From an uncultured Holophagae bacterium (lineage in GTDB: Bacteria > Acidobacteriota > Thermoanaerobaculia > Thermoanaerobaculales > Sulfomarinibacteraceae), in NCBI GenBank assembly GCA_963714385.1, contig CAVQOJ010000002.1, positions 326,528 to 390,527 on the forward strand: a DNA stretch of 64,000 nucleotides. The letters are read 5' to 3'. A program made the translations under genes and the position numbers. Positions 1 through 64,000 of this stretch are shown here, piece after piece. The notes under the pieces were generated by a model. It worked only from the letters and a program-made list of their open reading frames with translations. It searched no databases and was not told where the DNA came from. Position 1 is the stretch's first letter. Each line of letters begins with the position of its first letter.

Positions 1-746
1 TCGTCCACGACGCCCGAGATATCCACCTGCACCTCGGCTCCACCGAGAGCCTGATTGTCGGTCTTTTCGCCGATCGCGGCCTGCACCAGGTGGGCGCCGG
101 CCAGGAATATCGTGCCGGTTCCCTCGACGATCAACGCCTCGTCGGACATGATCGGCAGGTAGGCGCCGCCGGCCACGCACGAGCCCATGATGGCCGCTAT
201 CTGGTAGATCCCCTCGGCTGACATGCGCGCGTTGTTGTAAAACACCCGGCCGAAGTGGTCTCGATCCGGAAAAATTTCGTCCTGCATCGGCAGGAAAACT
301 CCAGCCGAGTCCACCAGGTAGATGATCGGCAGTCGGTTCTCCATGGCAATTTCCTGCGCCCGCAGGATCTTCTTGCAGGTCAGCGGAAACCACGCTCCCG
401 CCTTGACCGTGGCGTCGTTGGCCACCACCACGCACTCCCTGCCGCTTACCCTGCCGAGGCCCACCACGACCCCTGCGGCCGGCGCACCACCCCATTCCTG
501 GTAGATCTCCCAGGCGGTGAAGGCGCCGAGCTCGAGGAACTGGGAATCCCCGTCGATCAGCTCGGCGACCCGCTCGCGGGCGAGCAGCTTGCCCTGGCTC
601 CGCTGCTTCGCGGCGGCGCGTTCTCCGCCGCCCTCCGCGATCTGCCCGCGGTGCGCCTGCAGCACCCGGAGCTCGTTCAACCAGTGGTCACGATTGGCCT
701 CGTAGGTCACATCGTGGGGGACCTCGACCGCGAGGGACTTTGGCAT
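1..746 (-). CDS. acyl-CoA carboxylase carboxyltransferase (beta) subunit, methylcrotonyl-CoA-carboxylase-beta-like; N-terminal part only, gene runs off window start
   Basis: Own reverse translation from ATG (746-744): MPKSLAVEVPHD...GRVSGRECVVVANDATVKAGAWFPLTCKKILRAQEIAMENRLPIIYLVDSAGVFLPMQDEIFPDRDHFGRVFYNNARMS...GSCVAGGAYLP, a classic carboxyltransferase signature. Absent from the ORF track (no stop in window). The + ORF 255..1748 is partly its antisense shadow. Confidence 0.8.
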   Translation of the reverse strand, partial: MPKSLAVEVPHDVTYEANRDHWLNELRVLQAHRGQIAEGGGERAAAKQRSQGKLLARERVAELIDGDSQFLELGAFTAWEIYQEWGGAPAAGVVVGLGRVSGRECVVVANDATVKAGAWFPLTCKKILRAQEIAMENRLPIIYLVDSAGVFLPMQDEIFPDRDHFGRVFYNNARMSAEGIYQIAAIMGSCVAGGAYLPIMSDEALIVEGTGTIFLAGAHLVQAAIGEKTDNQALGGAEVQVDISGVVD

Positions 747-827
747 GGCCGGAGTGTAGCATCGCAAATCCGGGCGAGAAATGAGCGCGGGCTCTCTGTT
801 ACACTCGCCCGCCAGGCAGGTACACGC

Positions 828-1748
828 ATGGCCAAGGTGAAGGCACGCCGCACGCATCGAGACGAGCTCCCGGGCATCGCCGTGCTCCGGGACTCGGTGG
901 CATCGGAGATGGCCGCCTACCAGACGCGACCGTCGGTGCTGGACCTCGACATGGACGTCGACCCAAACCTCGAGCACCTCATGAACCGGGATCCCGACGG
1001 CTTCATCACCGCCGTCGAAGGCGACGAGACCGTGGGCTTCGCCGCCTCGTTCATCCGCTCACGCCAGTGCACCCTTGCCGAACTCTGGGTGCTCCCCCAG
1101 CACCGGGGAAAAGGCGCCGGCGAGGTGCTGATGAAGACGGCGCTCGCCTACGGCGAACGTTCGGGGGCCCGTGAGTTCGCGGCGCTGGCGCCGCCCGAGC
1201 CCGCCATCCAGGGCCTGTTGTTGCGATACGGATTCTCGCCGCGCTGTTCGGTCTTCCAGTTCCAGCTCTCACGACCGGTCGCGACGGCCCTTGCCCGGTC
1301 GTTGTCGGTCGGGCTGGAGGGCAGGGAGGCCACCTCCGATCTGCTCGACCGGCGCGGCCAGGCCGATATCGACCGCATCGACCACATGACCCGCAACATC
1401 GCCCGCGAAATGGACCACACCTACTGGCTCAAGGGCCGTTCGTTCGGCGCCGCTCTGGTCCGCCAGGGGTCCAGGATCGCGGGCTACGGATACGGCAGCG
1501 CAGAGCAGGTCGGACCGGTGGCCGGGTCCTCCCGGGATGCGGCCCTGGTCGCCCTCGGCTGGGCTCTCAAGCTGGCTCTGAAGGACGGCGCCACCAGCAT
1601 CATGGTTCCCGTCCCGTCCCCATTCGGGGCCGCCGTAGAGGTCCTCCTGGAAGCCGGTGCCAGGGTCCAATCAACGCTGATTCTCTTCGGCGTCAACCTC
1701 AACGTCCCCTTCGACCGCTGCATCCTCGGCGCTCCATCCTTGCCATGA
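828..1748 (+). CDS. GNAT family N-acetyltransferase (~306 aa)
   Basis: In-frame ATG at 828 within track ORF 255..1748. Acetyl-CoA motif-A-like LWVLPQHRGKGAGEVLMKTAL. Stop overlaps the next start (ATGA at 1745-1748). Confidence 0.7.
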   Translation: MAKVKARRTHRDELPGIAVLRDSVASEMAAYQTRPSVLDLDMDVDPNLEHLMNRDPDGFITAVEGDETVGFAASFIRSRQCTLAELWVLPQHRGKGAGEVLMKTALAYGERSGAREFAALAPPEPAIQGLLLRYGFSPRCSVFQFQLSRPVATALARSLSVGLEGREATSDLLDRRGQADIDRIDHMTRNIAREMDHTYWLKGRSFGAALVRQGSRIAGYGYGSAEQVGPVAGSSRDAALVALGWALKLALKDGATSIMVPVPSPFGAAVEVLLEAGARVQSTLILFGVNLNVPFDRCILGAPSLP

Positions 1749-3811
1749 CCGATCTCCCGGATCGGTCCACGCGCCGCTACCGGATCGACTACCAGGGCGA
1801 GCTCAACCCGGAGCAGCTGCGGGTGGTCATGCATCCCGGCGGCCCGATGTTGGCCTTGGCCGGAGCTGGAACCGGCAAAACCCGGACCCTGGTCTATCGA
1901 GCGTGTCGTCTCATCGAGGACGGCGTGCCGCCGGCGCGAATCCTGTTGCTGACCTTCACCAACAAGGCGGCGCGGGAGATGCTGGACCGGGTGGAACATC
2001 TGGTGGAAGGCACCGCCGGCCGGGTCACCGGGGGAACGTTTCACTCCGCCGGCCATCGAATTCTCCGCCGGCACGCCTCCCTCCTCGGATACTCGGAGAG
2101 ATTCTCGATCCTCGACCGGGAGGACGCCACCGATCTCATGGGCCAGGCCCTGTCCGACCTGAGCCCCGACCTCCCCAAGCGTCGAACCCCCAGGCCCCGG
2201 CTGCTGCTGGACATCTACAGCTTCGTGATCAACACCGGCCGTGAGCTCGAGCAGGTGTTGTTGGAGCGGGCCCCCCAGTACGTCGATCAGGGTGAGGCCA
2301 TGGCCGCCGTCTTCCGGCGCTACCTGGAACGCAAACGCCAGGCCGACGCGATGGACTTCGACGACCTCCTGCTCAACTGGCTGTTGCTGCTGACCCGGCA
2401 GCCGGCGGTGCGCAGGGAGCTGGCGGAGCGCTTCCTCCACATTCTGGTGGACGAGTACCAGGACACCAACCGGCTGCAGGCGGACATCGTCGACGGAATG
2501 TTGGGAACAGACAAGAACGTGATGGTCGTGGGCGACGACGCCCAGTCGATCTACGGCTTCCGCGGCGCCGAGTTCGCCAACATCCTGGGGTTTCCCGAAC
2601 GCCATCCGGAGTGCGAGATCTTCAGGCTGGAGACCAACTATCGGTCGACGCCGAAGATCCTCGACCTGGCCAACGCGTCCATCGTTCACAACAAGAACCA
2701 GTTCCGCAAGGAGCTGCGGGCGGTCCGCAGCGCGGGCGAGCCTCCGACCGTGGTCTCGGTGCCCACCCCCGAACGGCAGGCAAGCTGGGTGGCCGAGCGA
2801 ATCCTCGAGCTGCGCGAGGAGGGCATCGACCTCGAGGAGATCGCGGTCCTTTATCGAAACCACTCCCACTCCCTCGACCTCCAGGTTGAGCTCACCCGGC
2901 GCAACATCCCGTTCCGGGTCCGATCGGGCCTCCGGTTCTTCGAGCAACGCCACATCAAGGACGTGCTGTGTCACCTCAGGGTGATCGACAACCCTCGCGA
3001 CGAGGTCGCCTTCGTCCGCGCCGTCAAGCTGCGCCCGGGATTCGGGCCGAGGCTGGCCGGGCGCCTGTGGGATCGCATGTCCGGCGCCGACCCTCTCGCC
3101 CGGCTCGCCGCCCTCGACCATGCGACCCTCGGACTGCGGGGGGCGGCCCGAGGACCGTTCTCCGACCTCCAGCTGTTGATGCAGGACCTCCAGGCGGAGC
3201 CGCTCGCCCGGCAGCCCGGCGAGTCGCTGCGTTTGGTGGTCGACCGCTTCTACCGGCAGTGGGCGCGCGACAACCTGGACAACGCCGGGTCGCGGCTGGA
3301 GGATCTCGAGCAGCTCGCTCTCTATGCCGACTCCTACCCCGACGTCAACACGTTCCTCGCCGAGGTGACCCTGCTCAACGACCTGTCGGGTGAGGATGCC
3401 GTCGGCGGCCCTCCGGACGAGGTCCTGACCCTCTCCACGACCCACCAGGCCAAGGGGCTCGAGTGGAGGGTGGTGTTCGTCATCTGGCTCTCCGAAGGCC
3501 GTTTCCCCACGGTCCGCGCGGAGGACGAGGAGGAGGAGCGCCGCCTGTTCTACGTGGCGGCCACCAGAGCCAGAGACCTGCTCTTCTTGGTCCACCCCTC
3601 CATCGCCCGCGACCGCTACCGGGTGGATGTGGTGATCAGCCCTTCCCGTTTCCTGCTCGAGCTGCCCGCCGACGTCTCCGACAAGCTCACGGTCGCCGAC
3701 GACCTGCGGGAAAATGCCCTGGACGCTCTCCCGGAAGAGCTGAGGTACCGCCTGCCGGCGTTCCTGGAACCGTCACCGGCCGATGGCGACGACAACGAAG
3801 GGGTGAACTGA
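1745..3811 (+). CDS. UvrD/PcrA/Rep-family ATP-dependent DNA helicase
   Basis: 688-aa ORF with Walker A AGAGTGKT, motif II VDEYQDTN, GDDAQSIYGFRGA, ETNYRST, TTHQAKGLEW. Confidence 0.9.
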   Translation: MTDLPDRSTRRYRIDYQGELNPEQLRVVMHPGGPMLALAGAGTGKTRTLVYRACRLIEDGVPPARILLLTFTNKAAREMLDRVEHLVEGTAGRVTGGTFHSAGHRILRRHASLLGYSERFSILDREDATDLMGQALSDLSPDLPKRRTPRPRLLLDIYSFVINTGRELEQVLLERAPQYVDQGEAMAAVFRRYLERKRQADAMDFDDLLLNWLLLLTRQPAVRRELAERFLHILVDEYQDTNRLQADIVDGMLGTDKNVMVVGDDAQSIYGFRGAEFANILGFPERHPECEIFRLETNYRSTPKILDLANASIVHNKNQFRKELRAVRSAGEPPTVVSVPTPERQASWVAERILELREEGIDLEEIAVLYRNHSHSLDLQVELTRRNIPFRVRSGLRFFEQRHIKDVLCHLRVIDNPRDEVAFVRAVKLRPGFGPRLAGRLWDRMSGADPLARLAALDHATLGLRGAARGPFSDLQLLMQDLQAEPLARQPGESLRLVVDRFYRQWARDNLDNAGSRLEDLEQLALYADSYPDVNTFLAEVTLLNDLSGEDAVGGPPDEVLTLSTTHQAKGLEWRVVFVIWLSEGRFPTVRAEDEEEERRLFYVAATRARDLLFLVHPSIARDRYRVDVVISPSRFLLELPADVSDKLTVADDLRENALDALPEELRYRLPAFLEPSPADGDDNEGVN

Positions 3812-3838
3812 TTTCGGGATTCGGGATTCGGGAAACCG
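3811..3838. repeat. heptad array (GATTCGG-type), ~4 units
   Basis: atttcgg gattcgg gattcgg gaaaccg starting at the helicase stop, between convergent genes. Confidence 0.85.
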
Positions 3839-3849
3839 TGATTGGTTGG

Positions 3850-4713
3850 TCAGGCATCACCGGGCACCAGGTCGAGCATGATGGACCCCTTGGTGGAGGC
3901 TTTCCCCCGATACATGGCGTCGTCGGCCCGTTTGATGAGGCTTTCGATGTCGTCGGATCCGTCTGAGGTCGCGACTCCGATCGTCACCGAGACTGGAGCT
4001 CCGAGGTCTCCAGCAACGTGAAGAACCGCGGCCTGAAGCCGTGAGGCGGTTTCCCGGACCTGAGCTTCCGACGTGCCGGCGAGCAGAACGGCAAATTCGT
4101 CGCCACCCAACCGTCCGACGAAATCGGTTGACCGGAGGCTGCTCCTCAGGACCGTGCCGACTTGTCGGAGGAACCCATCACCTGCAGCGTGGCCTCTCGA
4201 ATCGTTGAGGGCCTTGAAGTTGTCGAGATCCAGATAGAAAACGGCGACGTGGTTCCGGCTGCGGCTGGCGCGAATCAGCTCGATTCGGGCATGGTCCTCG
4301 AAAGCCCGGCGATTGAGGAGACCGGTCAGGAGGTCTGTCCGAGCCAGGTCCTTCTGACGGGCGTACGCCTCCTTGAGGGAGCTGAGAAGAAGGGAGATGA
4401 CGATGAAGAAGCCGAATCGAATGGCGCTGTTCCAGATCAGGATCTCGCGGCCGAGCTCAGGAGGTGTGAAGACGGAGTTCACGCAATACCAGACCAGGGT
4501 CGACAACAGGGCCAATGCGGCTCCGGCTGTCCGCGACACGTACCAGGCGACGAGCGCGATCGGGGCGACGTAGAACAGCCCGAAGGACAAGAAATACCCC
4601 GTGAAGTAGTCTGCCGATCCAACGGCGACGACCAGGGCCAGGGACAGCGCGACGACAAACCCCCCCGATCTGGTATCGAGAAAATTTCGGAGCATGACGA
4701 TCAGGCTCGTCAT
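3850..4713 (-). CDS. membrane-anchored diguanylate cyclase (GGDEF domain with RxxD I-site)
   Basis: RSTDFVGRLGGDEFAVLL (I-site plus GGDEF). N-terminal hydrophobic helices. Start moved to ATG 4713 (MTSLIVMLRNF...); the track ORF extension to 4854 runs through the trxA promoter region. Confidence 0.85.
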   Translation of the reverse strand: MTSLIVMLRNFLDTRSGGFVVALSLALVVAVGSADYFTGYFLSFGLFYVAPIALVAWYVSRTAGAALALLSTLVWYCVNSVFTPPELGREILIWNSAIRFGFFIVISLLLSSLKEAYARQKDLARTDLLTGLLNRRAFEDHARIELIRASRSRNHVAVFYLDLDNFKALNDSRGHAAGDGFLRQVGTVLRSSLRSTDFVGRLGGDEFAVLLAGTSEAQVRETASRLQAAVLHVAGDLGAPVSVTIGVATSDGSDDIESLIKRADDAMYRGKASTKGSIMLDLVPGDA

Positions 4714-4836
4714 TTCGGTTCGCTCCCATCCCTCCGCCGGGCTGAGAGGCACGACCCCCGGGTTCTTCGGGAAGTTCGGTCGAAAAACACCCGACCACAA
4801 TAATCCAGGATCCCGGGAACCGGTACTCAATCGCCC

Positions 4837-4865
4837 TTGACAAACAACGATCAATTAAATATGAT
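4837..4865 (+). promoter_or_regulatory. sigma70-like promoter for trxA (TTGACA-17 nt-TATGAT)
   Basis: TTGACA at 4837-4842, 17-nt spacer, TATGAT at 4860-4865, in an AT-rich patch. AAGGAG Shine-Dalgarno ~9 nt before ATG 4917. Confidence 0.6.
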
Positions 4866-4916
4866 ATGCTTAAATGGTTATGAAGTAAATCATGACCGTA
4901 CCAAAAGGAGCGAAAC

Positions 4917-5297
4917 ATGGCAGTCACAGCCTTGAACAACGAGAACATCCAACCCACCATCGAGAACAACGACATCGTGGTGATCGATTTCTGGGCCTCG
5001 TGGTGCGGCCCGTGCCAGGCCTTCAAGCCGGTCTTCGAAGCGGCGTCCGAAAAGCACGACGGAGTGACCTTTGGGTCGGTCAACACCGAGGAGGAGATCG
5101 AGCTCGCGTCGATGTTCCAGATTCGGTCGATCCCGACCCTGGTCGTCTTCAGGGACCAGATCCCGATCTTCGGCCAGCCCGGAATGCTGCCGGCCGAGGC
5201 CCTCGACGAGCTGATCGCCAAGGTCAAGGAGCTCGACATGGACGAGGTCCGCGCCCAGGTCGAAGAGCAGAAAGCCGCGGCGACCGCGCAGGCGTAA
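4917..5297 (+). CDS. trxA: thioredoxin
   Basis: 126 aa with WASWCGPC active-site motif and typical thioredoxin length. Confidence 0.9.
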   Translation: MAVTALNNENIQPTIENNDIVVIDFWASWCGPCQAFKPVFEAASEKHDGVTFGSVNTEEEIELASMFQIRSIPTLVVFRDQIPIFGQPGMLPAEALDELIAKVKELDMDEVRAQVEEQKAAATAQA

Positions 5298-5303
5298 CCA
5301 CAC

Positions 5304-6188
5304 GAGTTAGGAGTTAAACGTCACACGTTAAACGTTCGGTTCATCCGGAATTCTGTGAGGTGGGGGTCGATCATTTTCGGATTTCACAACGGCACCCGCC
5401 CGCCCGAAGAGGAACCGCGGTTTCATCGCGGAGACAGCCATCAGGGACAGCGTCAGAATCCAGCGGCAGGGACCCGCGGCAGCGTCAGTTGACAGCGTCA
5501 GTATCGGAGTACCGGGTGCGCTCAGATGGGATTGAGCAGGCGCCACGTCATCGCACGAACTTGGTCAAAGGTCTCCAGGGCATTCTCTGCCCCGATTCCA
5601 TTGACTGCACCAGCGGCGGCGAGGAGTCGCAGGTGGCTGTCGACCTCTTTGGCCGAGGCGTAGGCGATCCGCCAGTGGTGCTGGCGGTCTCTTCCGAATC
5701 GGCCGTGTCCTTCCGCCAGGTTTGCCGGGACCGAGCTTGCCGATCGGATCACCTGATCGGCAATCGATTTCAAAGGGGCGGGAACCCTCATCACGAGCTT
5801 GATAGCTACGCCTGCTGCTTCGAGGGCTTTCTCGAGGGCTGCGAGGTTGGTGTTCGTGACGGCTTTGGACATGGTCACCTCCGGGTCGTTCATGCCCTCC
5901 CCCACAAGCCGGTGAGGCAGCCGATGTCAAGGGTGTGTAACACCGGACCCGTGGGCCGGCTTGCCCTTGACATCGGCTGCCCACCGGCCATTCGTTCCTT
6001 TGAACGACCCGGAGGTGTCCATGTGCTACACGGCCAAGGCAACTGTTTGCTGCCGCTGAAGACTGATCGCTGTCCCTGCTCGCTGTTCCCTGTCGCCGCC
6101 CCTGAATTCTGTCGCTGCCGCCGCAATTCGGGAACGGGAACGGCAACACCCCAACCACACGTTTTCCCGGATGAGCCAAACGTAAAAC
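5304..6188 (-). mobile_element. foldback element copy 1 carrying a four-helix-bundle gene (heptad arms + 18-bp inverted termini + long imperfect internal inverted repeats)
   Basis: Termini aacgttcggttcatccgg (5331-5348) and ccggatgagccaaacgt (6167-6183) are reverse complements. Outer heptads gagttag gagttaa acgtcac acgttaa (5304-5338). Homologous end-to-end to 22980..24019 in inverse orientation. No transposase. Confidence 0.6.
5522..5872 (-). CDS. four-helix-bundle protein (23S rRNA intervening-sequence protein / Avd-like family)
   Basis: MSKAVTNTNL...VMRVPAPLKSIADQVIRSASSVPANLAEGHGRF...AKEVDSHLRL, typical of the family. Start chosen at the ATG preceded by GGAGGTGACC. ~93% identical to the 23325..23675 product. 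Confidence 0.8.
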   Translation of the reverse strand: MSKAVTNTNLAALEKALEAAGVAIKLVMRVPAPLKSIADQVIRSASSVPANLAEGHGRFGRDRQHHWRIAYASAKEVDSHLRLLAAAGAVNGIGAENALETFDQVRAMTWRLLNPI

Positions 6189-6202
6189 CTCTATCAGGCT
6201 GC

Positions 6203-6222
6203 AATCTTCAATCTTCAATTCC
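6203..6222. repeat. heptad array (AATCTTC)n
   Basis: aatcttc aatcttc aattcc immediately outside foldback element copy 1. Confidence 0.8.
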
Positions 6223-6319
6223 GCCGCGGGTGGGTTGCGAATACCCGTACGCACGGCTAGCCTCGTCTGCACCGCCCAGGTCGGGCTTCCGGACGACACC
6301 GTGAAGAAAGCTCGGCCGG

Positions 6320-8035
6320 GTGGTTTCTCGAACCGGAGTGATTTATTTGAGCGACGTCCTGGCCAACCCGCCCACCAATCTGCGCGAAGCGTTGCGCCGA
6401 GCGGCGACCGACTTCCCGGACCGCGGCATCGCGATCTTCGACGGCCGGGGGCGGTCCGTCGACCGCCGAAGCTACTCGGAGCTCCACCGGATCGCCGTCG
6501 AGGCCGCAGCTCGTTTCGCGGCCATCGGCGTCGAGCCTGACGAGCCGGTGCTGGTGGCCCTGCCGACCTCCTGGGAGTGGTTCGAGAGCTGGTTCGGGCT
6601 GATGATGCGCGGCGCCTGGCCGGTGGCCGCCTCGGGGGCCGGGGCGATGGCCGCCGCCGAGACCCAGTTCGACAAGGTCGACAAGGTGATGGCCAATATC
6701 GGAGCCCGTTACGTGGTCGCCAACGAGGCCTTCGCCGAGCAGGCGGCAGGGCAGGGTCACGCCTTCGCCGACGGCGGCGTCATCACGCCGGAATCGCTGG
6801 CCGAGCAGCTTCCATCCACCGGGACTCACCTGGGGTCCAGCGACGGCGGCGACGTCGCCTTTCTCCAGCTTACGAGCGGGTCGACCGGTTTGCCGAGGGC
6901 GGTGATGATCTCCCACCGGGGCGCCATCCATAACCCGCTGGCGAGCACCGAGAGTGTCGGCGCGCCCCACGGCGCACCTGCCCACCACTGGGCGGAGTGC
7001 ATGGTGTCCTGGCTTCCCCTCTATCACGACATGGGGCTCATCGGCTGCCTGATGCTGCCGATACTGACCGGTCTCGACTCCTGGTTGCTGCGACCGCCGA
7101 CCTTTCTCGCCCGACCCAAGCTCTGGCTCCAGCACCTCGCCGCCCATGGGCCTTCCTTTGCCCCCTCTCCCAACTTCGGATACCAGCTCTGCGTCGAGCG
7201 GGTGCGACCCGCGGAGCTGGAGGGCATCGACCTGGGGGCCTGGCGCAGCGCCCTGACCGGAGCCGAGATGGTCCGGCGGGAGACCACCGATGCGTTCATC
7301 GAAGCGTTCGCCCGATTCGGCTTTCGGCCGGAAGCCTTCCAGCCTTGTTACGGGCTGGCGGAAGCAACCCTGGCGGTGACCTTCGACGTCCGCGGAGCAG
7401 GGATCCGTACGCTGCCGGCACCGGCCGGGACCGACGGCGGGTTCAACATGACCGAAGTGGTGAGCAACGGCGAGCCCATCCTGGACACCCGGATCGAGGT
7501 CCGCGCACCGGACGGCACGGTGCTGCCGGCGGGATCGATCGGAGAGATCTGCATCAACGGACCGGGGGTCTTTCTGGGGTATTACAACGATCCGGAGGCC
7601 ACCGCCGCGTCGCTGCAGGATGGCTGGTTCGCCACCGGAGATCTCGGTTTCCTAAATGGAGGGGAACTCTACATCACCGGCCGCACCAAGGACCTGCTGA
7701 TCGTTCACGGCCACAACATCATGCCGGACGAGATCGAACGGCTGGCCGACGCGGTGACCGGCGGCGGCGGCCTCATGCGATCTGCCGCATTTTCGGTCGC
7801 CCGCGGACCCTCCGGCGAGGAGGTGGTGGTGGTGGTGGAGGTCGCCGACAGCGACCCCGACCGGCTCGACGCCATCGCACGGGAGATCAAGATCAAGATC
7901 GGCCGCAACATGGGACTGCCGGTGGCCGATCTGGTCTTCGTCCGCCGAGGCCGAATTCCACGCACGACGAGTGGGAAAATGCAGCGAGGAGAAGTCCGGC
8001 AGCGATATCTCGACGGAACCCTCGAACGGATGTGA
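6320..8035 (+). CDS. fatty acyl-AMP ligase / AMP-dependent synthetase (FAAL-like)
   Basis: 571 aa. AMP-binding motifs LQLTSGSTGLPRAV, YGLAEATL, TGDLGF, TSGKMQR. Exact start (GTG 6320 or downstream TTG) uncertain. Confidence 0.85.
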   Translation: MVSRTGVIYLSDVLANPPTNLREALRRAATDFPDRGIAIFDGRGRSVDRRSYSELHRIAVEAAARFAAIGVEPDEPVLVALPTSWEWFESWFGLMMRGAWPVAASGAGAMAAAETQFDKVDKVMANIGARYVVANEAFAEQAAGQGHAFADGGVITPESLAEQLPSTGTHLGSSDGGDVAFLQLTSGSTGLPRAVMISHRGAIHNPLASTESVGAPHGAPAHHWAECMVSWLPLYHDMGLIGCLMLPILTGLDSWLLRPPTFLARPKLWLQHLAAHGPSFAPSPNFGYQLCVERVRPAELEGIDLGAWRSALTGAEMVRRETTDAFIEAFARFGFRPEAFQPCYGLAEATLAVTFDVRGAGIRTLPAPAGTDGGFNMTEVVSNGEPILDTRIEVRAPDGTVLPAGSIGEICINGPGVFLGYYNDPEATAASLQDGWFATGDLGFLNGGELYITGRTKDLLIVHGHNIMPDEIERLADAVTGGGGLMRSAAFSVARGPSGEEVVVVVEVADSDPDRLDAIAREIKIKIGRNMGLPVADLVFVRRGRIPRTTSGKMQRGEVRQRYLDGTLERM

Positions 8036-8087
8036 ACGCGCGAACGAGGGCCCGCCGCGATGGACTGGAGAACAAGGAGTGGACGCG

Positions 8088-8315
8088 ATGGATCACAAGG
8101 ACACAGCGCTCGCGGTCGTCGCCCAGGTGGCCAAGGTGGATGCCGCGACCATCACCCCGGAAATGGAGCTCGTGGCTGACCTCGAGCTGGATTCGGCTCG
8201 CGCTCTCGAGCTGCTGGTCAAGCTCGAGGACGCCCTCGAAATCGAGATCACCGACGAGGCCGCCGCCCGGCTCAACACGGTTGGCGATATTCTCGCCTAT
8301 ATCGGGACGAGGTGA
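8088..8315 (+). CDS. acyl carrier protein
   Basis: 75 aa from ATG 8088 (AAGGAG 9 nt upstream). LDSARALEL phosphopantetheine-site-like DS motif. The track ORF 7971..8315 has a spurious N-terminal extension. Confidence 0.75.
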   Translation: MDHKDTALAVVAQVAKVDAATITPEMELVADLELDSARALELLVKLEDALEIEITDEAAARLNTVGDILAYIGTR

Positions 8316-8390
8316 CGGTGACGCTCGAGGCCGCACCCATCCGCTCGCTTCTGTTATAGTCCGCGTCCTCAGTCAGTAAAGGACGCAACG

Positions 8391-9650
8391 GTGATGACCG
8401 AGGACGCTCGACAACGGGTCAACTGGTACCTCAACGTTCTGTTGGTGGTCCTCGCCTTCAGCATCCCTCTCTATCGAAAGTGGGTGACCACGGCGGCGCC
8501 CCTGGTGACCATCCTGTGGTTCGTCGAGGGCCGATGGCCGGAGAAAACGGCGGTCCTCAAGCGACACCGGCTGAGCCTCGCGGTTGCGGCATTTGTGACC
8601 CTCAACGTGCTCTCCCTGGCCTGGACGGCCGACCTGGCCGAGGGGCTGGATTACCTCAAGAAGTACCGCTATCTGCTGCTGATCCCGGTCATCACGACCT
8701 CGCTCAGAGGGCGCATTCGAACCCTCGTGGAATCCTCGTTCGTTGCGGGGACCGTGCTGTCGGTGGGGTTGTCCGGGCTGGTGTTCGCCGGAGTCATGAG
8801 GATTCGGGACGCCTACCCCGGGAATCCATCACCGTTCATGTCCCATCTCGATTACAGCATGGTGCTCGCGGTGGCGGCCCTGATCGCGCTGACCCGCGCC
8901 GTCGAGGAATCAACCCCGGCCGGGCGCAGGGCTGCCTGGGTCGCGGCCTTCTGCCTGGTGACCGGAGGGCTGCTGATCAACATCGGCCGCAGCGGCCAGG
9001 CGGCCTTCGTGGCCGCAGTCATCGTCGTCATCCCGCTCGTGCTCTGGCGACGGTCGCCCAAGCTCGCGATGGCGGCGACCGCCGGCGCGGTGATCGCTCT
9101 CGGCGTGACCTACGGCGCGGTGAAACCGTTCCAACACCGCGTCGACGCCGGCATCCACGAGCTGACGACGGCCGTTCACGAGGGCCGATACGACACCAAC
9201 CAGGGTAAACGGGTGGCGGGCGCCGTGGTCGCCGTGGATTTGATCCGCGAGCGGCCGATGCTCGGCACCGGCATCGGCGCCAACATGGAACGATTCCGCG
9301 AGCTGCTGGAGTCGCGGCACCAGGAGCTGAGCCCGGTGGTGGCGTGGTTTCCCCACCTCCACAACCAGTACCTGCAGACCGCCACCGAAACCGGTTTGGT
9401 GGGCCTGGTCCTCCTGCTGGCGGTGTTTGCGGCGCTGGTCGTCGGGCCGTATATGGAACCCCACGACCGCCACGTCGCCTGCCTGCTCGCCGTCATCTAC
9501 CTGGTGGGCTTCCTGGGCGATCCCTATCTCCACAAGCAGCTGCCGCTCGTGCTCTTCGCCACCTTCGCGGGCCTGGCCTCCGCCCGCGGCCGCAGCATCT
9601 TTTGGGAGGAGACACGGACGGGTGACACGGTCTTCCAACCACCACCATGA
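8391..9650 (+). CDS. O-antigen ligase/polymerase family (Wzy_C-type) membrane protein
   Basis: 419 aa, ~10 hydrophobic helices. Characteristic periplasmic loop GRSGQAAF ... HLHNQYLQTATETGLVGL. Confidence 0.75.
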   Translation: MMTEDARQRVNWYLNVLLVVLAFSIPLYRKWVTTAAPLVTILWFVEGRWPEKTAVLKRHRLSLAVAAFVTLNVLSLAWTADLAEGLDYLKKYRYLLLIPVITTSLRGRIRTLVESSFVAGTVLSVGLSGLVFAGVMRIRDAYPGNPSPFMSHLDYSMVLAVAALIALTRAVEESTPAGRRAAWVAAFCLVTGGLLINIGRSGQAAFVAAVIVVIPLVLWRRSPKLAMAATAGAVIALGVTYGAVKPFQHRVDAGIHELTTAVHEGRYDTNQGKRVAGAVVAVDLIRERPMLGTGIGANMERFRELLESRHQELSPVVAWFPHLHNQYLQTATETGLVGLVLLLAVFAALVVGPYMEPHDRHVACLLAVIYLVGFLGDPYLHKQLPLVLFATFAGLASARGRSIFWEETRTGDTVFQPPP

Positions 9651-9661
9651 GTCCGAGATAC

Positions 9662-9825
9662 GAATTGAAAATTACAAATTGAAAATTGAAAATTTGCCCC
9701 CGCCCACCCTTTGCGAACTGCAATTACGAAATCGGGTGTGCCGTGCTTGAAGGTGCCCTTCTCCGCCGACCTCGGTAGACGCCAATTTGTAATTTGTAAT
9801 TTGTAATTTGTAATTTGTAATTTCC
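9662..9825. repeat. hairpin-type heptad element (arms GAAAATT/ACAAATT vs AATTTGT x5)
   Basis: Left arm 9662-9696 is the reverse complement of right arm 9784-9825 (five perfect aatttgt units). The core begins with cccccgcccaccc and ends with ccgacctcggtagacgcc. Lies between convergent genes. Confidence 0.9.
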
Positions 9826-9834
9826 TCCTCTGCC

Positions 9835-11541
9835 TCAGTCGGTGGTCCGAGCGAGCCGCTGATACTCCGGGCAATCCCGCATCAGCGACTCTCTCGTGCC
9901 CTCGCAGATCACCCGTCCGCCGGTGAGGACGTAGATCCTCGACGCCAGATCCACGGTGGTGAGCCGGTGGGCGATGATGATCGTGATGGTGTCGCCGATG
10001 ATCTGGCGAAGGGACATCTGGATCGCGGCCTCGGTGCGGTTGTCCAGGGCGCTGGTCGCCTCGTCCAGGATCAGGATGTCGGGCTCCTTGTACAGCGCCC
10101 GCGCGATCGCCAGCCGCTGGCGCTGACCGCCCGAAAGGTTGGTGCCGAACTCGTCCAGCACCGCCTCGACGCCGCCACGCATGGCGTTGACGAAGTCCCA
10201 CGCTCCGGCACGCTCGAGGACTCTTCGCACCCGGTCGGGATCGATTTCGGTTCCGTAGGCGACGTTGGCGGCCACGGTGTCGTTGAAGATGTAGACCCGC
10301 TGGGTGACGATTCCGATGCGGTCCCGCAGGGCCCTGAGGTCGAGCTGGCGAACGTCGACGCCGTTCACCAGCACCCGTCCGCCGCTGGCGTCGTAGAGCC
10401 TGAGAATCAGGTTGACCAGCGATGTCTTGCCGCCGCCGCTGTCTCCCACCAGAGCCACCGTTTCGCCTCGCTCGACGACCAGAGAGGCCCCGTGGAGGGC
10501 GCCGACGTCGCCGTAGCTCAGGCTCACGTCGTCAAATTCCAGGCGCCGGATGGGTCCGTCGATGGTCGCCGTTCCGCCGGTGATGTGCGGGGTCAGGTCG
10601 ATCATGCTGAAGATTCGCTCGGAGGCTGCAACCGCCTCGTAAAGCCCGCTGTACACCACCGAGATTCGTTTGATCGGCGTGTACAGCAGGAATAGTGCGG
10701 TGGCGAACGCGGTGAAGCGGCCGGCGGTCATGTGGCCCTCGATCACCTGGTTCCCACCGAACCACACCACCAGCGCGACCGCGATCGATCCGAGAAACTC
10801 CATCAGGGGGCTCGTCAGCTCGCGAACCCGAATTCCCTTCATGTTGATGCGTCGGAACTCCAGGTTGTCCCGCTCGAACCGCGCGGCTTCGAAGTCCTCG
10901 GTGTGGTGGGCCTTGATGATCTCCACGTTGTTGAAGATCTCGGTCAGGCGTGCGGTGATGTCGGCGTCCTTCTCCTGCGAGCGGTGGGCCAGCTTCCGGA
11001 TCCTGCGCGCCAGCACCACCAGCGGGTAGGCGGCGGCGGGGAGCACCACCAGCCCCCAGAAGGCGAGTGTCGGGCTCTTCCACACCGCGACGATGATCAG
11101 TGCCACGATGACCAGGCTCTCTCTGGCGACCACCGACACCGAGTTGGCCACCGCGTAACGGATGCGGCTGACGTCGTTGGTGATCCGCGAGATCAGCTCG
11201 CCGCCCCGAAAGGTGTTGAAGAAGGCGAGATCGAACGACAGCATGTGCCCCAGCAGACGATCCCGGATGCGCCGGACGATGTCCTCCCCGATCCACTGCA
11301 GCTGGTAGGTCTGGGCGTACCGGGCGATGCCCTGAATCAGGTAGAGGCCGATGATCGTCGGCGGCAGCACCAACAGTGCGTGCCGGTCCTTGTTGATGAA
11401 GATGTCGTCGAGCACGTCCTCGATCAGCCAGGTGAGAGCGCCAGTGGTGGCGGCCACCAGGACCACCCCGATCGCGGCCTGGACGAATCGCGGCACGTAG
11501 TCCTTGAAGTACGGTGCGAAGCGTTTAAAAAACTCGGTCAC
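9835..11541 (-). CDS. ABC transporter, fused permease/ATPase (MsbA-like lipid/glycolipid exporter)
   Basis: 568 aa. N-terminal 6-TM domain. GDSGGGKTS Walker A, LSGGQRQRLAIARAL signature, ILILDEATSALD Walker B. Confidence 0.85.
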   Translation of the reverse strand: MTEFFKRFAPYFKDYVPRFVQAAIGVVLVAATTGALTWLIEDVLDDIFINKDRHALLVLPPTIIGLYLIQGIARYAQTYQLQWIGEDIVRRIRDRLLGHMLSFDLAFFNTFRGGELISRITNDVSRIRYAVANSVSVVARESLVIVALIIVAVWKSPTLAFWGLVVLPAAAYPLVVLARRIRKLAHRSQEKDADITARLTEIFNNVEIIKAHHTEDFEAARFERDNLEFRRINMKGIRVRELTSPLMEFLGSIAVALVVWFGGNQVIEGHMTAGRFTAFATALFLLYTPIKRISVVYSGLYEAVAASERIFSMIDLTPHITGGTATIDGPIRRLEFDDVSLSYGDVGALHGASLVVERGETVALVGDSGGGKTSLVNLILRLYDASGGRVLVNGVDVRQLDLRALRDRIGIVTQRVYIFNDTVAANVAYGTEIDPDRVRRVLERAGAWDFVNAMRGGVEAVLDEFGTNLSGGQRQRLAIARALYKEPDILILDEATSALDNRTEAAIQMSLRQIIGDTITIIIAHRLTTVDLASRIYVLTGGRVICEGTRESLMRDCPEYQRLARTTD

Positions 11542-11614
11542 CGGGCGATCTCCCGCGGTCGGCCCTGAGCCCGCACTGTCAACCCGCGTTACTCACTGCT
11601 GCGCACTGGGGCGC

Positions 11615-12527
11615 TCACGACCCCTCCACCGTGGACGACTGGTCGTCGACCTGCTCCTCGATCCGGTGCAGTCCCTCCCAGGTCGTATCGTCATCGTCAA
11701 ACTCCGGGAGCTTCGGCTCTATGCCGCGGGCATGGTTGACCTGCCACCCCCACAGGATGGCGAACTTCATATACGTGCTGTAAGCCTGGAGTATGCAGAA
11801 CACCAGCCCTCGCGATCCGTCGAGCACCCCGAGCTGGAGGCCGTAGGTCCGCAGGAACCGCCACGCGGGTCTCAGAAGCACGTCGAACACAGTGCAACGG
11901 GTGCCGTCGCGCCAGCACTGGGCCGCCCCCCAGTAGCCGTACCTCGCCAGCCTGAAGGCGTACTCGTCGAAGCTTCGATCCACCATGTGGTGGTCGATGG
12001 AGTGCTTCAGGATCGGAGTCTCTCCCGAGGTATGGAGCAGGGAGTGCACCCTCCGGTTCTCGTAATAGGCGGTGCCGCGCCTGAAGAGCCTGGCCACTCG
12101 GTCCCGCTGCCATCCCGAAAACCGAATTCGCTTGCCGAGAAAGTAACACCGCGCGGTTCATCATGTAGGCGTCGTGCTTGGGCTTGTTGGCCAGCAGATC
12201 TTCCACCTCGCGGCGGAGACCCGGCGTGCACCTTTCGTCGGCGTCCAGCAGCAGCACCCAGTCATATCGAACGTGCTGGAGGGCCCAGTTCTTCTGGGCG
12301 CCCGCTCCAAAGTAAGGACGCTGAAAAAACCGCACCTTGTCGTAGGACCGGGCGATCTCCGGGGTTCGGTCCGACGAAAAGGAGTCCACCAAAATGATCT
12401 CATCGCACCAGTCGATCGACTCGATGCAGTCGCCGATATTGTGCTCCTCGTTGAAGGACGTGATGATCCCGGACACCTTGGGCCTGGGTCTGCCGTCACC
12501 GGTCGCCGTGGTTTCTGGTTCCGTCAT
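11615..12527 (-). pseudogene. family-2 glycosyltransferase interrupted by one frameshift (or assembly indel)
   Basis: N-terminal part in track ORF 11697..12527 (VSGIITSFNEE...LLLDADE...KPKHDAYMMNR). C-terminal part in another frame (ARCYFLGKRIRFSGWQRDRVARLFRRGTAYYENRRVH..., track ORF 11615..12097). The frame switch is confined to accgcgcgg at ~12148-12157. Confidence 0.7.
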
Positions 12528-12662
12528 GTTGATCCCAACCGAGGGCTGCGGAGCCCTGTCGGTCGAAATGCTAGCACACGCTCCCGTATCTGGACGGCCC
12601 TTCGGTGGTACCAGTCATTGGGGAGATGAACGGTCACGGTCGACCGCCCATCGAGCCCACAA

Positions 12663-13373
12663 ATGCAGATGAACTCCGAATTTCGGAACCGCCACGTCCT
12701 GCTCGTCGGATCGACGTCCGGCGCCATCGACCGATTTGCGCCGATGCTGCAGCGCGCCGGATTCGATGTCCACACCGTTCGGCCGAGCGAAATCGTCCTC
12801 GACCTGGTCATGGGCACCAACTTCGACGTCCTGATCCTGGGCTACCCGTTGCCGGAGATGGACATCCACAGGCTGCTGTACTCGATCCGGGCGGAAGGCT
12901 CGGCGAGCCACGACGCAGGGGTGTTGCTGCTCGCGCGGCCGGGCTTTCTCGACGCGGCACAGGCGCTGCTGTCACTGGGAGCGAACCGCGTGGTCGGCCT
13001 GGATTGGACGGAATCACGTTTCTGGCAGTCGGTCGGAGATCTCCTCAACGTAGCCCCTCGGGCGCGGCTCAAATCCATGCTCTACGCCGACGTCGAGGCG
13101 TCCGAGGCCCGCGACCGGCTCCTCTACCGCACGGTCAACGTCTCCCGGACCGGCATCCTCCTCCGGGGCGACGACCTGTTCACCCCGGGCACGATCTTCG
13201 ACTTCGCGTTCCGCCTCCCGTCAGAGCCCCGACCCGTGGAAGGGCGCGCCGAGGTGGTCCGCCGCGCCGATCCCGACCGGGAGGGGATGTCCGGAATCGC
13301 CGCCCGGTTCGTCAACCTCCAGGACGACGGGCACTTCCGGCTCAAGCAGTACGTCAAGTACTTCCACGCCTAG
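12663..13373 (+). CDS. pseudo-receiver (REC-like) + PilZ domain protein, putative c-di-GMP effector
   Basis: C-terminal PilZ motifs RARLK (RxxxR) and NVSRTG (D/NxSxxG). The N-terminal CheY-like fold lacks the acidic pocket (LLVGSTSG; LILGYPLPEMD). Confidence 0.65.
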   Translation: MQMNSEFRNRHVLLVGSTSGAIDRFAPMLQRAGFDVHTVRPSEIVLDLVMGTNFDVLILGYPLPEMDIHRLLYSIRAEGSASHDAGVLLLARPGFLDAAQALLSLGANRVVGLDWTESRFWQSVGDLLNVAPRARLKSMLYADVEASEARDRLLYRTVNVSRTGILLRGDDLFTPGTIFDFAFRLPSEPRPVEGRAEVVRRADPDREGMSGIAARFVNLQDDGHFRLKQYVKYFHA

Positions 13374-13412
13374 CCTACGGGCGGAGACTGTTCGGTTCGT
13401 ATCTGCTGGCTG

Positions 13413-13468
13413 CTCGAAAAGCTGCCCACCCACCCAACCCTCCCCCGCTTTTCGAGTTTTTTTGTTTT
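13413..13468 (+). terminator. rho-independent terminator after the PilZ gene
   Basis: 10-bp stem ctcgaaaagc / gcttttcgag. The 24-nt loop contains cccacccaccc. Followed by tttttttgttttt. Confidence 0.6.
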
Positions 13469-13474
13469 TAAGGG

Positions 13475-14665
13475 TCAATGTCTCGGAAGGAGAAGGTAGA
13501 GCTCGCCGAGGTGTTTGGTGCGGCCGGCGAGGTCGCCGGCGGCATCGCCGGTTCCAAAAAAGAGATCGACGCGGCCGGGGCCGGTGATCGCGCCGCCGGT
13601 GTCCTCGATGACCACCAACCTCGACAGCGGTTGATCTCCGCCCGAGGGCGACGGCAGGCGACCCCGCAGGAAGGCCACGGTCGGCGCCGGAAACAGGCGC
13701 CGGTCGACGGCGATCGAGCGCCCGGCGGTCACCGGCACCCCGAAACAGCCGATCGGACCCCCCTCGGCAGGCAGCGAACGGAAGAAGACGTAGCTCGGGT
13801 TGTAGCTCAGCACCCGCACCACCTCCTCCGGGTGGGCGTGCAGGTACGCCTTGATCGCCTGCATGGACATCTCGTCGGGGGTCATCGCACCCTCGTCGAG
13901 CAAGAGCCGCCCGATCGAGCGGTAGGGATGCCCGTTGCCCGAAGCGTACCCGGCACGGAGCCGTTCGCCACTCGGAAAGACCAGAGTTCCAGACCCCTGG
14001 ACCTGCAGGAAGAAGACCTCCACGACGTCATCCAGGTAGCCGAGAACCTCCGGAGTTGCCGGCAAACCCTCCTCGAAATCGATCTCGCCTCGGTCCGGGA
14101 ACGGAACCAGCCGCGACCCGTCGAGTCGCCCCACCAGTGACTTCCGGTCGCACTCCACCCCGAAATCGGAGAGGTCCAGGCTGATGAGATCGCCGGGAAT
14201 CACATAGATCGGGTACACGAACGGCGACTCGGCGATGCGACGGGCATCGAGCAGCGGCTCGTAGTAGCCGGTGATCAAGACCTCTCCCCGTCCATCGCGG
14301 CCGGCAGACCGAAGCAGGACGAAGCTCTCCTGCAGGGCCTTGGTCCGAGTCGACGGATCCCCAAACCCCTCCACGATGGCCGCGGCCAGCCGCAGGCCCG
14401 AGGCGAGCTCGGCGGCCGATCGTCGGTGACTCCCGAACAGGAAGCTCCGTTCAGGCTGGAGACCCTCGAGGTACTGCAAACCGTATCCCACCGCCTCGGC
14501 GAAGCTGGCGGGATCCAGGTCATCCAGCAGGGACGGCCACTGACTCTCCGGCACCACCTCGAATGGTGCGGGGGCCGGTACCGGGGGTGGCGGGGTGGTG
14601 GTTGCGCACGCCCAACCCAACACGGCGGACGCCAGAGCCGGCGCCGCCCGCCACGAACGGATCAA
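13475..14665 (-). CDS. mltA: membrane-bound lytic murein transglycosylase A (MltA family) lipoprotein
   Basis: C-terminal ~400 aa of track ORF 13475..15931. ITGYYEP, FFLQVQGSG, GYASGNGHPYRSIGR, DTGGAI motifs. Lipobox LGWAC. Proposed TTG start 14665 overlaps the dctM stop (TTGA). Confidence 0.8.
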   Translation of the reverse strand: MIRSWRAAPALASAVLGWACATTTPPPPVPAPAPFEVVPESQWPSLLDDLDPASFAEAVGYGLQYLEGLQPERSFLFGSHRRSAAELASGLRLAAAIVEGFGDPSTRTKALQESFVLLRSAGRDGRGEVLITGYYEPLLDARRIAESPFVYPIYVIPGDLISLDLSDFGVECDRKSLVGRLDGSRLVPFPDRGEIDFEEGLPATPEVLGYLDDVVEVFFLQVQGSGTLVFPSGERLRAGYASGNGHPYRSIGRLLLDEGAMTPDEMSMQAIKAYLHAHPEEVVRVLSYNPSYVFFRSLPAEGGPIGCFGVPVTAGRSIAVDRRLFPAPTVAFLRGRLPSPSGGDQPLSRLVVIEDTGGAITGPGRVDLFFGTGDAAGDLAGRTKHLGELYLLLPRH

Positions 14666-15927
14666 GGCACCAGGGCCAGAGAAAGCCACGGCAGGTAGGT
14701 GATGAGCAGCACGCAGATCAACAGAATGACGAGGAACGGGATCGCCGCCCTGTAAAGCAGAATGATCGGTTTTTCGAACCGGTAGCTCGCGATGAACAGG
14801 TTGATGCCTACCGGAGGGGTGCAGTAGCCGATCTGCATGTTGGCCAGGAAGATGATGCCGAGGTGGATCGGGTCGACGCCGTAACCCATCGCCAGCGGGA
14901 GGATCAGCGGCACCACGATCACCAGCGCCGAGAACACATCGAGCATGGTGCCGAGCAGCAGCAGGAAGATGTTGAGCAGAATCAAGAAGGTGAGCTTGCT
15001 CGACACGTGGGTGGTCACCGCGGCGAACAGCTTGGTGGGAACCTGGGCGTCGATCATGTAGTTGGTGGAGGCGAGCGACGCACCCAGGATGATCAGAATG
15101 CCGCCCACCATCATCATCGACTCGCGCATGATCCCGGGCAGACGGCGCATCGGGATCTCCCGATAGATCAGGACCTCCACCACGAACACGTAGACCACGG
15201 TCACTGCCGCCGCCTCGGAGACCGCGAATATTCCGCTGTAGACACCGCCGAGCACGATCACGGGGAGGGGGGCCTCCCACATCGCTTCGCGCAGCGCCGC
15301 TCCGACCTCGCCAAAGCTGAAGGGAGGGGCCACCACCGCTGCGGTGGTCACCTGCCGGCCGGCGCGATAGCTCCACATCGCCAGCAGCCCGAGCATGAGC
15401 ACCCCCGGCAGGATGCCGGCGATGAACAGCTTGTCGATGGGCACCTCGGCGACGATTCCGTACAGGATGAGCGGCAGCGAGGGGGCGAACAGCAGACCGA
15501 GGCTGCCCGAGGTCGTGATCAGACCGAGATTGAACTTCTCGGTGTACCCGGCGTCGCGCAACGCCGGGTAGAGCAGCGCGCCGAGGGCGACGATGGTCAC
15601 CCCGGAGGCACCGGTAAAGGCCGTGAACAGAGCGCAGGCCACCAGCGCCACCACTGCGAGCCCGCCGGGAAGCCACCCGAAAAGCGCGTTCGACGCCCGC
15701 ACCAGCCGCCGCGGGGCTTCGCTCTCCCCGAGCAGATAACCGGCAAAGGTGAACAGTGGGATGGCGAGCAGCACCGGCGTTTCGGCGATCCGGTACATCT
15801 CCATCGGCACGATCATCGGATCGACGCCGGTCTTCGAAAACCCGATCAGAGCGCTGGCCGCGATCACCGCGAACAGCGGGGCTCCCAGCACGGCCAACAG
15901 GATCAGGGCGAGACCGATGAGGATCAT
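14662..15927 (-). CDS. TRAP transporter large permease (DctM family)
   Basis: Polytopic membrane protein MILIGLALILLAVLGAPLFAV.... Start ATG 15927 overlaps the dctQ stop (ATGA). Confidence 0.9.
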   Translation of the reverse strand: MILIGLALILLAVLGAPLFAVIAASALIGFSKTGVDPMIVPMEMYRIAETPVLLAIPLFTFAGYLLGESEAPRRLVRASNALFGWLPGGLAVVALVACALFTAFTGASGVTIVALGALLYPALRDAGYTEKFNLGLITTSGSLGLLFAPSLPLILYGIVAEVPIDKLFIAGILPGVLMLGLLAMWSYRAGRQVTTAAVVAPPFSFGEVGAALREAMWEAPLPVIVLGGVYSGIFAVSEAAAVTVVYVFVVEVLIYREIPMRRLPGIMRESMMMVGGILIILGASLASTNYMIDAQVPTKLFAAVTTHVSSKLTFLILLNIFLLLLGTMLDVFSALVIVVPLILPLAMGYGVDPIHLGIIFLANMQIGYCTPPVGINLFIASYRFEKPIILLYRAAIPFLVILLICVLLITYLPWLSLALVP

Positions 15928-16442
15928 CCATCCCCCCGATCGCCCAGGACCGCCCTCAGGTGGTGGCCGGCATAGACCAGGTAACGCACGGCAATCACCG
16001 TGAAGGCCACGGGCAGGATCAGCTCGCACACCCACATGGGGACCGACGCGAATAGCGTGGTGCCGGCCTCCCGGTCACTCTGCAGCAGGCGCCAGGCGTT
16101 CCAGCCCACCGCCAGGGAAACCCCGGCGGTGAAGAGATCGGTGAACACGCGGAGCGCCGCCTTCGACCGTTTCGACAGAAACCGCGACACGGCGTCCACC
16201 GAGATCTGTTTGTCGAACCGGGTCGCTACCATGGCGCCGACCATGCCGACCCAGAGCACCATCACCCTCAGCGAGGGGTCCGCCCACAGCAGACCCCTCC
16301 CGAGGACGTTCCGAAACAGAATCTGGCTGGCCGCCAAAACGATCATTCCCGCCAGCAGCGCCACCAGCAACCCGTCCTCCACCGCCTCCACCGCCCTCAG
16401 CAACGGGCTTCTGGGAACGCCGCCAGCCGGGCGGTCGCTCAC
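15924..16442 (-). CDS. TRAP transporter small permease (DctQ family)
   Basis: ~172 aa, 4 hydrophobic helices. GTG start 16442 overlaps the dctP stop (GTGA). The track ORF N-terminal extension is rejected. Confidence 0.75.
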   Translation of the reverse strand: MSDRPAGGVPRSPLLRAVEAVEDGLLVALLAGMIVLAASQILFRNVLGRGLLWADPSLRVMVLWVGMVGAMVATRFDKQISVDAVSRFLSKRSKAALRVFTDLFTAGVSLAVGWNAWRLLQSDREAGTTLFASVPMWVCELILPVAFTVIAVRYLVYAGHHLRAVLGDRGDG

Positions 16443-17464
16443 CGGCCGGTCCCGGCCCCACCGTGCTCGGCCCGAAAGGCGGTCAGGGCGGCCTGGATCT
16501 GGGAGATAAGGCTCGGATCGTAGTTCTGGGAGGAGATCAGCGACCGTGTCGCCTCTGCGGCGATGGTCTTCCACCTCTGGACCGTTTCCTCGGTGGGGCT
16601 GACGAAGGTCACGCCCTGCTTCTCCAGGGCGATCCGCGCACCAGCGTTGTCGGCGCGGGCCTTGCCGTCAAGGGTCGCGGTCACCCGGCCCATCACCTCT
16701 TTGACCAACGCCTGATCTTCCGGCTTGAGACGATCGAAGGCCTGCCGGCTGAGGACCAGTGCCCCGTAGACGTACGTCACCGGCAGGTCGGTCACGAAGG
16801 TGGCCCTGGTGAACCACTGCAGGGCCACCGCCGCCACCGGCGGCGCCGCCACGGTGTCCACGAGACCGGTCTGCAACCCCGTCATCACGTCCGCCAGACC
16901 CAGCGGCACCGGCGACAAGCCGGCCCCGTCCACGATCGCCTTCGAAATGCTGTCCCCCTCCGGCATCCAGACCTTGCGGCCCTTGAGGTCGGCAAAAGAC
17001 CGGGCCGGCTTGGTGGACATCAGGTACACGAATCCGGTTTCCACAAAACCAAGCACAACGTACCCGTCATCCTCGATTCTGTCGATCAACTTCTGATCGA
17101 AGCGCTGACGGATCCAGTCGACCTCGTCGTAGTCTTCGAACAGCAGCGGCAGGTTATAAAGCTCGGCGTTGTTTTCGACCGACGCCAGGCTGCCGGACAG
17201 AATCGCCCCGCCGTGCAGCTGGCCGATTCGCATCTTGCGCAGCACCGCCAGGTCCGAACCCATGGTGCCGCCGGGATAGAAACGGAAGGTCACCCGATTC
17301 GACGTTCGCTCGGCAATCTCGTCGGCGCCGAGGCGGGCCTCGTTGACCCAGGTCGATCCCTCGGGAGCGATGGTGGCGATCTTCAGCTGCACCTGCTGGG
17401 CTGAAGCCACGCCGGCCGACAGCAGGGTTGTGATGGCAACGGCGGCGGTCGTCAGCTTCCTCAT
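16439..17464 (-). CDS. TRAP transporter substrate-binding protein (DctP/TatP-type)
   Basis: 341 aa. Signal peptide MRKLTTAAVAITTLLSAGVASAQQ. DctP-family length and composition. In an operon with Q/M. Confidence 0.9.
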   Translation of the reverse strand: MRKLTTAAVAITTLLSAGVASAQQVQLKIATIAPEGSTWVNEARLGADEIAERTSNRVTFRFYPGGTMGSDLAVLRKMRIGQLHGGAILSGSLASVENNAELYNLPLLFEDYDEVDWIRQRFDQKLIDRIEDDGYVVLGFVETGFVYLMSTKPARSFADLKGRKVWMPEGDSISKAIVDGAGLSPVPLGLADVMTGLQTGLVDTVAAPPVAAVALQWFTRATFVTDLPVTYVYGALVLSRQAFDRLKPEDQALVKEVMGRVTATLDGKARADNAGARIALEKQGVTFVSPTEETVQRWKTIAAEATRSLISSQNYDPSLISQIQAALTAFRAEHGGAGTGR

Positions 17465-17467
17465 TCG

Positions 17468-18388
17468 TCAGTCTCCAAAGTAATCCTGCGAGTCTGCCAG
17501 GAGCCGGCGCGCGTCTTCCTGGGCAATGGCGTTGGACAGGGTGAAGCCCGGCTGCACCGGATCCGCCTCGATGACCTCCCGGCACAACTGATCGTGGAGC
17601 TCACGATCGAAGGTCAGCCGCGCGTACTCGCTCGCCAGCAGGGTCTTGGCCATCAGGTTGCGACCGCCGGACAGCTCGATCGCCTTCTCGAAGTGGCGCC
17701 TGCCTTCCTCGGGGTGGCCGCCCATCGCCGCGGGCAGCAGGGATTCCAGAGCGCCCAGATAAAGATACGCGGACCCTTCGCGAAAATCAGGGTCGATCTC
17801 GGCCACCCGTCTCATCATTGCGTCGACCCTGGCCTTGTCGGCGATGGCCGACCAGTCGGCCCGGTGGACGCGAATCCATGTCGTCCAGGCAGCCGCCGTC
17901 ACGAACGCCGCGGGGACGTCTTTCGGGCCGAGACTCCCGACGGCGGCCTCGAAGCGGTCGAAGGGTGCGGTCCAGCTGTCGCACATCGTCTTCTTGGTGC
18001 CGCACATACCTCGCCACCCATAGTCACGGCCCTTGACCGACAGCCGCTTCGCACGCTCTGGATCCTCGACGAAGGCGGCCGCGTAGCTCGAGTAGAGCTC
18101 GGCGCCGGCCAGGAGCACATCGCTGCCGTTCGGGTTGTCGGCGATCAAACCGTCGATGAGCACCAGATAGGCCGGGGCGGCCTGGCGTACCGTTTCGGGG
18201 TCGTTCTGGTTGACGATGGCCTCCGAGAGGTTGTTGGCCAATCGGCCCGTGGTGGACGACACCACCGCCGAGCAACCGGTCAACGCCGCCGACAGCCCGA
18301 CCGCGACCATCAGACGGCCGGCGCGAATCACACCGTTTGTTGCCGTTCGATCAACGTTCAAAGGGTCCCTCGTCATATGGATCTGCAA
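17468..18388 (-). CDS. TatT-family TPR-like lipoprotein (accessory component of TPAT-type TRAP transporters)
   Basis: Lipobox LTGCS. Helical-repeat protein ending ...AMGGHPEEGRRHFEKAIELSGGRNLMAKTLLASEYARLTFDRELHDQL, as in TatT homologues. 3-nt gap to dctP. Confidence 0.7.
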   Translation of the reverse strand: MQIHMTRDPLNVDRTATNGVIRAGRLMVAVGLSAALTGCSAVVSSTTGRLANNLSEAIVNQNDPETVRQAAPAYLVLIDGLIADNPNGSDVLLAGAELYSSYAAAFVEDPERAKRLSVKGRDYGWRGMCGTKKTMCDSWTAPFDRFEAAVGSLGPKDVPAAFVTAAAWTTWIRVHRADWSAIADKARVDAMMRRVAEIDPDFREGSAYLYLGALESLLPAAMGGHPEEGRRHFEKAIELSGGRNLMAKTLLASEYARLTFDRELHDQLCREVIEADPVQPGFTLSNAIAQEDARRLLADSQDYFGD

Positions 18389-18426
18389 CCGGCCGCAGCC
18401 GAGGTCGATTCCCGGCGACTCATCTG

Positions 18427-19074
18427 TCAGCGGGCGCCGAACCCCCCGCGGAGTGTACCGCCGTCTCCCGATAAACGGGCGATCGGCACCGTTGGGCCCG
18501 CCCCGCCGGTATTGGTGATGACGGTCCGGCCCTGAGTGTCCCGCGTCATCTTGACCGGGGAGATCAAGCGACCGCCCGAGATCCGGTACGGCTTGCCCGT
18601 GTACAACGACATGATCCTCGCCACATAGTCCCTGGTCTCCCGGTAGGGCGGAATCCCCCGGTATTTCTCCACCGCCCCTTCACCGGCGTTGTACGCGGCC
18701 AGGGCGAGCTGGAGGTTGCCCGAGTACCGGTCGATGAGCCGGTCCAGCTCGCGCACCCCGCCCCGCACATTCTGCTCGGGATCGAAGGGGTCGTCGACGT
18801 CGAGCCGGTCCGCGGTGGCCGGCATCAGCTGCATCAGCCCCTGGGCGCCCTTGCGACTCAGCGCCCGCGGGTTGTAGCCGGACTCGACCCGCACCAGGGC
18901 ATCCACGAGTTGCGGATCGAGCCCCCGTTCGCTGCTGATCTCCCGCACCAGCTCGCGCAGGTCTGTCTGCCGGACCACCCCGTCGGCCGCCGGCGGCGCG
19001 GAAGCATCCACCGTCGCCGCGGGCGGGACCGCTGCGCCGAGCGCAGCCAAAATGAGTACCGATCGAACACCCAT
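18427..19074 (-). CDS. soluble lytic transglycosylase (SLT domain) protein
   Basis: RVESGYNPRALSRKGAQGLMQLMPATA...AYNAGEGAV. Signal peptide from ATG 19074 (MGVRSVLILAALGAAV). The track ORF extension to 19260 is rejected. Confidence 0.8.
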   Translation of the reverse strand: MGVRSVLILAALGAAVPPAATVDASAPPAADGVVRQTDLRELVREISSERGLDPQLVDALVRVESGYNPRALSRKGAQGLMQLMPATADRLDVDDPFDPEQNVRGGVRELDRLIDRYSGNLQLALAAYNAGEGAVEKYRGIPPYRETRDYVARIMSLYTGKPYRISGGRLISPVKMTRDTQGRTVITNTGGAGPTVPIARLSGDGGTLRGGFGAR

Positions 19075-19111
19075 CCCAGTTATTATGACAAATCGTGTGC
19101 CGGAGGTGCAG

Positions 19112-20521
19112 ATGAAAGCCGAAAATTCCGACGATCGCTGTCGGCCCTTCATCGCTCGAATGGAAGCGGCCGGCCTGCCGCCGCGGGCAATCTCCACCTT
19201 CTGCCACCACCTGCGCACGCTGACCTCGGGAGCCGGGGCCACCCTGGACCGAGACTCCATCTGGCCGGTCGAGTCGCTGCCGGACTCGGAATCGCTCGGC
19301 GGCGCGGGGAGCGCCGGGCGTGCGGCGCTTCAACGAGTCGTGGTCATCAAGCTGAATGGTGGGCTCGGCACCTCAATGGGCCTCGATCGCGCCAAGTCCC
19401 TGGTCGAGGTGCGCGGTGGATACGCCTTCCTCGACCTCATCGCCCGCCAGCTCATGGCGCTGCGCCGGCGGTTCGACTGCGCCGTCCCGCTGCTGCTCAT
19501 GAACAGTTTCAACACGGCGGACGACACCCGACGGGCGCTGGCGAACCACCCGGATATTCCTGTTGCCGGCCTCCCCCTGGGCTTCCTCCAGGGCAGCGTC
19601 CCGAAGGTCGTCGAGAACGGCCTCCGACCGGCCGTCTGGCCCGCCGATCCGCGACTGGAGTGGTGCCCCCCCGGCCACGGCGATCTCTACACCTCGCTCG
19701 ACACTACCGGCTTGCTGGCCAACCTGCTCGACCGCCGGTACGACGTCGCCTTCGTGTCCAACGCCGACAACCTGGGAGCGGTGCTCGATCTGGACATCCT
19801 CGGCCACCTGGTAGAGCGGCGACTGCCGTTCCTGATCGAGGCGGCGGACCGCACCACCGCCGACCGTAAGGGCGGCCACCTGTGCCGGCTCGGCGACGGT
19901 CGCCTCGCCCTGCGCGAGTCCGCACAGTGCCCGGTGGGAGAGGAAGAGGATTTTCAGGATGTCGGACGATATCGGTACTTCAACACCAACAACCTCTGGC
20001 TGCACCTGCCGTCGCTGCGCGAGCTGCTCGACCGCCATGCCGGGGTGATGCCGCTGCCCACCATCGTCAACAAAAAGACCATCGATCCCCGGGATCCCGA
20101 TTCGCCCGCCGTCCTCCAGCTCGAGACCGCCATGGGCGCCGCGCTGCCCCTGTTCGAAGGCGCCGAGGCGATCCGCGTCCCGCGGAGCCGGTTCTCACCG
20201 GTCAAGAACACCGACGACCTGCTGGCGGTGCGCTCCGACGCCTATCGGCTGACCGAAGACGGTCGCGTCATTCTGGACGAGTCCCGCCGGATGCCACCGG
20301 TGGTTTCATTGGACCGGCGGTTCTTCAAGCTCATCGACGACTTCGAGGCGCGCTTCCCGTTCGGCGCGCCGTCGCTGCTGGCCTGCGACTCCCTGACCGT
20401 CGACGGGGACGTCACCTTCGGGCGGGGTGTCGAGCTTCGAGGTGACGTTCGGATCACCGCTGCCGCCGGACCCGCGACCGTCGCGGACGGCTCGATCTTC
20501 ACAGGTGATGTTCTGCTTTGA
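19112..20521 (+). CDS. UTP--glucose-1-phosphate uridylyltransferase, UDPGP (eukaryotic-type) family
   Basis: VVIKLNGGLGTSMGLDRAKS, LMNSFNT, PPGHGD motifs. Start at ATG 19112 after GGAGG. Confidence 0.8.
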   Translation: MKAENSDDRCRPFIARMEAAGLPPRAISTFCHHLRTLTSGAGATLDRDSIWPVESLPDSESLGGAGSAGRAALQRVVVIKLNGGLGTSMGLDRAKSLVEVRGGYAFLDLIARQLMALRRRFDCAVPLLLMNSFNTADDTRRALANHPDIPVAGLPLGFLQGSVPKVVENGLRPAVWPADPRLEWCPPGHGDLYTSLDTTGLLANLLDRRYDVAFVSNADNLGAVLDLDILGHLVERRLPFLIEAADRTTADRKGGHLCRLGDGRLALRESAQCPVGEEEDFQDVGRYRYFNTNNLWLHLPSLRELLDRHAGVMPLPTIVNKKTIDPRDPDSPAVLQLETAMGAALPLFEGAEAIRVPRSRFSPVKNTDDLLAVRSDAYRLTEDGRVILDESRRMPPVVSLDRRFFKLIDDFEARFPFGAPSLLACDSLTVDGDVTFGRGVELRGDVRITAAAGPATVADGSIFTGDVLL

Positions 20522-20586
20522 GCGGTCTGGGCGATCGGGCGATGTGCTGGTCGCTAGTCGCTGGTCGCTGGACCCCCGCCCGCCCC

Positions 20587-20732
20587 ATTGCGAATTACGA
20601 ATTGCGAATTGACCGCCTGCCGAGTCCGCCGAGGTGAATCCAGGTGTTTCTCGACGTTAGAAGACACTTCGAGGCAGTCGCCACGATCTCGGACGTCAAC
20701 AATTCGTAATTCGCAATTCGTAATTCGCAATC
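20587..20732. repeat. AATTCGY hairpin element (heptad arms + conserved core)
   Basis: Left arm attgcgaattacgaattgcgaattg (20587-20611). Core accGCCTGCCGAG...gatCTCGGACGtcaa. Right arm aattcgt aattcgc aattcgt aattcgc (20700-20732), the reverse complement of the left arm. Confidence 0.9.
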
Positions 20733-20815
20733 AATCGGCAGGGCCGGCACGCCGCGCACTGCGAGACCCCGCACTCGATGTGTAGAATACCCCCCACGCT
20801 TTTTGAGGAGGTCCC

Positions 20816-22852
20816 ATGACCGACCAGCCGAAGTCTCTGCCCGAAAACGCGTATCGCGAGCTGAAACCCGGCGAGACCTACACCCCGGTGATCCCGGAGG
20901 AGCGGGGAACCCTCGAGGTCACCGTGCGGTCGGTGTTGTTCGGGCTCTTCATGGGAATCTTGTTCTCCGCGGCGGCGGCCTACATCGCCCTCAAGCTCGG
21001 CCAGGGCATCGAGTCGGCGATTCCCATTTCGATCCTCGCCATCGGCTTCTCGGCGCTGCTCGCCCGCAAGTCGACCCTGCTGGAGAACGTCAACATCCTC
21101 GCCATTGGAGCCACGTCGGGCATCCTGGTCGGCGGCTCGGTGTTCACGATGCCCGCCATCTTCGTGCTCGGCCTCCAGGACCGCACCTCGTTCTTCCAGA
21201 TCTTCATCGTGCCCTTCCTCGGCGCCTGTCTCGGGGTGGTCTTCCTGATCCCGTTCCGCCGCTACTTCGTGGCCGAGATGCACGGCAAGCTCCCCTATCC
21301 CGAGGGCACCGCCATCACCGAGATCTTGATGACCGGCGAGCGTGGCGGCCAGCAGGCCAAGGTGCTGGTGTCGGCCATGGGCATCGGTTTCGCCTTCGAT
21401 TTCGTGGCGCTCACCTTTTCGGCCTGGAGAGACATCTTCACCACCGGGCTGGTCCGCGCCCTCGACCCTTTGACCCACAAGGTGAAGGCCGTCTTCGCCA
21501 TCAACACGTCGGCCGCGGTGCTCGGCCTCGGTTACATCATCGGCGTTCGCTACGCCTCGATCATCTGTGCCGGTTCGTTCCTCGCCTACTTCGTGTTGGT
21601 GCCGCTGGTGGCCTGGATCGGCGCTCTCGTGCCCGGCATCGTCGGCGGCGGCCCCGCCCCGATCGCCGAAATGGGTGCCGAGGACATCTTCTTCGAGTAC
21701 GTGCGGTTCATCGGCATTGGCGGCATCTTCATGGCCGGAATCATCTCCATCGTCAAGATGTCACCGGTGATGGTGCAGGCGTTGGGCAAGGCCTTCACCG
21801 AGATCCGCAAGATGGTCACCGGCGGGCTCCGCACCGAAGCCAAGAGGACCGATACCGACATTCCGATGGGCCTGGTGGTGGTCATGACGGCGGTGGTGGC
21901 GGTGGTGATCTGGCTCTACTTCCGGTTCTCGGTGCTCGCTGCGAATCCCGAGGCCACCAAGATCGCCACGTACGCGTTGATCCTCACCCTGACGGTGTCG
22001 TTCCTGTTCGCCGCCGTCTCGGCCTGGGCGGTGGCGATGATCTCGGTGACGCCGATCTCCGGCATGACCCTGACCACCCTGATCGTGTCCGCGGTCGTTC
22101 TGGCCAAGCTCGGCCTGACCGGCCCCGAGGGCATGCTGGCGACCCTGCTGATCGGCGGTGTCGTGTGCACGGCGCTGTCGATGACCGGCTCCCTGGTCAC
22201 CGAGTTCAAGGTCAGCTACTGGCTCGGCGCCACCCCGCGCAAGATCCAGTGGTCGAATATCCTGGCCGCGGCGGTCGCCTCGATCACGGTCACCGCCGCC
22301 ATCATGCTGTTCGCCTCCACCAAGGGCTACGTGGTGACTGCGGCCCACCCCAACCCCATGCCGGCACCCCAGGCCAACGCCATGGCGGCGGTCATCCAAA
22401 GCGTCATGGCCTCTGCCGAGGCGCCGTGGCTGCTTTATGGTGTGGGCGCCGTGATCGCCCTGATCGTCGAGATGCTCGGCGTGTCTTCCCTGGCCTTCGC
22501 CCTCGGCATGTACCTGCCCATCGAGCTCAACTCGCCGATCCTGTTCGGCGCCCTGGTCGCCGAGTACGTACGTCGATCCGCGCCGTCTGAAGACGCGCGC
22601 CGCGCCCGCAACAACCGCGGCACCCTGATCGCCTCCGGCCTGATTGCCGGCGGCGCATTGGCGGGCGTGGCCGACGGCGTGTTGAGCTGGATCGCCGATG
22701 CCCGCGGCGCCACCATCTGGTCCTTCGGCAACACCGGCGGGCTCGGCAACTGGCTCGGCCTGATCCTGTTCGCCGTCCTCGCCGGCTACGTGATCTGGGA
22801 CGCCTCGCGGGCCAAGGAGGAGGAGGGGGCGGGTCCCGAGATTTCAATGTGA
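20816..22852 (+). CDS. OPT-family oligopeptide transporter
   Basis: 678 aa, ~16 TM. N-terminus YRELKPGETYTPVIPEE...VRSVLFGLFMGILFSAAAAYIALKLGQ typical of bacterial OPT proteins. Confidence 0.85.
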   Translation: MTDQPKSLPENAYRELKPGETYTPVIPEERGTLEVTVRSVLFGLFMGILFSAAAAYIALKLGQGIESAIPISILAIGFSALLARKSTLLENVNILAIGATSGILVGGSVFTMPAIFVLGLQDRTSFFQIFIVPFLGACLGVVFLIPFRRYFVAEMHGKLPYPEGTAITEILMTGERGGQQAKVLVSAMGIGFAFDFVALTFSAWRDIFTTGLVRALDPLTHKVKAVFAINTSAAVLGLGYIIGVRYASIICAGSFLAYFVLVPLVAWIGALVPGIVGGGPAPIAEMGAEDIFFEYVRFIGIGGIFMAGIISIVKMSPVMVQALGKAFTEIRKMVTGGLRTEAKRTDTDIPMGLVVVMTAVVAVVIWLYFRFSVLAANPEATKIATYALILTLTVSFLFAAVSAWAVAMISVTPISGMTLTTLIVSAVVLAKLGLTGPEGMLATLLIGGVVCTALSMTGSLVTEFKVSYWLGATPRKIQWSNILAAAVASITVTAAIMLFASTKGYVVTAAHPNPMPAPQANAMAAVIQSVMASAEAPWLLYGVGAVIALIVEMLGVSSLAFALGMYLPIELNSPILFGALVAEYVRRSAPSEDARRARNNRGTLIASGLIAGGALAGVADGVLSWIADARGATIWSFGNTGGLGNWLGLILFAVLAGYVIWDASRAKEEEGAGPEISM

Positions 22853-22868
22853 GGCACCTCGTGCCCGA

Positions 22869-22942
22869 GTTGAAAGTTGAAAGTTGAAAGTTCCCGCCCA
22901 CCCTCCCTCTCGGGCGGGCGGAGAGATCTTCAATCTTCAATC
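22869..22942. repeat. heptad arrays (GTTGAAA x3 ... ATCTTCA x2) around a C-box/G-box palindrome
   Basis: gttgaaa x3 (22869-22892), cccgcccaccctccctctcgggcgggcgg, then atcttca atcttca atc (22926-22942). Confidence 0.9.
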
Positions 22943-22979
22943 ACCGCCACCAGCAGACAGCCGTCGGCCAGTCCGTGAA

Positions 22980-24019
22980 CGGTTAAGAGTTACACGTTAA
23001 ACGTTAAACGTTTGGTTCATCCGGGAAAGCGTGAGGTCGGTTCTTCCGATCCCGTTCCCGACGAAAAATCCAGCGTCAGGGTCAGGGTCAGCGTTCAGTG
23101 GCAGTAGCCGGGGCAGGTTACAGCGGACAGCGACTGGGGCCGGATGCAGCGATCAGGTGTGCGGCGGCTGCATGGTCCCCTCCGGGTCGTTCACGGGGTG
23201 AATGGGCATAGCTGGCGAGGGGGCCGGAGTCAAGGGCGCAATGCGGCCGGCCTAGGGGTGGTAAACCCTTGACACCGACCCCCTCACCAGCATTCGGGTG
23301 AGCATGAACGACCCGGAGGTGACCATGTCCAAAGCCGTCGGAAACACCAATCTCGTCGCCTACACCAAGGCGCTCGAAGCAGCAGGCATAGCCATCAAGC
23401 TCGTCATGAGAGTTCCCGCCCCTCTAAAATCGGTTGCCGATCAGGTGATCCGGTCGGCGAGTTCGGTCCCCGCCAACCTGGCGGGAGGACACGGCCGATT
23501 CGGAAGAGACCGCCAGCACCACTGGCGGATCGCCTATGCCTCGGCCAAAGAGGTCGACAGCCACCTGCGACTCCTCGCCGCCGCTGGTGCAGTCAATGGA
23601 ATCGGGGCAGAGAACGCCCTGGAGACCTTTGACCACGTTCGTGCGATGACGTGGCGCCTGCTCAATCCCATCTGAGCGCGCCCGGTTCTCCGATACTGAC
23701 GCTGTCAACTGACGCTGCCGCGGGTCCCTGCCGCTCCTAAGTAACTGGCCGTCGGTCCTGAGTTACTTCCCCGTTGTCTCCCACGGCAACGCGGGTGCGA
23801 TGCTGGTTTCTGACGCTGTCCCTGATTGCTGTTTCCGCGGATGAAGCCGCGGTTCCTCTTCGGGCGGGCGGTGCCGTTCCAAAATCCGACGTTGACCGAC
23901 CTCCACCTCACGGAATTCCGGATGAGCCAAACGTTAAACGTATGAGGAACCTCGGCGGCACAAACCACCGAGAACGGTCGCGTCGACGTTTAACGTGTAA
24001 CGAGTAACGTGTAACGCTG
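22980..24019 (+). mobile_element. foldback element copy 2 carrying a four-helix-bundle gene
   Basis: Termini aacgtttggttcatccgg (23008-23025) / ccggatgagccaaacgt (23918-23934). Heptad arms acggtta agagtta cacgtta aacgtta (22980-23014) and gacgttt aacgtgt aacgagt aacgtgt (23985-24019). ~70-bp insertion (about 23735-23807) relative to copy 1. Lies 150 bp upstream of tRNA-Gly. Confidence 0.6.
23325..23675 (+). CDS. four-helix-bundle protein (23S rRNA intervening-sequence protein / Avd-like family)
   Basis: 116 aa from the ATG preceded by GGAGGTGACC. Near-identical paralogue of 5522..5872. Confidence 0.8.
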   Translation: MSKAVGNTNLVAYTKALEAAGIAIKLVMRVPAPLKSVADQVIRSASSVPANLAGGHGRFGRDRQHHWRIAYASAKEVDSHLRLLAAAGAVNGIGAENALETFDHVRAMTWRLLNPI

Positions 24020-24122
24020 AATACCGGAGGAACCACTTCTTCCCACCTAGCCGGGGAGGCGAGTTCACGCCGCCTCGAGGCGACCTCCCTGGCCACGGCT
24101 GTGGGCTGCTGCAGGCGGTAAG

Positions 24123-24152
24123 TTGACAGGCAATATGCTTGATTGCTAGATT
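24123..24152 (+). promoter_or_regulatory. putative sigma70-like promoter of tRNA-Gly (TTGACA-18 nt-TAGATT)
   Basis: TTGACA 24123-24128 and TAGATT 24147-24152, 14 nt before the mature tRNA 5' end. Confidence 0.5.
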
Positions 24153-24166
24153 ATGCGTCCTGCTGA

Positions 24167-24242
<76 letters not shown>

Positions 24243-24255
24243 TACACGATCAACC

Positions 24256-24279
24256 GCCCGGCCCTCGGCCGGGCTTTTT
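24256..24279 (+). terminator. rho-independent terminator after tRNA-Gly
   Basis: gcccggcc ctc ggccgggc followed by ttttt. Confidence 0.7.
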
Positions 24280-24316
24280 CGCGTTTTGGAACCGGTCTGA
24301 ACTGGTCCTTCAACTC

Positions 24317-25282
24317 TCACTCGGAAGCAGGGTCGGTGGACCACTGGAAGTCGTCGACCAGGAGGGACGCGTCCCACACCATGTCGCCCGAGTCCCAAAT
24401 GACGAAGTACAGGGAGAACGTCGAGCCCGGCGTCACCGGGACGGCGGTACGGATCCACGGGGTCGCGCCGTGGTCCTCGAAACCGGTTCCGGCGAGCTGT
24501 CCAGGTCCGTCGACGCAGTCCGGATCGCCGCTGCACACCGTGATCGACTGGCTGTGGGCGCCCATGGGCGAGTGCCCCTGCGAATCCACCAGAATGTTCC
24601 GGTGGGTGGGATCGGTGCCCGGCGGCGGCGGATCCATGATGGCCGCAGCGATGTCGGTGTAGCTGCCGCATAGATTGAACGGGTAGTCGAAGGCGTGGAA
24701 CTTCCACCGGAAGGACAGCGACTCGGCATTTGGTGGCGCCTTGAGCACGAGCGACAGCCCCGCCGGGTCGTTTGGCTGATTGGTGGTGACGCCAGGGCAG
24801 AGCGGGTGCTCGTAGGGGAATCCCGGCGGAAACACCGACGCAATGCCCTTCTGAAACCCTACGGGGTCCTGGTAGCCGGGATCGCCCACCGCGCGGGCGG
24901 TCCCGCTCGACAGCGCGAGCAACCTCGACCCGGACGGAGAGACATTAGGACCGAAGCCGTCGAGCAGGCCGACCCCGAGCAGTCCGTCCGGGAAGTTCGC
25001 CAGCGGGATGCCGTTCGGCGTCACGTAGTCGGCGCTCACGAGCCCAGGGGAGCCGGCCACCGAGAGCTGACACAACTCCATCGCGGCCGCACCCGAGATA
25101 GGATCGGTGTCGTCGATCGCCAGAATGTCGTCGCAGGGGTCCACCGTCCTCGACCACTCGACGGTGTTGGCCCACTCGAAGCCGTCCGAGAAGATCATGT
25201 CTCCGGCCGGCGAACTCGGGGCCCAGAGCATCACCAGGACGCCGACAGCGAACGATTCGAAGAGCGTTGATTGGATCGACAC
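24317..25282 (-). CDS. secreted protein, choice-of-anchor-L-like domain
   Basis: 321 aa with N-terminal hydrophobic signal. Mature N-terminus DGFEWANTVEWS. Central SFRWKFHAFDYPFNLCGSYTDIAAAIMD resembles choice-of-anchor L proteins (assignment from memory, needs HMM). Confidence 0.55.
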   Translation of the reverse strand: MSIQSTLFESFAVGVLVMLWAPSSPAGDMIFSDGFEWANTVEWSRTVDPCDDILAIDDTDPISGAAAMELCQLSVAGSPGLVSADYVTPNGIPLANFPDGLLGVGLLDGFGPNVSPSGSRLLALSSGTARAVGDPGYQDPVGFQKGIASVFPPGFPYEHPLCPGVTTNQPNDPAGLSLVLKAPPNAESLSFRWKFHAFDYPFNLCGSYTDIAAAIMDPPPPGTDPTHRNILVDSQGHSPMGAHSQSITVCSGDPDCVDGPGQLAGTGFEDHGATPWIRTAVPVTPGSTFSLYFVIWDSGDMVWDASLLVDDFQWSTDPASE

Positions 25283-25559
25283 GGCAGGCCTCCCGTCAGC
25301 ACTGGTTTTTGAGAATCTCTCTCAAGAATATCCACGCAGGCTCATCGAGTCAAGCACGCCCAACGGCTGGCCCCCTACCAGTCCTTGCGTGGGCCTCGCG
25401 GCGAGCGGGGGTCCGGCAGTCGTCATCGGCGGGCGGCCTCCGGCATCGCGGCGATGGGAAACGCCGCACTCTGCCCGCTTGGAAGCCGCGCCGGCTCCGT
25501 GTTAGACTGCCCGTGAGCTTGAGCAACAATTGAGAAGGTTTTGCGAAAGGTGATCAATC

Positions 25560-26072
25560 ATGCAATCTAATAACAAGATTTGCTGTGCCTGCGTGCTGCT
25601 CATTGTCGCTGTGATGGTTCCGCGAATCGTCACCGCCCAGGTCACGGTTTTGAGCGGCACCCTCGGCCCCGGGGACCCGACCTTTCACCGGCCGAGCACA
25701 TCCTTCCCTCCGTGCAGCCTGTCATCCAACGGAACCGCCGTGTACTACGACGTCTACACCGATTATTTTGCGGGTGGGCTGGCCATGGTCACCATGGAGG
25801 GAACGGTCGATCGTCCCGTTCTCGCCAGCTACCCCGCGGGTTCGTTCAACCCCGCAAGCGCGTGCGACGACATTATCGGAGTCGGGGGTTGCGAACCCCT
25901 GCCGGTGACCTTCACCGCACCCATCTTCTTCAACGCCGGCACCTACGATGTGGTGATCACCACCTGCTACAACGGGGACGCTGGAGACTACACCATCACC
26001 GTGCTGGCTTTCCTGTTCATGGACGGCTTCGAGTCCGGCGACACCACGGAGTGGTCGCTGACGGTGCCCTAA
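25560..26072 (+). CDS. small secreted protein (PPC/beta-sandwich-like) ending in DGFESGDTTEWS motif
   Basis: 170 aa with signal peptide CCACVLLIVAVMVPRIVTAQ. Good codon bias. Divergent from 24317..25282. Confidence 0.6.
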   Translation: MQSNNKICCACVLLIVAVMVPRIVTAQVTVLSGTLGPGDPTFHRPSTSFPPCSLSSNGTAVYYDVYTDYFAGGLAMVTMEGTVDRPVLASYPAGSFNPASACDDIIGVGGCEPLPVTFTAPIFFNAGTYDVVITTCYNGDAGDYTITVLAFLFMDGFESGDTTEWSLTVP

Positions 26073-26116
26073 GCAGGACTGGGCGCGGCGCAGATAGGCG
26101 CTGAGGAAGGGGATTG

Positions 26117-26266
26117 CGCCCACCCACCGCGCCACCCATTGCGAATTGCGAATTGCGAATTGCGAATTCTGGCCTGCCGAGACCGTCACCGAGCAAAGCA
26201 CAACGACCTCGGACGCCGACAATTCGTAATTCGCAATTCGCAATTCACAATGGGGCGGGCGGGAGG
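26117..26266. repeat. AATTCGY hairpin element, shortest and most symmetric copy, flanked by C-box and G-box
   Basis: cgcccacccaccgcgccaccc | attgcga x4 (26138-26169) | tgGCCTGCCGAGaccgtcaccgagcaaagcacaacgacCTCGGACGCCGAC | aattcgt aattcgc aattcgc aattcac (26221-26251) | ggggcgggcgggagg. Confidence 0.9.
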
Positions 26267-26291
26267 CGGTACCCTGGTGGCCGGAGGGTCC

Positions 26292-26663
26292 ATGGATCGA
26301 ATCGTCTTTGCCTTGGGATCGCTGATCGCGGGTGTCGGTGTCATGCTCGGCGCCTTCGCGGCCCATGCGCTGAAAACCCGAATACCCGCTGATCTCCTGG
26401 CGATCTTCGAGACCGGGGTTCGCTACCAGATGTATCACGCCCTCGGACTCATGGCCCTGGCGTGGGCGATCCATCGATGGCCCGAGCGCAAGCTGACCAC
26501 CGCCGCATGGCTGCTGGTGGCGGGCACCGCGGTCTTTTCAGGCACCCTGGCGCTGCTCGCGCTCACCGGAGCCCGGTGGTTGGGGGCCATCACACCGATC
26601 GGCGGCGTTCTCCTGATCGGCGGCTGGCTGCTCACCGCCTGGCGTTTGTTCCGGCCGAGCTAA
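26292..26663 (+). CDS. DUF423 (YgdD/TMEM256-like) membrane protein
   Basis: 123 aa from ATG 26292 (GGAGGG upstream). FGSLIAGVGVMLGAFAAHAL...GVRYQMYHALGL, 4 TM. The upstream part of track ORF 26139..26663 is translated repeat array. Confidence 0.8.
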   Translation: MDRIVFALGSLIAGVGVMLGAFAAHALKTRIPADLLAIFETGVRYQMYHALGLMALAWAIHRWPERKLTTAAWLLVAGTAVFSGTLALLALTGARWLGAITPIGGVLLIGGWLLTAWRLFRPS

Positions 26664-26776
26664 TCGGTACCACGCATCTCACCGTTGCAGGGCTTTTCCA
26701 ACGGCTCCGAAGGTTCGCGGCAGGGTGCAACAACGAGATACGTTGCACGGGAACGGGAATCCAGCAACGCCGCCGC

Positions 26777-26825
26777 CTACTGCCTACTCCCCACTGCCTA
26801 CTGCCTACTCCCTACTGCCTGTTGC
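26777..26825. repeat. heptad array (CTACTGC/CTACTCC)n, 7 units, GC-richer family
   Basis: ctactgc ctactcc ccactgc ctactgc ctactcc ctactgc ctgttgc, between convergent genes. Confidence 0.9.
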
Positions 26826-26838
26826 CTCTCACGTCGTG

Positions 26839-27144
26839 TCAGATCGACCCGCGGGTGACCGCCGTCGGCCCGTCGAGGACGCCGAAGTCGGTCGACGTGA
26901 TGTTGGCGAGATTCGGGTGGGTCGCGACCGAGCTGAAGAGCTCGGTCTTGGCGTAGTCCTCCATCGCCTGCCGGTCCCGCCACACATAGACGCCGCCGTA
27001 GGTCCCGGTGTCCGAGTTCGCCAGCCAGACCTTGCGGACCAGCCCCGGAACCGCTGCGAATGCAGGCGCCAACTCGTCACAGAGCGCAGCGTAATCGGCC
27101 TCGCTCACTCCCTTCAGCTGGAAGTTGATGATCTGGATATGCAT
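26839..27144 (-). CDS. YdhR-like dimeric alpha/beta-barrel (putative monooxygenase) protein
   Basis: 101 aa from ATG 27144 (AAGGGGGA SD). MHIQIINFQLKGVSEADY...GGVYVWRDRQAMEDYAKTE resembles YdhR-family proteins. Confidence 0.6.
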   Translation of the reverse strand: MHIQIINFQLKGVSEADYAALCDELAPAFAAVPGLVRKVWLANSDTGTYGGVYVWRDRQAMEDYAKTELFSSVATHPNLANITSTDFGVLDGPTAVTRGSI

Positions 27145-27383
27145 CGTTCGTCCCCCTTTCGTGGGCTTCGCACTACATTTGAGATCGTGATTCACTTCAT
27201 AACGTAATGCCCGGGAGCCTCCGTGTCCAACCGCGGTTCGGGGTTGCTGAGATTCCATTCCCGGATCCCGAAGCTCGAACCCCAATCCTGAAGCCCGAGT
27301 TGACACTCGACCGCCGTGCGTTCCTTGTGACAGAAAGACGCCAGCGCGCACAGCGTCCGAAGTCGGCCGCACGGAGGTTTACA

Positions 27384-27560
27384 ATGATCGAGGAGCGACA
27401 CGCCATGGACACTCACTTCACCGGGGTATTCCAACAGGTTGACCGAGGCTGGATCGGATATGTGGAGGAGCTGCCCGGGGCCAATACCCAGGGCAGCACC
27501 CTCGAATTCGGTACCAGGTCAGAGGATCTTGGGATGTTGCGCCCTGGTCGACCGCATTGA
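27384..27560 (+). pseudogene. HicB-like (UPF0150) antitoxin N-terminal fragment
   Basis: FTGVFQQVDRGWIGYVEELPGANTQGSTLE matches the HicB N-terminal beta-sheet motif (..GY.a.vPeLPGc.tqG.TlEEa). Similarity stops exactly where the 18-bp inverted repeat starts (27510). Confidence 0.35.
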
Positions 27561-27596
27561 TTCTCGACAACTTCCTCGGATCCTCTGACCTGGTAC
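27510..27596. repeat. perfect 18-bp inverted repeat with 50-nt spacer
   Basis: gtaccaggtcagaggatc (27511-27528) and gatcctctgacctggtac (27579-27596). Confidence 0.85.
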
Positions 27597-27640
27597 GGAG
27601 ATTGTAATCTGCTGGTGTCGGCGAGTTCGGGATTCGGGGA

Positions 27641-27715
27641 TGGAGCCAACGGGCGGATTTGAACCGCCGACCTAGTGATTACGAATCACTTGCTCTACCC
27701 CTGAGCTACGTTGGC
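27641..27715 (-). tRNA. tRNA-Thr (anticodon CGU), CCA encoded
   Basis: Reverse complement gccaacgtagctcaggggtagagcaagtgattCGTaatcactaggtcggcggttcaaatccgcccgttggctcca. Acceptor gccaacg/cgttggc, anticodon stem agtga/tcact, loop ttCGTaa. Confidence 0.9.
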
Positions 27716-27774
27716 ACGGCGCGCAATTTACCATTCGTGTGGGTGGGAGACAAGTCCTCGGTCACCGCGTATCC

Positions 27775-27869
27775 GATTGCAAATTTCAAATTGCAAATTG
27801 CAAATTGCGGGTTGTCGGCGACCAGCATGGTCTTGGTTGAAGATTGAAGATTGGGAGATTGAAGATTCC
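27775..27869. repeat. two heptad arrays (AATTGCA x5; TTGAAGA x4)
   Basis: gattgca aatttca aattgca aattgca aattgcg (27775-27809). ttgaaga ttgaaga ttgggaga ttgaaga (27837-27869), followed by ccagcccaccc. Confidence 0.9.
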
Positions 27870-27882
27870 ACCAGCCCACCCA

Positions 27883-27926
27883 GATTCCTCGTCGGCCCTT
27901 CGGGCCTCATTCGGAATGACAGCAGG
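27883..27926 (+). repeat. partial copy of the cattcggaatgacag repeat family (family B)
   Basis: gattcctcgtcggcccttcgggcctcattcggaatgacagcagg matches the 3' ends of 40261..40428 and (inverted) 34027..34159. Confidence 0.8.
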
Positions 27927-28003
27927 AGGGTTGTGCCCCGGGTGGGTCGGGGGAATCTTGGATCTGGGTGGTCGAACGGTGAGAGTATCCGGACTGTCGG
28001 AGA

Positions 28004-28126
28004 GAATTCGAAATGCGAAATGCGAAATTCGAAAAACCGACCCCAAGGTCCGCGCTGGCTCGAGGCCCTCCCCAACTCGCCCCCTGTCGAGCAAAGACGT
28101 TCAACCTTCAACTTTTAACTTTTAAC
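28004..28126. repeat. two heptad arrays (AAATGCG/GAATTCG x5; TTTTAAC/CTTCAAC x4)
   Basis: gaattcg aaatgcg aaatgcg aaattcg aaaaacc (28004-28038). gttcaac cttcaac ttttaac ttttaac (28099-28126). Confidence 0.9.
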
Positions 28127-28143
28127 TCTCCACCAATACGCAC

Positions 28144-29277
28144 TCACCCCTCGGGCTGTCGCAGAGTGATGAGATAGATCTCCGATGGTGCCAGGAATCG
28201 CATCGGCGGCCCCCACTGGCCCGAGCCGCGGCTGACGATCTGGGTCATCGACCCGACCTTGTACAGGCCCGCGTAATGGGGGTAGGCCTTCTTGACGGCG
28301 AGGTGGAAGGGCCACAGCTGGCCGCCGTGGGTGTGGCCGTTGAGCATCAGATCGACTCCGGCATCGGCGGCGCGCCGCTCCTTCTCGGGAGCGTGCTGGA
28401 GCAGGACCACCGGCGCTCCCTCCCCCACTCCGTCGAGGGCTCGATCGAGGTCGGCCTCCGGCTCCCCGGTCTGCGCCGAGCCACGGGCGTCGGGGATTCC
28501 CGCCAGGTGCAGCCCTGGCACGATCTGGACCGATTGGTTGTCGAGCACGGTGAAGCCGGCGTCGGCGAGCAGTCGCCGCGCGCGGTCGCGCCCGGCGTAG
28601 TACTCGTGGTTGCCGAGCACGGCGAACACCCCCATTGGCGCCCGCAGGGTCGCCAGCTGGGGCAGCATCTCCTCCACCACTCCGGGGTCGCCGTCCACCA
28701 GGTCGCCGGTGATGGCGATAACGTCGGGTTCGAGGGCGTCGGTCTTGGCGATCAGCCGGTCGAGAAAGCTCGGCCCCAGGATCGTGCCGAGGTGGACGTC
28801 GGAGAGGTGAGCGATGGTCAAGCCCTCCGCCGCGTCCGGCAGGCGCGCGACCGGCACCTCGAGGCGGACGATGCGCGGACCGAGGCGAGCGCTGAGAATC
28901 GCCACCACCGCGGCCGCCAGGGTCAACGTCAGGGCGGCGACGCGGAGGGTGCCGACCCAGGGCCGCAGCACGGTGCCACCGAGGGTGACGACATCGACGA
29001 TCACCAGAAACGCCAGCAGCAGGAAGAGGGTGCCCATCCACACCGCGCCGGCGTACTCGAGTGCCCGGCCGGTCACGTGCCAGCCGGTCGCGTAGAGAAT
29101 CCGGCCCAGGGGGTAGCTGAACAAGCCGAGAATCAGCCCGACGAGGAGCAGTCGGCGGGCGGCCGGCGCCGCGAAGATGGGAACCGACCACAGCCGCCAG
29201 CCCACGTAGAGGTGCTGGCCGAGCCAGATCGTCAGCACGATGGTGAGGAAGACGGCGAAGCGCATGGACGAGCTCAT
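28144..29277 (-). CDS. membrane-anchored metallophosphoesterase (YkuE/calcineurin-like)
   Basis: 377 aa with N-terminal TM helices. HLSDVHLG, ITGDLVD, GNHEYY, GHTHGG motifs. Confidence 0.85.
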   Translation of the reverse strand: MSSSMRFAVFLTIVLTIWLGQHLYVGWRLWSVPIFAAPAARRLLLVGLILGLFSYPLGRILYATGWHVTGRALEYAGAVWMGTLFLLLAFLVIVDVVTLGGTVLRPWVGTLRVAALTLTLAAAVVAILSARLGPRIVRLEVPVARLPDAAEGLTIAHLSDVHLGTILGPSFLDRLIAKTDALEPDVIAITGDLVDGDPGVVEEMLPQLATLRAPMGVFAVLGNHEYYAGRDRARRLLADAGFTVLDNQSVQIVPGLHLAGIPDARGSAQTGEPEADLDRALDGVGEGAPVVLLQHAPEKERRAADAGVDLMLNGHTHGGQLWPFHLAVKKAYPHYAGLYKVGSMTQIVSRGSGQWGPPMRFLAPSEIYLITLRQPEG

Positions 29278-29329
29278 CGTATACCCAACGGGATCGAATC
29301 AGCAGTTATTGCCGGGATCCAGTACCGGG

Positions 29330-29522
29330 ATTGAAGATTGAAGATTGAAGATTGGAGATTCCGCTCGTCCAACCCATCGAAATGCGAAATGCGAATTGAG
29401 CGCCTGCCGAGTTCGCCGAGGGGAATCAATGTGTCTCTCGTATCAAGATGCCAGTTCTACGCAACCGCGACGATCTCGGACGCCGACAATTCGTAATTCG
29501 CAATTCGCAATTCGTAATTTGT
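29330..29522. repeat. heptad array (ATTGAAG x4) plus AATTCGY hairpin element
   Basis: attgaag x3 attggag (29330-29362). Then cgaaatg cgaaatg cgaattg | agcGCCTGCCGAG...gatCTCGGACGCCGAC | aattcgt aattcgc aattcgc aattcgt aatttgt (29378-29522). Confidence 0.9.
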
Positions 29523-29546
29523 TGACTCGTGCCGAAGTCGGCGACG

Positions 29547-31076
29547 TCACCCAGCCGACTCGGCACCCGTCCCAGTCGAAGCACGCCCATAGGTGGTGAT
29601 CATCTCGGCGAGACGGTTCTGGATCTCCGGCGCGAGCATCCAGGGCGTGATCCGGAAGGTCCAGTTGCCCTCCCCTACCGCCGGAGTATTCATCCGGCAG
29701 TCGGAGCCGAGGCCGGCCAGATCCTGGTGAGGCACGACGGCCAGTCGGCAGACCGAGGCCATGGCGAGGCGGATGAAGTCCCAGTGAACGTCACTGCCGT
29801 CGGTGCCGCAGTAGCTGCGCACGAACCGGCATTCCTCCTCGTCGGCATCCTCCAGGTACCATCCGACCGTGGTGTTGTTGTCGTGGGTCCCGGAGTAAAC
29901 GACGAGGTCTCGTTCGAGCAGGTAGGGCAGGAAAAGCGATCGGTCGCGGGGGTTGAAGGCGAACTGGAGGATCGCCATGCCGGGCAGGCCGAGGCCCTTG
30001 CGGAGCTCGACCACGTCCTGAGTGATCTCGCCCAGGTCCTCGGCCACCAGCGGAAGACCGCCGAGGGCCGCCGACAGCGCGTCGAACAGCGCGCGGCCCG
30101 GCCCCGGCACCCAGCGGCCGTGGGTGGCCACCTCGTGGTCCGCCGGAACCTCCCAGTGTGCGGCGAAGCCGCGAAAGTGGTCGATGCGAACGGCGTCCGC
30201 CAGCGTCAGCTCGTGCCGCATCCTGGCAACCCACCACGCGTAGCCGTCTTCGGCCATTCGGTCCCAGTCATACAGCGGATTGCCCCACAGCTGTCCGGTG
30301 CTCGAAAAGTAGTCCGGGGGCGCACCGCCCACCACGGTGGGATGGCGTTCCTCGTCGAGCAGGAAGAACTCGGGGTGAGCCCATACGTCCGCCGAGTCCA
30401 GGGCGACGAAGATCGGGACGTCGCCGAGGATCGACACGCCTTTCCGGTCTGCGACGTCGCGCACCGCCGCCCACTGCCGGAAGAACAGGAACTGGCTGAA
30501 CTCCACGAGCTCGACCTCTTCCCGATGATCGGAGGACCAGCTCTCCAGGGCTCCGGCTTCGCGAAAGGCCAGCGGCCGAGGCCAGTCGTACCACGGCGCG
30601 CCGTCGTGGGCCCTCTTGAGGGCTTCGAAGAGGGCGAAGTCGCCGAGCCAGTGGCCGTGGGTCTCCCGGAAGGCGGCAAGGTCCTGGAGCAGGTCCATGC
30701 GGCGCTGGCCGAGGTGACGCGAGAATGCGGCTCGCAGCATCCCCCGTTTGCCAGTTTCCACTGCCCCGTAGTCCACCCATTGGTCGGGAAGCGCCAGTGC
30801 CCCGGCCAGATCCTCTGCCGCCAACAACCCGTCCTCCACCAGCCGCTGGGGGCTGATCAGAAGATCGTTACCCGCGAAGGTCGAGGTGGCAGAGTAGGGC
30901 GAGTTCCCGGGGCCGGCGGGGTGGAGGGGCAGGATCTGCCACCAGCCGACGCCGGCCTCCACCAGCCAGCCGAGGTAATCGGTTGCAGCGGGACCGAGAT
31001 CGCCGATCCCGAACCGGGACGGCAACGAGGTCGGGTGCAGCAGCACCCCGGCGGATCGATCGGTGAGAGTCGGCAT
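29547..31076 (-). CDS. malQ: 4-alpha-glucanotransferase (amylomaltase, GH77)
   Basis: 509 aa. RSAGVLLHPTSLPSRFGIGDLG N-terminus, DHFRGF, WGNPLYDW motifs. Confidence 0.9.
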   Translation of the reverse strand: MPTLTDRSAGVLLHPTSLPSRFGIGDLGPAATDYLGWLVEAGVGWWQILPLHPAGPGNSPYSATSTFAGNDLLISPQRLVEDGLLAAEDLAGALALPDQWVDYGAVETGKRGMLRAAFSRHLGQRRMDLLQDLAAFRETHGHWLGDFALFEALKRAHDGAPWYDWPRPLAFREAGALESWSSDHREEVELVEFSQFLFFRQWAAVRDVADRKGVSILGDVPIFVALDSADVWAHPEFFLLDEERHPTVVGGAPPDYFSSTGQLWGNPLYDWDRMAEDGYAWWVARMRHELTLADAVRIDHFRGFAAHWEVPADHEVATHGRWVPGPGRALFDALSAALGGLPLVAEDLGEITQDVVELRKGLGLPGMAILQFAFNPRDRSLFLPYLLERDLVVYSGTHDNNTTVGWYLEDADEEECRFVRSYCGTDGSDVHWDFIRLAMASVCRLAVVPHQDLAGLGSDCRMNTPAVGEGNWTFRITPWMLAPEIQNRLAEMITTYGRASTGTGAESAG

Positions 31077-31150
31077 CGAATCATCTTAGACGATCGGGCA
31101 AACGGCGAGACTTCAAATGAGAGTCGCCGAGTCCCCTCAGTCATGGGTGA

Positions 31151-31262
31151 CTGCAAATTGCAGATTGCAGATTGTCTCGCTCAACCCGCTGTTCAGGAGC
31201 GGGAGGGGGAAATTTTGAATTTGAAATTTTGAATCTGAAATTTGAGGCAGGGCGGGTGGCGG
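31151..31262. repeat. heptad arrays (AGATTGC x3; GAAATTT/TGAATTT x5) + G-box in the malQ/glgP divergent spacer
   Basis: ctgcaaattgcagattgcagattgtc (31151-31176). gaaattt tgaattt gaaattt tgaatct gaaattt (31209-31243). gggcgggtggcgg (31250-31262). Confidence 0.9.
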
Positions 31263-31314
31263 CCCACCGCCTCCCCCGCGGTGTGCTATTTTTCGTCCCC
31301 GTGGAGGACCGCGA

Positions 31315-33801
31315 ATGCTGCCGCCCGTACACCTGAAACAACCCACGCCCGAGGAGTTCCGAGACCGTTTTCTGCACTACCTGCGCTACTCCTGCGGCAT
31401 GGAGCTGCGCCACGCACGGGCCGCTGACCACCTGGCGGCGGTGGAGCTGGCGGTGCGCGAGTCCTTGATCGATCGGGCCATCCTGACCCGCCGAACCTAC
31501 GATCAGATCCTGCCGAAAATCGTCAACTACCTGTCGGTGGAGTACCTTCTCGGCCGGCTGTTGCGCAACAACCTGCTCGCTACCGGGCTCATGGGGACCG
31601 CCCGGGAAGCCATGCAGATGCTCGGGCTCAACCTGGACACCGTGGTCGAGGAGGAGCCCGACCCGGGACTCGGCAACGGCGGCCTGGGTCGACTCGCGGC
31701 CTGCTTCCTCGACTCGCTGGCCACCCTCGACTACCCCGCCTTCGGCTACGGCCTCCACTACGACTACGGGATGTTCCGACAGGCCTTCGAGAACGGGTGG
31801 CAGGTGGAGCTGGCCGACACCTGGCTCGAAGAGGGCAACCCGTGGGCGGTGGAACGCGCCGACCGCGCGGTGCCGGTGATGATCGGCGGCCGGATCGACT
31901 GGGATCAGACCACCGACGGCAAGCACCGGCCGACGTGGCGGGACTGGCGGACCTTTTACGGTGTGCCGAACGATATCCTCATTGCCGGCTATGGCACCCT
32001 GACGGTGTCCACCCTCCGCCTGTGGCGAGCCGAGGCGCCGTCGGAGTTCGACTTTCAGATCTTCTCCCAGGGAGACTTCGCCACCGCGGTGGTCGAACGT
32101 GAGCGCGCCGAGACCATCACCCGTGTGCTCTATCCGGCGGATCACATCGAGACCGGCCGCAACCTGCGACTCCTCCAGGAGTACTTCCTGGTGGTCTGCT
32201 CGGTGCGCGACGTGGTCAACCGGTTCCGCCTGCGCCACGGCGAGGCGTGGGAGCTGTTCCCGGATCGGATGGCCTTCCAGCTCAACGACACCCATCCCGC
32301 CCTCACCGTGGCCGAGCTGATGCGGTTCTTCGTCGATGAGGCCGGCGTCAAGTGGGACACGGCGTGGGAGCTGACCCGCTCGAGCTGCAGCTACACCAAC
32401 CACACCCTGCTGCCCGAGGCTCTCGAGAGCTGGCCGGTGGCGGTCATGGAGCTGATGATCCCTCGGCACGTCCAGATCATCTACGAGATCAACCGCCGTT
32501 TCTTGGAGTCGGTCGGCGAACGGTCCAGCGGCGACCCCAACAAAATCCGCCGCATGTCCATCCTCCATGAGGACGGCGAGAAAAGATTCCGCATGGCGAA
32601 CCTCGCCATCGTGGGCAGCCACCGCGTCAACGGCGTCGCCAAGCTCCACACCGAGCTCCTCCGCACCCGTCTGGCGCGGGACTTTGCCGAAATGTGGCCC
32701 GATCGCTTCGTGGCGATCACCAACGGCATCACCCCCCGACGCTGGCTGCTGGCCTGCAACCCGCGGCTCGCGGATGCGGTCACCCACCGCATCGGTGACG
32801 GCTGGCCGACCGACCTCGACCGGCTGGCCGAGCTGAAGCCCCTCGCCGACGACGAGAGCTTCCAGGACGAGATCTGGTCCATCAAGCAGGCCAACAAGGA
32901 GCACCTGGCGTCGCAGCTCCAACAGCTCACCGGGGTCGCGCTCGACCCGACCTCGATGTTCGACGTCCAGATCAAGCGGCTGCACGAGTACAAGCGACAG
33001 CTGCTCAACATCATGCACGTGATCTGGCTGTACCAGCGAATCAAACAGAATCCGGACAAAGAAATCCAGCCGCGCAGCTTCATCTTCGGCGCCAAGGCAC
33101 CGCCCTCGTACCACATGGCGAAGCTCATCATCCGGCTGATCAACGGCGTCGCCGACGTGGTCAACCAAGACGCGGACGTCAGGGGTCGGCTGCGCGTGGT
33201 GTTTCCGCCCGATTACCGTGTGACTCTCGCGGAGAAGATCATCCCGGCCGCCGATCTGTCCGAGCAGATCTCCACTGCCGGTATGGAGGCCTCCGGCACC
33301 GGCAACATGAAGCTCGCCCTCAACGGGGCCCTCACCATCGGCACCCTCGACGGCGCCAACATCGAGATCAGGGACGCGGTCGGCGCGGACAACATCTTCA
33401 TATTCGGGCTCACTGCCGACCAGGTGGAGTCTCGGCTGACCACCGCCTCCCACAGTCCGTGGAAGACCTACCGCGCCGATCCCGAGCTCGCCGAGGTCAT
33501 CGACGCCATCGGCGACGGGACATTCGTTCAGGGCGACGAGGTGGTGCTGCACGACATCTGGTCCGCCCTCATGGAGCACGGCGACCGCTACATGCACCTC
33601 GCCGACTTCCGGTCCTACGTCCGGGCGCAGGAGCGGGCGGCCGCACTGTTCGCCGACCGACGCGCCTGGACCGCCGCCGCGATTCGCAACATCGCCGCCA
33701 TGGGTTACTTCTCGTCGGACCGGTCGATCACCGAGTACGCCAACGAGATCTGGCAGCTCGAGCCGGTTCCGGTGATCGAGCCATCGGGCAACGGGGGGTA
33801 G
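31315..33801 (+). CDS. glgP: glycogen/maltodextrin phosphorylase (GT35)
   Basis: 828 aa. EASGTGNMKLALNGALTIGTLDGANIE pyridoxal-phosphate site, GNGGLGRLAACFLDS. Confidence 0.95.
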   Translation: MLPPVHLKQPTPEEFRDRFLHYLRYSCGMELRHARAADHLAAVELAVRESLIDRAILTRRTYDQILPKIVNYLSVEYLLGRLLRNNLLATGLMGTAREAMQMLGLNLDTVVEEEPDPGLGNGGLGRLAACFLDSLATLDYPAFGYGLHYDYGMFRQAFENGWQVELADTWLEEGNPWAVERADRAVPVMIGGRIDWDQTTDGKHRPTWRDWRTFYGVPNDILIAGYGTLTVSTLRLWRAEAPSEFDFQIFSQGDFATAVVERERAETITRVLYPADHIETGRNLRLLQEYFLVVCSVRDVVNRFRLRHGEAWELFPDRMAFQLNDTHPALTVAELMRFFVDEAGVKWDTAWELTRSSCSYTNHTLLPEALESWPVAVMELMIPRHVQIIYEINRRFLESVGERSSGDPNKIRRMSILHEDGEKRFRMANLAIVGSHRVNGVAKLHTELLRTRLARDFAEMWPDRFVAITNGITPRRWLLACNPRLADAVTHRIGDGWPTDLDRLAELKPLADDESFQDEIWSIKQANKEHLASQLQQLTGVALDPTSMFDVQIKRLHEYKRQLLNIMHVIWLYQRIKQNPDKEIQPRSFIFGAKAPPSYHMAKLIIRLINGVADVVNQDADVRGRLRVVFPPDYRVTLAEKIIPAADLSEQISTAGMEASGTGNMKLALNGALTIGTLDGANIEIRDAVGADNIFIFGLTADQVESRLTTASHSPWKTYRADPELAEVIDAIGDGTFVQGDEVVLHDIWSALMEHGDRYMHLADFRSYVRAQERAAALFADRRAWTAAAIRNIAAMGYFSSDRSITEYANEIWQLEPVPVIEPSGNGG

Positions 33802-33811
33802 CCGCACCCGC

Positions 33812-33841
33812 GAAAATTCGGAATTCGGAATTCGGAAAACC
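33812..33841. repeat. heptad array (GAATTCG)n
   Basis: gaaaattcg gaattcg gaattcg gaaaacc, 11 nt after the glgP stop. Confidence 0.9.
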
Positions 33842-34026
33842 GATCTCGAACGGCGGTGCTTGGATTGGCCGCAGAAAAACGCAGAGGGACGCAGACCAAC
33901 GCAGGCGGTTTTGTCCGATAGGACACAGAAGAACACAGAGGGACACTGACTTTCCCCAACCACCCTGGAGAAAAGGAGAGAAGGGGAGGAGTCCGGCCGA
34001 CCCATACCGGTACACGCCTGCTGTCA

Positions 34027-34159
34027 TTCCGAATGAGGCCCTAAGGGTCGAAGAGGAATCCGTTCGACTCGCGTCGCTCGCTCAGTCAGGACAAGTCTGG
34101 GCCATCTCGGCCGTCGCCTGACCCGAAAACCGAACGAGTGAGCCGTTCCAAGATGACGC
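34027..34159 (-). repeat. family B repeat (cattcggaatgacag family), inverted copy
   Basis: The reverse complement aligns with 40261..40428 (ggctcactcgttcgg...ggccgagatggcccagacttgtcctga..gagcgagcga.gcgagtcgaacggattcctcttcg...cctcattcggaatgacagc), lacking a ~40-bp internal segment. Confidence 0.85.
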
Positions 34160-34163
34160 CGGG

Positions 34164-34198
34164 GTTTCGACTTTTGACTTTCGACTTTTGACTTTTGA
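34164..34198. repeat. heptad array (TTTTGAC/TTTCGAC x5)
   Basis: tttcgac ttttgac tttcgac ttttgac ttttgac, 22 nt downstream of the ABC-2 permease stop. Confidence 0.9.
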
Positions 34199-34219
34199 CT
34201 GGAATTGGATGGGCGCCGC

Positions 34220-35384
34220 CTACTCCACGCGAAGTGACCGGGAGGCGAGGGCTGAGAAGAGCACGGCACCGCCGAGCAGCACACCGATCTCGGGCGCCAC
34301 ATCCGGCAGCCCGCGGCCGAAGGAGATCACCTGGTGGAGGGCCTTCATCGCCCAGCCGGTGGGAAAGAGCAACGCCACCTTCTGCAGGGTCGGGGACACG
34401 AACTCGATCGGCCACATGCAGCCGCCGAAGGCACCCATCACCATGGTGAAGAGAACGCCGACGTTGGCGGCACGACTGGGGTCGCGAAACCAGCCGCCGA
34501 CCAGGACCCCGAGCGGTGCGACGCAGAGTGCGTAAGCCAGCAGCACGACGTACGCCGCTGCCACGTGGTCACCGATGAAGATCCCGAGGGCCCGATTGGC
34601 GATCACGGCGGCGACGACGAGGACCGTGATCTGGGCGAGGGCGATCACGACCCGGCCACCGATCTTGCCGAGGATGATCTCGACCCCGGACACCGGTGTG
34701 GTCACCAAACGGCGCAAACGCCCGCCGGTTCTTTCCTCCGCGATCGACGCCGCACCGAAGGTCAGGGCCACCAGCAACACGAAGAGCACGGTGTTGCCCG
34801 GGATCGACTGGGCGAACCCGGTCGGCCGCACGCGGGACTCGCCCGCGAACCGACTGTTGACCGTGATCAGATCGTCGCCCCCACCCGCCGCGGCGAACGA
34901 CGGTTCGTCCAACATCGACCCGCCCTCCCCCGCCGACTCGACGATGCGGCCGATGACCCGGCTGATCGAGGAGACAATTCTCGCCTGGGCCACCAGCGCG
35001 GCTTCCCGGCTCGTGTCCGGGTCCTTCTCGAGCCGCAGCGTGACTCGCTCGCCGGCGGCGACGGAGCCGGTGAATCCCTCGGGGATCACCAGAGTCCGGA
35101 TCTTGTCGAGCGTGTTGCAGCGCCTCATCGGGGCTCAGCTCGACGAGCTCGAGCCGGTCGCCGTGCAGGCTTTCGATCAGCGCCCGTGCCAGGAATCCAC
35201 GGTCGTGGTCGACCACCGTCAGTCGGACCTTCGCGTCGACGGGCTGGCCCTGCTTGCCGCCACCCATCACCAGCCCGAAGAAGGTGATGAACACGATGGG
35301 CAGCACGAACATCCACATCACCGCTGCGCGGTCCCTGAGAACCAGCCTGAGATCCTGGCGGGCGATGGTGAAGATGTTGCGCAT
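34220..35384 (-). pseudogene. ABC-2 type transporter permease interrupted by one frameshift (or assembly indel)
   Basis: N-terminus MRNIFTIARQDLRLVLRDRAAVMWMFVLPIVF...LELVELSPDEA in the frame of track ORF 34569..35831. Continuation ...LDKIRTLVIPEGFTGS...EERTGGRLRRLVTTPVSG... in track ORF 34220..35128. Switch near 35101-35135. Total length 1165 nt is not a multiple of 3. Confidence 0.65.
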
Positions 35385-36619
35385 CACGCCACCCCGCGCA
35401 CGATCTTTCGCCGCAACACCAACACACCGATCCCGAGGAAGACGAGCCCGAAGCCCGCGAGAACCGCCAGGTTCGGGGCGATATCCGCCAGGCCGCCCCC
35501 CCGCTGAATGAGCTCGTTGAAGGCGTCCACCGCCCAAAAGGTGAGCGTCGCGCGGCTCACCGGCAGCATGAAGGAAGGCATCCCGTCCAGCGGCACAAAG
35601 GCCCCTCCGAGCATCGACCACACGATGATGACGATGGTGGTCAGGGCGTCCCCCTGTCGCTCGCTGCCCACCAGGCTCATGATCAGGATCATGGTGCCGG
35701 CGGCGGCCAGCGAGGTAACGAGGATCAGCACCAACACGGCGGCCGGTGGTCCCCACCACACCCCGAATGCGATGCCCACCGCCACCAGGATGATGAAGCC
35801 GAGGGCGGTGACGGCGAGCGTCGATAGACACTTCCCTGCCAGGTACTGCCCCACCGCAACCGGTGCGGTCAGCAGGTGACGAAGCAGACCGCTCTCGCGT
35901 TCGACCAGGATGTCCCGGCTGGCCGACCGCGCCATGAAGAGGATGCCGAAGATCGTCATCCCCGGCAGGATCAATGCCAAGATGTTGAAGTCGACGTCGT
36001 TTCCGGTCGTCAGCGTCACGGTTTCCAAGCCGATGATCGGTGGGAACACGTAGCTCTCCAGATCCCTCAGCTTTTGATTCACCGCGACGCTGAAGGCGCC
36101 CACCTGGAGATCGGGCGGCACCCCCTCACGATCCATGAAACCCCCGATCGTCGCCAGCTCGGGGCCGAAGACCACCGAGGCCTGCGACAGCACCGCCGCC
36201 CCCACCCCGACTCCCTCCTCCACGAGCTGGGGCAGGAACCGCTGGGCAGGGTTCTTGACCACCTCCAGGGTCACCGGCACACCGGTCAGGAAGTTCTTCG
36301 TAAAGCCCGGCGGGATGTGCAGCAGGGCGTTGGCTTCGCCCTCCTCCATCATCCGATAGCCCTCTTCACCGACCGGCACCAGCTCCAGGCGCTCGTCCCA
36401 TCTCGAATCTGAAGACCCGCCCTGGAGGAGCCGGGACAACAGGCTGTCGTCCTCGTCGTGAACCAGGACCCGGAGGGTGATCGCGTCGCCGCCTTGACCT
36501 CCGAACACCAGGGAGAAGATCGCCGCCATGGTCAGCGGCACGGCGAACATGAGAGCCGTGGTGATCGGGTTGCGGACCCATCGTGTGAGGTCCCGCCGGA
36601 GAATCTCCAGCTCGACCAT
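35384..36619 (-). CDS. ABC-2 type transporter permease
   Basis: 411 aa. N-terminal TM, large extracytoplasmic loop, C-terminal 5 TM. ERESGLLRHLLTAPV motif. Start overlaps the ATPase stop (ATGA at 36619). Confidence 0.8.
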   Translation of the reverse strand: MVELEILRRDLTRWVRNPITTALMFAVPLTMAAIFSLVFGGQGGDAITLRVLVHDEDDSLLSRLLQGGSSDSRWDERLELVPVGEEGYRMMEEGEANALLHIPPGFTKNFLTGVPVTLEVVKNPAQRFLPQLVEEGVGVGAAVLSQASVVFGPELATIGGFMDREGVPPDLQVGAFSVAVNQKLRDLESYVFPPIIGLETVTLTTGNDVDFNILALILPGMTIFGILFMARSASRDILVERESGLLRHLLTAPVAVGQYLAGKCLSTLAVTALGFIILVAVGIAFGVWWGPPAAVLVLILVTSLAAAGTMILIMSLVGSERQGDALTTIVIIVWSMLGGAFVPLDGMPSFMLPVSRATLTFWAVDAFNELIQRGGGLADIAPNLAVLAGFGLVFLGIGVLVLRRKIVRGVA

Positions 36620-37548
36620 CAGTCCCGGAGCTCCCTGCCGGTGAGCCGGATGAAAACGCTCTGCAGGCTGGGTTGCTGAATGGAAACGTCGTCCACGCCG
36701 AGCCGGGCATCGAAGAGCCTGGGCAGGATCGCCCCCAGCCCCGGCCCGTCGGCGAGCACCGACAGCACCGCCTTGCCGTCTTCCACGGCGTGCACCTTCA
36801 CGCCTGCTATTGTCCCCAGACAGTCCCGGCCGCCCGCCTCGTCAAACGCACCCGTCAGCCGCACCACCTCACCCTCGCCGGCGAGCCTGGTCAGCTCCTC
36901 GAGGGTCCCCTCGGTGAGGATCCTGCCGTGGTCGATGATGGCGATCCGGTCACACAGGTCTTCGGCCTCGTCCATGTAGTGGGTGGTGTACAAGACCGTC
37001 GTCCCCGACGACGCCGCCTCGCGGATCACCTCCAGGATGTTGAGTCTCGCCTGGGGGTCGATACCGACGGTGGGCTCGTCGAGGAGCAGGAACTTGGGTC
37101 GGTGAAGCAGGCCCATGCACAGATTGAGGCGACGTTTCATGCCGCCGGAGAACCGCTTGACCTTGTCCCCGGCACGCTCGGCGAGGCCCACCCGGCTCAG
37201 GGTCTCGTCGACCCGCCGCCTCAGCTCACTCCCCCCGAGGCCGTACAACGATCCCCAGAAGTTGAGGTTGTCGCGGGCGGACAGGTCGTCGTAGACCGCG
37301 ATCTCCTGGGGGACCACTCCGAGCGATTGCTTGACCGCCCGAGGCTCGACCCAGATGTCCCGCTCGTCCACCGTGACCCGGCCTCCGTCCGGGCGCAGAA
37401 CGCCGCAGATCATGTTGATTGTGGTTGTCTTGCCGGCCCCGTTCGGACCCAGCAGGCCGAAGATCTCTCCGTCGCGCACTTCGAACGAGACGTCGTCGAC
37501 CGCCGCCAAAGATCCGAAGCTCTTGCCCAGGTGCTCCACCTTGATCAT
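36619..37548 (-). CDS. ABC transporter ATP-binding protein
   Basis: GPNGAGKTT Walker A, FSGGMKRRLNL signature, LLLDEPTVGID Walker B. Confidence 0.9.
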   Translation of the reverse strand: MIKVEHLGKSFGSLAAVDDVSFEVRDGEIFGLLGPNGAGKTTTINMICGVLRPDGGRVTVDERDIWVEPRAVKQSLGVVPQEIAVYDDLSARDNLNFWGSLYGLGGSELRRRVDETLSRVGLAERAGDKVKRFSGGMKRRLNLCMGLLHRPKFLLLDEPTVGIDPQARLNILEVIREAASSGTTVLYTTHYMDEAEDLCDRIAIIDHGRILTEGTLEELTRLAGEGEVVRLTGAFDEAGGRDCLGTIAGVKVHAVEDGKAVLSVLADGPGLGAILPRLFDARLGVDDVSIQQPSLQSVFIRLTGRELRD

Positions 37549-37629
37549 TCAACCCCCCAGCCCGTGGTATTTGTCATCCAACGATCGATGGCGCGATTGG
37601 TTTCATTTTGCCGAGGCTTCCAGTCGAGG

Positions 37630-37682
37630 GTCTAAAGTCTAAGGTCAAAAGTCAAAAGTCAAAAGTCAAAAGTCGAAAGTCA
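37630..37682. repeat. heptad array (GTCAAAA)n, 7-8 units
   Basis: gtctaaa gtctaag gtcaaaa x4 gtcgaaa gtcagg. The last unit contains the stop codon (tca 37680-37682) of the upstream GT2 gene. Confidence 0.9.
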
Positions 37683-38696
37683 GGCGACGCACCAGTAGTC
37701 CGTTCCCTCGGCAAGACCGAGGGCGTTCAGCCGCCCGCGGATGAGCTGGCGGGCGCCGCGGGAGGCCACCGCCGCCAGCACCACAGTATCGCTGCCCAGC
37801 AAGTCGGGCAGATCCTCGGGGGCGATAATCAAACGCCCGCGTGCGGTTCGGCCGATCTTGGCCGGATCGATGTCGACGAAGGCACTGACGTCTGTTCCGT
37901 TTTCGATCAGGTGGCGGGAGAGACGCCGGCCGGTGGGTCCGGCCCCCCAGACGATCACCCGACGGCCGCCCGCCAACGGCCCGCGGGACAGGAAGTGAGC
38001 CTTGCAGCGCAGGAATGCCTCGGTGGAGTATCTCTGGTCCGATCGGCTCAGCCGACCGCGGTGCTCCCGCCAGAAAAAGAGAGCACGATCGAGCTTGGCA
38101 AAGCCGACGCCTGCCGCGAACAGCCGCAGCCAGAGATCGTAGTCCTCGGGCCAGCCGAGGTCACGGTAACCGCCGGCCGACGCCAGGACGTCCCGGCGCA
38201 CCATCGCCGACGGGTGGGCCACGGGTGATTCCACGAACCGCTCGCGGGCCATCTCCTCGTGGGCGAGCAGCGAGTTCAGCCACTGCTCGTAGAGCCTGAA
38301 GCCCTCGCCGACCCCGTGCCGGGGGTAGTGGCACACCCGGCACGAAACCACCCCCACCGCGGGATGGTTGTCGAGAAAGAAGGCCTGAGTCTCGAGCCGC
38401 TGAGGGTGGCTCACGTCGTCGGCGTCCATCCGCGCCACCAGCGGCGCCCGGCACGCCGCCAGCCCGAGGTTCAGGGACGCCACCAGGCCGCAGGCCGGCT
38501 CGCGCAGGACCCGAAGCCGGCCATCCCGGGAGGCCCAGTCTTCCAGCAGCTCACCCGACCCGTCGGTGGACCCGTCGTCCACCGCCACGACCTCGAAATC
38601 GGCGAGGGTCTGGCGGGCGAGGCTGTCGAGGCACGCCGAGAGATGGGTCGCAGCGTTGCGAACGGGCATCAGCACCGACACCGCCGGCATCGTCAC
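37680..38696 (-). CDS. family-2 glycosyltransferase with C-terminal Rossmann-like domain
   Basis: VSVLMPVRNAATHLSACLDSLARQTLADFEVVAVDDGSTDGS, MDADD. C-terminal VIVWGAGPTGRRL nucleotide-binding-like motif. Confidence 0.8.
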   Translation of the reverse strand: MTMPAVSVLMPVRNAATHLSACLDSLARQTLADFEVVAVDDGSTDGSGELLEDWASRDGRLRVLREPACGLVASLNLGLAACRAPLVARMDADDVSHPQRLETQAFFLDNHPAVGVVSCRVCHYPRHGVGEGFRLYEQWLNSLLAHEEMARERFVESPVAHPSAMVRRDVLASAGGYRDLGWPEDYDLWLRLFAAGVGFAKLDRALFFWREHRGRLSRSDQRYSTEAFLRCKAHFLSRGPLAGGRRVIVWGAGPTGRRLSRHLIENGTDVSAFVDIDPAKIGRTARGRLIIAPEDLPDLLGSDTVVLAAVASRGARQLIRGRLNALGLAEGTDYWCVA

Positions 38697-38756
38697 CGAT
38701 GGCCCTCCCCGTCAGATGAGCGCACGTCGAATGTCACAAAGGCAGGATAACCCCGG

Positions 38757-38885
38757 CCACCCACCCATTACGAATTACGAATTTCGAATTGCGAATTGTC
38801 GACGTCCGAGGGCGGGTGTGCCGGGGTCCATCCACGACCTCGGCAGGCCGGAATTCGTAATTCGGAATTCGTAATTCGCAATTTT
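38757..38885. repeat. AATTCGY hairpin element with core in inverted orientation
   Basis: ccacccaccc | attacga attacga atttcga attgcga attg | tcGACGTCCGAGggcgggtgtgccggggtccatccacgacCTCGGCAGGCcg | gaattcg taattcg gaattcg taattcg caatttt. Confidence 0.9.
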
Positions 38886-38923
38886 ACTCTGGGTTGGAGG
38901 GGACCTTCGAATCTGGACATCGA

Positions 38924-39970
38924 CTACCGACCCCGCTCCGAAAGACCGCGGACAATGCGCTTGACGAGGCCCGGTCCTTCGTAGATCAGCCCGGTGTACA
39001 CCTGGACCAGGGTCGCGCCGGCATCGAGCTTGGCGACGGCGTCCTCCGGTCCCATGATTCCGCCGACCCCGATGATCGGTACCGCGCCCTGCAGCAGCCC
39101 GGCAACCCGGGCCACTACCTCGGTGCTCCTTGCGGTCAGGGTGGCGCCGCTCAGGCCGCCCTCCTCCCCCGCCAGCGGGTGGTCGACACCATCGCGCGCG
39201 ATAGTGGTGTTGGTGGCGATGATGCCATCGAGCCCGGATTCGACGATCGCCCCCACTGCCCCGTCCAGCTGGTCGTCGCTGAGGTCCGGCGCGAGCTTGA
39301 CGAGCACCGGAACATCCCTGCCCAGCCGATCGGCCAGCTCTGATCGGCGAGATGCAATCCCACCCAGCAGACCCGCCAAAAATACCGGCTCCTGCAGTCG
39401 CCGCAATCCCGGCGTGTTGGGGGAGGAGATGTTGATGGCGAGGTAGTCGGCGAGAGGCGCGAAGACGTCCATCAACTGCTGATAATCAACCCCCGCGTCC
39501 TCGAGGGCCGTGGCCTTCTGCTTGCCGATGTTGACGCCGACGACCGGCCCGCCGGGCGGGCGACCTCGGAGCCGGTCGGCGACGAACGCCGCACCCCGGC
39601 CCGGGAAGCCCATGCGGTTGATCACCGAACGCTGAGGGACGAGCCTGAACACCCTCGGTTTCGGGTTTCCCGGCTGCGGTTCGGGGGTCACCGTGCCGAC
39701 CTCGATGTGGCCAAAACCGAGGGCTGACAGCCCTCGCCACGCTTCCCCGTCCTTGTCGTAACCCGCCGCCAGGCCCACCCGGTTGGGGAAGGTCAGACCG
39801 AAGGCTGAGACCGGTTCTGCCTCGCGAACCGCGAACACCGAGGCCACCGCACTCCGGAGCGACGCTGCGGCACCGACCCGGGCCATCGCCCGGATCGACA
39901 GCCCGTGGGCGGTCTCCGGGTCGAGCCGGAAGAGGAGTTTGCGGGACAACGGGTAGAGCATGCTCACCAC
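38924..39970 (-). CDS. pyrD: dihydroorotate dehydrogenase (quinone), class 2
   Basis: 348 aa. GFGHIEVGTVTPEPQPGNPKPRVFRL, NISSPNTPGLR, IIGVGGI motifs. Confidence 0.9.
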   Translation of the reverse strand: MVSMLYPLSRKLLFRLDPETAHGLSIRAMARVGAAASLRSAVASVFAVREAEPVSAFGLTFPNRVGLAAGYDKDGEAWRGLSALGFGHIEVGTVTPEPQPGNPKPRVFRLVPQRSVINRMGFPGRGAAFVADRLRGRPPGGPVVGVNIGKQKATALEDAGVDYQQLMDVFAPLADYLAINISSPNTPGLRRLQEPVFLAGLLGGIASRRSELADRLGRDVPVLVKLAPDLSDDQLDGAVGAIVESGLDGIIATNTTIARDGVDHPLAGEEGGLSGATLTARSTEVVARVAGLLQGAVPIIGVGGIMGPEDAVAKLDAGATLVQVYTGLIYEGPGLVKRIVRGLSERGR

Positions 39971-40107
39971 CTGCGTGCGCGCTGTGGATCACACCCTACC
40001 AGAGGACGCCGTCCTCATGGCTGCTTCGGCGCCGGAGATCCACTCCATCGTGACTCCTCGCGAGTTGGTGATCGTTCGGACGCTGCGATCGTACCTTGTC
40101 GGCACGA

Positions 40108-40211
40108 GTCCAAAGTCTGAAGTCAAAAATCCAAAGTCCGAAGCATCCGTGGTGCGAGTAGGAAGTCGATGGTTGAACGTCGAAAGTTGAAAGTCGAATG
40201 TTGAAAGTTGG
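40108..40211. repeat. two heptad arrays (GTCNAAA x5; GTTGAAA/GTCGAAA x5)
   Basis: gtccaaa gtctgaa gtcaaaa atccaaa gtccgaa (40108-40142). gttgaac gtcgaaa gttgaaa gtcgaat gttgaaa (40172-40211). Confidence 0.9.
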
Positions 40212-40260
40212 CGTTGTTGCGGCCGTCGGCTGCTCCAACGCGACTCCCAGGAGTCGTCTT

Positions 40261-40428
40261 GAAACGGCTCACTCGTTCGGTGTTCGCGTCGGGCGTCGGC
40301 CGAGATGGCCCAGACTTGTCCTGAGCGAGCGAAGCGAGTCGAACGGATTCCTCTTCGGCCCGAAGCCTGTCCCGAGCGAGGCGCCCACAAGGCGCCGATG
40401 AGGGAGCCCTCATTCGGAATGACAGCCA
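40261..40428 (+). repeat. family B repeat, longest copy
   Basis: gaaacggctcactcgttcgg...gtcctgagcgagcgaagcgagtcgaacggattcctcttcggccc...ccctcattcggaatgacagccagc. Confidence 0.85.
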
Positions 40429-40447
40429 GCGCACGTACCGATTTTTT

Positions 40448-40595
40448 GAATTCCGAATTCCGAATTCCGAATTCCGAGTTCCGAATTTCCCCCTCCCCTT
40501 CTCCCCTTCTCTCCTTCTCCTTGACGAACACACGGCCTCCCATTTTTCAATTTGTAATTTTCAATTTGTAATTTTCAATTGGGTGGGCGGGTGGG
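40448..40595. repeat. heptad array (GAATTCC x6), polypyrimidine tract, heptad array (AATTTGT/AATTTTC x5) and G-quadruplex-type box
   Basis: gaattcc x4 gagttcc gaatttcc (40448-40490). ccctccccttctccccttctctccttctcc. atttttc aatttgt aattttc aatttgt aattttc aatt (40542-40580). gggtgggcgggtggg (40581-40595). Confidence 0.9.
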
Positions 40596-40598
40596 AGA

Positions 40599-41213
40599 TT
40601 ATTCGCACCACCCCTGCAGGTCGGCGAGCTCCAGGAGGACGACCCGGTAAGCCGGAGCGTACGCGGCCACGTACGTGTCGCTGTGGTGTGCCGGAGGGTA
40701 ACCCTTCTCGGCCAACCGGGCGGTCAGGTCCTCGAGCTGGCCGGCCAGCTGGTACCGGCTTCGGCGGACGAGCCGGGGCACCGCCCTGGCGAGCTCCCGG
40801 TCCATGGTGGTCGGGTCTCCCGGGGCGGCCTCGGCGCTCGCGATGAACGCAGTCAGCAGAGCCGACGGATCGCCGCCGGCTGCCAGATACGGCCGCAGGT
40901 GGATCCTCACCATGGCCGGATCGCCGCCGAGGGGTTGGCACAACAGATCCTGGACCGCCGCCGGACGCAGGGCCGCCACCTCAGAATCGAGGTAGCGGGC
41001 TGCCGCGTCGGGGTCCTCGATCGCGTGGCCGGGGCCGAAGACCCCCTGGTGGATAAACTTGTAGACGTCGGTCGCGCCCAGCTCCGGGTGGAGCCGGAGC
41101 TCCTCGTCCAGAGCCACCATCACGGCGTCGCCGCCGGCGGGCGGTTCCTGTGCCGCCACACCGCCGATCACCAGGAGGGCCAGCAGGAAAGCAACCATCA
41201 ATCGTCGGTTCAT
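40599..41213 (-). CDS. secreted hypothetical protein
   Basis: 204 aa with signal peptide MNRRLMVAFLLALLVIGGVAAQE. Start overlaps the HD-gene stop (4-nt overlap). No family recognised. Confidence 0.55.
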   Translation of the reverse strand: MNRRLMVAFLLALLVIGGVAAQEPPAGGDAVMVALDEELRLHPELGATDVYKFIHQGVFGPGHAIEDPDAAARYLDSEVAALRPAAVQDLLCQPLGGDPAMVRIHLRPYLAAGGDPSALLTAFIASAEAAPGDPTTMDRELARAVPRLVRRSRYQLAGQLEDLTARLAEKGYPPAHHSDTYVAAYAPAYRVVLLELADLQGWCE

Positions 41214-41773
41214 ATCTCCAACCTCTTGACGAAGGGTTCGTAGGTCATGAAGTCCGCGTGGTGGACGAGCCAGGCCTCGGTGGTTCGGGCCACCATGTCG
41301 CCCTCACCCGCGTGGGTGGCGATGATGTGGCTCACCGCGTCAGGCAGCCCGCACTCCATGGCCAGCGCCACGCCGGTGAACGGGTGACGGAGGTACTTGC
41401 CCCGAGCACTCTGACAGCTCCCGCCGCCGCCGTCACCCTCGTACTCCAAAAGCTTGCCGACATCGGCGAGGATGGCGCCCGCCACCACCACGTCCGTGTC
41501 GACCGGCAGCGCCTCGCCGAAGAAAGCCTCCACCGAGCGGGCCGCATCGCGGGCGACGTGAACGACGGCCCGCTTATGGGCCATGAAGCTCACCGGACAG
41601 CCGGGCACCAGCAAGGTGAACGGAATGCGTTCGAGGTCGTCGGGCTTCAGCGGCGACAGCTCGAAGGCGCGCACCCAGCAGTCGGTCGTCTTGGCGCGGA
41701 GATCCCCGTCCTCGATCCACTCCAGCTCCGGCCAGATCCGCTCCACCTCGTCTCGCAGCATCTCTTTCTCCAT
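41210..41773 (-). CDS. HD-domain metal-dependent phosphohydrolase
   Basis: 187 aa from ATG 41773. FMAHKRAVVHVARD...ILADVGK...IIATHAG. The upstream part of track ORF 41210..42049 is rejected. Confidence 0.7.
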   Translation of the reverse strand: MEKEMLRDEVERIWPELEWIEDGDLRAKTTDCWVRAFELSPLKPDDLERIPFTLLVPGCPVSFMAHKRAVVHVARDAARSVEAFFGEALPVDTDVVVAGAILADVGKLLEYEGDGGGGSCQSARGKYLRHPFTGVALAMECGLPDAVSHIIATHAGEGDMVARTTEAWLVHHADFMTYEPFVKRLEI

Positions 41774-41813
41774 TCCTGAAACGGCGTCAGCATAGGCCAA
41801 CGAGGGGTTCGGA

Positions 41814-43088
41814 TCAATCGGTGGCTTGTGGCGAGAGGAATTCGAGGATGGCGGCGCTGTCGGAGAACGGCAGCTCCGGACCGCACGATCTCGCAACGGT
41901 ACCGCCCAGAGACGCCATGAGCTCGAGCAGCCAGTCCTGCTCGACAGCACGCCAGCGAGTGATGTCCCGGCCGGTGTCGGTGGCGGCGACACAGAACACG
42001 ATCGTGCCGCGGTCCAGGCTGTCAAACGCACCGGCGAGGACCACCACACCGCCGTCGGTCGAGGTCAGGGTGCCGGTCTTTACTACCGCTCGCGGGCCGT
42101 TCGGATCACCTGCCAGATCCGGGAACATCCGACCGGTCGGGCCGGGATCACAACCCGGAACCGGAAGAATATCGTCGAGCTCGAGCCCGAGGGTCCGGAT
42201 CCCCGATCGAAGCCCGCGCATCAACTCGACCGCGATCCTCGCCGTCATCCGGTTACTCTTCTGCCCCGACGCCGTTCTCAGCTCGAGCTGGAGAGGCTCG
42301 GCGGCCAGTCGATTGCGCAGAAAGGCGGTCAGGTCGCCCGCCCCGCCGAGACCGTCGGCGATGCGAACGATGTCGTTGTTCGAGTGCACGTTGAATCTCC
42401 GCAGCACCACCCACAGCGGGTTCGAACGATGCAACACCAACGGCTGTGTTTCACCCGGATCGGGGAGATACCGCACCGTGCCCGTCACGGCCACTCCGGG
42501 CTGCGTTGCAGGATCCCATCCCCGTCTCGCGCACAGCTCCGCCCAGGCCTGCCGGTGGGAAGCCGTCCACCGCGAAGAGTCGACGGCATCCAGCAGCCGT
42601 CTGCCCATCTTCAGGGCGCGTTTCGGGGGATCGTCGCGACCGCCCTCGACCCCGTTCTCCCAGCCCATCGCAAAGGTCCCGGTGACCGCCAGGTCGCCGG
42701 CGACCCGGTGCACTCCGAGGGCGTTCAACCACCTCGCCACCAGGAACGCGTTCTCGAGATGAAAGTCGGGATCGCCCCCGCCCCGAACCACCAGCGCCCC
42801 ATGGATGGTGCCCGCGGCCCGGTCCCAGACGCCCAGGTACCCGACCCACGTGGAGTACCGGAAGTCCCGTCCGAGCCGGTCCAACGCCCACAGCGAAGTC
42901 CCCGCCTTGACCACGGACGCGGGGTTGAATGGGGTGTCGGGATCTCGCGACGCCACCACGTCGCCGGTCAGGGTCTCGGCGTGGTAGATCAGGCGGTCCG
43001 AATCGGCGGACCAGGCGGCCGGGCACACGACCAGGCAGAGAGTCCACACCATTGCGGCGACGCCGAAGGTCTCCTCGCTCGGGTTCAT
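41814..43088 (-). CDS. dacB: D-alanyl-D-alanine carboxypeptidase/endopeptidase (PBP4, peptidase S13)
   Basis: 424 aa. Signal peptide. SVVK (SxxK), HSNN (SxN), KTGTL (KTG). Confidence 0.85.
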   Translation of the reverse strand: MNPSEETFGVAAMVWTLCLVVCPAAWSADSDRLIYHAETLTGDVVASRDPDTPFNPASVVKAGTSLWALDRLGRDFRYSTWVGYLGVWDRAAGTIHGALVVRGGGDPDFHLENAFLVARWLNALGVHRVAGDLAVTGTFAMGWENGVEGGRDDPPKRALKMGRRLLDAVDSSRWTASHRQAWAELCARRGWDPATQPGVAVTGTVRYLPDPGETQPLVLHRSNPLWVVLRRFNVHSNNDIVRIADGLGGAGDLTAFLRNRLAAEPLQLELRTASGQKSNRMTARIAVELMRGLRSGIRTLGLELDDILPVPGCDPGPTGRMFPDLAGDPNGPRAVVKTGTLTSTDGGVVVLAGAFDSLDRGTIVFCVAATDTGRDITRWRAVEQDWLLELMASLGGTVARSCGPELPFSDSAAILEFLSPQATD

Positions 43089-44515
43089 CGCCCGCGTTGG
43101 TTGCCAAGCAAACGATCGGCAAGCGCCGATCCGAGCCGGCCATCCGGATCGAGTCTCGCTCGGACCGCCTCGAATCGATCCAGCTCGCCGTCCCCGAAGG
43201 TCTCTCTGAACAGCTCTCCGGGGAGGGCGGCGTCCTTGGCCGGATAGAATCGCCCTCCGGCCCGGACAACCGGTTCCGCGATCTCCCGCACCAGCCGCCA
43301 GAGGTCGGCCCGGCGTCGCTCGAGCACCGGAAAGTCGAGGGCCAGCGAGAATCCGTCAACCGCGTGGGTCAGCACGAAGGGGTCCGGTCGGTGGCGCTTG
43401 AGCACCGCGAGGAACGACGGCTGACCGCGCCGCCGGCAGGTCTCCAGCTGGCCGCGGAAGACCGATTCCGCCCCGTCCACGGGAACAAAGCTCTGGTGTT
43501 GGATCAGCCCACCAGGAAGGTAGATCTGTTTCCAGTTCGGCACGTAGTCGAGCAGGAAGGAGAACTCCGCCAGTGATTGTCGGTACTCGGCGCCGTTACC
43601 CACGGTGCTTCCCGACAGGTACTTGGCACGGTTGATCCAGCGCATTCCGGGCCGGTTGGTGAACGGCTTGATGAGTCGCCACATGGCCGATTTCGGGAAG
43701 CCGCCGAACAGGGCATCCGGCAGATCCTGGCAGTCGGCGCGCAAGGACTGGGCCGGCGCCGGATCCTCCTCCGGTTCGAGATGGCGGGCGAAGTGGAGCA
43801 GTCCGCGGCCGAGCCGCCGCCCGCTGGTGAAGGCATCCACCCAGCCAACCACGTACTCCCAGTCGTCCTTGGCATCATCGGCCAACCGGAGCATGGTTTC
43901 CAGATCGGGCGCCGCGACCGCCTTGACGTGGAGCAGACCCGACGCGACCTTCTTCATCTTCAGTCGCGCCCTGACGATCACCCCGATCTGCCCGAACGAC
44001 CCGATCACCGCGCGGAAAATCTCGCCGCCGGCGTCGCGGTGAACCGTCCGGCGCTCACCCGACGGCAGCACCAGGTCGAGCTCCAGGCAGTGGTCCCCGA
44101 GGGTGCCGCGCCCCCAGTTGTTCTTGCCGTGGACGTTCATCGCCAGGCAGCCGCCGATGGTCGGCTCCATGGTGCCGGTCACCACCGGGGGCCACCAGCC
44201 GTCGCCGAGCACGTACCGCCACAGGCCGCGGATGGTGACCCCTGGCTCGACGTCGATGACGCCGGACGCGGGATCCCAGGCCAGGACCCGCGTCATCCGG
44301 CTGAGATCGAGGACCACCGCCTCGGGGTTCAGGGCGGCATCACCGTAGCTGCAGCCCGCTCCCCGGAGGGTCACCGGCACGCCGGCTGCCTCGGCGGCGT
44401 CGAAAGCCGAATGGATCCCCTCGAGCGTGGTCGGCCGAAACACGTAGCCGGCCGCGCCCACCGCCATGCCCCACCCCTCCAACCACTCGAGGCGATCCGG
44501 GGACAGCACGGTCAC
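43085..44515 (-). CDS. FAD-binding oxidoreductase, DprE1-like
   Basis: C-terminal 476 aa of track ORF 43085..45091. PVTLRGAGCSYGDAAL FAD-binding (PCMH-type) motif. GTG start 44515 overlaps the SDR stop (GTGA). Stop overlaps the dacB start. Confidence 0.8.
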   Translation of the reverse strand: MTVLSPDRLEWLEGWGMAVGAAGYVFRPTTLEGIHSAFDAAEAAGVPVTLRGAGCSYGDAALNPEAVVLDLSRMTRVLAWDPASGVIDVEPGVTIRGLWRYVLGDGWWPPVVTGTMEPTIGGCLAMNVHGKNNWGRGTLGDHCLELDLVLPSGERRTVHRDAGGEIFRAVIGSFGQIGVIVRARLKMKKVASGLLHVKAVAAPDLETMLRLADDAKDDWEYVVGWVDAFTSGRRLGRGLLHFARHLEPEEDPAPAQSLRADCQDLPDALFGGFPKSAMWRLIKPFTNRPGMRWINRAKYLSGSTVGNGAEYRQSLAEFSFLLDYVPNWKQIYLPGGLIQHQSFVPVDGAESVFRGQLETCRRRGQPSFLAVLKRHRPDPFVLTHAVDGFSLALDFPVLERRRADLWRLVREIAEPVVRAGGRFYPAKDAALPGELFRETFGDGELDRFEAVRARLDPDGRLGSALADRLLGNQRGR

Positions 44516-45291
44516 ACCTTGAGACGCTTGAAGATTGATGACGGCATCGAGCGGATGATCCACATCACGACCCGCCACCGTGCCGGCAGGTAGATGGTCG
44601 CGGCACCTCGCCGGGCTTTCCTCAGGATCACCTCGGCCGCCCGGTCTGGAGAGATCAACCAGAACAACCCGGCCAACCCCTCGGTCATGGCGGTGTCCAC
44701 GAATCCCGGCTTGACCGTGAGGACCCTGACGCCGAAGCGCCCGATCCGGTTCCGAACGGCCTCCAGATAGGTGTGGAGCCCGGCCTTGGAGGTGTTGTAG
44801 CCGGGGTTTGCCGACCGGCCGCGGTCGCCGGCCACCGATCCGATACCGACGATGGTGCCCCGGCGAAGCCTGCCGAAACGCTCGGCAGTGGGGTTCAGCC
44901 ACGCCACCGCACCGGCCAGGTTGATCTCCAGCATCTCGAGATCCTTGCCGGAGTCGAACTCCTCGAAGGCCACGCGGCGCTGCACCCCGGCGGCGTAGAT
45001 CACCAGATCGAGGCCACCGAGGACGCGGGCGATCTCCTGGAAGAGCTCGGGCACCTCTCCCACGTTGCGCACGTCGTGGGCGAAGGGCCACGCCCGCGGC
45101 TCTCCTGCGGCTTCGTTGATCGAGGCGGTGATGTCGTCCAAAACACCGGCCCGCCGGGCAACGAGGGCGACCCGTGCACCGCCGGCCGCGAGCCGCCGAG
45201 CCAGAGCCTCACCGATCCCGGACGAGGCCCCCACGACGAGGGCGTGACGGAACTCAGCCACGGCATTGCCTCCCTCCTTGTACTGTGCCAC
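44512..45291 (-). CDS. short-chain dehydrogenase/reductase, DprE2-like
   Basis: 259 aa. VVGASSGIGEALARRLA Rossmann motif, YNTSK catalytic motif. C-terminal membrane-associating tail WRVVMWIIRSMPSSIFKRLKV. Confidence 0.8.
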   Translation of the reverse strand: MAQYKEGGNAVAEFRHALVVGASSGIGEALARRLAAGGARVALVARRAGVLDDITASINEAAGEPRAWPFAHDVRNVGEVPELFQEIARVLGGLDLVIYAAGVQRRVAFEEFDSGKDLEMLEINLAGAVAWLNPTAERFGRLRRGTIVGIGSVAGDRGRSANPGYNTSKAGLHTYLEAVRNRIGRFGVRVLTVKPGFVDTAMTEGLAGLFWLISPDRAAEVILRKARRGAATIYLPARWRVVMWIIRSMPSSIFKRLKV

Positions 45292-45313
45292 GGCTGGGCG
45301 AGGATGTCAGCAA

Positions 45314-45360
45314 CCCCCACACACCCATTGCATATTGCAAATTGAAAATTGCAGATTTCC
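45314..45360. repeat. C-box + heptad array (ATTGCAA-type x5)
   Basis: cccccacacaccc | attgcat attgcaa attgaaa attgcag atttcc. Confidence 0.9.
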
Positions 45361-45382
45361 GCCATCCGAGATAGCACTGACT

Positions 45383-47254
45383 TCAATCTTGAACCGTGGT
45401 CTCCAGGCGGTAGTCGAGGGTGTCCAGCGTGGCTGTGACCTGGGCCTCGTAAGCACTGCCAAAGACCATGTCCTCGAGCCGCTTCGACACCGGCATCACC
45501 ACCGGGAAACCCTCCCAGGGGACCGGCTCCCCGGTGGCGGCATCGATGACCCGGCCTTCATCCACCGCGCGACTCGCCTCCGCCAGCGGCAACCCCTCGA
45601 GCGCCCGCCGATACGCCCGGAACCGGGCCTCGTGCTCCGGGCGCACGAAGCGCACCATCCGCCGGCTCTGGGTTGCCACGTGATAGCTGGAGGGGCTGTG
45701 GGAGAGCCCGTCGAGCTCGAGCTTCTCGCACACCACCACCAGCCAGCCGAGCACCTCCTTGAGCATCCCGAGGCCCGGGTAGGTCTGGCCCGGCAGAGGC
45801 TGGCGATAGGGACCGAAATGGGCGCGCGGATTCTGCAGCAGCAACCACTCCACCGCCAGTAGGTCGAGACCCTTCAGCTGCCTCGTCGTGCGGTGGACCC
45901 GGAGCTCCATCAACAGCTCGGATCGGTCGAGGCCGCCGAAGATGCGGATCGTCTGCCCCAGCGGATGACTCAGGTCCACGTCCACCGTCGGATGGGCGAA
46001 GCCGCACATGCGCAGCCGATCGAGGATCCCGAACTTCTCCAACATCAGCTCCACGCCGTGTCGGGAAAAAAAGCCCAGGAACCGCGTCTCGTGCACCGCC
46101 TCGGGCAGGATCCCCGCCAGGTCCTCCTCCGAGAAGTTCCAGGAGAAGTCGTTGGGCTCGGCAGTCAGGCTCGACGGCTCCAAGGTCGCCCAGATCCTAC
46201 GGAATCGCCGCAGCACGAGCTGCTCGTTATCCGGCGGCTCGACGTTCTTATTGGTCAGCCTCCAGGCCAGGAATCGCGCCGTGTACTTCCAGGACTCGAC
46301 GCCGTAGCCGCCACCGAGGACCACCACAACCGGAACCGCGCGGCCCCGGCCGCGGACCAGCTCCATCACGAACTGATCCCGTCTCAGCATGCCGTCCGGT
46401 GACAGCCGCCAGCCGCCGAGAGCGTCATCGGCAGCACCGTCCGTCCCTGCGACGTAGATCACCAGCCCCGGCCGCACCGAGTCCACGACGTCCGGCAGGG
46501 TCTTCAGCAGGGTGCCGAGCAGGAGCTCGTCGCCAACCTCGAGCCCCAGGGCGAGATCGGTGGAGGCCACCGCGTCCGGTTCACTCCAGTGCTCGGCGTG
46601 GATCGAGTAGGTATGGACCGACGGATCCCGGGCGAAGATGGACCGGGTGCCATCGCCGTCGTGCATATCGAGGTCGATCACCAGCACCGGGTCTTTGAAA
46701 CCCTTGGCCCGGAGGCGGGCGATGGCCACCGCCACATCGTTGAACAGGCAAAAGCCGCCCCCCGCATCTCGACGGGCGTGGTGCAGCCCCCCACCCAGGT
46801 TCACCGCCACCCCCCGGTTGGCAAGTGCCAGGATGGTGCCGAGGATGGTGCCGCCAACCATCATTCGTTGCATTTCGACCACGTTCTCCATCAGGTCATC
46901 GGCGACCGAGGCGCCGAAGATCCTCAGCGCGGTCTCGCGAAACTGCAACGACTCGAGGTACTCGGCATCGTGAACGCGCAACAGGTTGCGCAGCGAGGGG
47001 TGGCGTGGCACCCGGATGTCCTCGCTCAGCAGGAGCCCCTCGTCCGCCAGGAACGACAGCACCCGCTGAGCGCGCAGGTGATCGAGGGGAACGGCGTCAA
47101 GGCTGCCCCCGTAGGCCTCGTGGTAGACGAATCGAACACCGTGCCACCACCACTTTCGCCGGAACCGGCGCCACCGGCTCCGGACCGCCCGCGCAGCCCG
47201 GCAGGCGAGCGACTGCTTGGCCTGTGATTCATTCTCGGTGTCGGGCGCCGCCAT
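45383..47254 (-). CDS. histone-deacetylase-family (class II-like) deacetylase fused to an uncharacterised ~290-aa C-terminal domain
   Basis: 623 aa from ATG 47254. GGLHHARRDAGGGFCLFNDVAVAI, DLDMHDGDGT, GGGY motifs in the N-terminal half. The C-terminal half has no motif I recognise. Upstream part of track ORF 45383..47611 is repeat-derived. Confidence 0.8.
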   Translation of the reverse strand: MAAPDTENESQAKQSLACRAARAVRSRWRRFRRKWWWHGVRFVYHEAYGGSLDAVPLDHLRAQRVLSFLADEGLLLSEDIRVPRHPSLRNLLRVHDAEYLESLQFRETALRIFGASVADDLMENVVEMQRMMVGGTILGTILALANRGVAVNLGGGLHHARRDAGGGFCLFNDVAVAIARLRAKGFKDPVLVIDLDMHDGDGTRSIFARDPSVHTYSIHAEHWSEPDAVASTDLALGLEVGDELLLGTLLKTLPDVVDSVRPGLVIYVAGTDGAADDALGGWRLSPDGMLRRDQFVMELVRGRGRAVPVVVVLGGGYGVESWKYTARFLAWRLTNKNVEPPDNEQLVLRRFRRIWATLEPSSLTAEPNDFSWNFSEEDLAGILPEAVHETRFLGFFSRHGVELMLEKFGILDRLRMCGFAHPTVDVDLSHPLGQTIRIFGGLDRSELLMELRVHRTTRQLKGLDLLAVEWLLLQNPRAHFGPYRQPLPGQTYPGLGMLKEVLGWLVVVCEKLELDGLSHSPSSYHVATQSRRMVRFVRPEHEARFRAYRRALEGLPLAEASRAVDEGRVIDAATGEPVPWEGFPVVMPVSKRLEDMVFGSAYEAQVTATLDTLDYRLETTVQD

Positions 47255-47284
47255 GGGGCGAGTATAGCTGCAGCGGTGGGAGAT

Positions 47285-47381
47285 CCCCCGCCCACCCTGT
47301 TGAAAGTTGAAAGTTGAAAGTTGAAAGTTCCCGCCCACCGAATTGAAAATTACAGATTGCAAATTGAAAATTGAAAATTGG
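47285..47381. repeat. C-box, GTTGAAA x4, C-box, GAAAATT-type x6
   Basis: cccccgcccaccct | gttgaaa x4 gtt | cccgcccacc | gaattga aaattac agattgc aaattga aaattga aaattgg. Confidence 0.9.
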
Positions 47382-47659
47382 GAGACGGTACGCTCGTCAA
47401 GGGGAGAAGGGGAGGTGGGAATTCGGAACTCGCCGACGGCAGCAGCCCACAGCCGTGGCCATGGGGGTCGTCGCGAGGCGCCGTGAGACCAGCCGACAAA
47501 GCCGGCGCGTGGCGAACGGCGTCCCGAGGAGCAACGCGACGAGGGAGCTGGGGCTGGCCTACGGCTGTCTGCTGGTGGCGGTGAGTCGCCGCGGCCAGCG
47601 GCCGCGAGCAATTCTGAAAACCCCTCTCTACGATTCTGGTTGCCTCATAGCCCCATGGC

Positions 47660-47694
47660 TTTTGACTTTTGACTTTTGACTGGGGTTGGGTGGG
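47660..47694. repeat. heptad array (TTTTGAC x3) + G-box
   Basis: ttttgac ttttgac ttttgac tggggttgggtggg, ending 4 nt before the TraB-family gene stop. Confidence 0.9.
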
Positions 47695-47697
47695 AGA

Positions 47698-48693
47698 TCA
47701 GAGCTGCTCGACGGTGTAGCCCTTGCTCCTCAGCATCTCGATCACGCCATCGTCGCCGACCAGGTGGAGAGCCCCGACCACCACGAACGCCGGCTCGGCG
47801 CCGGCGAGCAGCTCTTCGAGTCGCGGCAGCCACGTCGCGTTGCGGTCGCTGACCATCGTTTTGAACAGCTCCGGAAACTGGAGAAATCCCTCCACCAACA
47901 ACGCCCCGGCCTCCTCCACCCGACCGTTCCGCCAGTGATCGACAAGCTCATCCACCATGGGGATCACCGTGTCCAGCTCGCGCACGGTCTGGAGCAAAAA
48001 GGCCTCGTCCTGCTCCCTGGACAACCCTGCCAGGAGACTCAACTGAAACTCGACGGTCTCCAGGCCCTGGACCGTCTTGCCGCCATCCCTCGCCCGCCGA
48101 TAGAGGTACCTATCGACGCCGTCGGTGGGCGAGTAGCCCGCGCCCTGCAGCTCGGTCAGGGCGAGGGTGGTCGCAACCATCCACGGTCGCATCCCCTGCA
48201 TGCCGTCGAAATCGAGTCCGCTCTCGGTCGCACGCCGCTCCGCAAGCTTCCAGGTTTCGTCGGAAACCACCTCCCGCAGACTCGTTCCCTCGGGCAGCAT
48301 GCCTGCGGCGAGGGCCCCGAAGGCCGCCGCCGCGGTGCCCTCGGCGCCCAGATCTACCTCGAAGACCGCAACCGACGACACCTCGAACGCCGTCTCGATC
48401 TCCTCCGCGAGAGGGTAGGCTTCGGGCCTCATGAGATGCACCGACCCGAGGAGGTACAGGGTGGCGGTGGCCGACCGGGCCCGCCACAGGCAGTGCTTGC
48501 CAGCGTGAGTCGCGGCGAGTGTTTCCTGCCCGAACGCAGCAGGCATCGCGGCGGCCATCAAGCCACCCCACACGATGATCGAACCCACGGTCGCAAGCCG
48601 CCGACTTCGGGTGCCGCGATTCCCGTCGCGCCCGATCAGCATTTTCGGGTCATCCGGACGCCGGTCCTGCAGCAGCATCACCTTCATGACCAC
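47698..48693 (-). CDS. TraB/GumN family protein (secreted)
   Basis: [17 protein letters not shown]..., [13 protein letters not shown] motifs of the family. Signal-like [25 protein letters not shown]. True start possibly ATG 48642. Confidence 0.7.
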
Positions 48694-48748
48694 CAGCTTA
48701 CTGAATCGGCCGTGCTATGGTTGCGCCCGCAGGCGAAAGGAGACAACG

Positions 48749-49264
48749 ATGGCCAATCCAAAGGCGATTTTCGACACCTCCAAGGGCACCTTCTCGGTGG
48801 AGGTCTTCCGCGACGAGATGCCTCTGACGGCCGGCAACTTCATCCGACTCGCCGAGGACGGTTTTTACGACGGCCTCCATTTCCACCGGGTCATCTCCGG
48901 GTTCATGATCCAGTTCGGCTGTCCCCACAGCCAAGACCCGGCCAGCCCGCGTTGCGGCACCGGCGGACCACCGCACGGCACCATCGACGACGAGTTCCTC
49001 GAGACCGCCAAGTTCTCCAACGAACCGGGGACCCTGTCCATGGCCAACACCGGCCGACCGAACAGCGGCGGCTCCCAGTTCTTCATCAACACCGCCCACA
49101 ACTCCTACCTGGATTGGTTCTCCGGCGGACCGTCGAAACACCCTGTATTCGGCAAGATCGTCGACGGCATGGACGTGGTCACTGCGATCGAAACCACCCC
49201 CACGGGGCCCGGAGACCGGCCCAAGAACCCCATTCGGGTCAACAGCATCACCATCGTCGAGTAG
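48749..49264 (+). CDS. ppiB: peptidyl-prolyl cis-trans isomerase (cyclophilin type)
   Basis: 171 aa from ATG 48749 (AAGGAG upstream). [34 protein letters not shown]. Confidence 0.9.
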
Positions 49265-49303
49265 GGGGGTCGACAGCCGCCCTGACCCTGGTCCTCCATT
49301 AGA

Positions 49304-49407
49304 AATTGCGAATTGCGAATTGCGAATTCGGGCCATCCAAGATCGCGGGTGCTCATTTCCAAAGGGGTCGGCAGGCGGCCAATTCGTAATTCGTCATTCG
49401 TAAATCG
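49304..49407. repeat. AATTCGY hairpin element, degenerate core in inverted orientation
   Basis: aattgcg x3 aattcg | ggccatccaagatcgcgggtgctcatttccaaaggggtCGGCAGGCggc | aattcgt aattcgt cattcgt aaatcg. Between convergent ppiB and rnhA. Confidence 0.9.
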
Positions 49408-49427
49408 AACCCGAGGGAGCGCGGTCG

Positions 49428-50339
49428 TCAATCGCTTTCGCTCGTTCCCTCGTCTGCGAGGGCTTCGGTTGCGAGCCGCTTGGCCTCCTCCAACTCGGGG
49501 GGAAGGTTGCCGCGGCTGGCCACGTGCCAGCTGACCGAGTGCCGCCGCAGCTGTTCGTCCAGCTTTTTCCACAGTCCGGTGTGGCCCACCGGCCGGCCGT
49601 CCCGGGTCTGCCAGTTTCGTGCCCGCCAACCGCCCAGCCATGAGGTGGCGCCGTCCTTGAGATAGTCGGAAACGGTGTAGGCGTGCACCCGCACCGGGCG
49701 TTTGAGCGCGTTAAGACCGACGACCGCGCCGTGGATGTGCATCCGGTTGGCCGATGCGCCGTTCTGGCGACCATATAGGGCCTTGTCGCGGTCGCCGAAG
49801 GCCAGCAGCGCCGACCAGCTGCCCACGTCACGCTTCGCCGAGCGGGCGACGCCGAGGAAGATGTGGACGGCGCCGGGGTCCTCCACCGGCAGCGGCGGTC
49901 GTGGTATGGCCTCCGACGCGAGCCGATCGGCCCGTTCGTTCCAGCGATCCCCGGCATGTCCCTTCACCCACTCCCAGTCCACCGTGTGGCGCTCCAGCTC
50001 GCCGGCCAGCTCGCGCCACAGGTCGTCGTTGAGCACCGGTTTCTTGGCCGCGGTCTTCCAGCCGTTGGCGCGCCACCGGTCGATCCACTGGGTGATTCCC
50101 TTGCGCAGGTACTCGGAGTCGGTGATCAGCCGGACCCGGTGGCCCTTGTCGAGCGCGCGCAGGCCCTCGATCGCAGCGCGCAGCTCCATGCGGTTGTTGG
50201 TGGCCTCCGGCTCGCCGCCGGAAAGCTCCCCCACCTTTTTGCCGTTTCTGATCAACACGGCTGCCCAGCCGCCGGGACCCGGATTCGGCCGGCAACCGCC
50301 GTCGGTGTAGATGGTGACCCCAGGCAGGCCACCGCTCAT
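49428..50339 (-). CDS. rnhA: ribonuclease HI followed by a second, catalytically degenerate RNase H-like domain
   Basis: 303 aa from ATG 50339 (ATGA overlap with the upstream SDR). Domain 1: [30 protein letters not shown]. Domain 2 aligns ([15 protein letters not shown]) but lacks most catalytic carboxylates. Confidence 0.85.
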
Positions 50340-51139
50340 CGCGGCCTCCGGCGGCCGAATCGGCGTACCAACACGGCGAGCAAGCCCGGCGTGAAACGGG
50401 ACAGGGCCACCGCGACCTTGCCGTGGCCGGTGAGCACCACCTTGCGCCGCCGGCGAACGATGGCGGAGACCGTCTTGCTGGCTGCGCGATCGACAGGCAT
50501 TCGGATCCAGCGGGGCATGGGGTCCTTCCTGTCGGCGTGATAAACGCCCAGGTTGTCCACCTGGCGAATTTCCGAGTCGGTGAAGCCCGGTTCGATCAGG
50601 GTGACCCCAACCCCGGTCGCGGCGAACTCGAACCACAGCGAGTCGGCCAGCGCGCGGACCGCGAACTTGCTCATGCTGTACGGCGATGACCCGGGAACGG
50701 CCACCTCACCGGAAACGCTGCCGACGATGCCAAGACAACCCCGGCTCGCCTCGAGAGCTTCGCGGGTCGCGAACACCGTCCGCAGGACACCGAAAACGTT
50801 GGTCTCGAATTGCCGGCGGTAGTCCTCCAGGGTGAGTCTGGCGAGAACTCCGCCGACTCCAAAGCCCGCGTTGGCCACCACCCAGTCGATGCTGCCGAAC
50901 TCGTCGATCGCGGCAGCCACCGCCCGCTCCAGGTCGCCGTCGCGGGTCACATCGCAGGCGGCGGGCAGGGCGCGGCGGCCCAGTCCACGAACCCGTTCGG
51001 CCACCTCCCCGAGGAGGTCGTGACGGCGTGCGGCCAGCACCACGTCGGCTCCTCGGCGGGCGAACTCCTGGGCGACGGCGGCGCCGATTCCGGACGAGGC
51101 GCCGGTGATGAATGCAACCGAGTCGTCGATGTTCTTCAA
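50336..51139 (-). CDS. short-chain dehydrogenase/reductase
   Basis: [26 protein letters not shown]. Proposed TTG start 51139 (GGAGG 9 nt upstream). The track ORF extension to 51220 runs into a heptad array. Confidence 0.8.
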
Positions 51140-51193
51140 GGTTGAGGACCTCCGCAATCGAGGATCTATGATCAGTTCGTCCAGCGCCAGTAT

Positions 51194-51256
51194 GATCCAA
51201 GATCGAAGATCAAAGATCAAAGGACGGTTTCTGAAATTTTGAATTCCGAATTCCGC
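51194..51256. repeat. two heptad arrays (GATCAAA x4; GAATTCC-type x3)
   Basis: gatccaa gatcgaa gatcaaa gatcaaa (51194-51221). gaaattt tgaattc cgaattc cgc (51233-51256). Confidence 0.9.
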
Positions 51257-51433
51257 TTTCAGCCGGCCGAGGGTCCTCTGCCCTTCTCACCTCCTCACCT
51301 TTTCATTTCTTCTCTTCTTCCCCTCCGCACCTCTGCCCTCCTTCACGGAGATGCGAACCCGGCGATTCGCTTCCCGTATACTCCCAGACGTCCCTGAGAG
51401 GATTCGACAAACCGCCAACAAGGGAGATCTTCC

Positions 51434-52594
51434 ATGCCGACGACTCGCCGTGATTTCATCCAGCTGTCGGCCCTCGCCGGCGCCGCCGGCATGGGCCTTG
51501 CCGCCGATGCGGCCTCGACATCGTCCCCGATCGGTCGCGCCACCAAGCCGCTCTCGATCCTGGTGCTCGGTGGCACCGGTCTGATCGGCCCCCCCATGGT
51601 GGCCCACGCCATCGAACGCGGCCACGAGGTGACGCTGTTCAACAGAGGGAAAACGAATACCCAGCTCTTTCCCGATCTGGAGAAAATCCAAGGGGACCGA
51701 AACGACGACCTGTCGGCGCTTGCGGCGGCGATTGAGGCGGGCCGGAAGTGGGACGTGGTGATCGACAACACCGCCATGATCCCGCGCTGGGTTCAGGAAA
51801 GTGCCGGCCTGCTCAAAAACAGCGCCGGTCTCTATCTCTACACGTCGTCGATTTCGGCGTACGCCGACGCCTCGAAACCGGGACAAGACGAAACGGCCCC
51901 GGTGGGCCAGATTTCCGACGACGAGACGGCAGCCGTGAAGACCAACCGCGACATCACCGGCGAGAACTACGGCCCGCTCAAGGCCCGCTGCGAAAAAGCC
52001 GCCGAGGATGCGTTTCCCGGGCACTGCATCGTGGTCCGGCCCGGGCTCATCGTCGGACCGGGCGACTACTCGGACCGCTTCACCTACTGGCCCGTCCGGA
52101 TTCACCGAGGCGGCGAGGTCATGGCCCCCGGCAACCCGACCGATCCGGTGCAGTTCATTGACTGCCGCGACCTGGGCGAGTGGTACATCCGGTTGGTGGA
52201 GGACAACGCGGTTGGCGTCTACAACGGCACCGGACCGGCGTCGGCATTGTCGATCGCCGAGATGCTCTACGGCATCCGGGCCACCACCTCTGCAGCCGTG
52301 TCCTTCACCTGGGTGCCCACCGACTTCCTCAAGGAGCACGATGTGGCGGAGTGGTCAGAGATGACCGTGTGGCTGCCGCCGGAAGGCGAGGACGCCGGCA
52401 TTTCCAGCGTTAGCATCGCCCGGGCGATCGCCGCCGGCCTGACCTTCCGCCCTCTCGCCACCACCGCCTTCGACACCGTCGAGTATTGGAACTCGTTGCC
52501 GGAGGATCGCAGGGCCGCGCCGCGGGCCGGGCTCGACCCCGACAAGGAAAAGGCTGTGCTCGCAGCTTGGCACGCGGCACAACGCAGTTCTTAA
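51434..52594 (+). CDS. Tat-signal NAD(P)-dependent epimerase/dehydratase-family (atypical SDR) protein
   Basis: Twin-arginine signal MPTTRRDFIQLSALAGAAGMGLAA. VLGGTGLIGPPMV Rossmann motif. Confidence 0.75.
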   Translation: MPTTRRDFIQLSALAGAAGMGLAADAASTSSPIGRATKPLSILVLGGTGLIGPPMVAHAIERGHEVTLFNRGKTNTQLFPDLEKIQGDRNDDLSALAAAIEAGRKWDVVIDNTAMIPRWVQESAGLLKNSAGLYLYTSSISAYADASKPGQDETAPVGQISDDETAAVKTNRDITGENYGPLKARCEKAAEDAFPGHCIVVRPGLIVGPGDYSDRFTYWPVRIHRGGEVMAPGNPTDPVQFIDCRDLGEWYIRLVEDNAVGVYNGTGPASALSIAEMLYGIRATTSAAVSFTWVPTDFLKEHDVAEWSEMTVWLPPEGEDAGISSVSIARAIAAGLTFRPLATTAFDTVEYWNSLPEDRRAAPRAGLDPDKEKAVLAAWHAAQRSS

Positions 52595-52705
52595 TTCTGA
52601 GTTCTGAGTTCTGAGTTCTGAGTTGCACACGGTCTCAAGTTCTCGAATCGCCGAGGGCCTTCCGGGGATGGAACTCAAAACTAAGAAATAAGAACTAGGA
52701 ACTCG
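52587..52705. repeat. imperfect hairpin element with GTTCTGA arms
   Basis: gttctta attctga gttctga x3 gttgc (52587-52626; contains the taa stop of the upstream gene at 52592-52594). Core with ccgagggccttccgggg. Imperfect complementary arm gaactca aaactaa gaaataa gaactag gaactcg (52671-52705). Confidence 0.85.
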
Positions 52706-52719
52706 TACGGCACTGGAGA

Positions 52720-54036
52720 ATGATGCTGAAACGTTTTCTCGAGAAGGTGGTGAATGTCAGTGACGAGGAGGTCTCCTCGCTGCTGCTGTCCACCCTCTAC
52801 TTCTTCCTGCTCTTCGCGGGGTACTTCATCATCCGGCCGCTGCGCGACGAAATGGGCATGCTCGGCGGAGTTCGAGACCTGGCATGGCTGTTCACCGGCA
52901 CCTTGGTGGGAATGCTCGTGGTCCACCCGATCTACACCGCGATGGTGGCACGCTTGCCTCGCCGCCGGTTCATTCCGCTGATCTACCGGTTCTTCGCGGC
53001 CAACCTGCTGCTCTTCTTCATCCTGATTCGAGTCGTGCCCACCGAGCACCACCTCTGGATCGCCCGGGTCTTCTTCATCTGGACCAGCGTTTTCAACCTG
53101 TTCGTGGTTTCGGTGTTTTGGTCGTTCATGGCCGATGTCTTTCGCCCCGACCAGGCCAAACGGCTGTTCGGGTTCATCGCGGTGGGCGGGACCCTGGGCG
53201 CGGTCGTCGGATCGGCAACGACGGCCTTTCTCGCCGAACGCATCACGCCGGTCAACCTGCTGCTGGTGACGGTGGTTCTCCTGGAGGGAGCCGTGCAGTG
53301 CTCCCGTCGAATCCAAGGAGAGTCCACGGCCAACCTCCCGACCCCCGATCATCCGAAGTCGGACCCGGAGGCCGCGATCGGCGGCGGCGTGCTGGCAGGA
53401 ATCGCCGCGGTCATCCGGTCACCCTACCTGCTGGGGATCTGCGCGTACCTGTTCTGCTACACCATCACCGCCACCTTCCTCTACTTCCAGCAGGCCGAGA
53501 TCGTGCCGGCGACCTTCGGCGACGATCGAGCCGCCCGCACGGTCTTTCTGGCTCGGATCGACCTGGCGGTGAACTCGCTCACCGCCCTGGCCCAGATCTT
53601 CGTCACCGGCCGCGTCCTCAAAAGGCTCGGGGTGGCGGTGTCGCTGGCCGTGCTGCCGGTGGTGTGCGCGGCAGGTTTCCTCACCCTCGCCGCAATGCCC
53701 ACCCTGGCCGCCCTCGCCACTTTTCAGATCCTCCGCAAGACCTCGAACTACGCCATCTCGAGACCGGGCCGCGAAGTCCTTTTCACGGTGCTTCCCCGCG
53801 AGCAGAAGTACAAGGCCAAGAACCTGATCGACACCTTCGTCTACCGGGCCGGCGACCAGGTCGGAGCCTGGTCCTACGCCGCCGCCCGCGGGTTGGGGCT
53901 GGCGATGACCGGGCTTTCCATGGCGGCGGTCCCGATCTCGGCCGTCTGGCTCGCCGTCGCCGTCTGGCTCGGACGTCGGCAGCGGCGACTGGAAGACACT
54001 TCCCGCCCGCCCGGCCAGTTGAAAGTTGAAGGTTGA
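52720..54036 (+). CDS. MFS-type transporter (Npt1/Npt2 / TLC-like family)
   Basis: 438 aa, ~12 TM. N-terminus VSSLLLSTLYFFLLFAGYFIIRPLRDEMG typical of this family. The last 6 codons (QLKVEG*) are encoded by a heptad array. Confidence 0.7.
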   Translation: MMLKRFLEKVVNVSDEEVSSLLLSTLYFFLLFAGYFIIRPLRDEMGMLGGVRDLAWLFTGTLVGMLVVHPIYTAMVARLPRRRFIPLIYRFFAANLLLFFILIRVVPTEHHLWIARVFFIWTSVFNLFVVSVFWSFMADVFRPDQAKRLFGFIAVGGTLGAVVGSATTAFLAERITPVNLLLVTVVLLEGAVQCSRRIQGESTANLPTPDHPKSDPEAAIGGGVLAGIAAVIRSPYLLGICAYLFCYTITATFLYFQQAEIVPATFGDDRAARTVFLARIDLAVNSLTALAQIFVTGRVLKRLGVAVSLAVLPVVCAAGFLTLAAMPTLAALATFQILRKTSNYAISRPGREVLFTVLPREQKYKAKNLIDTFVYRAGDQVGAWSYAAARGLGLAMTGLSMAAVPISAVWLAVAVWLGRRQRRLEDTSRPPGQLKVEG

Positions 54037-54063
54037 AAGTTGAAAGTCGAAAGTTGAAAGTCG
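54002..54063. repeat. C-box + heptad array (GTTGAAA-type x7)
   Basis: cccgcccgccc ggcca | gttgaaa gttgaag gttgaaa gttgaaa gtcgaaa gttgaaa gtcgg. Overlaps the MFS gene end and stops 15 nt before the ridA ATG. Confidence 0.9.
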
Positions 54064-54078
54064 GAGGGAGGCTGTGAC

Positions 54079-54462
54079 ATGAATCGAACCGTGATTTCGA
54101 CCGAAAAGGCGCCGGCAGCGGTCGGCCCGTACTCCCAGGCGGTGCGAACCGGCAACCTGATTTTCACCGCAGGTCAGGTCGCGCTGGTGCCCGCAACCGG
54201 ACGGGTCGAGGCGACCACGATCGAGGAGCAGACCCGCCAGGTGCTGCGCAACCTCGGGGCCGTGCTCGAGGCCGCGGGCAGCGGTCTCGACCGGGTGGTG
54301 AAGGCCACCGTCTTCATGACCGACCTGGGCGATTTTGCCGCCATGAACGCGGTCTACGGCGAGTACTTCCCGGCCGATCCACCCGCACGGTCGACGGTCG
54401 AGGTATCGGCGCTGCCCCTCGGCGTGAGCGTCGAGATCGAGGTGGTCGCCGTCGCGGGGTGA
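54079..54462 (+). CDS. ridA: RidA/YjgF-family reactive enamine/imine deaminase
   Basis: 127 aa. STEKAPAAVGPYSQAV...GNLIFTAGQ...ARSTVEVSALPLGVSVEIE. Confidence 0.9.
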   Translation: MNRTVISTEKAPAAVGPYSQAVRTGNLIFTAGQVALVPATGRVEATTIEEQTRQVLRNLGAVLEAAGSGLDRVVKATVFMTDLGDFAAMNAVYGEYFPADPPARSTVEVSALPLGVSVEIEVVAVAG

Positions 54463-54475
54463 CGGCGATTCCCGG

Positions 54476-55605
54476 CTACTCCAACACGTGGATGTTGCGC
54501 TCCCGGCAGATCCGCTTGAGCTGGTCGGGCCACACCGTCACCGTCACCTCACCCAGGTGGGCGGTGCGCAGCAGGTACATGTAGGTCCGCGCCTGGCCGA
54601 TTCCGCCGCCGATCGAGAGCGGGATCGGCATCGTTGAGGATGGCCTGGTGATAGGGCAGCGCGAGGTCGTCCTGCAGGCCGGCTATCTCCATCTGCTGAA
54701 CCAGGGTCTCCTTGGTTACCCGGATGCCCATGGAGGTCAGCTCGTGGCGCCTGCGGGTGACCGGGTTCCACACCAGGATGTCGCCGTTGAGCCCGTGCAT
54801 GGGACGGCCGTCCTCCGAGGTGGTCTCGGTGATCCAGTCGTCGTAGTCGGCGGCCCGCATTTCGTGGGGGTAGCCGTCGGCCAGAACCCAGCCGATGCCG
54901 ATGATGAACACCGCCGGGTGCTCCTGGATGAGCCTGGTCTCCCGCTGCTTGCGGGGAAGATCCGGGTACATGTCGAGAATGTCCTCGGCGTGGAAGAACT
55001 CGAGCTCCTCCGGAAGGTCCGGATAGCGGTCGGTCTTGAGGGCCGGGAACAGCTCCTGGGCGTGCTTGCCGGCGCCCCTGATCACCTTCCAGATCTTCTG
55101 AACGGTGTCCTTCAGGTATGTCGAGATTGCGATCTTCGGCGGTGATCACCTTCTCCCAGTCCCACTGGTCCACGTAGGAGCTGTGGTCGTGGTCGAGGAA
55201 GTAGTCCTTGCGAACCGCCCGCATGTCGGTGTTGATGCCCTCGCCCACGCGGCACCCGAACTGCTTCAGGGCGACCCGCTTCCACTTGGTGGCCGCCTGC
55301 ACCACCTGGGCGTCGATCTTCCTGTCCAGGCCGAGCCCGCACGGAAATTCCACCGGCGTCCGCGACCCGTCGCGGTCGAGCATGTCGTTGACGCCGCTGT
55401 CCTTGCTGACGATGAGGGGCACCTGGACCAGGTTGAGGTTGAGCTCCCTGGCGAGGCCGTCCTCGATGTAGCGCTTGACCTCAAAAAGCGCCTCCATCCG
55501 CTCCATGGGAGGCAGGATCGGCTGATAGTCGGTGGGTAGGATCTTGGCCACCTCTTCGTAGGTGCTGATGCCGGGGCCGGCGAGGTCCGCCTTCTTGTCG
55601 TTCAT
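54476..55605 (-). pseudogene. asnA: aspartate--ammonia ligase (AsnA) read through two apparent frameshifts (or assembly indels)
   Basis: Three frames together give a full AsnA. MNDKK...SSYVDQWDWEKVITAEDRNLD | (Y)LKDTVQKIWKVIRGAGKH...GLNGDILVWNPVTRRRHELTSMGIRV...YHQAILN | [35 protein letters not shown]...HVLE*. Switch points ~55116-55122 (ctcgacAtacctg) and ~54628-54636. Length 1130 nt. Confidence 0.75.
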
Positions 55606-55685
55606 GAACGCCTCCTGATGATTTTGTCGGAACTGACCGAGATCACGCGATCCCGAGAGGTTGTATGGCAGCCGGCGGCCGAGTG

Positions 55686-56570
55686 TCAAGTCGAACGCTG
55701 CCGGTCGAGGCCCGTCGCCGACCTCTGGGAGGTCAGCCGCTCGCTGATTTCCCAGAGACGGCGGGCGGTGGCGGCGTCCCGCGCCGCCGGCGACGGCTCG
55801 GTCAGCTTCCGCTTGACGTAGTAACCGCCGCTGGCCCCCGCTACCTCGGGCGACGAGGCAAGCCACACCAGGGTGTCGGCGCCCCGCTTCGGATCGAGCA
55901 GCAGCGGCCGCGCGATCACTTGGAACAACTTGATGACCAGCGGGGCGCTGCGGCCGAAGCCGGTGGCCACGACGCCCGGGTGGAGGCAGGTGGCGGTGAC
56001 ACCGGTACCGGCTGTCCGGCGAGCGAGCTCACGAGTGAACAGGATGTTCGCCATCTTGGTCCAACCGTAGACCGACCAGGCCGAGTAACCCTGCTCTCCG
56101 TTGAGGTTGTCGAACGGGATCGTGGCCCCGGAGTGGGCGTCTGACGAGACGGTGACCACTCGTGCCGGGGCACTCGCCTGCAGGCGATCGAGCAGGAGGT
56201 TGGTCATCAGGAAGGGCGCCAGGTGGTTCACCGCGAAGGTGTGCTCGAACCCATCCTCGGTCACGGCGTGGCGGGCCATGGTCAGACCGGCGTTGTTGAC
56301 CAGAACGTGGATTTCCGGGCAGGTCGCCAGCAGGCGATCGGCGAGACCACGGATCTGTCCCAGCGAGGCCAGGTCGCAGAGCTCGAATCTGGTGGCGGCG
56401 TTGCCGGTGGTGGCGGCGATCTCGTCGCGGGCACGCGCTCCCCTGCCGCCATCCCTGGCCACGATGACCACCTCGGCGCCGAGGCCGGCGAGCTCCTGGG
56501 CCGCCGCCCTGCCGATGCCCGAGGTGGCACCGGTGATGACGCAGGTCTGGCCGGTCATGGGTGCGGTCAT
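55686..56570 (-). CDS. short-chain dehydrogenase/reductase (retinol-dehydrogenase-like)
   Basis: 294 aa from ATG 56570 (ATGA overlap with the FAH gene). ITGATSGIGRAAAQELA, NNAG, YGWTK. Confidence 0.85.
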   Translation of the reverse strand: MTAPMTGQTCVITGATSGIGRAAAQELAGLGAEVVIVARDGGRGARARDEIAATTGNAATRFELCDLASLGQIRGLADRLLATCPEIHVLVNNAGLTMARHAVTEDGFEHTFAVNHLAPFLMTNLLLDRLQASAPARVVTVSSDAHSGATIPFDNLNGEQGYSAWSVYGWTKMANILFTRELARRTAGTGVTATCLHPGVVATGFGRSAPLVIKLFQVIARPLLLDPKRGADTLVWLASSPEVAGASGGYYVKRKLTEPSPAARDAATARRLWEISERLTSQRSATGLDRQRST

Positions 56571-57349
56571 GCCACCGGGTTGGAGAGCAGGCCGACGCCC
56601 TCCACCTCCACCTCGACCACGTCGCCCGGCGCCAATGGTGAGACGCCCGCCGGGGTCCCGGTGAGGATGACGTCGCCGGGCTCGAGAGTCATCACCGCCG
56701 AGATGTGGGCGATGAGGCGGGCCGGTGAGAACACCATCTCCGAGGTCCTTCCCCGTTGCCGGACCTCGCCGTTGACCCGGCACACCACCTCGAGGTCCGA
56801 CACGTCGGCCTCGTCGAGCCCCGCCACCACCCACGGCCCGAGCGGGCTGAAGGTGTCGAAGCCCTTTCCCCGGGTCCACTGCTCGTCGGCGCGCTGAATG
56901 TCGCGGGCGGTGACGTCGTTGCCGCAGGTGATCCCGAGCACGTACCGCCAACAGTCCTCCTCGGCGGCACTCCGGCACCTGGTGCCGATCACCACCGCCA
57001 GCTCGCCCTCGTGCTCGACCTGCTGCGACAGCGACGGCAGCACGATCTCGCGGTCCGGATCGAGCACGCTCGACGGCGGTTTCGAAAACAGCAGCGGCGC
57101 CGTCGGGACCTCGACCCCGTGCTCGGCGGCGTGGGCGACGTAGTTGCGACCGACGCCGATGATCTTGGTGGGCGCGGTGGGCGCGAGCAGCTCGAGATCG
57201 GACAGCCTCCCCAACTCGCCGCTCACCGGGGGCGCGGAGCCCCACGGCCCGGCCGGCAGCTCGAGCACCGAATCTCCCTCCACCACGCCCCATCGAGCCA
57301 CACCACCCAGCTTGACCCTGACGATTCGGCTCACCCGCAACGAATCCAA
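56567..57349 (-). CDS. fumarylacetoacetate hydrolase (FAH) family protein
   Basis: 260 aa. IIGVGRNYVAHAAE, GELAVVIG, PGDVILTGTPAGV. Confidence 0.85.
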   Translation of the reverse strand: MDSLRVSRIVRVKLGGVARWGVVEGDSVLELPAGPWGSAPPVSGELGRLSDLELLAPTAPTKIIGVGRNYVAHAAEHGVEVPTAPLLFSKPPSSVLDPDREIVLPSLSQQVEHEGELAVVIGTRCRSAAEEDCWRYVLGITCGNDVTARDIQRADEQWTRGKGFDTFSPLGPWVVAGLDEADVSDLEVVCRVNGEVRQRGRTSEMVFSPARLIAHISAVMTLEPGDVILTGTPAGVSPLAPGDVVEVEVEGVGLLSNPVA

Positions 57350-57394
57350 ATCGGCCTCCCTGTGCGCACCGCACGGGATACTACACCACCGGTG

Positions 57395-60300
57395 CTACTC
57401 AACCGTCACCGGGATCGTCGTCGGGTCGCCGGAGTCGTTGTCCACCACCGAGGCGTAGGACCAGAGCTCGCAACCCGGGGTGTCGGCGGTGACCACCGCA
57501 TACCCGATCGGGCATTCGGCCACACCCGCAGTCCGAAAAACTTGGCCCTGCTGCTTCCAGCCACCGGCCGGGACGTCCTGGACGAGGATCTCCTCGCCCT
57601 TCTGGGTACCGTCCGCACCGAACAGACGAATCCGCACGTCGCAGGCGTCAGCGGAGAAGTTGGTGAAGCCGATGTTGGTCCGGAAATCCGCCGTCCGCTT
57701 GATCTGCGACAGCACGCCCACTCCACCCGGAGCGACGGCGGCCGCCGAGCCGAGGCCGGGCAGGAACTGGCCGTAGGTCCCGTCGGCGGTGGCGTTGAAG
57801 GTGCGGGCGGTGACCACCAGGGGCCCGTCGGCCGCGACCGCCGCCGCCCCCGACGAATCGGGGACTCCGAGTAGAGCCGCGACGTTTTCCCACTCCACGA
57901 GCTCACCGTCAGCGAGCGAGACGGCGGTCGAGGCGACGCCGTCGGCGTGCCGGTAGAACAGCGTCCCGTCGACGTGCCGTCCCGACCGGTTCAACGCCGC
58001 CACATTCGACTTCCAATCGGTCCCCGCGGCTCCGGAGATCTCGGCGACGCCGGCGACCAACAGCTCTCCGCCGTCGTGAAGCACGCTGACGATCTCCATC
58101 GGCACGGTGGTGGGATCGCCGGAGTGGTTGTCCACCACCGACGCGTAGGCCCAGATTGGGCCCTCTCCGCCCGCCAGGCTCACCGTCGCGTAGCATCCCT
58201 CGCACACAGTGGACCCGAAGGCCCGGTTGCGCTGGTGCCACCCCCAGGGAGGGACGGAATCGGTGAGGGGGCCGCCGGCGACCGGTTGGCCATTGCCGTC
58301 GTGAAGCCGGGTCTGAACCACGGCGGTGTCGCCGCCGAAGTTGACGAACCCCACGTTCGTCCGGAAGTCGGAGGAGCTGCGAAGCTGGGACAGCGCGGCG
58401 GTCTGTCCGGCGAGCAACCCGTCGAACATCTCGACCCCGGGCAGGAACTGGCCGTAGGTGCCGCCCGCGGTGTCGTTGAACGTCCTGGCCGTGACGATCA
58501 CCGGGAACAGTGACCGCACCTCCACGGCGCCCGAGGAGTCGGGCACCCCGAACAGCTCGGCGGCGGCGTTTTCGTACTCCACCACCTGCCCGGTCGGCAC
58601 ATCGGCGGTCCGGGTGGACTCGCCGCCGTCGTGCCGGTAGACCAGCGTGAGCTGGGCCGTCCCCGCGAGGCGGTTCGCAATTGCCAGGTTGGTCTTCCAG
58701 TTGGAGCCGGCGGCACCGCTGGTTTCGGCGACTCCGGCCACCAGGTACCGCCGCCCCTCGGTGATGCCGGGTTGGTTCACGTACACAGTTGTGCCCGCGA
58801 CCATCAGCGCCCCCTGGCGGACGGTATCGCTGCCGTTGAACGCCACCGAGTACGCCACTCCGCCGCTCCCCGAGCCGCCGGCGGGATCGGCGATCTCGAT
58901 CCAGGGGGCGGCGGTGGAGGCGGTCCAATCACATCCTGACGTGGTGTCGACGGTGACCTCGCCGAGTCCTCCCTCGTTCGGAAAAAACACCTCGGTAGGA
59001 GCGACCGCGTAGCTGCAGTCCGATCCCTGTTGGCTCAGAGTGACGGTGTGTCCCGCAACCAGCAGAGTGCCGGTCCGCGACGGACCGTCGTTGGCGCTGA
59101 CGATGGCGATGGTCCGGCCTGATCCGGTGACGCCGTCGACCGATAGCCGGACCCAGTCCGCGTGTCGTTCGGCCGACCAGAAGCAGCCGTCGTCGGTGGT
59201 CACGTTGATGAACGCGTAATCGGTCCCGCTGTCGAAATCGAAGTGAGTCTGCTCCAGCACAAAGCTGCAACCGGCCACCGGCGACACACCAAGATTGACG
59301 CGGCCCCAGCCGGTGTCGTTGTCGACTCCCACCGCCTCGCGGTCGATGGCCACCTCCTCGAGGAACCCGCGAACCTGGCTCCCGGACCATTCCGGGTGGG
59401 CCGACATCACCACCGCCGCCGCCCCGGCCACGTGCGGGCAGGCGAAGGATGTCCCGTAGATCAGGCCATCGTAGGAGGCGGATTCCACCCCGTCGTAGCC
59501 GGCCAGATTCGGTTTTGTGACGCCGCCGTGGAACGACCCGCCGGGCCCGTTCGTCGGTCCGGCCGAGCTGAAGCCCCGCAAGCCGAAGCCGCTGGCGTTC
59601 AGCGCCGCCGTGGCTAGGGCTCCGTCCGCGTCTCCCGGTGTGGACAGCGAACCCTCCTCGACCGGCCGGTCGAGCGGTTCGTCGACCGAGAAGATCTCCA
59701 CGTCGTTGAGACCGGTGACGCTCTTTCGGAAGACCCCAACCCCGTAACCGCCCGCCTCGGTGACGGTGAAGCTGAGGTACTCGGTGGGGGCCTGGCCGGA
59801 GACTCCGCTCTGAATGCGGTCCGACGAGGCCACCTCCACCGAATCTCCGCCGTCGAGCCGGAACAAGTGCAGGCTGTAGTCCTGGTCGACTTCGGTCCAG
59901 TCGTCCCACTGCATGGAAACCCGGATGTCGTCGCCCACCGACGACGAATAATCGAAGCGCGCGATCTCCTCGCCCGGGGCGAGCTCCACCCAGCCGTTGC
60001 CGTCCGCGTCCACCGACTCACCCTGCCAGTGGGAGTCGCGGTAGTTGCCCGCCGAGTGCGCCCACACGCCGTCAGCCTGCTGGACGAAATCGTTGATCCT
60101 CGACTGGTAGAACCCGGTGCCGTCGCCCGGGCCGACGCCGAAGTAGGTGATCGACATGGCCACCACCCGGACACCCTCGTCGATCATCCACTGCACCGCG
60201 GCGGAGAAGTTGCTGCTCGACGAGCCGACCTGGGCCAGGTAGAGCTCCGCTCCCGGCGCCATGTCGTGAATGATCTCGGCGACCGCAGTGCCGTGAACGT

Positions 60301-60943
60301 CGCCCGGCGCGCTGGCGCTGCCGCCGAATCTCTGGAAGTGAAATCGATCGGCCGGGGGCAACTCGACGCCCACCAGATCTTCCCAGCCGTAGGCCTGGAT
60401 GTCGATGACGCCCGCCTTGACGCCCTCACCCGTAAATCCGTCGGCATGCCACGCCTGGGCGTTGGTGGCGGCCACGCCTTCGGAGATCACCAACAGCCGC
60501 AAGTCGCCGCCCGCCGGCAACACGATCGGCCGGGGGGCCACCGCCACCGGGGGCTGTCGGACCCAGGTCACTCCGGCGCGATCGCCGAGGGCTGCGAGCT
60601 GGCCGGGCGTCACCCGGGCCTCGATCAAGCCGTCGCGCCAATTCACCTCGTGGGCGCCGCTCGACTCCAACCACCGCGCCACCGCAGACACCTCGGCCCG
60701 GGAGGCCACCACCTCGACCGCGAGCCGGCCGTTCCGTACATCGAAACCGGCCTGGACCGCCGCCGCCAGCGGATCGTCCGCGATCAGCACCATCGCCAGC
60801 GGCCTGTCGAGCCGCTCGAAACCCGCAGTGGCGGGGTCGAGCGACGGCGCCGGCTGCAAGCTACCGAGTCGGAGAGGTTGGTCGGCAACGACCGGCGGGA
60901 TGGCGACCACGGCCAAGATAAGCACGGATGTGGCGATTCTCAT
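57395..60943 (-). CDS. secreted subtilisin-like (S8) serine protease with BACON-like modules and two tandem ~225-aa C-terminal domains
   Basis: 1182 aa from ATG 60943 (signal MRIATSVLILAVVAIPPVVA). Catalytic triad contexts GVIDIQ, HGTAVAEII, GTSFACPHVAGAAAVV. The rest of track ORF 57395..61849 is upstream read-through. Confidence 0.85.
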   Translation of the reverse strand: MRIATSVLILAVVAIPPVVADQPLRLGSLQPAPSLDPATAGFERLDRPLAMVLIADDPLAAAVQAGFDVRNGRLAVEVVASRAEVSAVARWLESSGAHEVNWRDGLIEARVTPGQLAALGDRAGVTWVRQPPVAVAPRPIVLPAGGDLRLLVISEGVAATNAQAWHADGFTGEGVKAGVIDIQAYGWEDLVGVELPPADRFHFQRFGGSASAPGDVHGTAVAEIIHDMAPGAELYLAQVGSSSSNFSAAVQWMIDEGVRVVAMSITYFGVGPGDGTGFYQSRINDFVQQADGVWAHSAGNYRDSHWQGESVDADGNGWVELAPGEEIARFDYSSSVGDDIRVSMQWDDWTEVDQDYSLHLFRLDGGDSVEVASSDRIQSGVSGQAPTEYLSFTVTEAGGYGVGVFRKSVTGLNDVEIFSVDEPLDRPVEEGSLSTPGDADGALATAALNASGFGLRGFSSAGPTNGPGGSFHGGVTKPNLAGYDGVESASYDGLIYGTSFACPHVAGAAAVVMSAHPEWSGSQVRGFLEEVAIDREAVGVDNDTGWGRVNLGVSPVAGCSFVLEQTHFDFDSGTDYAFINVTTDDGCFWSAERHADWVRLSVDGVTGSGRTIAIVSANDGPSRTGTLLVAGHTVTLSQQGSDCSYAVAPTEVFFPNEGGLGEVTVDTTSGCDWTASTAAPWIEIADPAGGSGSGGVAYSVAFNGSDTVRQGALMVAGTTVYVNQPGITEGRRYLVAGVAETSGAAGSNWKTNLAIANRLAGTAQLTLVYRHDGGESTRTADVPTGQVVEYENAAAELFGVPDSSGAVEVRSLFPVIVTARTFNDTAGGTYGQFLPGVEMFDGLLAGQTAALSQLRSSSDFRTNVGFVNFGGDTAVVQTRLHDGNGQPVAGGPLTDSVPPWGWHQRNRAFGSTVCEGCYATVSLAGGEGPIWAYASVVDNHSGDPTTVPMEIVSVLHDGGELLVAGVAEISGAAGTDWKSNVAALNRSGRHVDGTLFYRHADGVASTAVSLADGELVEWENVAALLGVPDSSGAAAVAADGPLVVTARTFNATADGTYGQFLPGLGSAAAVAPGGVGVLSQIKRTADFRTNIGFTNFSADACDVRIRLFGADGTQKGEEILVQDVPAGGWKQQGQVFRTAGVAECPIGYAVVTADTPGCELWSYASVVDNDSGDPTTIPVTVE

Positions 60944-61033
60944 GTCATTCCCCTTCACGGTCGCGTACGCGCGGCCGCGCCCTGACAGTTTAAACGCATC
61001 GGCTGCGGGTGAGTTTCCCGCCGTGCCGCTGCT

Positions 61034-63274
61034 ATGCTTCCCCGGCGCATGACATCCCAGTGGAGGCAGCTGATGCGGATTTCCACCTCGCGCAGGGCCC
61101 TTCCCGTGGCCGGCCACACGGTCGAGGCGGCGCGCAACGCCGACGGCGTAATGCAGCTCTGGGCGGGCGATGAGAACGCTTTCGCGGCAGGTCTCGGCTA
61201 TGTCCACGCTTACGACCGACAAGTGCAGATGATGGTCGTACGGCTGGTGGGACAGGGGCGGCTGAGCGAGTGCCTGCGGGCCGACCGGGAGACCCTGGTC
61301 ATCGACACCTTCGCCCGGGACATGGGGTTCGCACGAGATGCAGCGGACGACGCGGCAGCCTGTGACCCGGAGGTACTCCGGTTCGCCGAAGCGTACTCGG
61401 CGGGGGTCAATGCCTGCTTGGCAGGATCGTCGAGGCCGCTGGAGTTCCGGTTGGTGGGCTATCGGCCCGAGCCGTGGACGGTGGCGGACACGCTGGTCAC
61501 CATCAAGCTCATGACCTATGTCGGACTCGCCCAGACTCAGCAGGACTTCGAAAAGCTGCTCATCCAATCGATCCGTGCCGGCGTCCCCCCGGACACGCTC
61601 AAGAAGCTGGTGTCGCCCCACCTCGACGGGCTCGACCCGGCGATCGTCGAAGCTCTCAAGCACCTCCAATACGTGCAGTCGATGTTGCCGAAGGAGGTGC
61701 GAATCCAGCCCATGATCCCCACCGTATCGGCATCCAACAACTGGGCCGTCGCCGGCGGCAGGACCGCCACCGGCGCCCCGATCTGCTGCGCCGACCCGCA
61801 TCTCGAGGTCAATCGGCTGCCCGCCGTCTGGTACGAGGTGATGGCCCACCTACCGGATGACGAAAGGATCGGCATCACCATGCCCGGGGTTCCCGGGCTC
61901 ATCATGGGTCGGGGTCGCGACATCGCATTCGGCTTCACCTACGGCTTCATGGACATGGTGGACTACTTCGTCGAGGAAATTCGGGAGGGAAGGTGCCGCC
62001 GCGGCGACGAGTTCGTTCCTCTGCAGGTGCGGCAGGAGGTCATCCGGCGCAAGGGCGGAGAACCGGTGACTGTCACCATTCGCGAAAACAACCTGGGGGT
62101 GCTCGAAGCCGACCCGACCAAGGAGAAGCTGGCCGACGGCTACTATCTCACCAGGGCGTGGTCCGCTCAGCGTCACGGCGCCGCGCCGTCCCTGGAGGCG
62201 ATCTTCCGCCTGCCGGGGGCGCATTCGGTGGCCCAGGCACAGCCGGTGCTGCGCGAGGTCACCATCTCCTGCAACTGGGTGATCGCCGACCGCGCCGGGA
62301 ACATCGGGTATCAACAATCCGGGCGGCTGCCGAGTCGCAGCCACTCTGGGCTTTACCCCGTCCCGGCCTGGGACGACGCCCTGGCCTGGCAGGGCTGGGT
62401 ACCGTCCATGGAGCTTCACAGCGTGGTCAATCCGGAGTGCGGCTTCGTCGCCACCGCGAACGAGGAGATCAACCCGCCGGGGGGTCCCCTGGTGGTCAAC
62501 ATGCCCATGGGGTCCTATCGTGTCGACCGCATCAAGGCCGTTCTCGCGACCTCGGATTCCGTCGGCATCGACGACATGAAGAGGCTCCAGCTGGACCTCT
62601 ACTCGCTGCACGCCGAACGCCTGATGAAGCTGTTCAACCCGCTGCTGCCGGACGTCCCCGCGGCGGAGCTGTTGCGAAGCTGGGATCTGTGTTACGACTG
62701 CGACTCGCGCGGGGCGACCCTGTTCGAGGACGTCTACCGGGCGCTGCTGCGCAGAGTCTTTGGCGAAGGCCTGCTGGGCGCCGACACCTGGGACGCCATC
62801 GTGGACCTCACCTCCACCCTCACCGACTATTACCACGTCTTCGACAACGTGCTGCTCGGCGACGATCCCACGTGGTTCCCGGGGGCCGGTCGCAACGCGG
62901 TCTTCGAAGAGTTGCTGAGAGAGACTCTGACGCAGGTCGAGCCCGAACGCGTCTCGCGTTGGGGAGATCGTCAGCGGGTCATGATGAACAACATCTTCTT
63001 CAACGGCGCCCTGCCGCGCTGGCTGGGCTTCGATTGGGGCCCGCTCGAGCTGCCCGGCAACCGGGCCACGGTGGTCCAGGGCCAGTCCTTCCGCCTGGCC
63101 GGCAGGGCCACGACCTTCGCCCCTTCCTGGCGGATGATCACCGACCTCGGCACCGACGAGGTCCACACCGCGCTGCCGGGAGGGCCGTCGGGCCGGCGGT
63201 TTTCGAAGTACTACCTGACCGACCTCGAGCGCTGGATCCACGGCGACTACAAGATCCTCAAACCAACGAGGTGA
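61034..63274 (+). CDS. penicillin/AHL acylase family (Ntn-hydrolase, S45) protein
   Basis: 746 aa. GLGYVHAYDRQVQM, autoproteolytic/nucleophile site TVSASNNWAV. No obvious signal peptide. Start could be 61073. Confidence 0.85.
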   Translation: MLPRRMTSQWRQLMRISTSRRALPVAGHTVEAARNADGVMQLWAGDENAFAAGLGYVHAYDRQVQMMVVRLVGQGRLSECLRADRETLVIDTFARDMGFARDAADDAAACDPEVLRFAEAYSAGVNACLAGSSRPLEFRLVGYRPEPWTVADTLVTIKLMTYVGLAQTQQDFEKLLIQSIRAGVPPDTLKKLVSPHLDGLDPAIVEALKHLQYVQSMLPKEVRIQPMIPTVSASNNWAVAGGRTATGAPICCADPHLEVNRLPAVWYEVMAHLPDDERIGITMPGVPGLIMGRGRDIAFGFTYGFMDMVDYFVEEIREGRCRRGDEFVPLQVRQEVIRRKGGEPVTVTIRENNLGVLEADPTKEKLADGYYLTRAWSAQRHGAAPSLEAIFRLPGAHSVAQAQPVLREVTISCNWVIADRAGNIGYQQSGRLPSRSHSGLYPVPAWDDALAWQGWVPSMELHSVVNPECGFVATANEEINPPGGPLVVNMPMGSYRVDRIKAVLATSDSVGIDDMKRLQLDLYSLHAERLMKLFNPLLPDVPAAELLRSWDLCYDCDSRGATLFEDVYRALLRRVFGEGLLGADTWDAIVDLTSTLTDYYHVFDNVLLGDDPTWFPGAGRNAVFEELLRETLTQVEPERVSRWGDRQRVMMNNIFFNGALPRWLGFDWGPLELPGNRATVVQGQSFRLAGRATTFAPSWRMITDLGTDEVHTALPGGPSGRRFSKYYLTDLERWIHGDYKILKPTR

Positions 63275-63293
63275 AGGGCGACCAGACTGCCGA

Positions 63294-63397
63294 AATTACG
63301 AATTACGAATTGTTGTCTACCGAGGTCGCAGGGGGAAATTGAATACGACCTCGGACGACAAAAATTCGCAATACGCAATTCGCAATTCGTAATTCGC
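63294..63397. repeat. AATTCGY hairpin element with extended palindromic core
   Basis: aattacg aattacg aattg | ttgtctaCCGAGGTCGcagggggaaattgaataCGACCTCGGacgacaaa | aattcgc aatacgc aattcgc aattcgt aattcgc. Followed by ggccgggagggtgtgcggg. Confidence 0.9.
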
Positions 63398-63424
63398 TAT
63401 GGCCGGGAGGGTGTGCGGGCTCAA

Positions 63425-64000
63425 TCAGTTCACGATTCCGGCTGTGTGGCCGCCGCTGTCCGCGACGGGCGCCGGCTGGGCTCCGTTCCGGACCGAGGCG
63501 TCAAACTCGAACTCGCTCCAGCCGGAACCGACGAGCTTCTTCAGCCCCTCCCGGGTGTCACGGGATGCGTCCACCGACAGCGCGGGCGGCGGTACCAACC
63601 GAGCCCGGAAGCGGCCCGACCGAATCAGCTCGAAACGGACCGGCAGATCGCCGGGATGCTCCAACAGGTACTCGCGAACACCCTCGAGCCGCTCCTCGTC
63701 CACCTCGTCCAGGTCGAGGACCACCCGCAGGGCCGCGGCCCGTTGGCGGGCGATGCCGTCGAGCGGCGCCACCTCGTCGGCCAGCAGCTCCACGTGTTCG
63801 CCCTCCCCCTTGATCGAGGCGACCACCAGCACCGACGCCCCGTCGGTCAGGAGACGCTCCGCCCGTTCGAAGACGTCGGGAAAGGCCACCACCCGCACGC
63901 TGCCGGTCGCGTCCTCGAGCTGCCAGACCGCCATCCGACGACCGTGGTTGGGTCCCGGCTTCTTGATCGGCATCGCCTTGAGAGCCCCGACCAAGCCGCC
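63425..64000 (-). CDS. dnaE: DNA polymerase III alpha subunit (DnaE), C-terminal OB-fold/tail region; gene continues past window end
   Basis: RRMAVWQLEDATGSVRVVAFPDVFERAERLLTDGASVLVVASIKGEG is the DnaE OB-fold segment. The frame stays open to position 64000. Confidence 0.75.
   Translation of the reverse strand, partial: GGLVGALKAMPIKKPGPNHGRRMAVWQLEDATGSVRVVAFPDVFERAERLLTDGASVLVVASIKGEGEHVELLADEVAPLDGIARQRAAALRVVLDLDEVDEERLEGVREYLLEHPGDLPVRFELIRSGRFRARLVPPPALSVDASRDTREGLKKLVGSGWSEFEFDASVRNGAQPAPVADSGGHTAGIVN

Follow-up and report, generated by a model that had tools for sequence, protein, structure and literature searches.

The founding members of the PF05635 (S23p/IVP) protein family lie within rRNA intervening sequences (IVSs). 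Proteins of this family are very widespread and their structures have been solved; to our knowledge, no function has been assigned to them outside the Avd protein of DGRs. The origin of rRNA IVSs has been a matter of debate since 1990, these sequences being regarded either as remnants of transposition or as mobile elements whose ORF is required for mobility (PMC4990558). In the IVS of Coxiella, CAG-containing 7-nt repeats (GACAGAT, three to four times) are located upstream of the ORF (PMC4990558). Other relevant systems are the mobile insertion cassettes, as defined in PMC4133298, and the ISL3 family, in which a transposon with an 8-bp direct repeat and inverted repeats starting with GG has been described (PMC9782665).

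The window considered here, that is the whole stretch of 64,000 nucleotides that was analysed, contains two copies of an element whose sole conserved ORF is a 116-aa IVP gene. It is highly probable that both copies are non-autonomous DNA transposons, namely ISL3-derived mobile insertion cassettes which are mobilised in trans. Copy 2 spans 915 bp on the plus strand, from one terminal inverted repeat (TIR) to the other (23014-23928, as defined by the conservation profile together with TIR and TSD mapping), and copy 1 spans 840 bp on the minus strand (5338-6177), family elements ranging in size from 0.75 to 0.95 kb. A previous sequence-only reading had assigned to the two copies the extents 22980-24019 and 5304-6188, which are too long: the alignment of 79 related loci, in which conservation rises at about 23005, drops at about 23940 and starts and stops at the TIRs, and the target duplications described below both lead to the shorter boundaries. 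The proposed end-to-end homology of the two copies was borne out by their alignment, with more than 90% identity over the ORF and the 3′ part and lower identity over the 5′ part. Copy 2 also carries the insertion reported for it as about 70 bp, which measures about 66 nt (about 23736-23801) and occurs neither in copy 1 nor in the orthologous copy at locus L039.

The TIRs at the ends of each copy are about 25 bp long (GGYTCATCCGGRAWWNCGTGRGRT) and, in copy 2, occupy positions 23014-23038 (GGTTCATCCGGGAAAGCGTGAGGTC) and 23904-23928 (CACCTCACGGAATTCCGGATGAGCC) of the plus strand. The inverted termini extend over 37 nt with 84% match in copy 2 (23001-23037/23905-23941) and over 41 nt with 73% match in copy 1. 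Within the 64-kb window, the TIR core is found only at the four element ends, a count reached in 0 of 100 shuffles. Of the 18-bp inverted termini proposed earlier, the inverted ends stand, and the 'aacgtt' portion has to be removed, being the duplicated palindromic target. With regard to the genomic context, copy 1 directly follows trxA (which ends at 5297), in the trxA/AMP-binding interval, and copy 2 lies between OPT and the expected tRNA-Gly (24167-24241); the neighbouring proteins of the two copies are thioredoxin, AMP-binding, GGDEF and OPT. The nearby absence of rRNA also holds, as an Rfam scan of the window at gathering score returned two tRNAs only. Accordingly, the copies are not inserted in a 23S or 16S rRNA gene, and classification as an rRNA IVS was discarded.

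Next to the TIRs of copy 2, an 8-bp sequence at 23006-23013 (AAACGTTT, plus strand) recurs at 23929-23936 (AAACGTTA, plus strand) with 7 of 8 positions matching, and the corresponding sequences of copy 1, read on the minus strand, are TTACGTTT (6178-6185) and GAACGTTT (5330-5337). In the family, the target duplication is 8 bp long with the consensus nAA[C/A][G/T]TTn. Specifically, the flanking direct repeat, whose signal spans exactly 8 nt, matches at 5.94 of 8 positions, compared with 4.40 +/- 0.18 after permutation (2000 permutations). The duplication is perfect in 8 of 34 cases and has at least 7 matching positions in 19 of 34; the flanks of some copies, for example L033, L067 and L021, do not match.

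Outside the duplication of copy 2 lies a target hairpin built of heptad repeats, which is not part of the element. Its left arm, of the GTTAAAC type, is located at 22983-23013 (plus strand), and its remainder (23937-24019, plus strand) comprises the remaining left-arm heptads, a core (23947-23985) and a right arm of the ACGTGTA type (23986-24019); the left junction of copy 2 with the heptad arm is retained at the orthologous locus L039. These outer heptad arms had been attributed to the element, but the 8-bp duplication sits between arm and TIR, and removal of the element restores the heptad-arm hairpin. In other words, the arms are target sequence outside the duplication, and therefore the likeness to the small hairpin elements, previously described as a shared plan, reflects a relation between host and parasite instead of homology. 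AATCTTC arrays do occur near both copies, as had been observed, but they are part of neighbouring hairpins and have opposite orientation relative to the element. Between 38 and 46% of element ends abut period-7/8 arrays, although such arrays make up only 1.6% of bases. The preferred site is an AT-rich palindrome of the above consensus and, since in this GC-rich genome these sites are concentrated in the heptad arms of intergenic hairpins, copies come to lie inside hairpins. The heptad-repeat hairpins can be regarded as landing pads for several elements, which explains part of the repeat landscape in these Acidobacteriota genomes. The idea that heptad arrays are stacked excision footprints was set aside, given array periods of mostly 7 nt versus duplications of 8 or 9 nt.

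A segmental duplication limited to the two copies does not account for the element, as 436 related loci were found in species-representative genomes. A single Holophagae MAG (CAWDGW01) accounts for more than 45 of them and a Ca. Sulfomarinibacteraceae MAG for more than 30, and the 979,502-bp contig to which the window belongs encodes at least 7 additional IVP proteins. Two loci, L009 and L012, share 97.2% identity over 867 nt, yet they are flanked by different perfect duplications (TCAACTTT and TAACGTTT). The comparison with relatives suggested by the sequence-only reading revealed, in distant relatives, element-free spacers of about 170 bp between OPT and tRNA-Gly (L081-84; OPT 83% identical), and in a closer MAG the element occupies the same OPT-tRNA-Gly junction at L039. 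Searches of plasmids with the protein (tblastn) and of viral contigs with the TIR pattern gave no match.

The element encodes no transposase, and the lack of one in the window had earlier led to the deduction that any mobility must be in trans or use another mechanism. Mobilisation in trans is supported. A tblastn search with ISL3 transposase found none in the window or in about 0.6 Mb of related MAG sequence, and a TIR pattern search of metagenomes retrieved 1.3-kb ISL3-family elements with the same termini at both ends, coding for 403-aa proteins that match DDE_Tnp_ISL3 (E 5e-69 and 1.5e-73) and HTH_Tnp_ISL3. The terminus found at the left end of copy 2 bounds such IS in L102 and L179, which have it at both ends together with a DDE_Tnp_ISL3 protein, and likewise in L209-L216. 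A further ISL3, 58% identical, has the same ends (GGCTCATCCGG...CCGGATGAACC) and an 8-bp duplication, CTAAGTTC, which can be reconstructed across contigs; moreover, metagenome ISL3 copies with these termini are also located in heptad arrays. The first 20 nt of the TIR similarity are fixed by the search pattern, so that its independent part consists of the terminal position, the inverted arrangement at both ends and the extension by about 5 nt. Since the same termini bound a 1.3-kb ISL3 IS in metagenomes, the element is best read as an ISL3-derived, non-autonomous mobile insertion cassette; lacking the DDE_Tnp_ISL3 transposase, it was rejected as an autonomous ISL3 IS. Among the transposase homologs, the top 120 map without exception to metagenome contigs below 19 kb, with none on a MAG contig, and for this reason we infer, instead of observe, a partner within the same genome. 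The flanks of 79 loci contain no recurrent large ORF that could represent a linked transposase, a screen which also revealed the orthologous OPT locus in L039, and the genomic neighbourhoods of P0282 were uninformative as to an ISL3 partner. A second TIR in L007, considered as a possible IS end, belongs to another IVP element.

In the mechanism that we propose, an ancestral ISL3 IS would have lost its transposase gene and kept its TIRs of about 25 bp. Where the transposase would be expected, the element carries a self-contained cassette that consists, in this order, of a (CAG-N3-4)~13 array, the 157-nt hairpin, the S23p/IVP gene, a (CTG-N3-4)~9 array and a terminator-like hairpin. An ISL3 transposase produced elsewhere in the cell would then bind the ends, cut or copy the element out and insert it.

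The cargo gene is located at 23325-23675 on the plus strand in copy 2, for which gene callers also use the ATG at 23304 (123 aa), and at 5522-5872 on the minus strand in copy 1, both ORFs coding for 116 aa. The four-helix-bundle family, named from the sequence alone, is recovered by PF05635 with 49.5 and 54.9 bits (cut-off 33.8) and by TIGR02436 with scores of 47.8 and 55.0 (cut-off 24). The AF2 monomer model consists of four helices (pLDDT 93.7), and its best PDB matches in Foldseek are 2GSC (TM 0.82, rmsd 1.6) and 2RLD (TM 0.82), followed by Avd (4DWL and 8UB7, TM 0.76-0.79) at about 10% sequence identity; at the sequence level, a PDB search returned only a weak match, again 2GSC (E 0.054). 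The ORF is intact in about 80% of copies, and dN/dS among paralogs is 0.13, with dS of about 0.47 within a genome and more than 60 paralogs at dS 0.5-0.8. No sigma-70-like promoter for the cargo gene was detected by consensus scan; a candidate within the hairpin (TTGACA-N17-TTGTGG) was dismissed, its -10 being too weak and the scan output not including it.

The same IVP cassette also occurs within a second framework (family B), characterized by unrelated inverted repeats (CACTGCTGTCCAAAACAG / CTGTCTTGGACAAGAGTG) and a 9-bp duplication, with nearly the same cassette protein (about 80% identity). Family B also includes a 456-bp derivative without ORF (L072:3861-4316) flanked by a perfect 9-bp duplication, which argues for mobilisation in trans. 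These data bear on the alternative that the element is autonomous and its four-helix-bundle protein a mobility factor, which might act by bringing in a nuclease or recombinase of the host. The role of the IVS ORF as mobility factor is an idea of Ralph and McClelland already on record (PMC4990558), and the element would suit it in that IVP is the sole conserved ORF, is intact in about 80% of copies, shows over more than 60 paralogs the dN/dS of 0.13 expected for a transposon protein required in cis, and persists with its cassette in two TIR frameworks. Autonomy is nevertheless very unlikely. In both its termini and the length of its duplication, the element agrees with ISL3 elements that have a normal DDE transposase, and a protein that is about 80% identical between unrelated TIR types, with 8-bp versus 9-bp duplications, cannot be the recogniser of the ends; in addition, the derivative without ORF has a perfect duplication, and the fold of the 116-aa protein is that of Avd/S23p binding proteins, with no match to a known recombinase.

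The gene might otherwise be a passenger that benefits the host, for example in stress, defence or anti-defence, and hitch-hikes on the element, the CAG/CTG arrays and the hairpin serving as expression signals. There are precedents in mobile insertion cassettes and in ISL3 elements that carry passenger genes (PMC4133298), and such a role would be in keeping with the strong purifying selection on the gene, with its SD and with the terminator-like hairpin. We consider this unlikely, as a host function would not maintain purifying selection on every one of dozens of redundant copies in a genome and capture by two transposon frameworks suggests an advantage at the level of the element; moreover, PADLOC gave no match for the cargo protein and PHROGs a single one, not meaningful (E 0.059). 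Given that purifying selection is strong across dozens of old paralogs and that a second framework exists, the cargo of the proposed mobile insertion cassette is most likely not inert but helps the element itself to persist or spread.

The cargo gene is preceded by a 157-nt hairpin (copy 2, 23171-23327, plus strand; inner stem 23211-23236/23266-23291), in whose outer stem CCTCC/CAT pairs with the SD GGAGG (23314-23318) and the start ATG (23325). The 5′ hairpin of copy 1 (5869-6024, minus strand) has an inner stem at 5916-5933/5964-5981 with compensatory differences from copy 2. Covariation supports the pairing: 98.1% of cells are paired, 132 cells carry a double change versus 40 in shuffles, and slid controls reach 23-49%. 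The inner helix contains almost no G-U pairs, a composition that pairing at the DNA level or palindrome homogenisation would fit as well as RNA structure. At gathering score no Rfam family was found, and at E <= 1 only sub-threshold miRNA-precursor models fell on the hairpin. Fold-back inhibition of translation operates in IS10 and IS200. By analogy, because its SD and start codon are base-paired in the hairpin, the IVP protein is probably kept untranslated on read-through transcripts.

The gene is surrounded by strand-asymmetric arrays of the form (CAG-N3-4)~13 and (CTG-N3-4)~9. The 5′ CAG array (copy 2, 23071-23160, plus strand; copy 1, 6043-6121, minus strand) has triplets 6-7 nt apart in the pattern CAG[C/G]G N1-2 in copy 2; family-wide, it contains 9.6 CAG versus 0.5 CTG per 100 nt, with 445 spacings of 6 or 7 nt. 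The 3′ CTG array (copy 2, 23696-23834, plus strand; copy 1, 5434-5503, minus strand) is an inverted copy of the 5′ array with the same 6-7 nt spacing, split in copy 2 by the copy-specific insertion of about 66 nt. It is followed in both copies by a terminator-like structure, which in copy 2 is a conserved GC hairpin and then TTCCTCTTC (23835-23852, plus strand) and in copy 1 lies at 5415-5431 (minus strand). Long inverted arrays on both sides of the gene, as initially noticed, are therefore present in both copies, and the whole-unit stem with the gene in the loop is reproduced in the predicted RNA fold, which pairs ends and arrays (-422 kcal/mol, z = -9.6). The 5′ and 3′ arrays, however, pair equally well with cognate and non-cognate partners (-142.9 versus -142.0 kcal/mol), with no cognate-specific co-evolution. 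Their complementarity is thus a property of the family and does not point specifically to a long stem with a function.

This result weakens the view of the locus as an RNA-level unit, similar to an IVS or a retroelement, whose long stem would be excised by RNase III and which would spread through an RNA intermediate, an Avd-like protein helping a reverse transcriptase. The predicted fold of the whole element (z = -9.6), the structural proximity to DGR Avd (TM 0.76-0.79) and the CAG-containing heptamer repeats upstream of the S23p ORF in the Coxiella IVS (PMC4990558) would agree with this view. A fixed 8-bp duplication and IS-type TIRs, on the contrary, indicate DDE transposition; no RT adjoins either copy, long direct repeats of the TR/VR kind are absent, and the arrays show no cognate-specific co-evolution, all of which makes such a unit extremely improbable. 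RNA processing may still be an added property.

A tentative and rather doubtful extension of the transposon model is that the IVP cassette is a selfish module parasitising whichever transposon frameworks are available. The conserved unit would be the CAG array, the hairpin, the S23p gene and the CTG array, not the transposon ends, which would be of ISL3 type with an 8-bp duplication in one clade and unrelated with a 9-bp duplication in another. TRAP binds a triplet array. Similarly, a ring-forming S23p protein might bind the CAG triplets in its own RNA or single-stranded DNA, and this binding would promote maintenance or spread of the element; rRNA IVSs would then be cassette insertions into rDNA.

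More generally, the S23p gene at this locus is a cargo that is always present and under selection in a bona fide family of TIR/TSD transposons, for which the transposase family can be identified. The long-standing idea that mobile DNA carries IVS-protein genes thereby receives concrete support. A full-text literature search found no paper describing S23p genes on IS-derived elements. The structured leader and the periodic triplet arrays offer concrete hypotheses on binding and processing and, together with the transposon cargo, make the old question of IVS origin experimentally approachable.

Compared with known systems, the element shares with Avd of DGRs the four-helix-bundle fold and the Pfam family. 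It differs in having no reverse transcriptase next to either copy and no template/variable repeats, direct repeats in the region being at most 18 nt, and the S23p structures 2GSC and 2RLD are closer to its protein. MITEs likewise combine TIR and TSD with no transposase, high copy number and intergenic location, and the 456-bp derivative of family B without ORF resembles them; MITEs are, however, non-coding and tens to a few hundred bp long, whereas the present copies, of 840 and 915 bp, carry an intact ORF whose coding capacity is selected, not decayed, and were not classified as such. With the 23S rRNA IVSs of Leptospira, Coxiella and Xanthomonas that contain S23p ORFs, the element has in common the protein family, a gene placed between sequences able to form a long stem and, for Coxiella, CAG-containing 7-nt repeats before the ORF (PMC4990558). 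The suspicion that those IVSs are remnants of transposition is an old one, and here IS termini and target duplications are recognisable; unlike them, the element is multi-copy and outside rRNA genes, and its ORF is intact with a strong SD, while that of Coxiella is decaying. ISL3-family IS share the GGYTCATCCGG... termini, the 8-bp AT-rich duplication and the heptad-array targets, but the DDE_Tnp_ISL3 gene is missing here and similarity ends about 25 nt from each end. The closest counterparts are mobile insertion cassettes such as the IS231-derived MIC231 of Bacillus cereus, with which the element shares IS-family TIRs at both ends, a non-transposase gene in place of a transposase, a duplication of the length typical of the parent family, found here at different loci, and a presumed mobilisation in trans. 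It departs from them in its ISL3 derivation and its tens of copies per genome, and in a cargo that is always a PF05635 gene under purifying selection, is equipped with its own hairpin and triplet arrays and also travels in a second, unrelated TIR framework.

The two regions that the sequence-only reading had proposed as homologues, 22980-24019 (+) and 5304-6188 (-), do align with each other (alignment A1), and both carry the inverted termini and internal inverted arrays described there. Each copy contains one conserved ORF of 116 aa, or 123 aa when read from an upstream ATG. The predicted affiliation of its product with the four-helix-bundle family of 23S rRNA intervening-sequence proteins (IVP, or S23p) was borne out by HMM searches, in which both ORFs scored above the curated cut-offs for the families PF05635 (23S_rRNA_IVP) and TIGR02436. 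Moreover, the AlphaFold2 model of this cargo protein (pLDDT 93.7) consists of four helices, and in the PDB it comes nearest to two S23p-family structures, 2GSC and 2RLD (TM 0.82), and then to the Avd protein of diversity-generating retroelements (DGRs; TM 0.76-0.79). Both copies have ordinary neighbours: copy 1 lies by genes for a thioredoxin and an AMP-binding enzyme, and copy 2 by an OPT transporter gene and tRNA-Gly. The family extends far beyond a pair of copies produced by segmental duplication, as a genome scan found 436 loci in species-representative genomes. In addition, a search at the protein level brought up 4013 relatives, many of them 80-98% identical and several sharing the same long contigs; more than 45 loci are present in the Holophagae MAG CAWDGW01, more than 30 in one Candidatus Sulfomarinibacteraceae MAG, and at least seven further IVP proteins are encoded on the window's own contig (979,502 bp). 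This places the source organism among acidobacteria of the Holophagae lineage.

The boundaries of the element were defined by a conservation profile of the two window copies and 78/79 related loci (L numbers below denote these and other loci or contigs), in which column conservation goes up at about 23005 and down at about 23940. In 34 copies of this family, referred to as family A, the ends read GG[T/C]TCATCCGGGAAAGCGTGAGGT... on the left and ...ACCTCACGGAATTCCGGATGAGCC on the right. The 8 nt outside these ends are direct repeats, with a mean of 5.94/8 positions matching versus 4.40 +/- 0.18 in 2000 partner permutations, and the excess is limited to exactly eight positions. The duplication is perfect in 8/34 copies, matches at seven or more positions in 19/34, and has the consensus nAA[C/A][G/T]TTn. 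Specifically, copy 2 occupies 23014-23928 (+) between the flanks AAACGTTT and AAACGTTA, and copy 1 occupies 5338-6177 (-) between TTACGTTT and GAACGTTT. Within the 64-kb window, the core of the terminal inverted repeat (TIR), GGYTCATCCGG, occurs only at these four element ends; GGTTCCTCCGGTATT at 24020-24034 (-), directly after the right heptad arm, is the same core with two mismatches and could be either a decayed solo terminus left by an earlier insertion or a chance match. The period-7 heptad arms, previously taken as part of the element, sit outside the duplication. When copy 2 and one copy of the duplication are removed, a typical heptad-arm hairpin is restored (GTTAAAC-type arm, GC-rich core, GTGTAAC-type arm); the hairpin was thus the insertion target and is no part of the element.

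Comparison with relatives is in line with mobility. The presence/absence check recommended earlier revealed that, where OPT is 83% identical, the OPT-tRNA-Gly spacer measures about 170 bp and has the same tRNA and promoter, with neither the element nor heptad hairpins. In a closer MAG (OPT 88% identical at the nucleotide level) the element is kept at the same left junction as copy 2, and this orthologous copy (L039) is 3'-truncated. It also lacks an insertion of about 66 nt (23736-23801) that is specific to copy 2, lies within the 3' array, contains a small inverted repeat (AAGTAACT...AGTTACTT), has GCT at each side, is unique within the window and is likewise missing from copy 1. Furthermore, L009 and L012, copies at separate loci, share 97.2% identity over 867 nt, and each is flanked by a perfect duplication of a different sequence. 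The median identity of full-length paralogs, 87%, indicates a family that is old, yet still active in evolutionary terms.

The window contains about 45 period-7 tandem arrays, mostly as inverted pairs 50-100 nt apart, for example at 9663-9694/9784-9823, 26138-26168/26220-26251, 27776-27867, 29329-29519, 38767-38883, 47299-47380, 52586-52703 and 63294-63397, and the AT-rich heptad differs for each pair (ATTGCGA/CAATTCG, AATTGAA/AATTTGT, AGTTCTG/GAACTAA and others). The resulting hairpins fill intergenic regions and are preferred landing sites of IVP elements and other IS: 38-46% of element ends abut heptad arrays, which make up 1.6% of the bases. The preference is for AT-rich palindromic 8-mers, here located in heptad arrays. 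An IS5-type IS (L080:10150-11600; DDE_Tnp_1 and DUF772, TIR GAGCCTCTTGCAAAA) also lies within a heptad array (TTTCACG...), so that the arrays are hot spots for insertion in general. One inverted pair, (TTTTGAC)5 at 34165-34200 and (GTCAAAA)7.6 at 37630-37682, is 3.4 kb apart and encloses, with no short core, an ABC-transporter operon on the minus strand (ATPase and two ABC-2-type permeases). Just upstream of copy 2, a small hairpin at 22867-22942 consists of (AGTTGAA)3.6, the core CCCGCCC...GGGCGGG and (ATCTTCA)2.4; it is missing at the orthologous OPT-IVP junction (L039:2664-2680), and the small hairpin elements themselves are thus gained or lost between close genomes. Downstream of OPT, the relative without the IVP element (L081-L084) still has other short tandem arrays in its intergenic DNA, first (GATCCC)n and then (GGAGCAG)n, so short-period arrays seem to be typical of the clade more widely.

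A metagenome scan with a degenerate 20-nt end pattern, which also gave chance matches inside genes, identified at least ten contigs with elements of about 1.3 kb bearing the family A terminus. Both termini, in inverted orientation, are visible in L102 and L179, and the interior of these elements is taken up by a 403-aa ORF whose product has a DDE_Tnp_ISL3 domain (E 5e-69 and 1.5e-73) and an HTH_Tnp_ISL3 domain; the end similarity runs about five bases past the imposed pattern (RGRTG). Duplications of 8 bp are known as a general feature of the ISL3 family. A 58%-identical ISL3 of 1365 bp, in eight contigs, has the ends GGCTCATCCGG...CCGGATGAACC as in family A, and piecing contigs together yields an 8-bp duplication for it, CTAAGTTC. 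A published ISL3-family transposon has an inverted repeat that begins with GG and an AT-rich direct repeat of 8 bp (PMC9782665). ISL3 copies are likewise placed in heptad arrays; in L159 (~400-440, reverse-complement 810-860) only 16 nt, GAACGTTC GAAAGTTC, separate the right terminus of an element from the left terminus of an ISL3 IS, a gap of two 8-nt target units that indicates tandem insertions in adjacent units of one array. Judged by sequence, the ISL3-like ends and their sharing with a transposase-bearing IS identify family A as an ISL3 derivative that is non-autonomous and carries cargo, in short a "mobile insertion cassette" as PMC4133298 uses the term. The ISL3 partner was found neither in the window nor in the approximately 0.6 Mb of MAG sequence examined, and the top-scoring transposase homologs lie without exception on short contigs; for the window's genome we therefore only infer mobilisation in trans by an ISL3 transposase.

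The cargo of the element is an S23p gene that is under selection and has a structured leader. Among paralogs the ORF has a dN/dS of 0.13 (dS about 0.47 within one genome), and about 80% of the ORFs are intact. One start-codon lesion (GACCATGTCCAAAGCC to GACCAGTCCTGAGCC, at ~3000-3030) is common to 12/79 copies spanning two protein subtypes (L033, L034, L035, L039, L042, L049, L052, L058, L064, L067, L077 and L023), and a TTG-to-TAG stop to three others of the 79; lesions shared across subtypes suggest gene conversion or recombination among copies. A 157-nt hairpin lies upstream of the start and overlaps it, its outer stem CCTCC...CAT pairing the Shine-Dalgarno GGAGG and the ATG, and would block translation of read-through transcripts. 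In 60 sequences its pairing holds in 98.1% of cells, compared with 92.6% for shuffled and 23-49% for slid controls, with 132 double-change cells versus 40 in shuffles. In particular, the inner helix (alignment A2 helix 3, 23211-23236/23266-23291) has eight covarying pairs, with swaps only between Watson-Crick pairs and one G-U pair among about 1000 cells, a proportion atypical of RNA helices. Such near-absence makes DNA-level pairing or palindrome homogenisation as possible as RNA structure, and the pattern suggests one of these two or a need for a perfect duplex.

Triplet arrays border the gene, with CAG occurring about 13 times on its upstream side and CTG about 9 times on its downstream side; the spacing is nearly always 6 or 7 nt, and the asymmetry between strands is strong (upstream, CAG 9.6 versus CTG 0.5 per 100 nt). 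The predicted RNA fold of the whole element pairs ends and arrays round the gene (-422 versus -344 +/- 8 kcal/mol in shuffles, z = -9.6); complementarity of the 5' and 3' arrays is equal in cognate and non-cognate pairs, and is thus a property of the motif that does not speak for a selected stem. Downstream follow a conserved GC hairpin and TTCCTCTTC. This architecture is retained where the protein is only 67-71% identical (L180, L127). The 3' part of the element in L147 and L180 holds a heptad array, (GAATTCC)n, placed after the CTG array and before the right TIR; window arrays at 40448-40487 and 51241-51255 are built of this heptad too.

In a Sulfomarinibacteraceae MAG the same inner cassette is found between unrelated TIRs, CACTGCTGTCCAAAACAG and CTGTCTTGGACAAGAGTG, with duplications of 9 bp (ATGCAGGAT, ACGCTGGAT, ATCCAGCAT and others) in GGATGCT-type heptad arrays (family B). 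The triplet arrays, which ISL3 IS do not have, occur in both frameworks and thus belong to the cassette. An ORF-less 456-bp derivative (L072:3861-4316) has a perfect 9-bp duplication, so the protein is not needed in cis for insertion. In one subgroup of copies, L004, L009, L012, L021 and L049 (~2850-3000), the canonical 5' hairpin is swapped for a different long hairpin, GATTGTGGTGCGGGCC...GGCCGCACCACAATTC, and a related one is present in the ORF-less derivative.

These data define a high-copy transposon family with TIRs and target duplications, whose ends are those of ISL3 elements; the cargo would serve the element. The observation stands, and known transposon biology accounts for most of its mechanism. 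What is new within this known kind of element is a constant, selected IVP cassette with hairpin and triplet arrays in two transposon frameworks. A full-text literature search found no description of S23p/PF05635 genes as IS-derived cargo, and rRNA intervening sequences (IVSs) have only been hypothesised to be transposition remnants or mobile elements (PMC4990558). The cassette gives a useful way into this long-standing question. In the Coxiella IVS, GACAGAT heptamer repeats lie just upstream of the S23p ORF (PMC4990558). Speculatively, these repeats and the periodic CAG triplets suggest a cis-element recognised by the ring-forming protein family. With regard to known systems, the element lies outside rRNA, unlike an IVS, has no adjacent reverse transcriptase or TR/VR pair as a DGR would, and is protein-coding, unlike a strict MITE. 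It differs from autonomous ISL3 in having no transposase, and at the sequence level it qualifies as a mobile insertion cassette and works alike.
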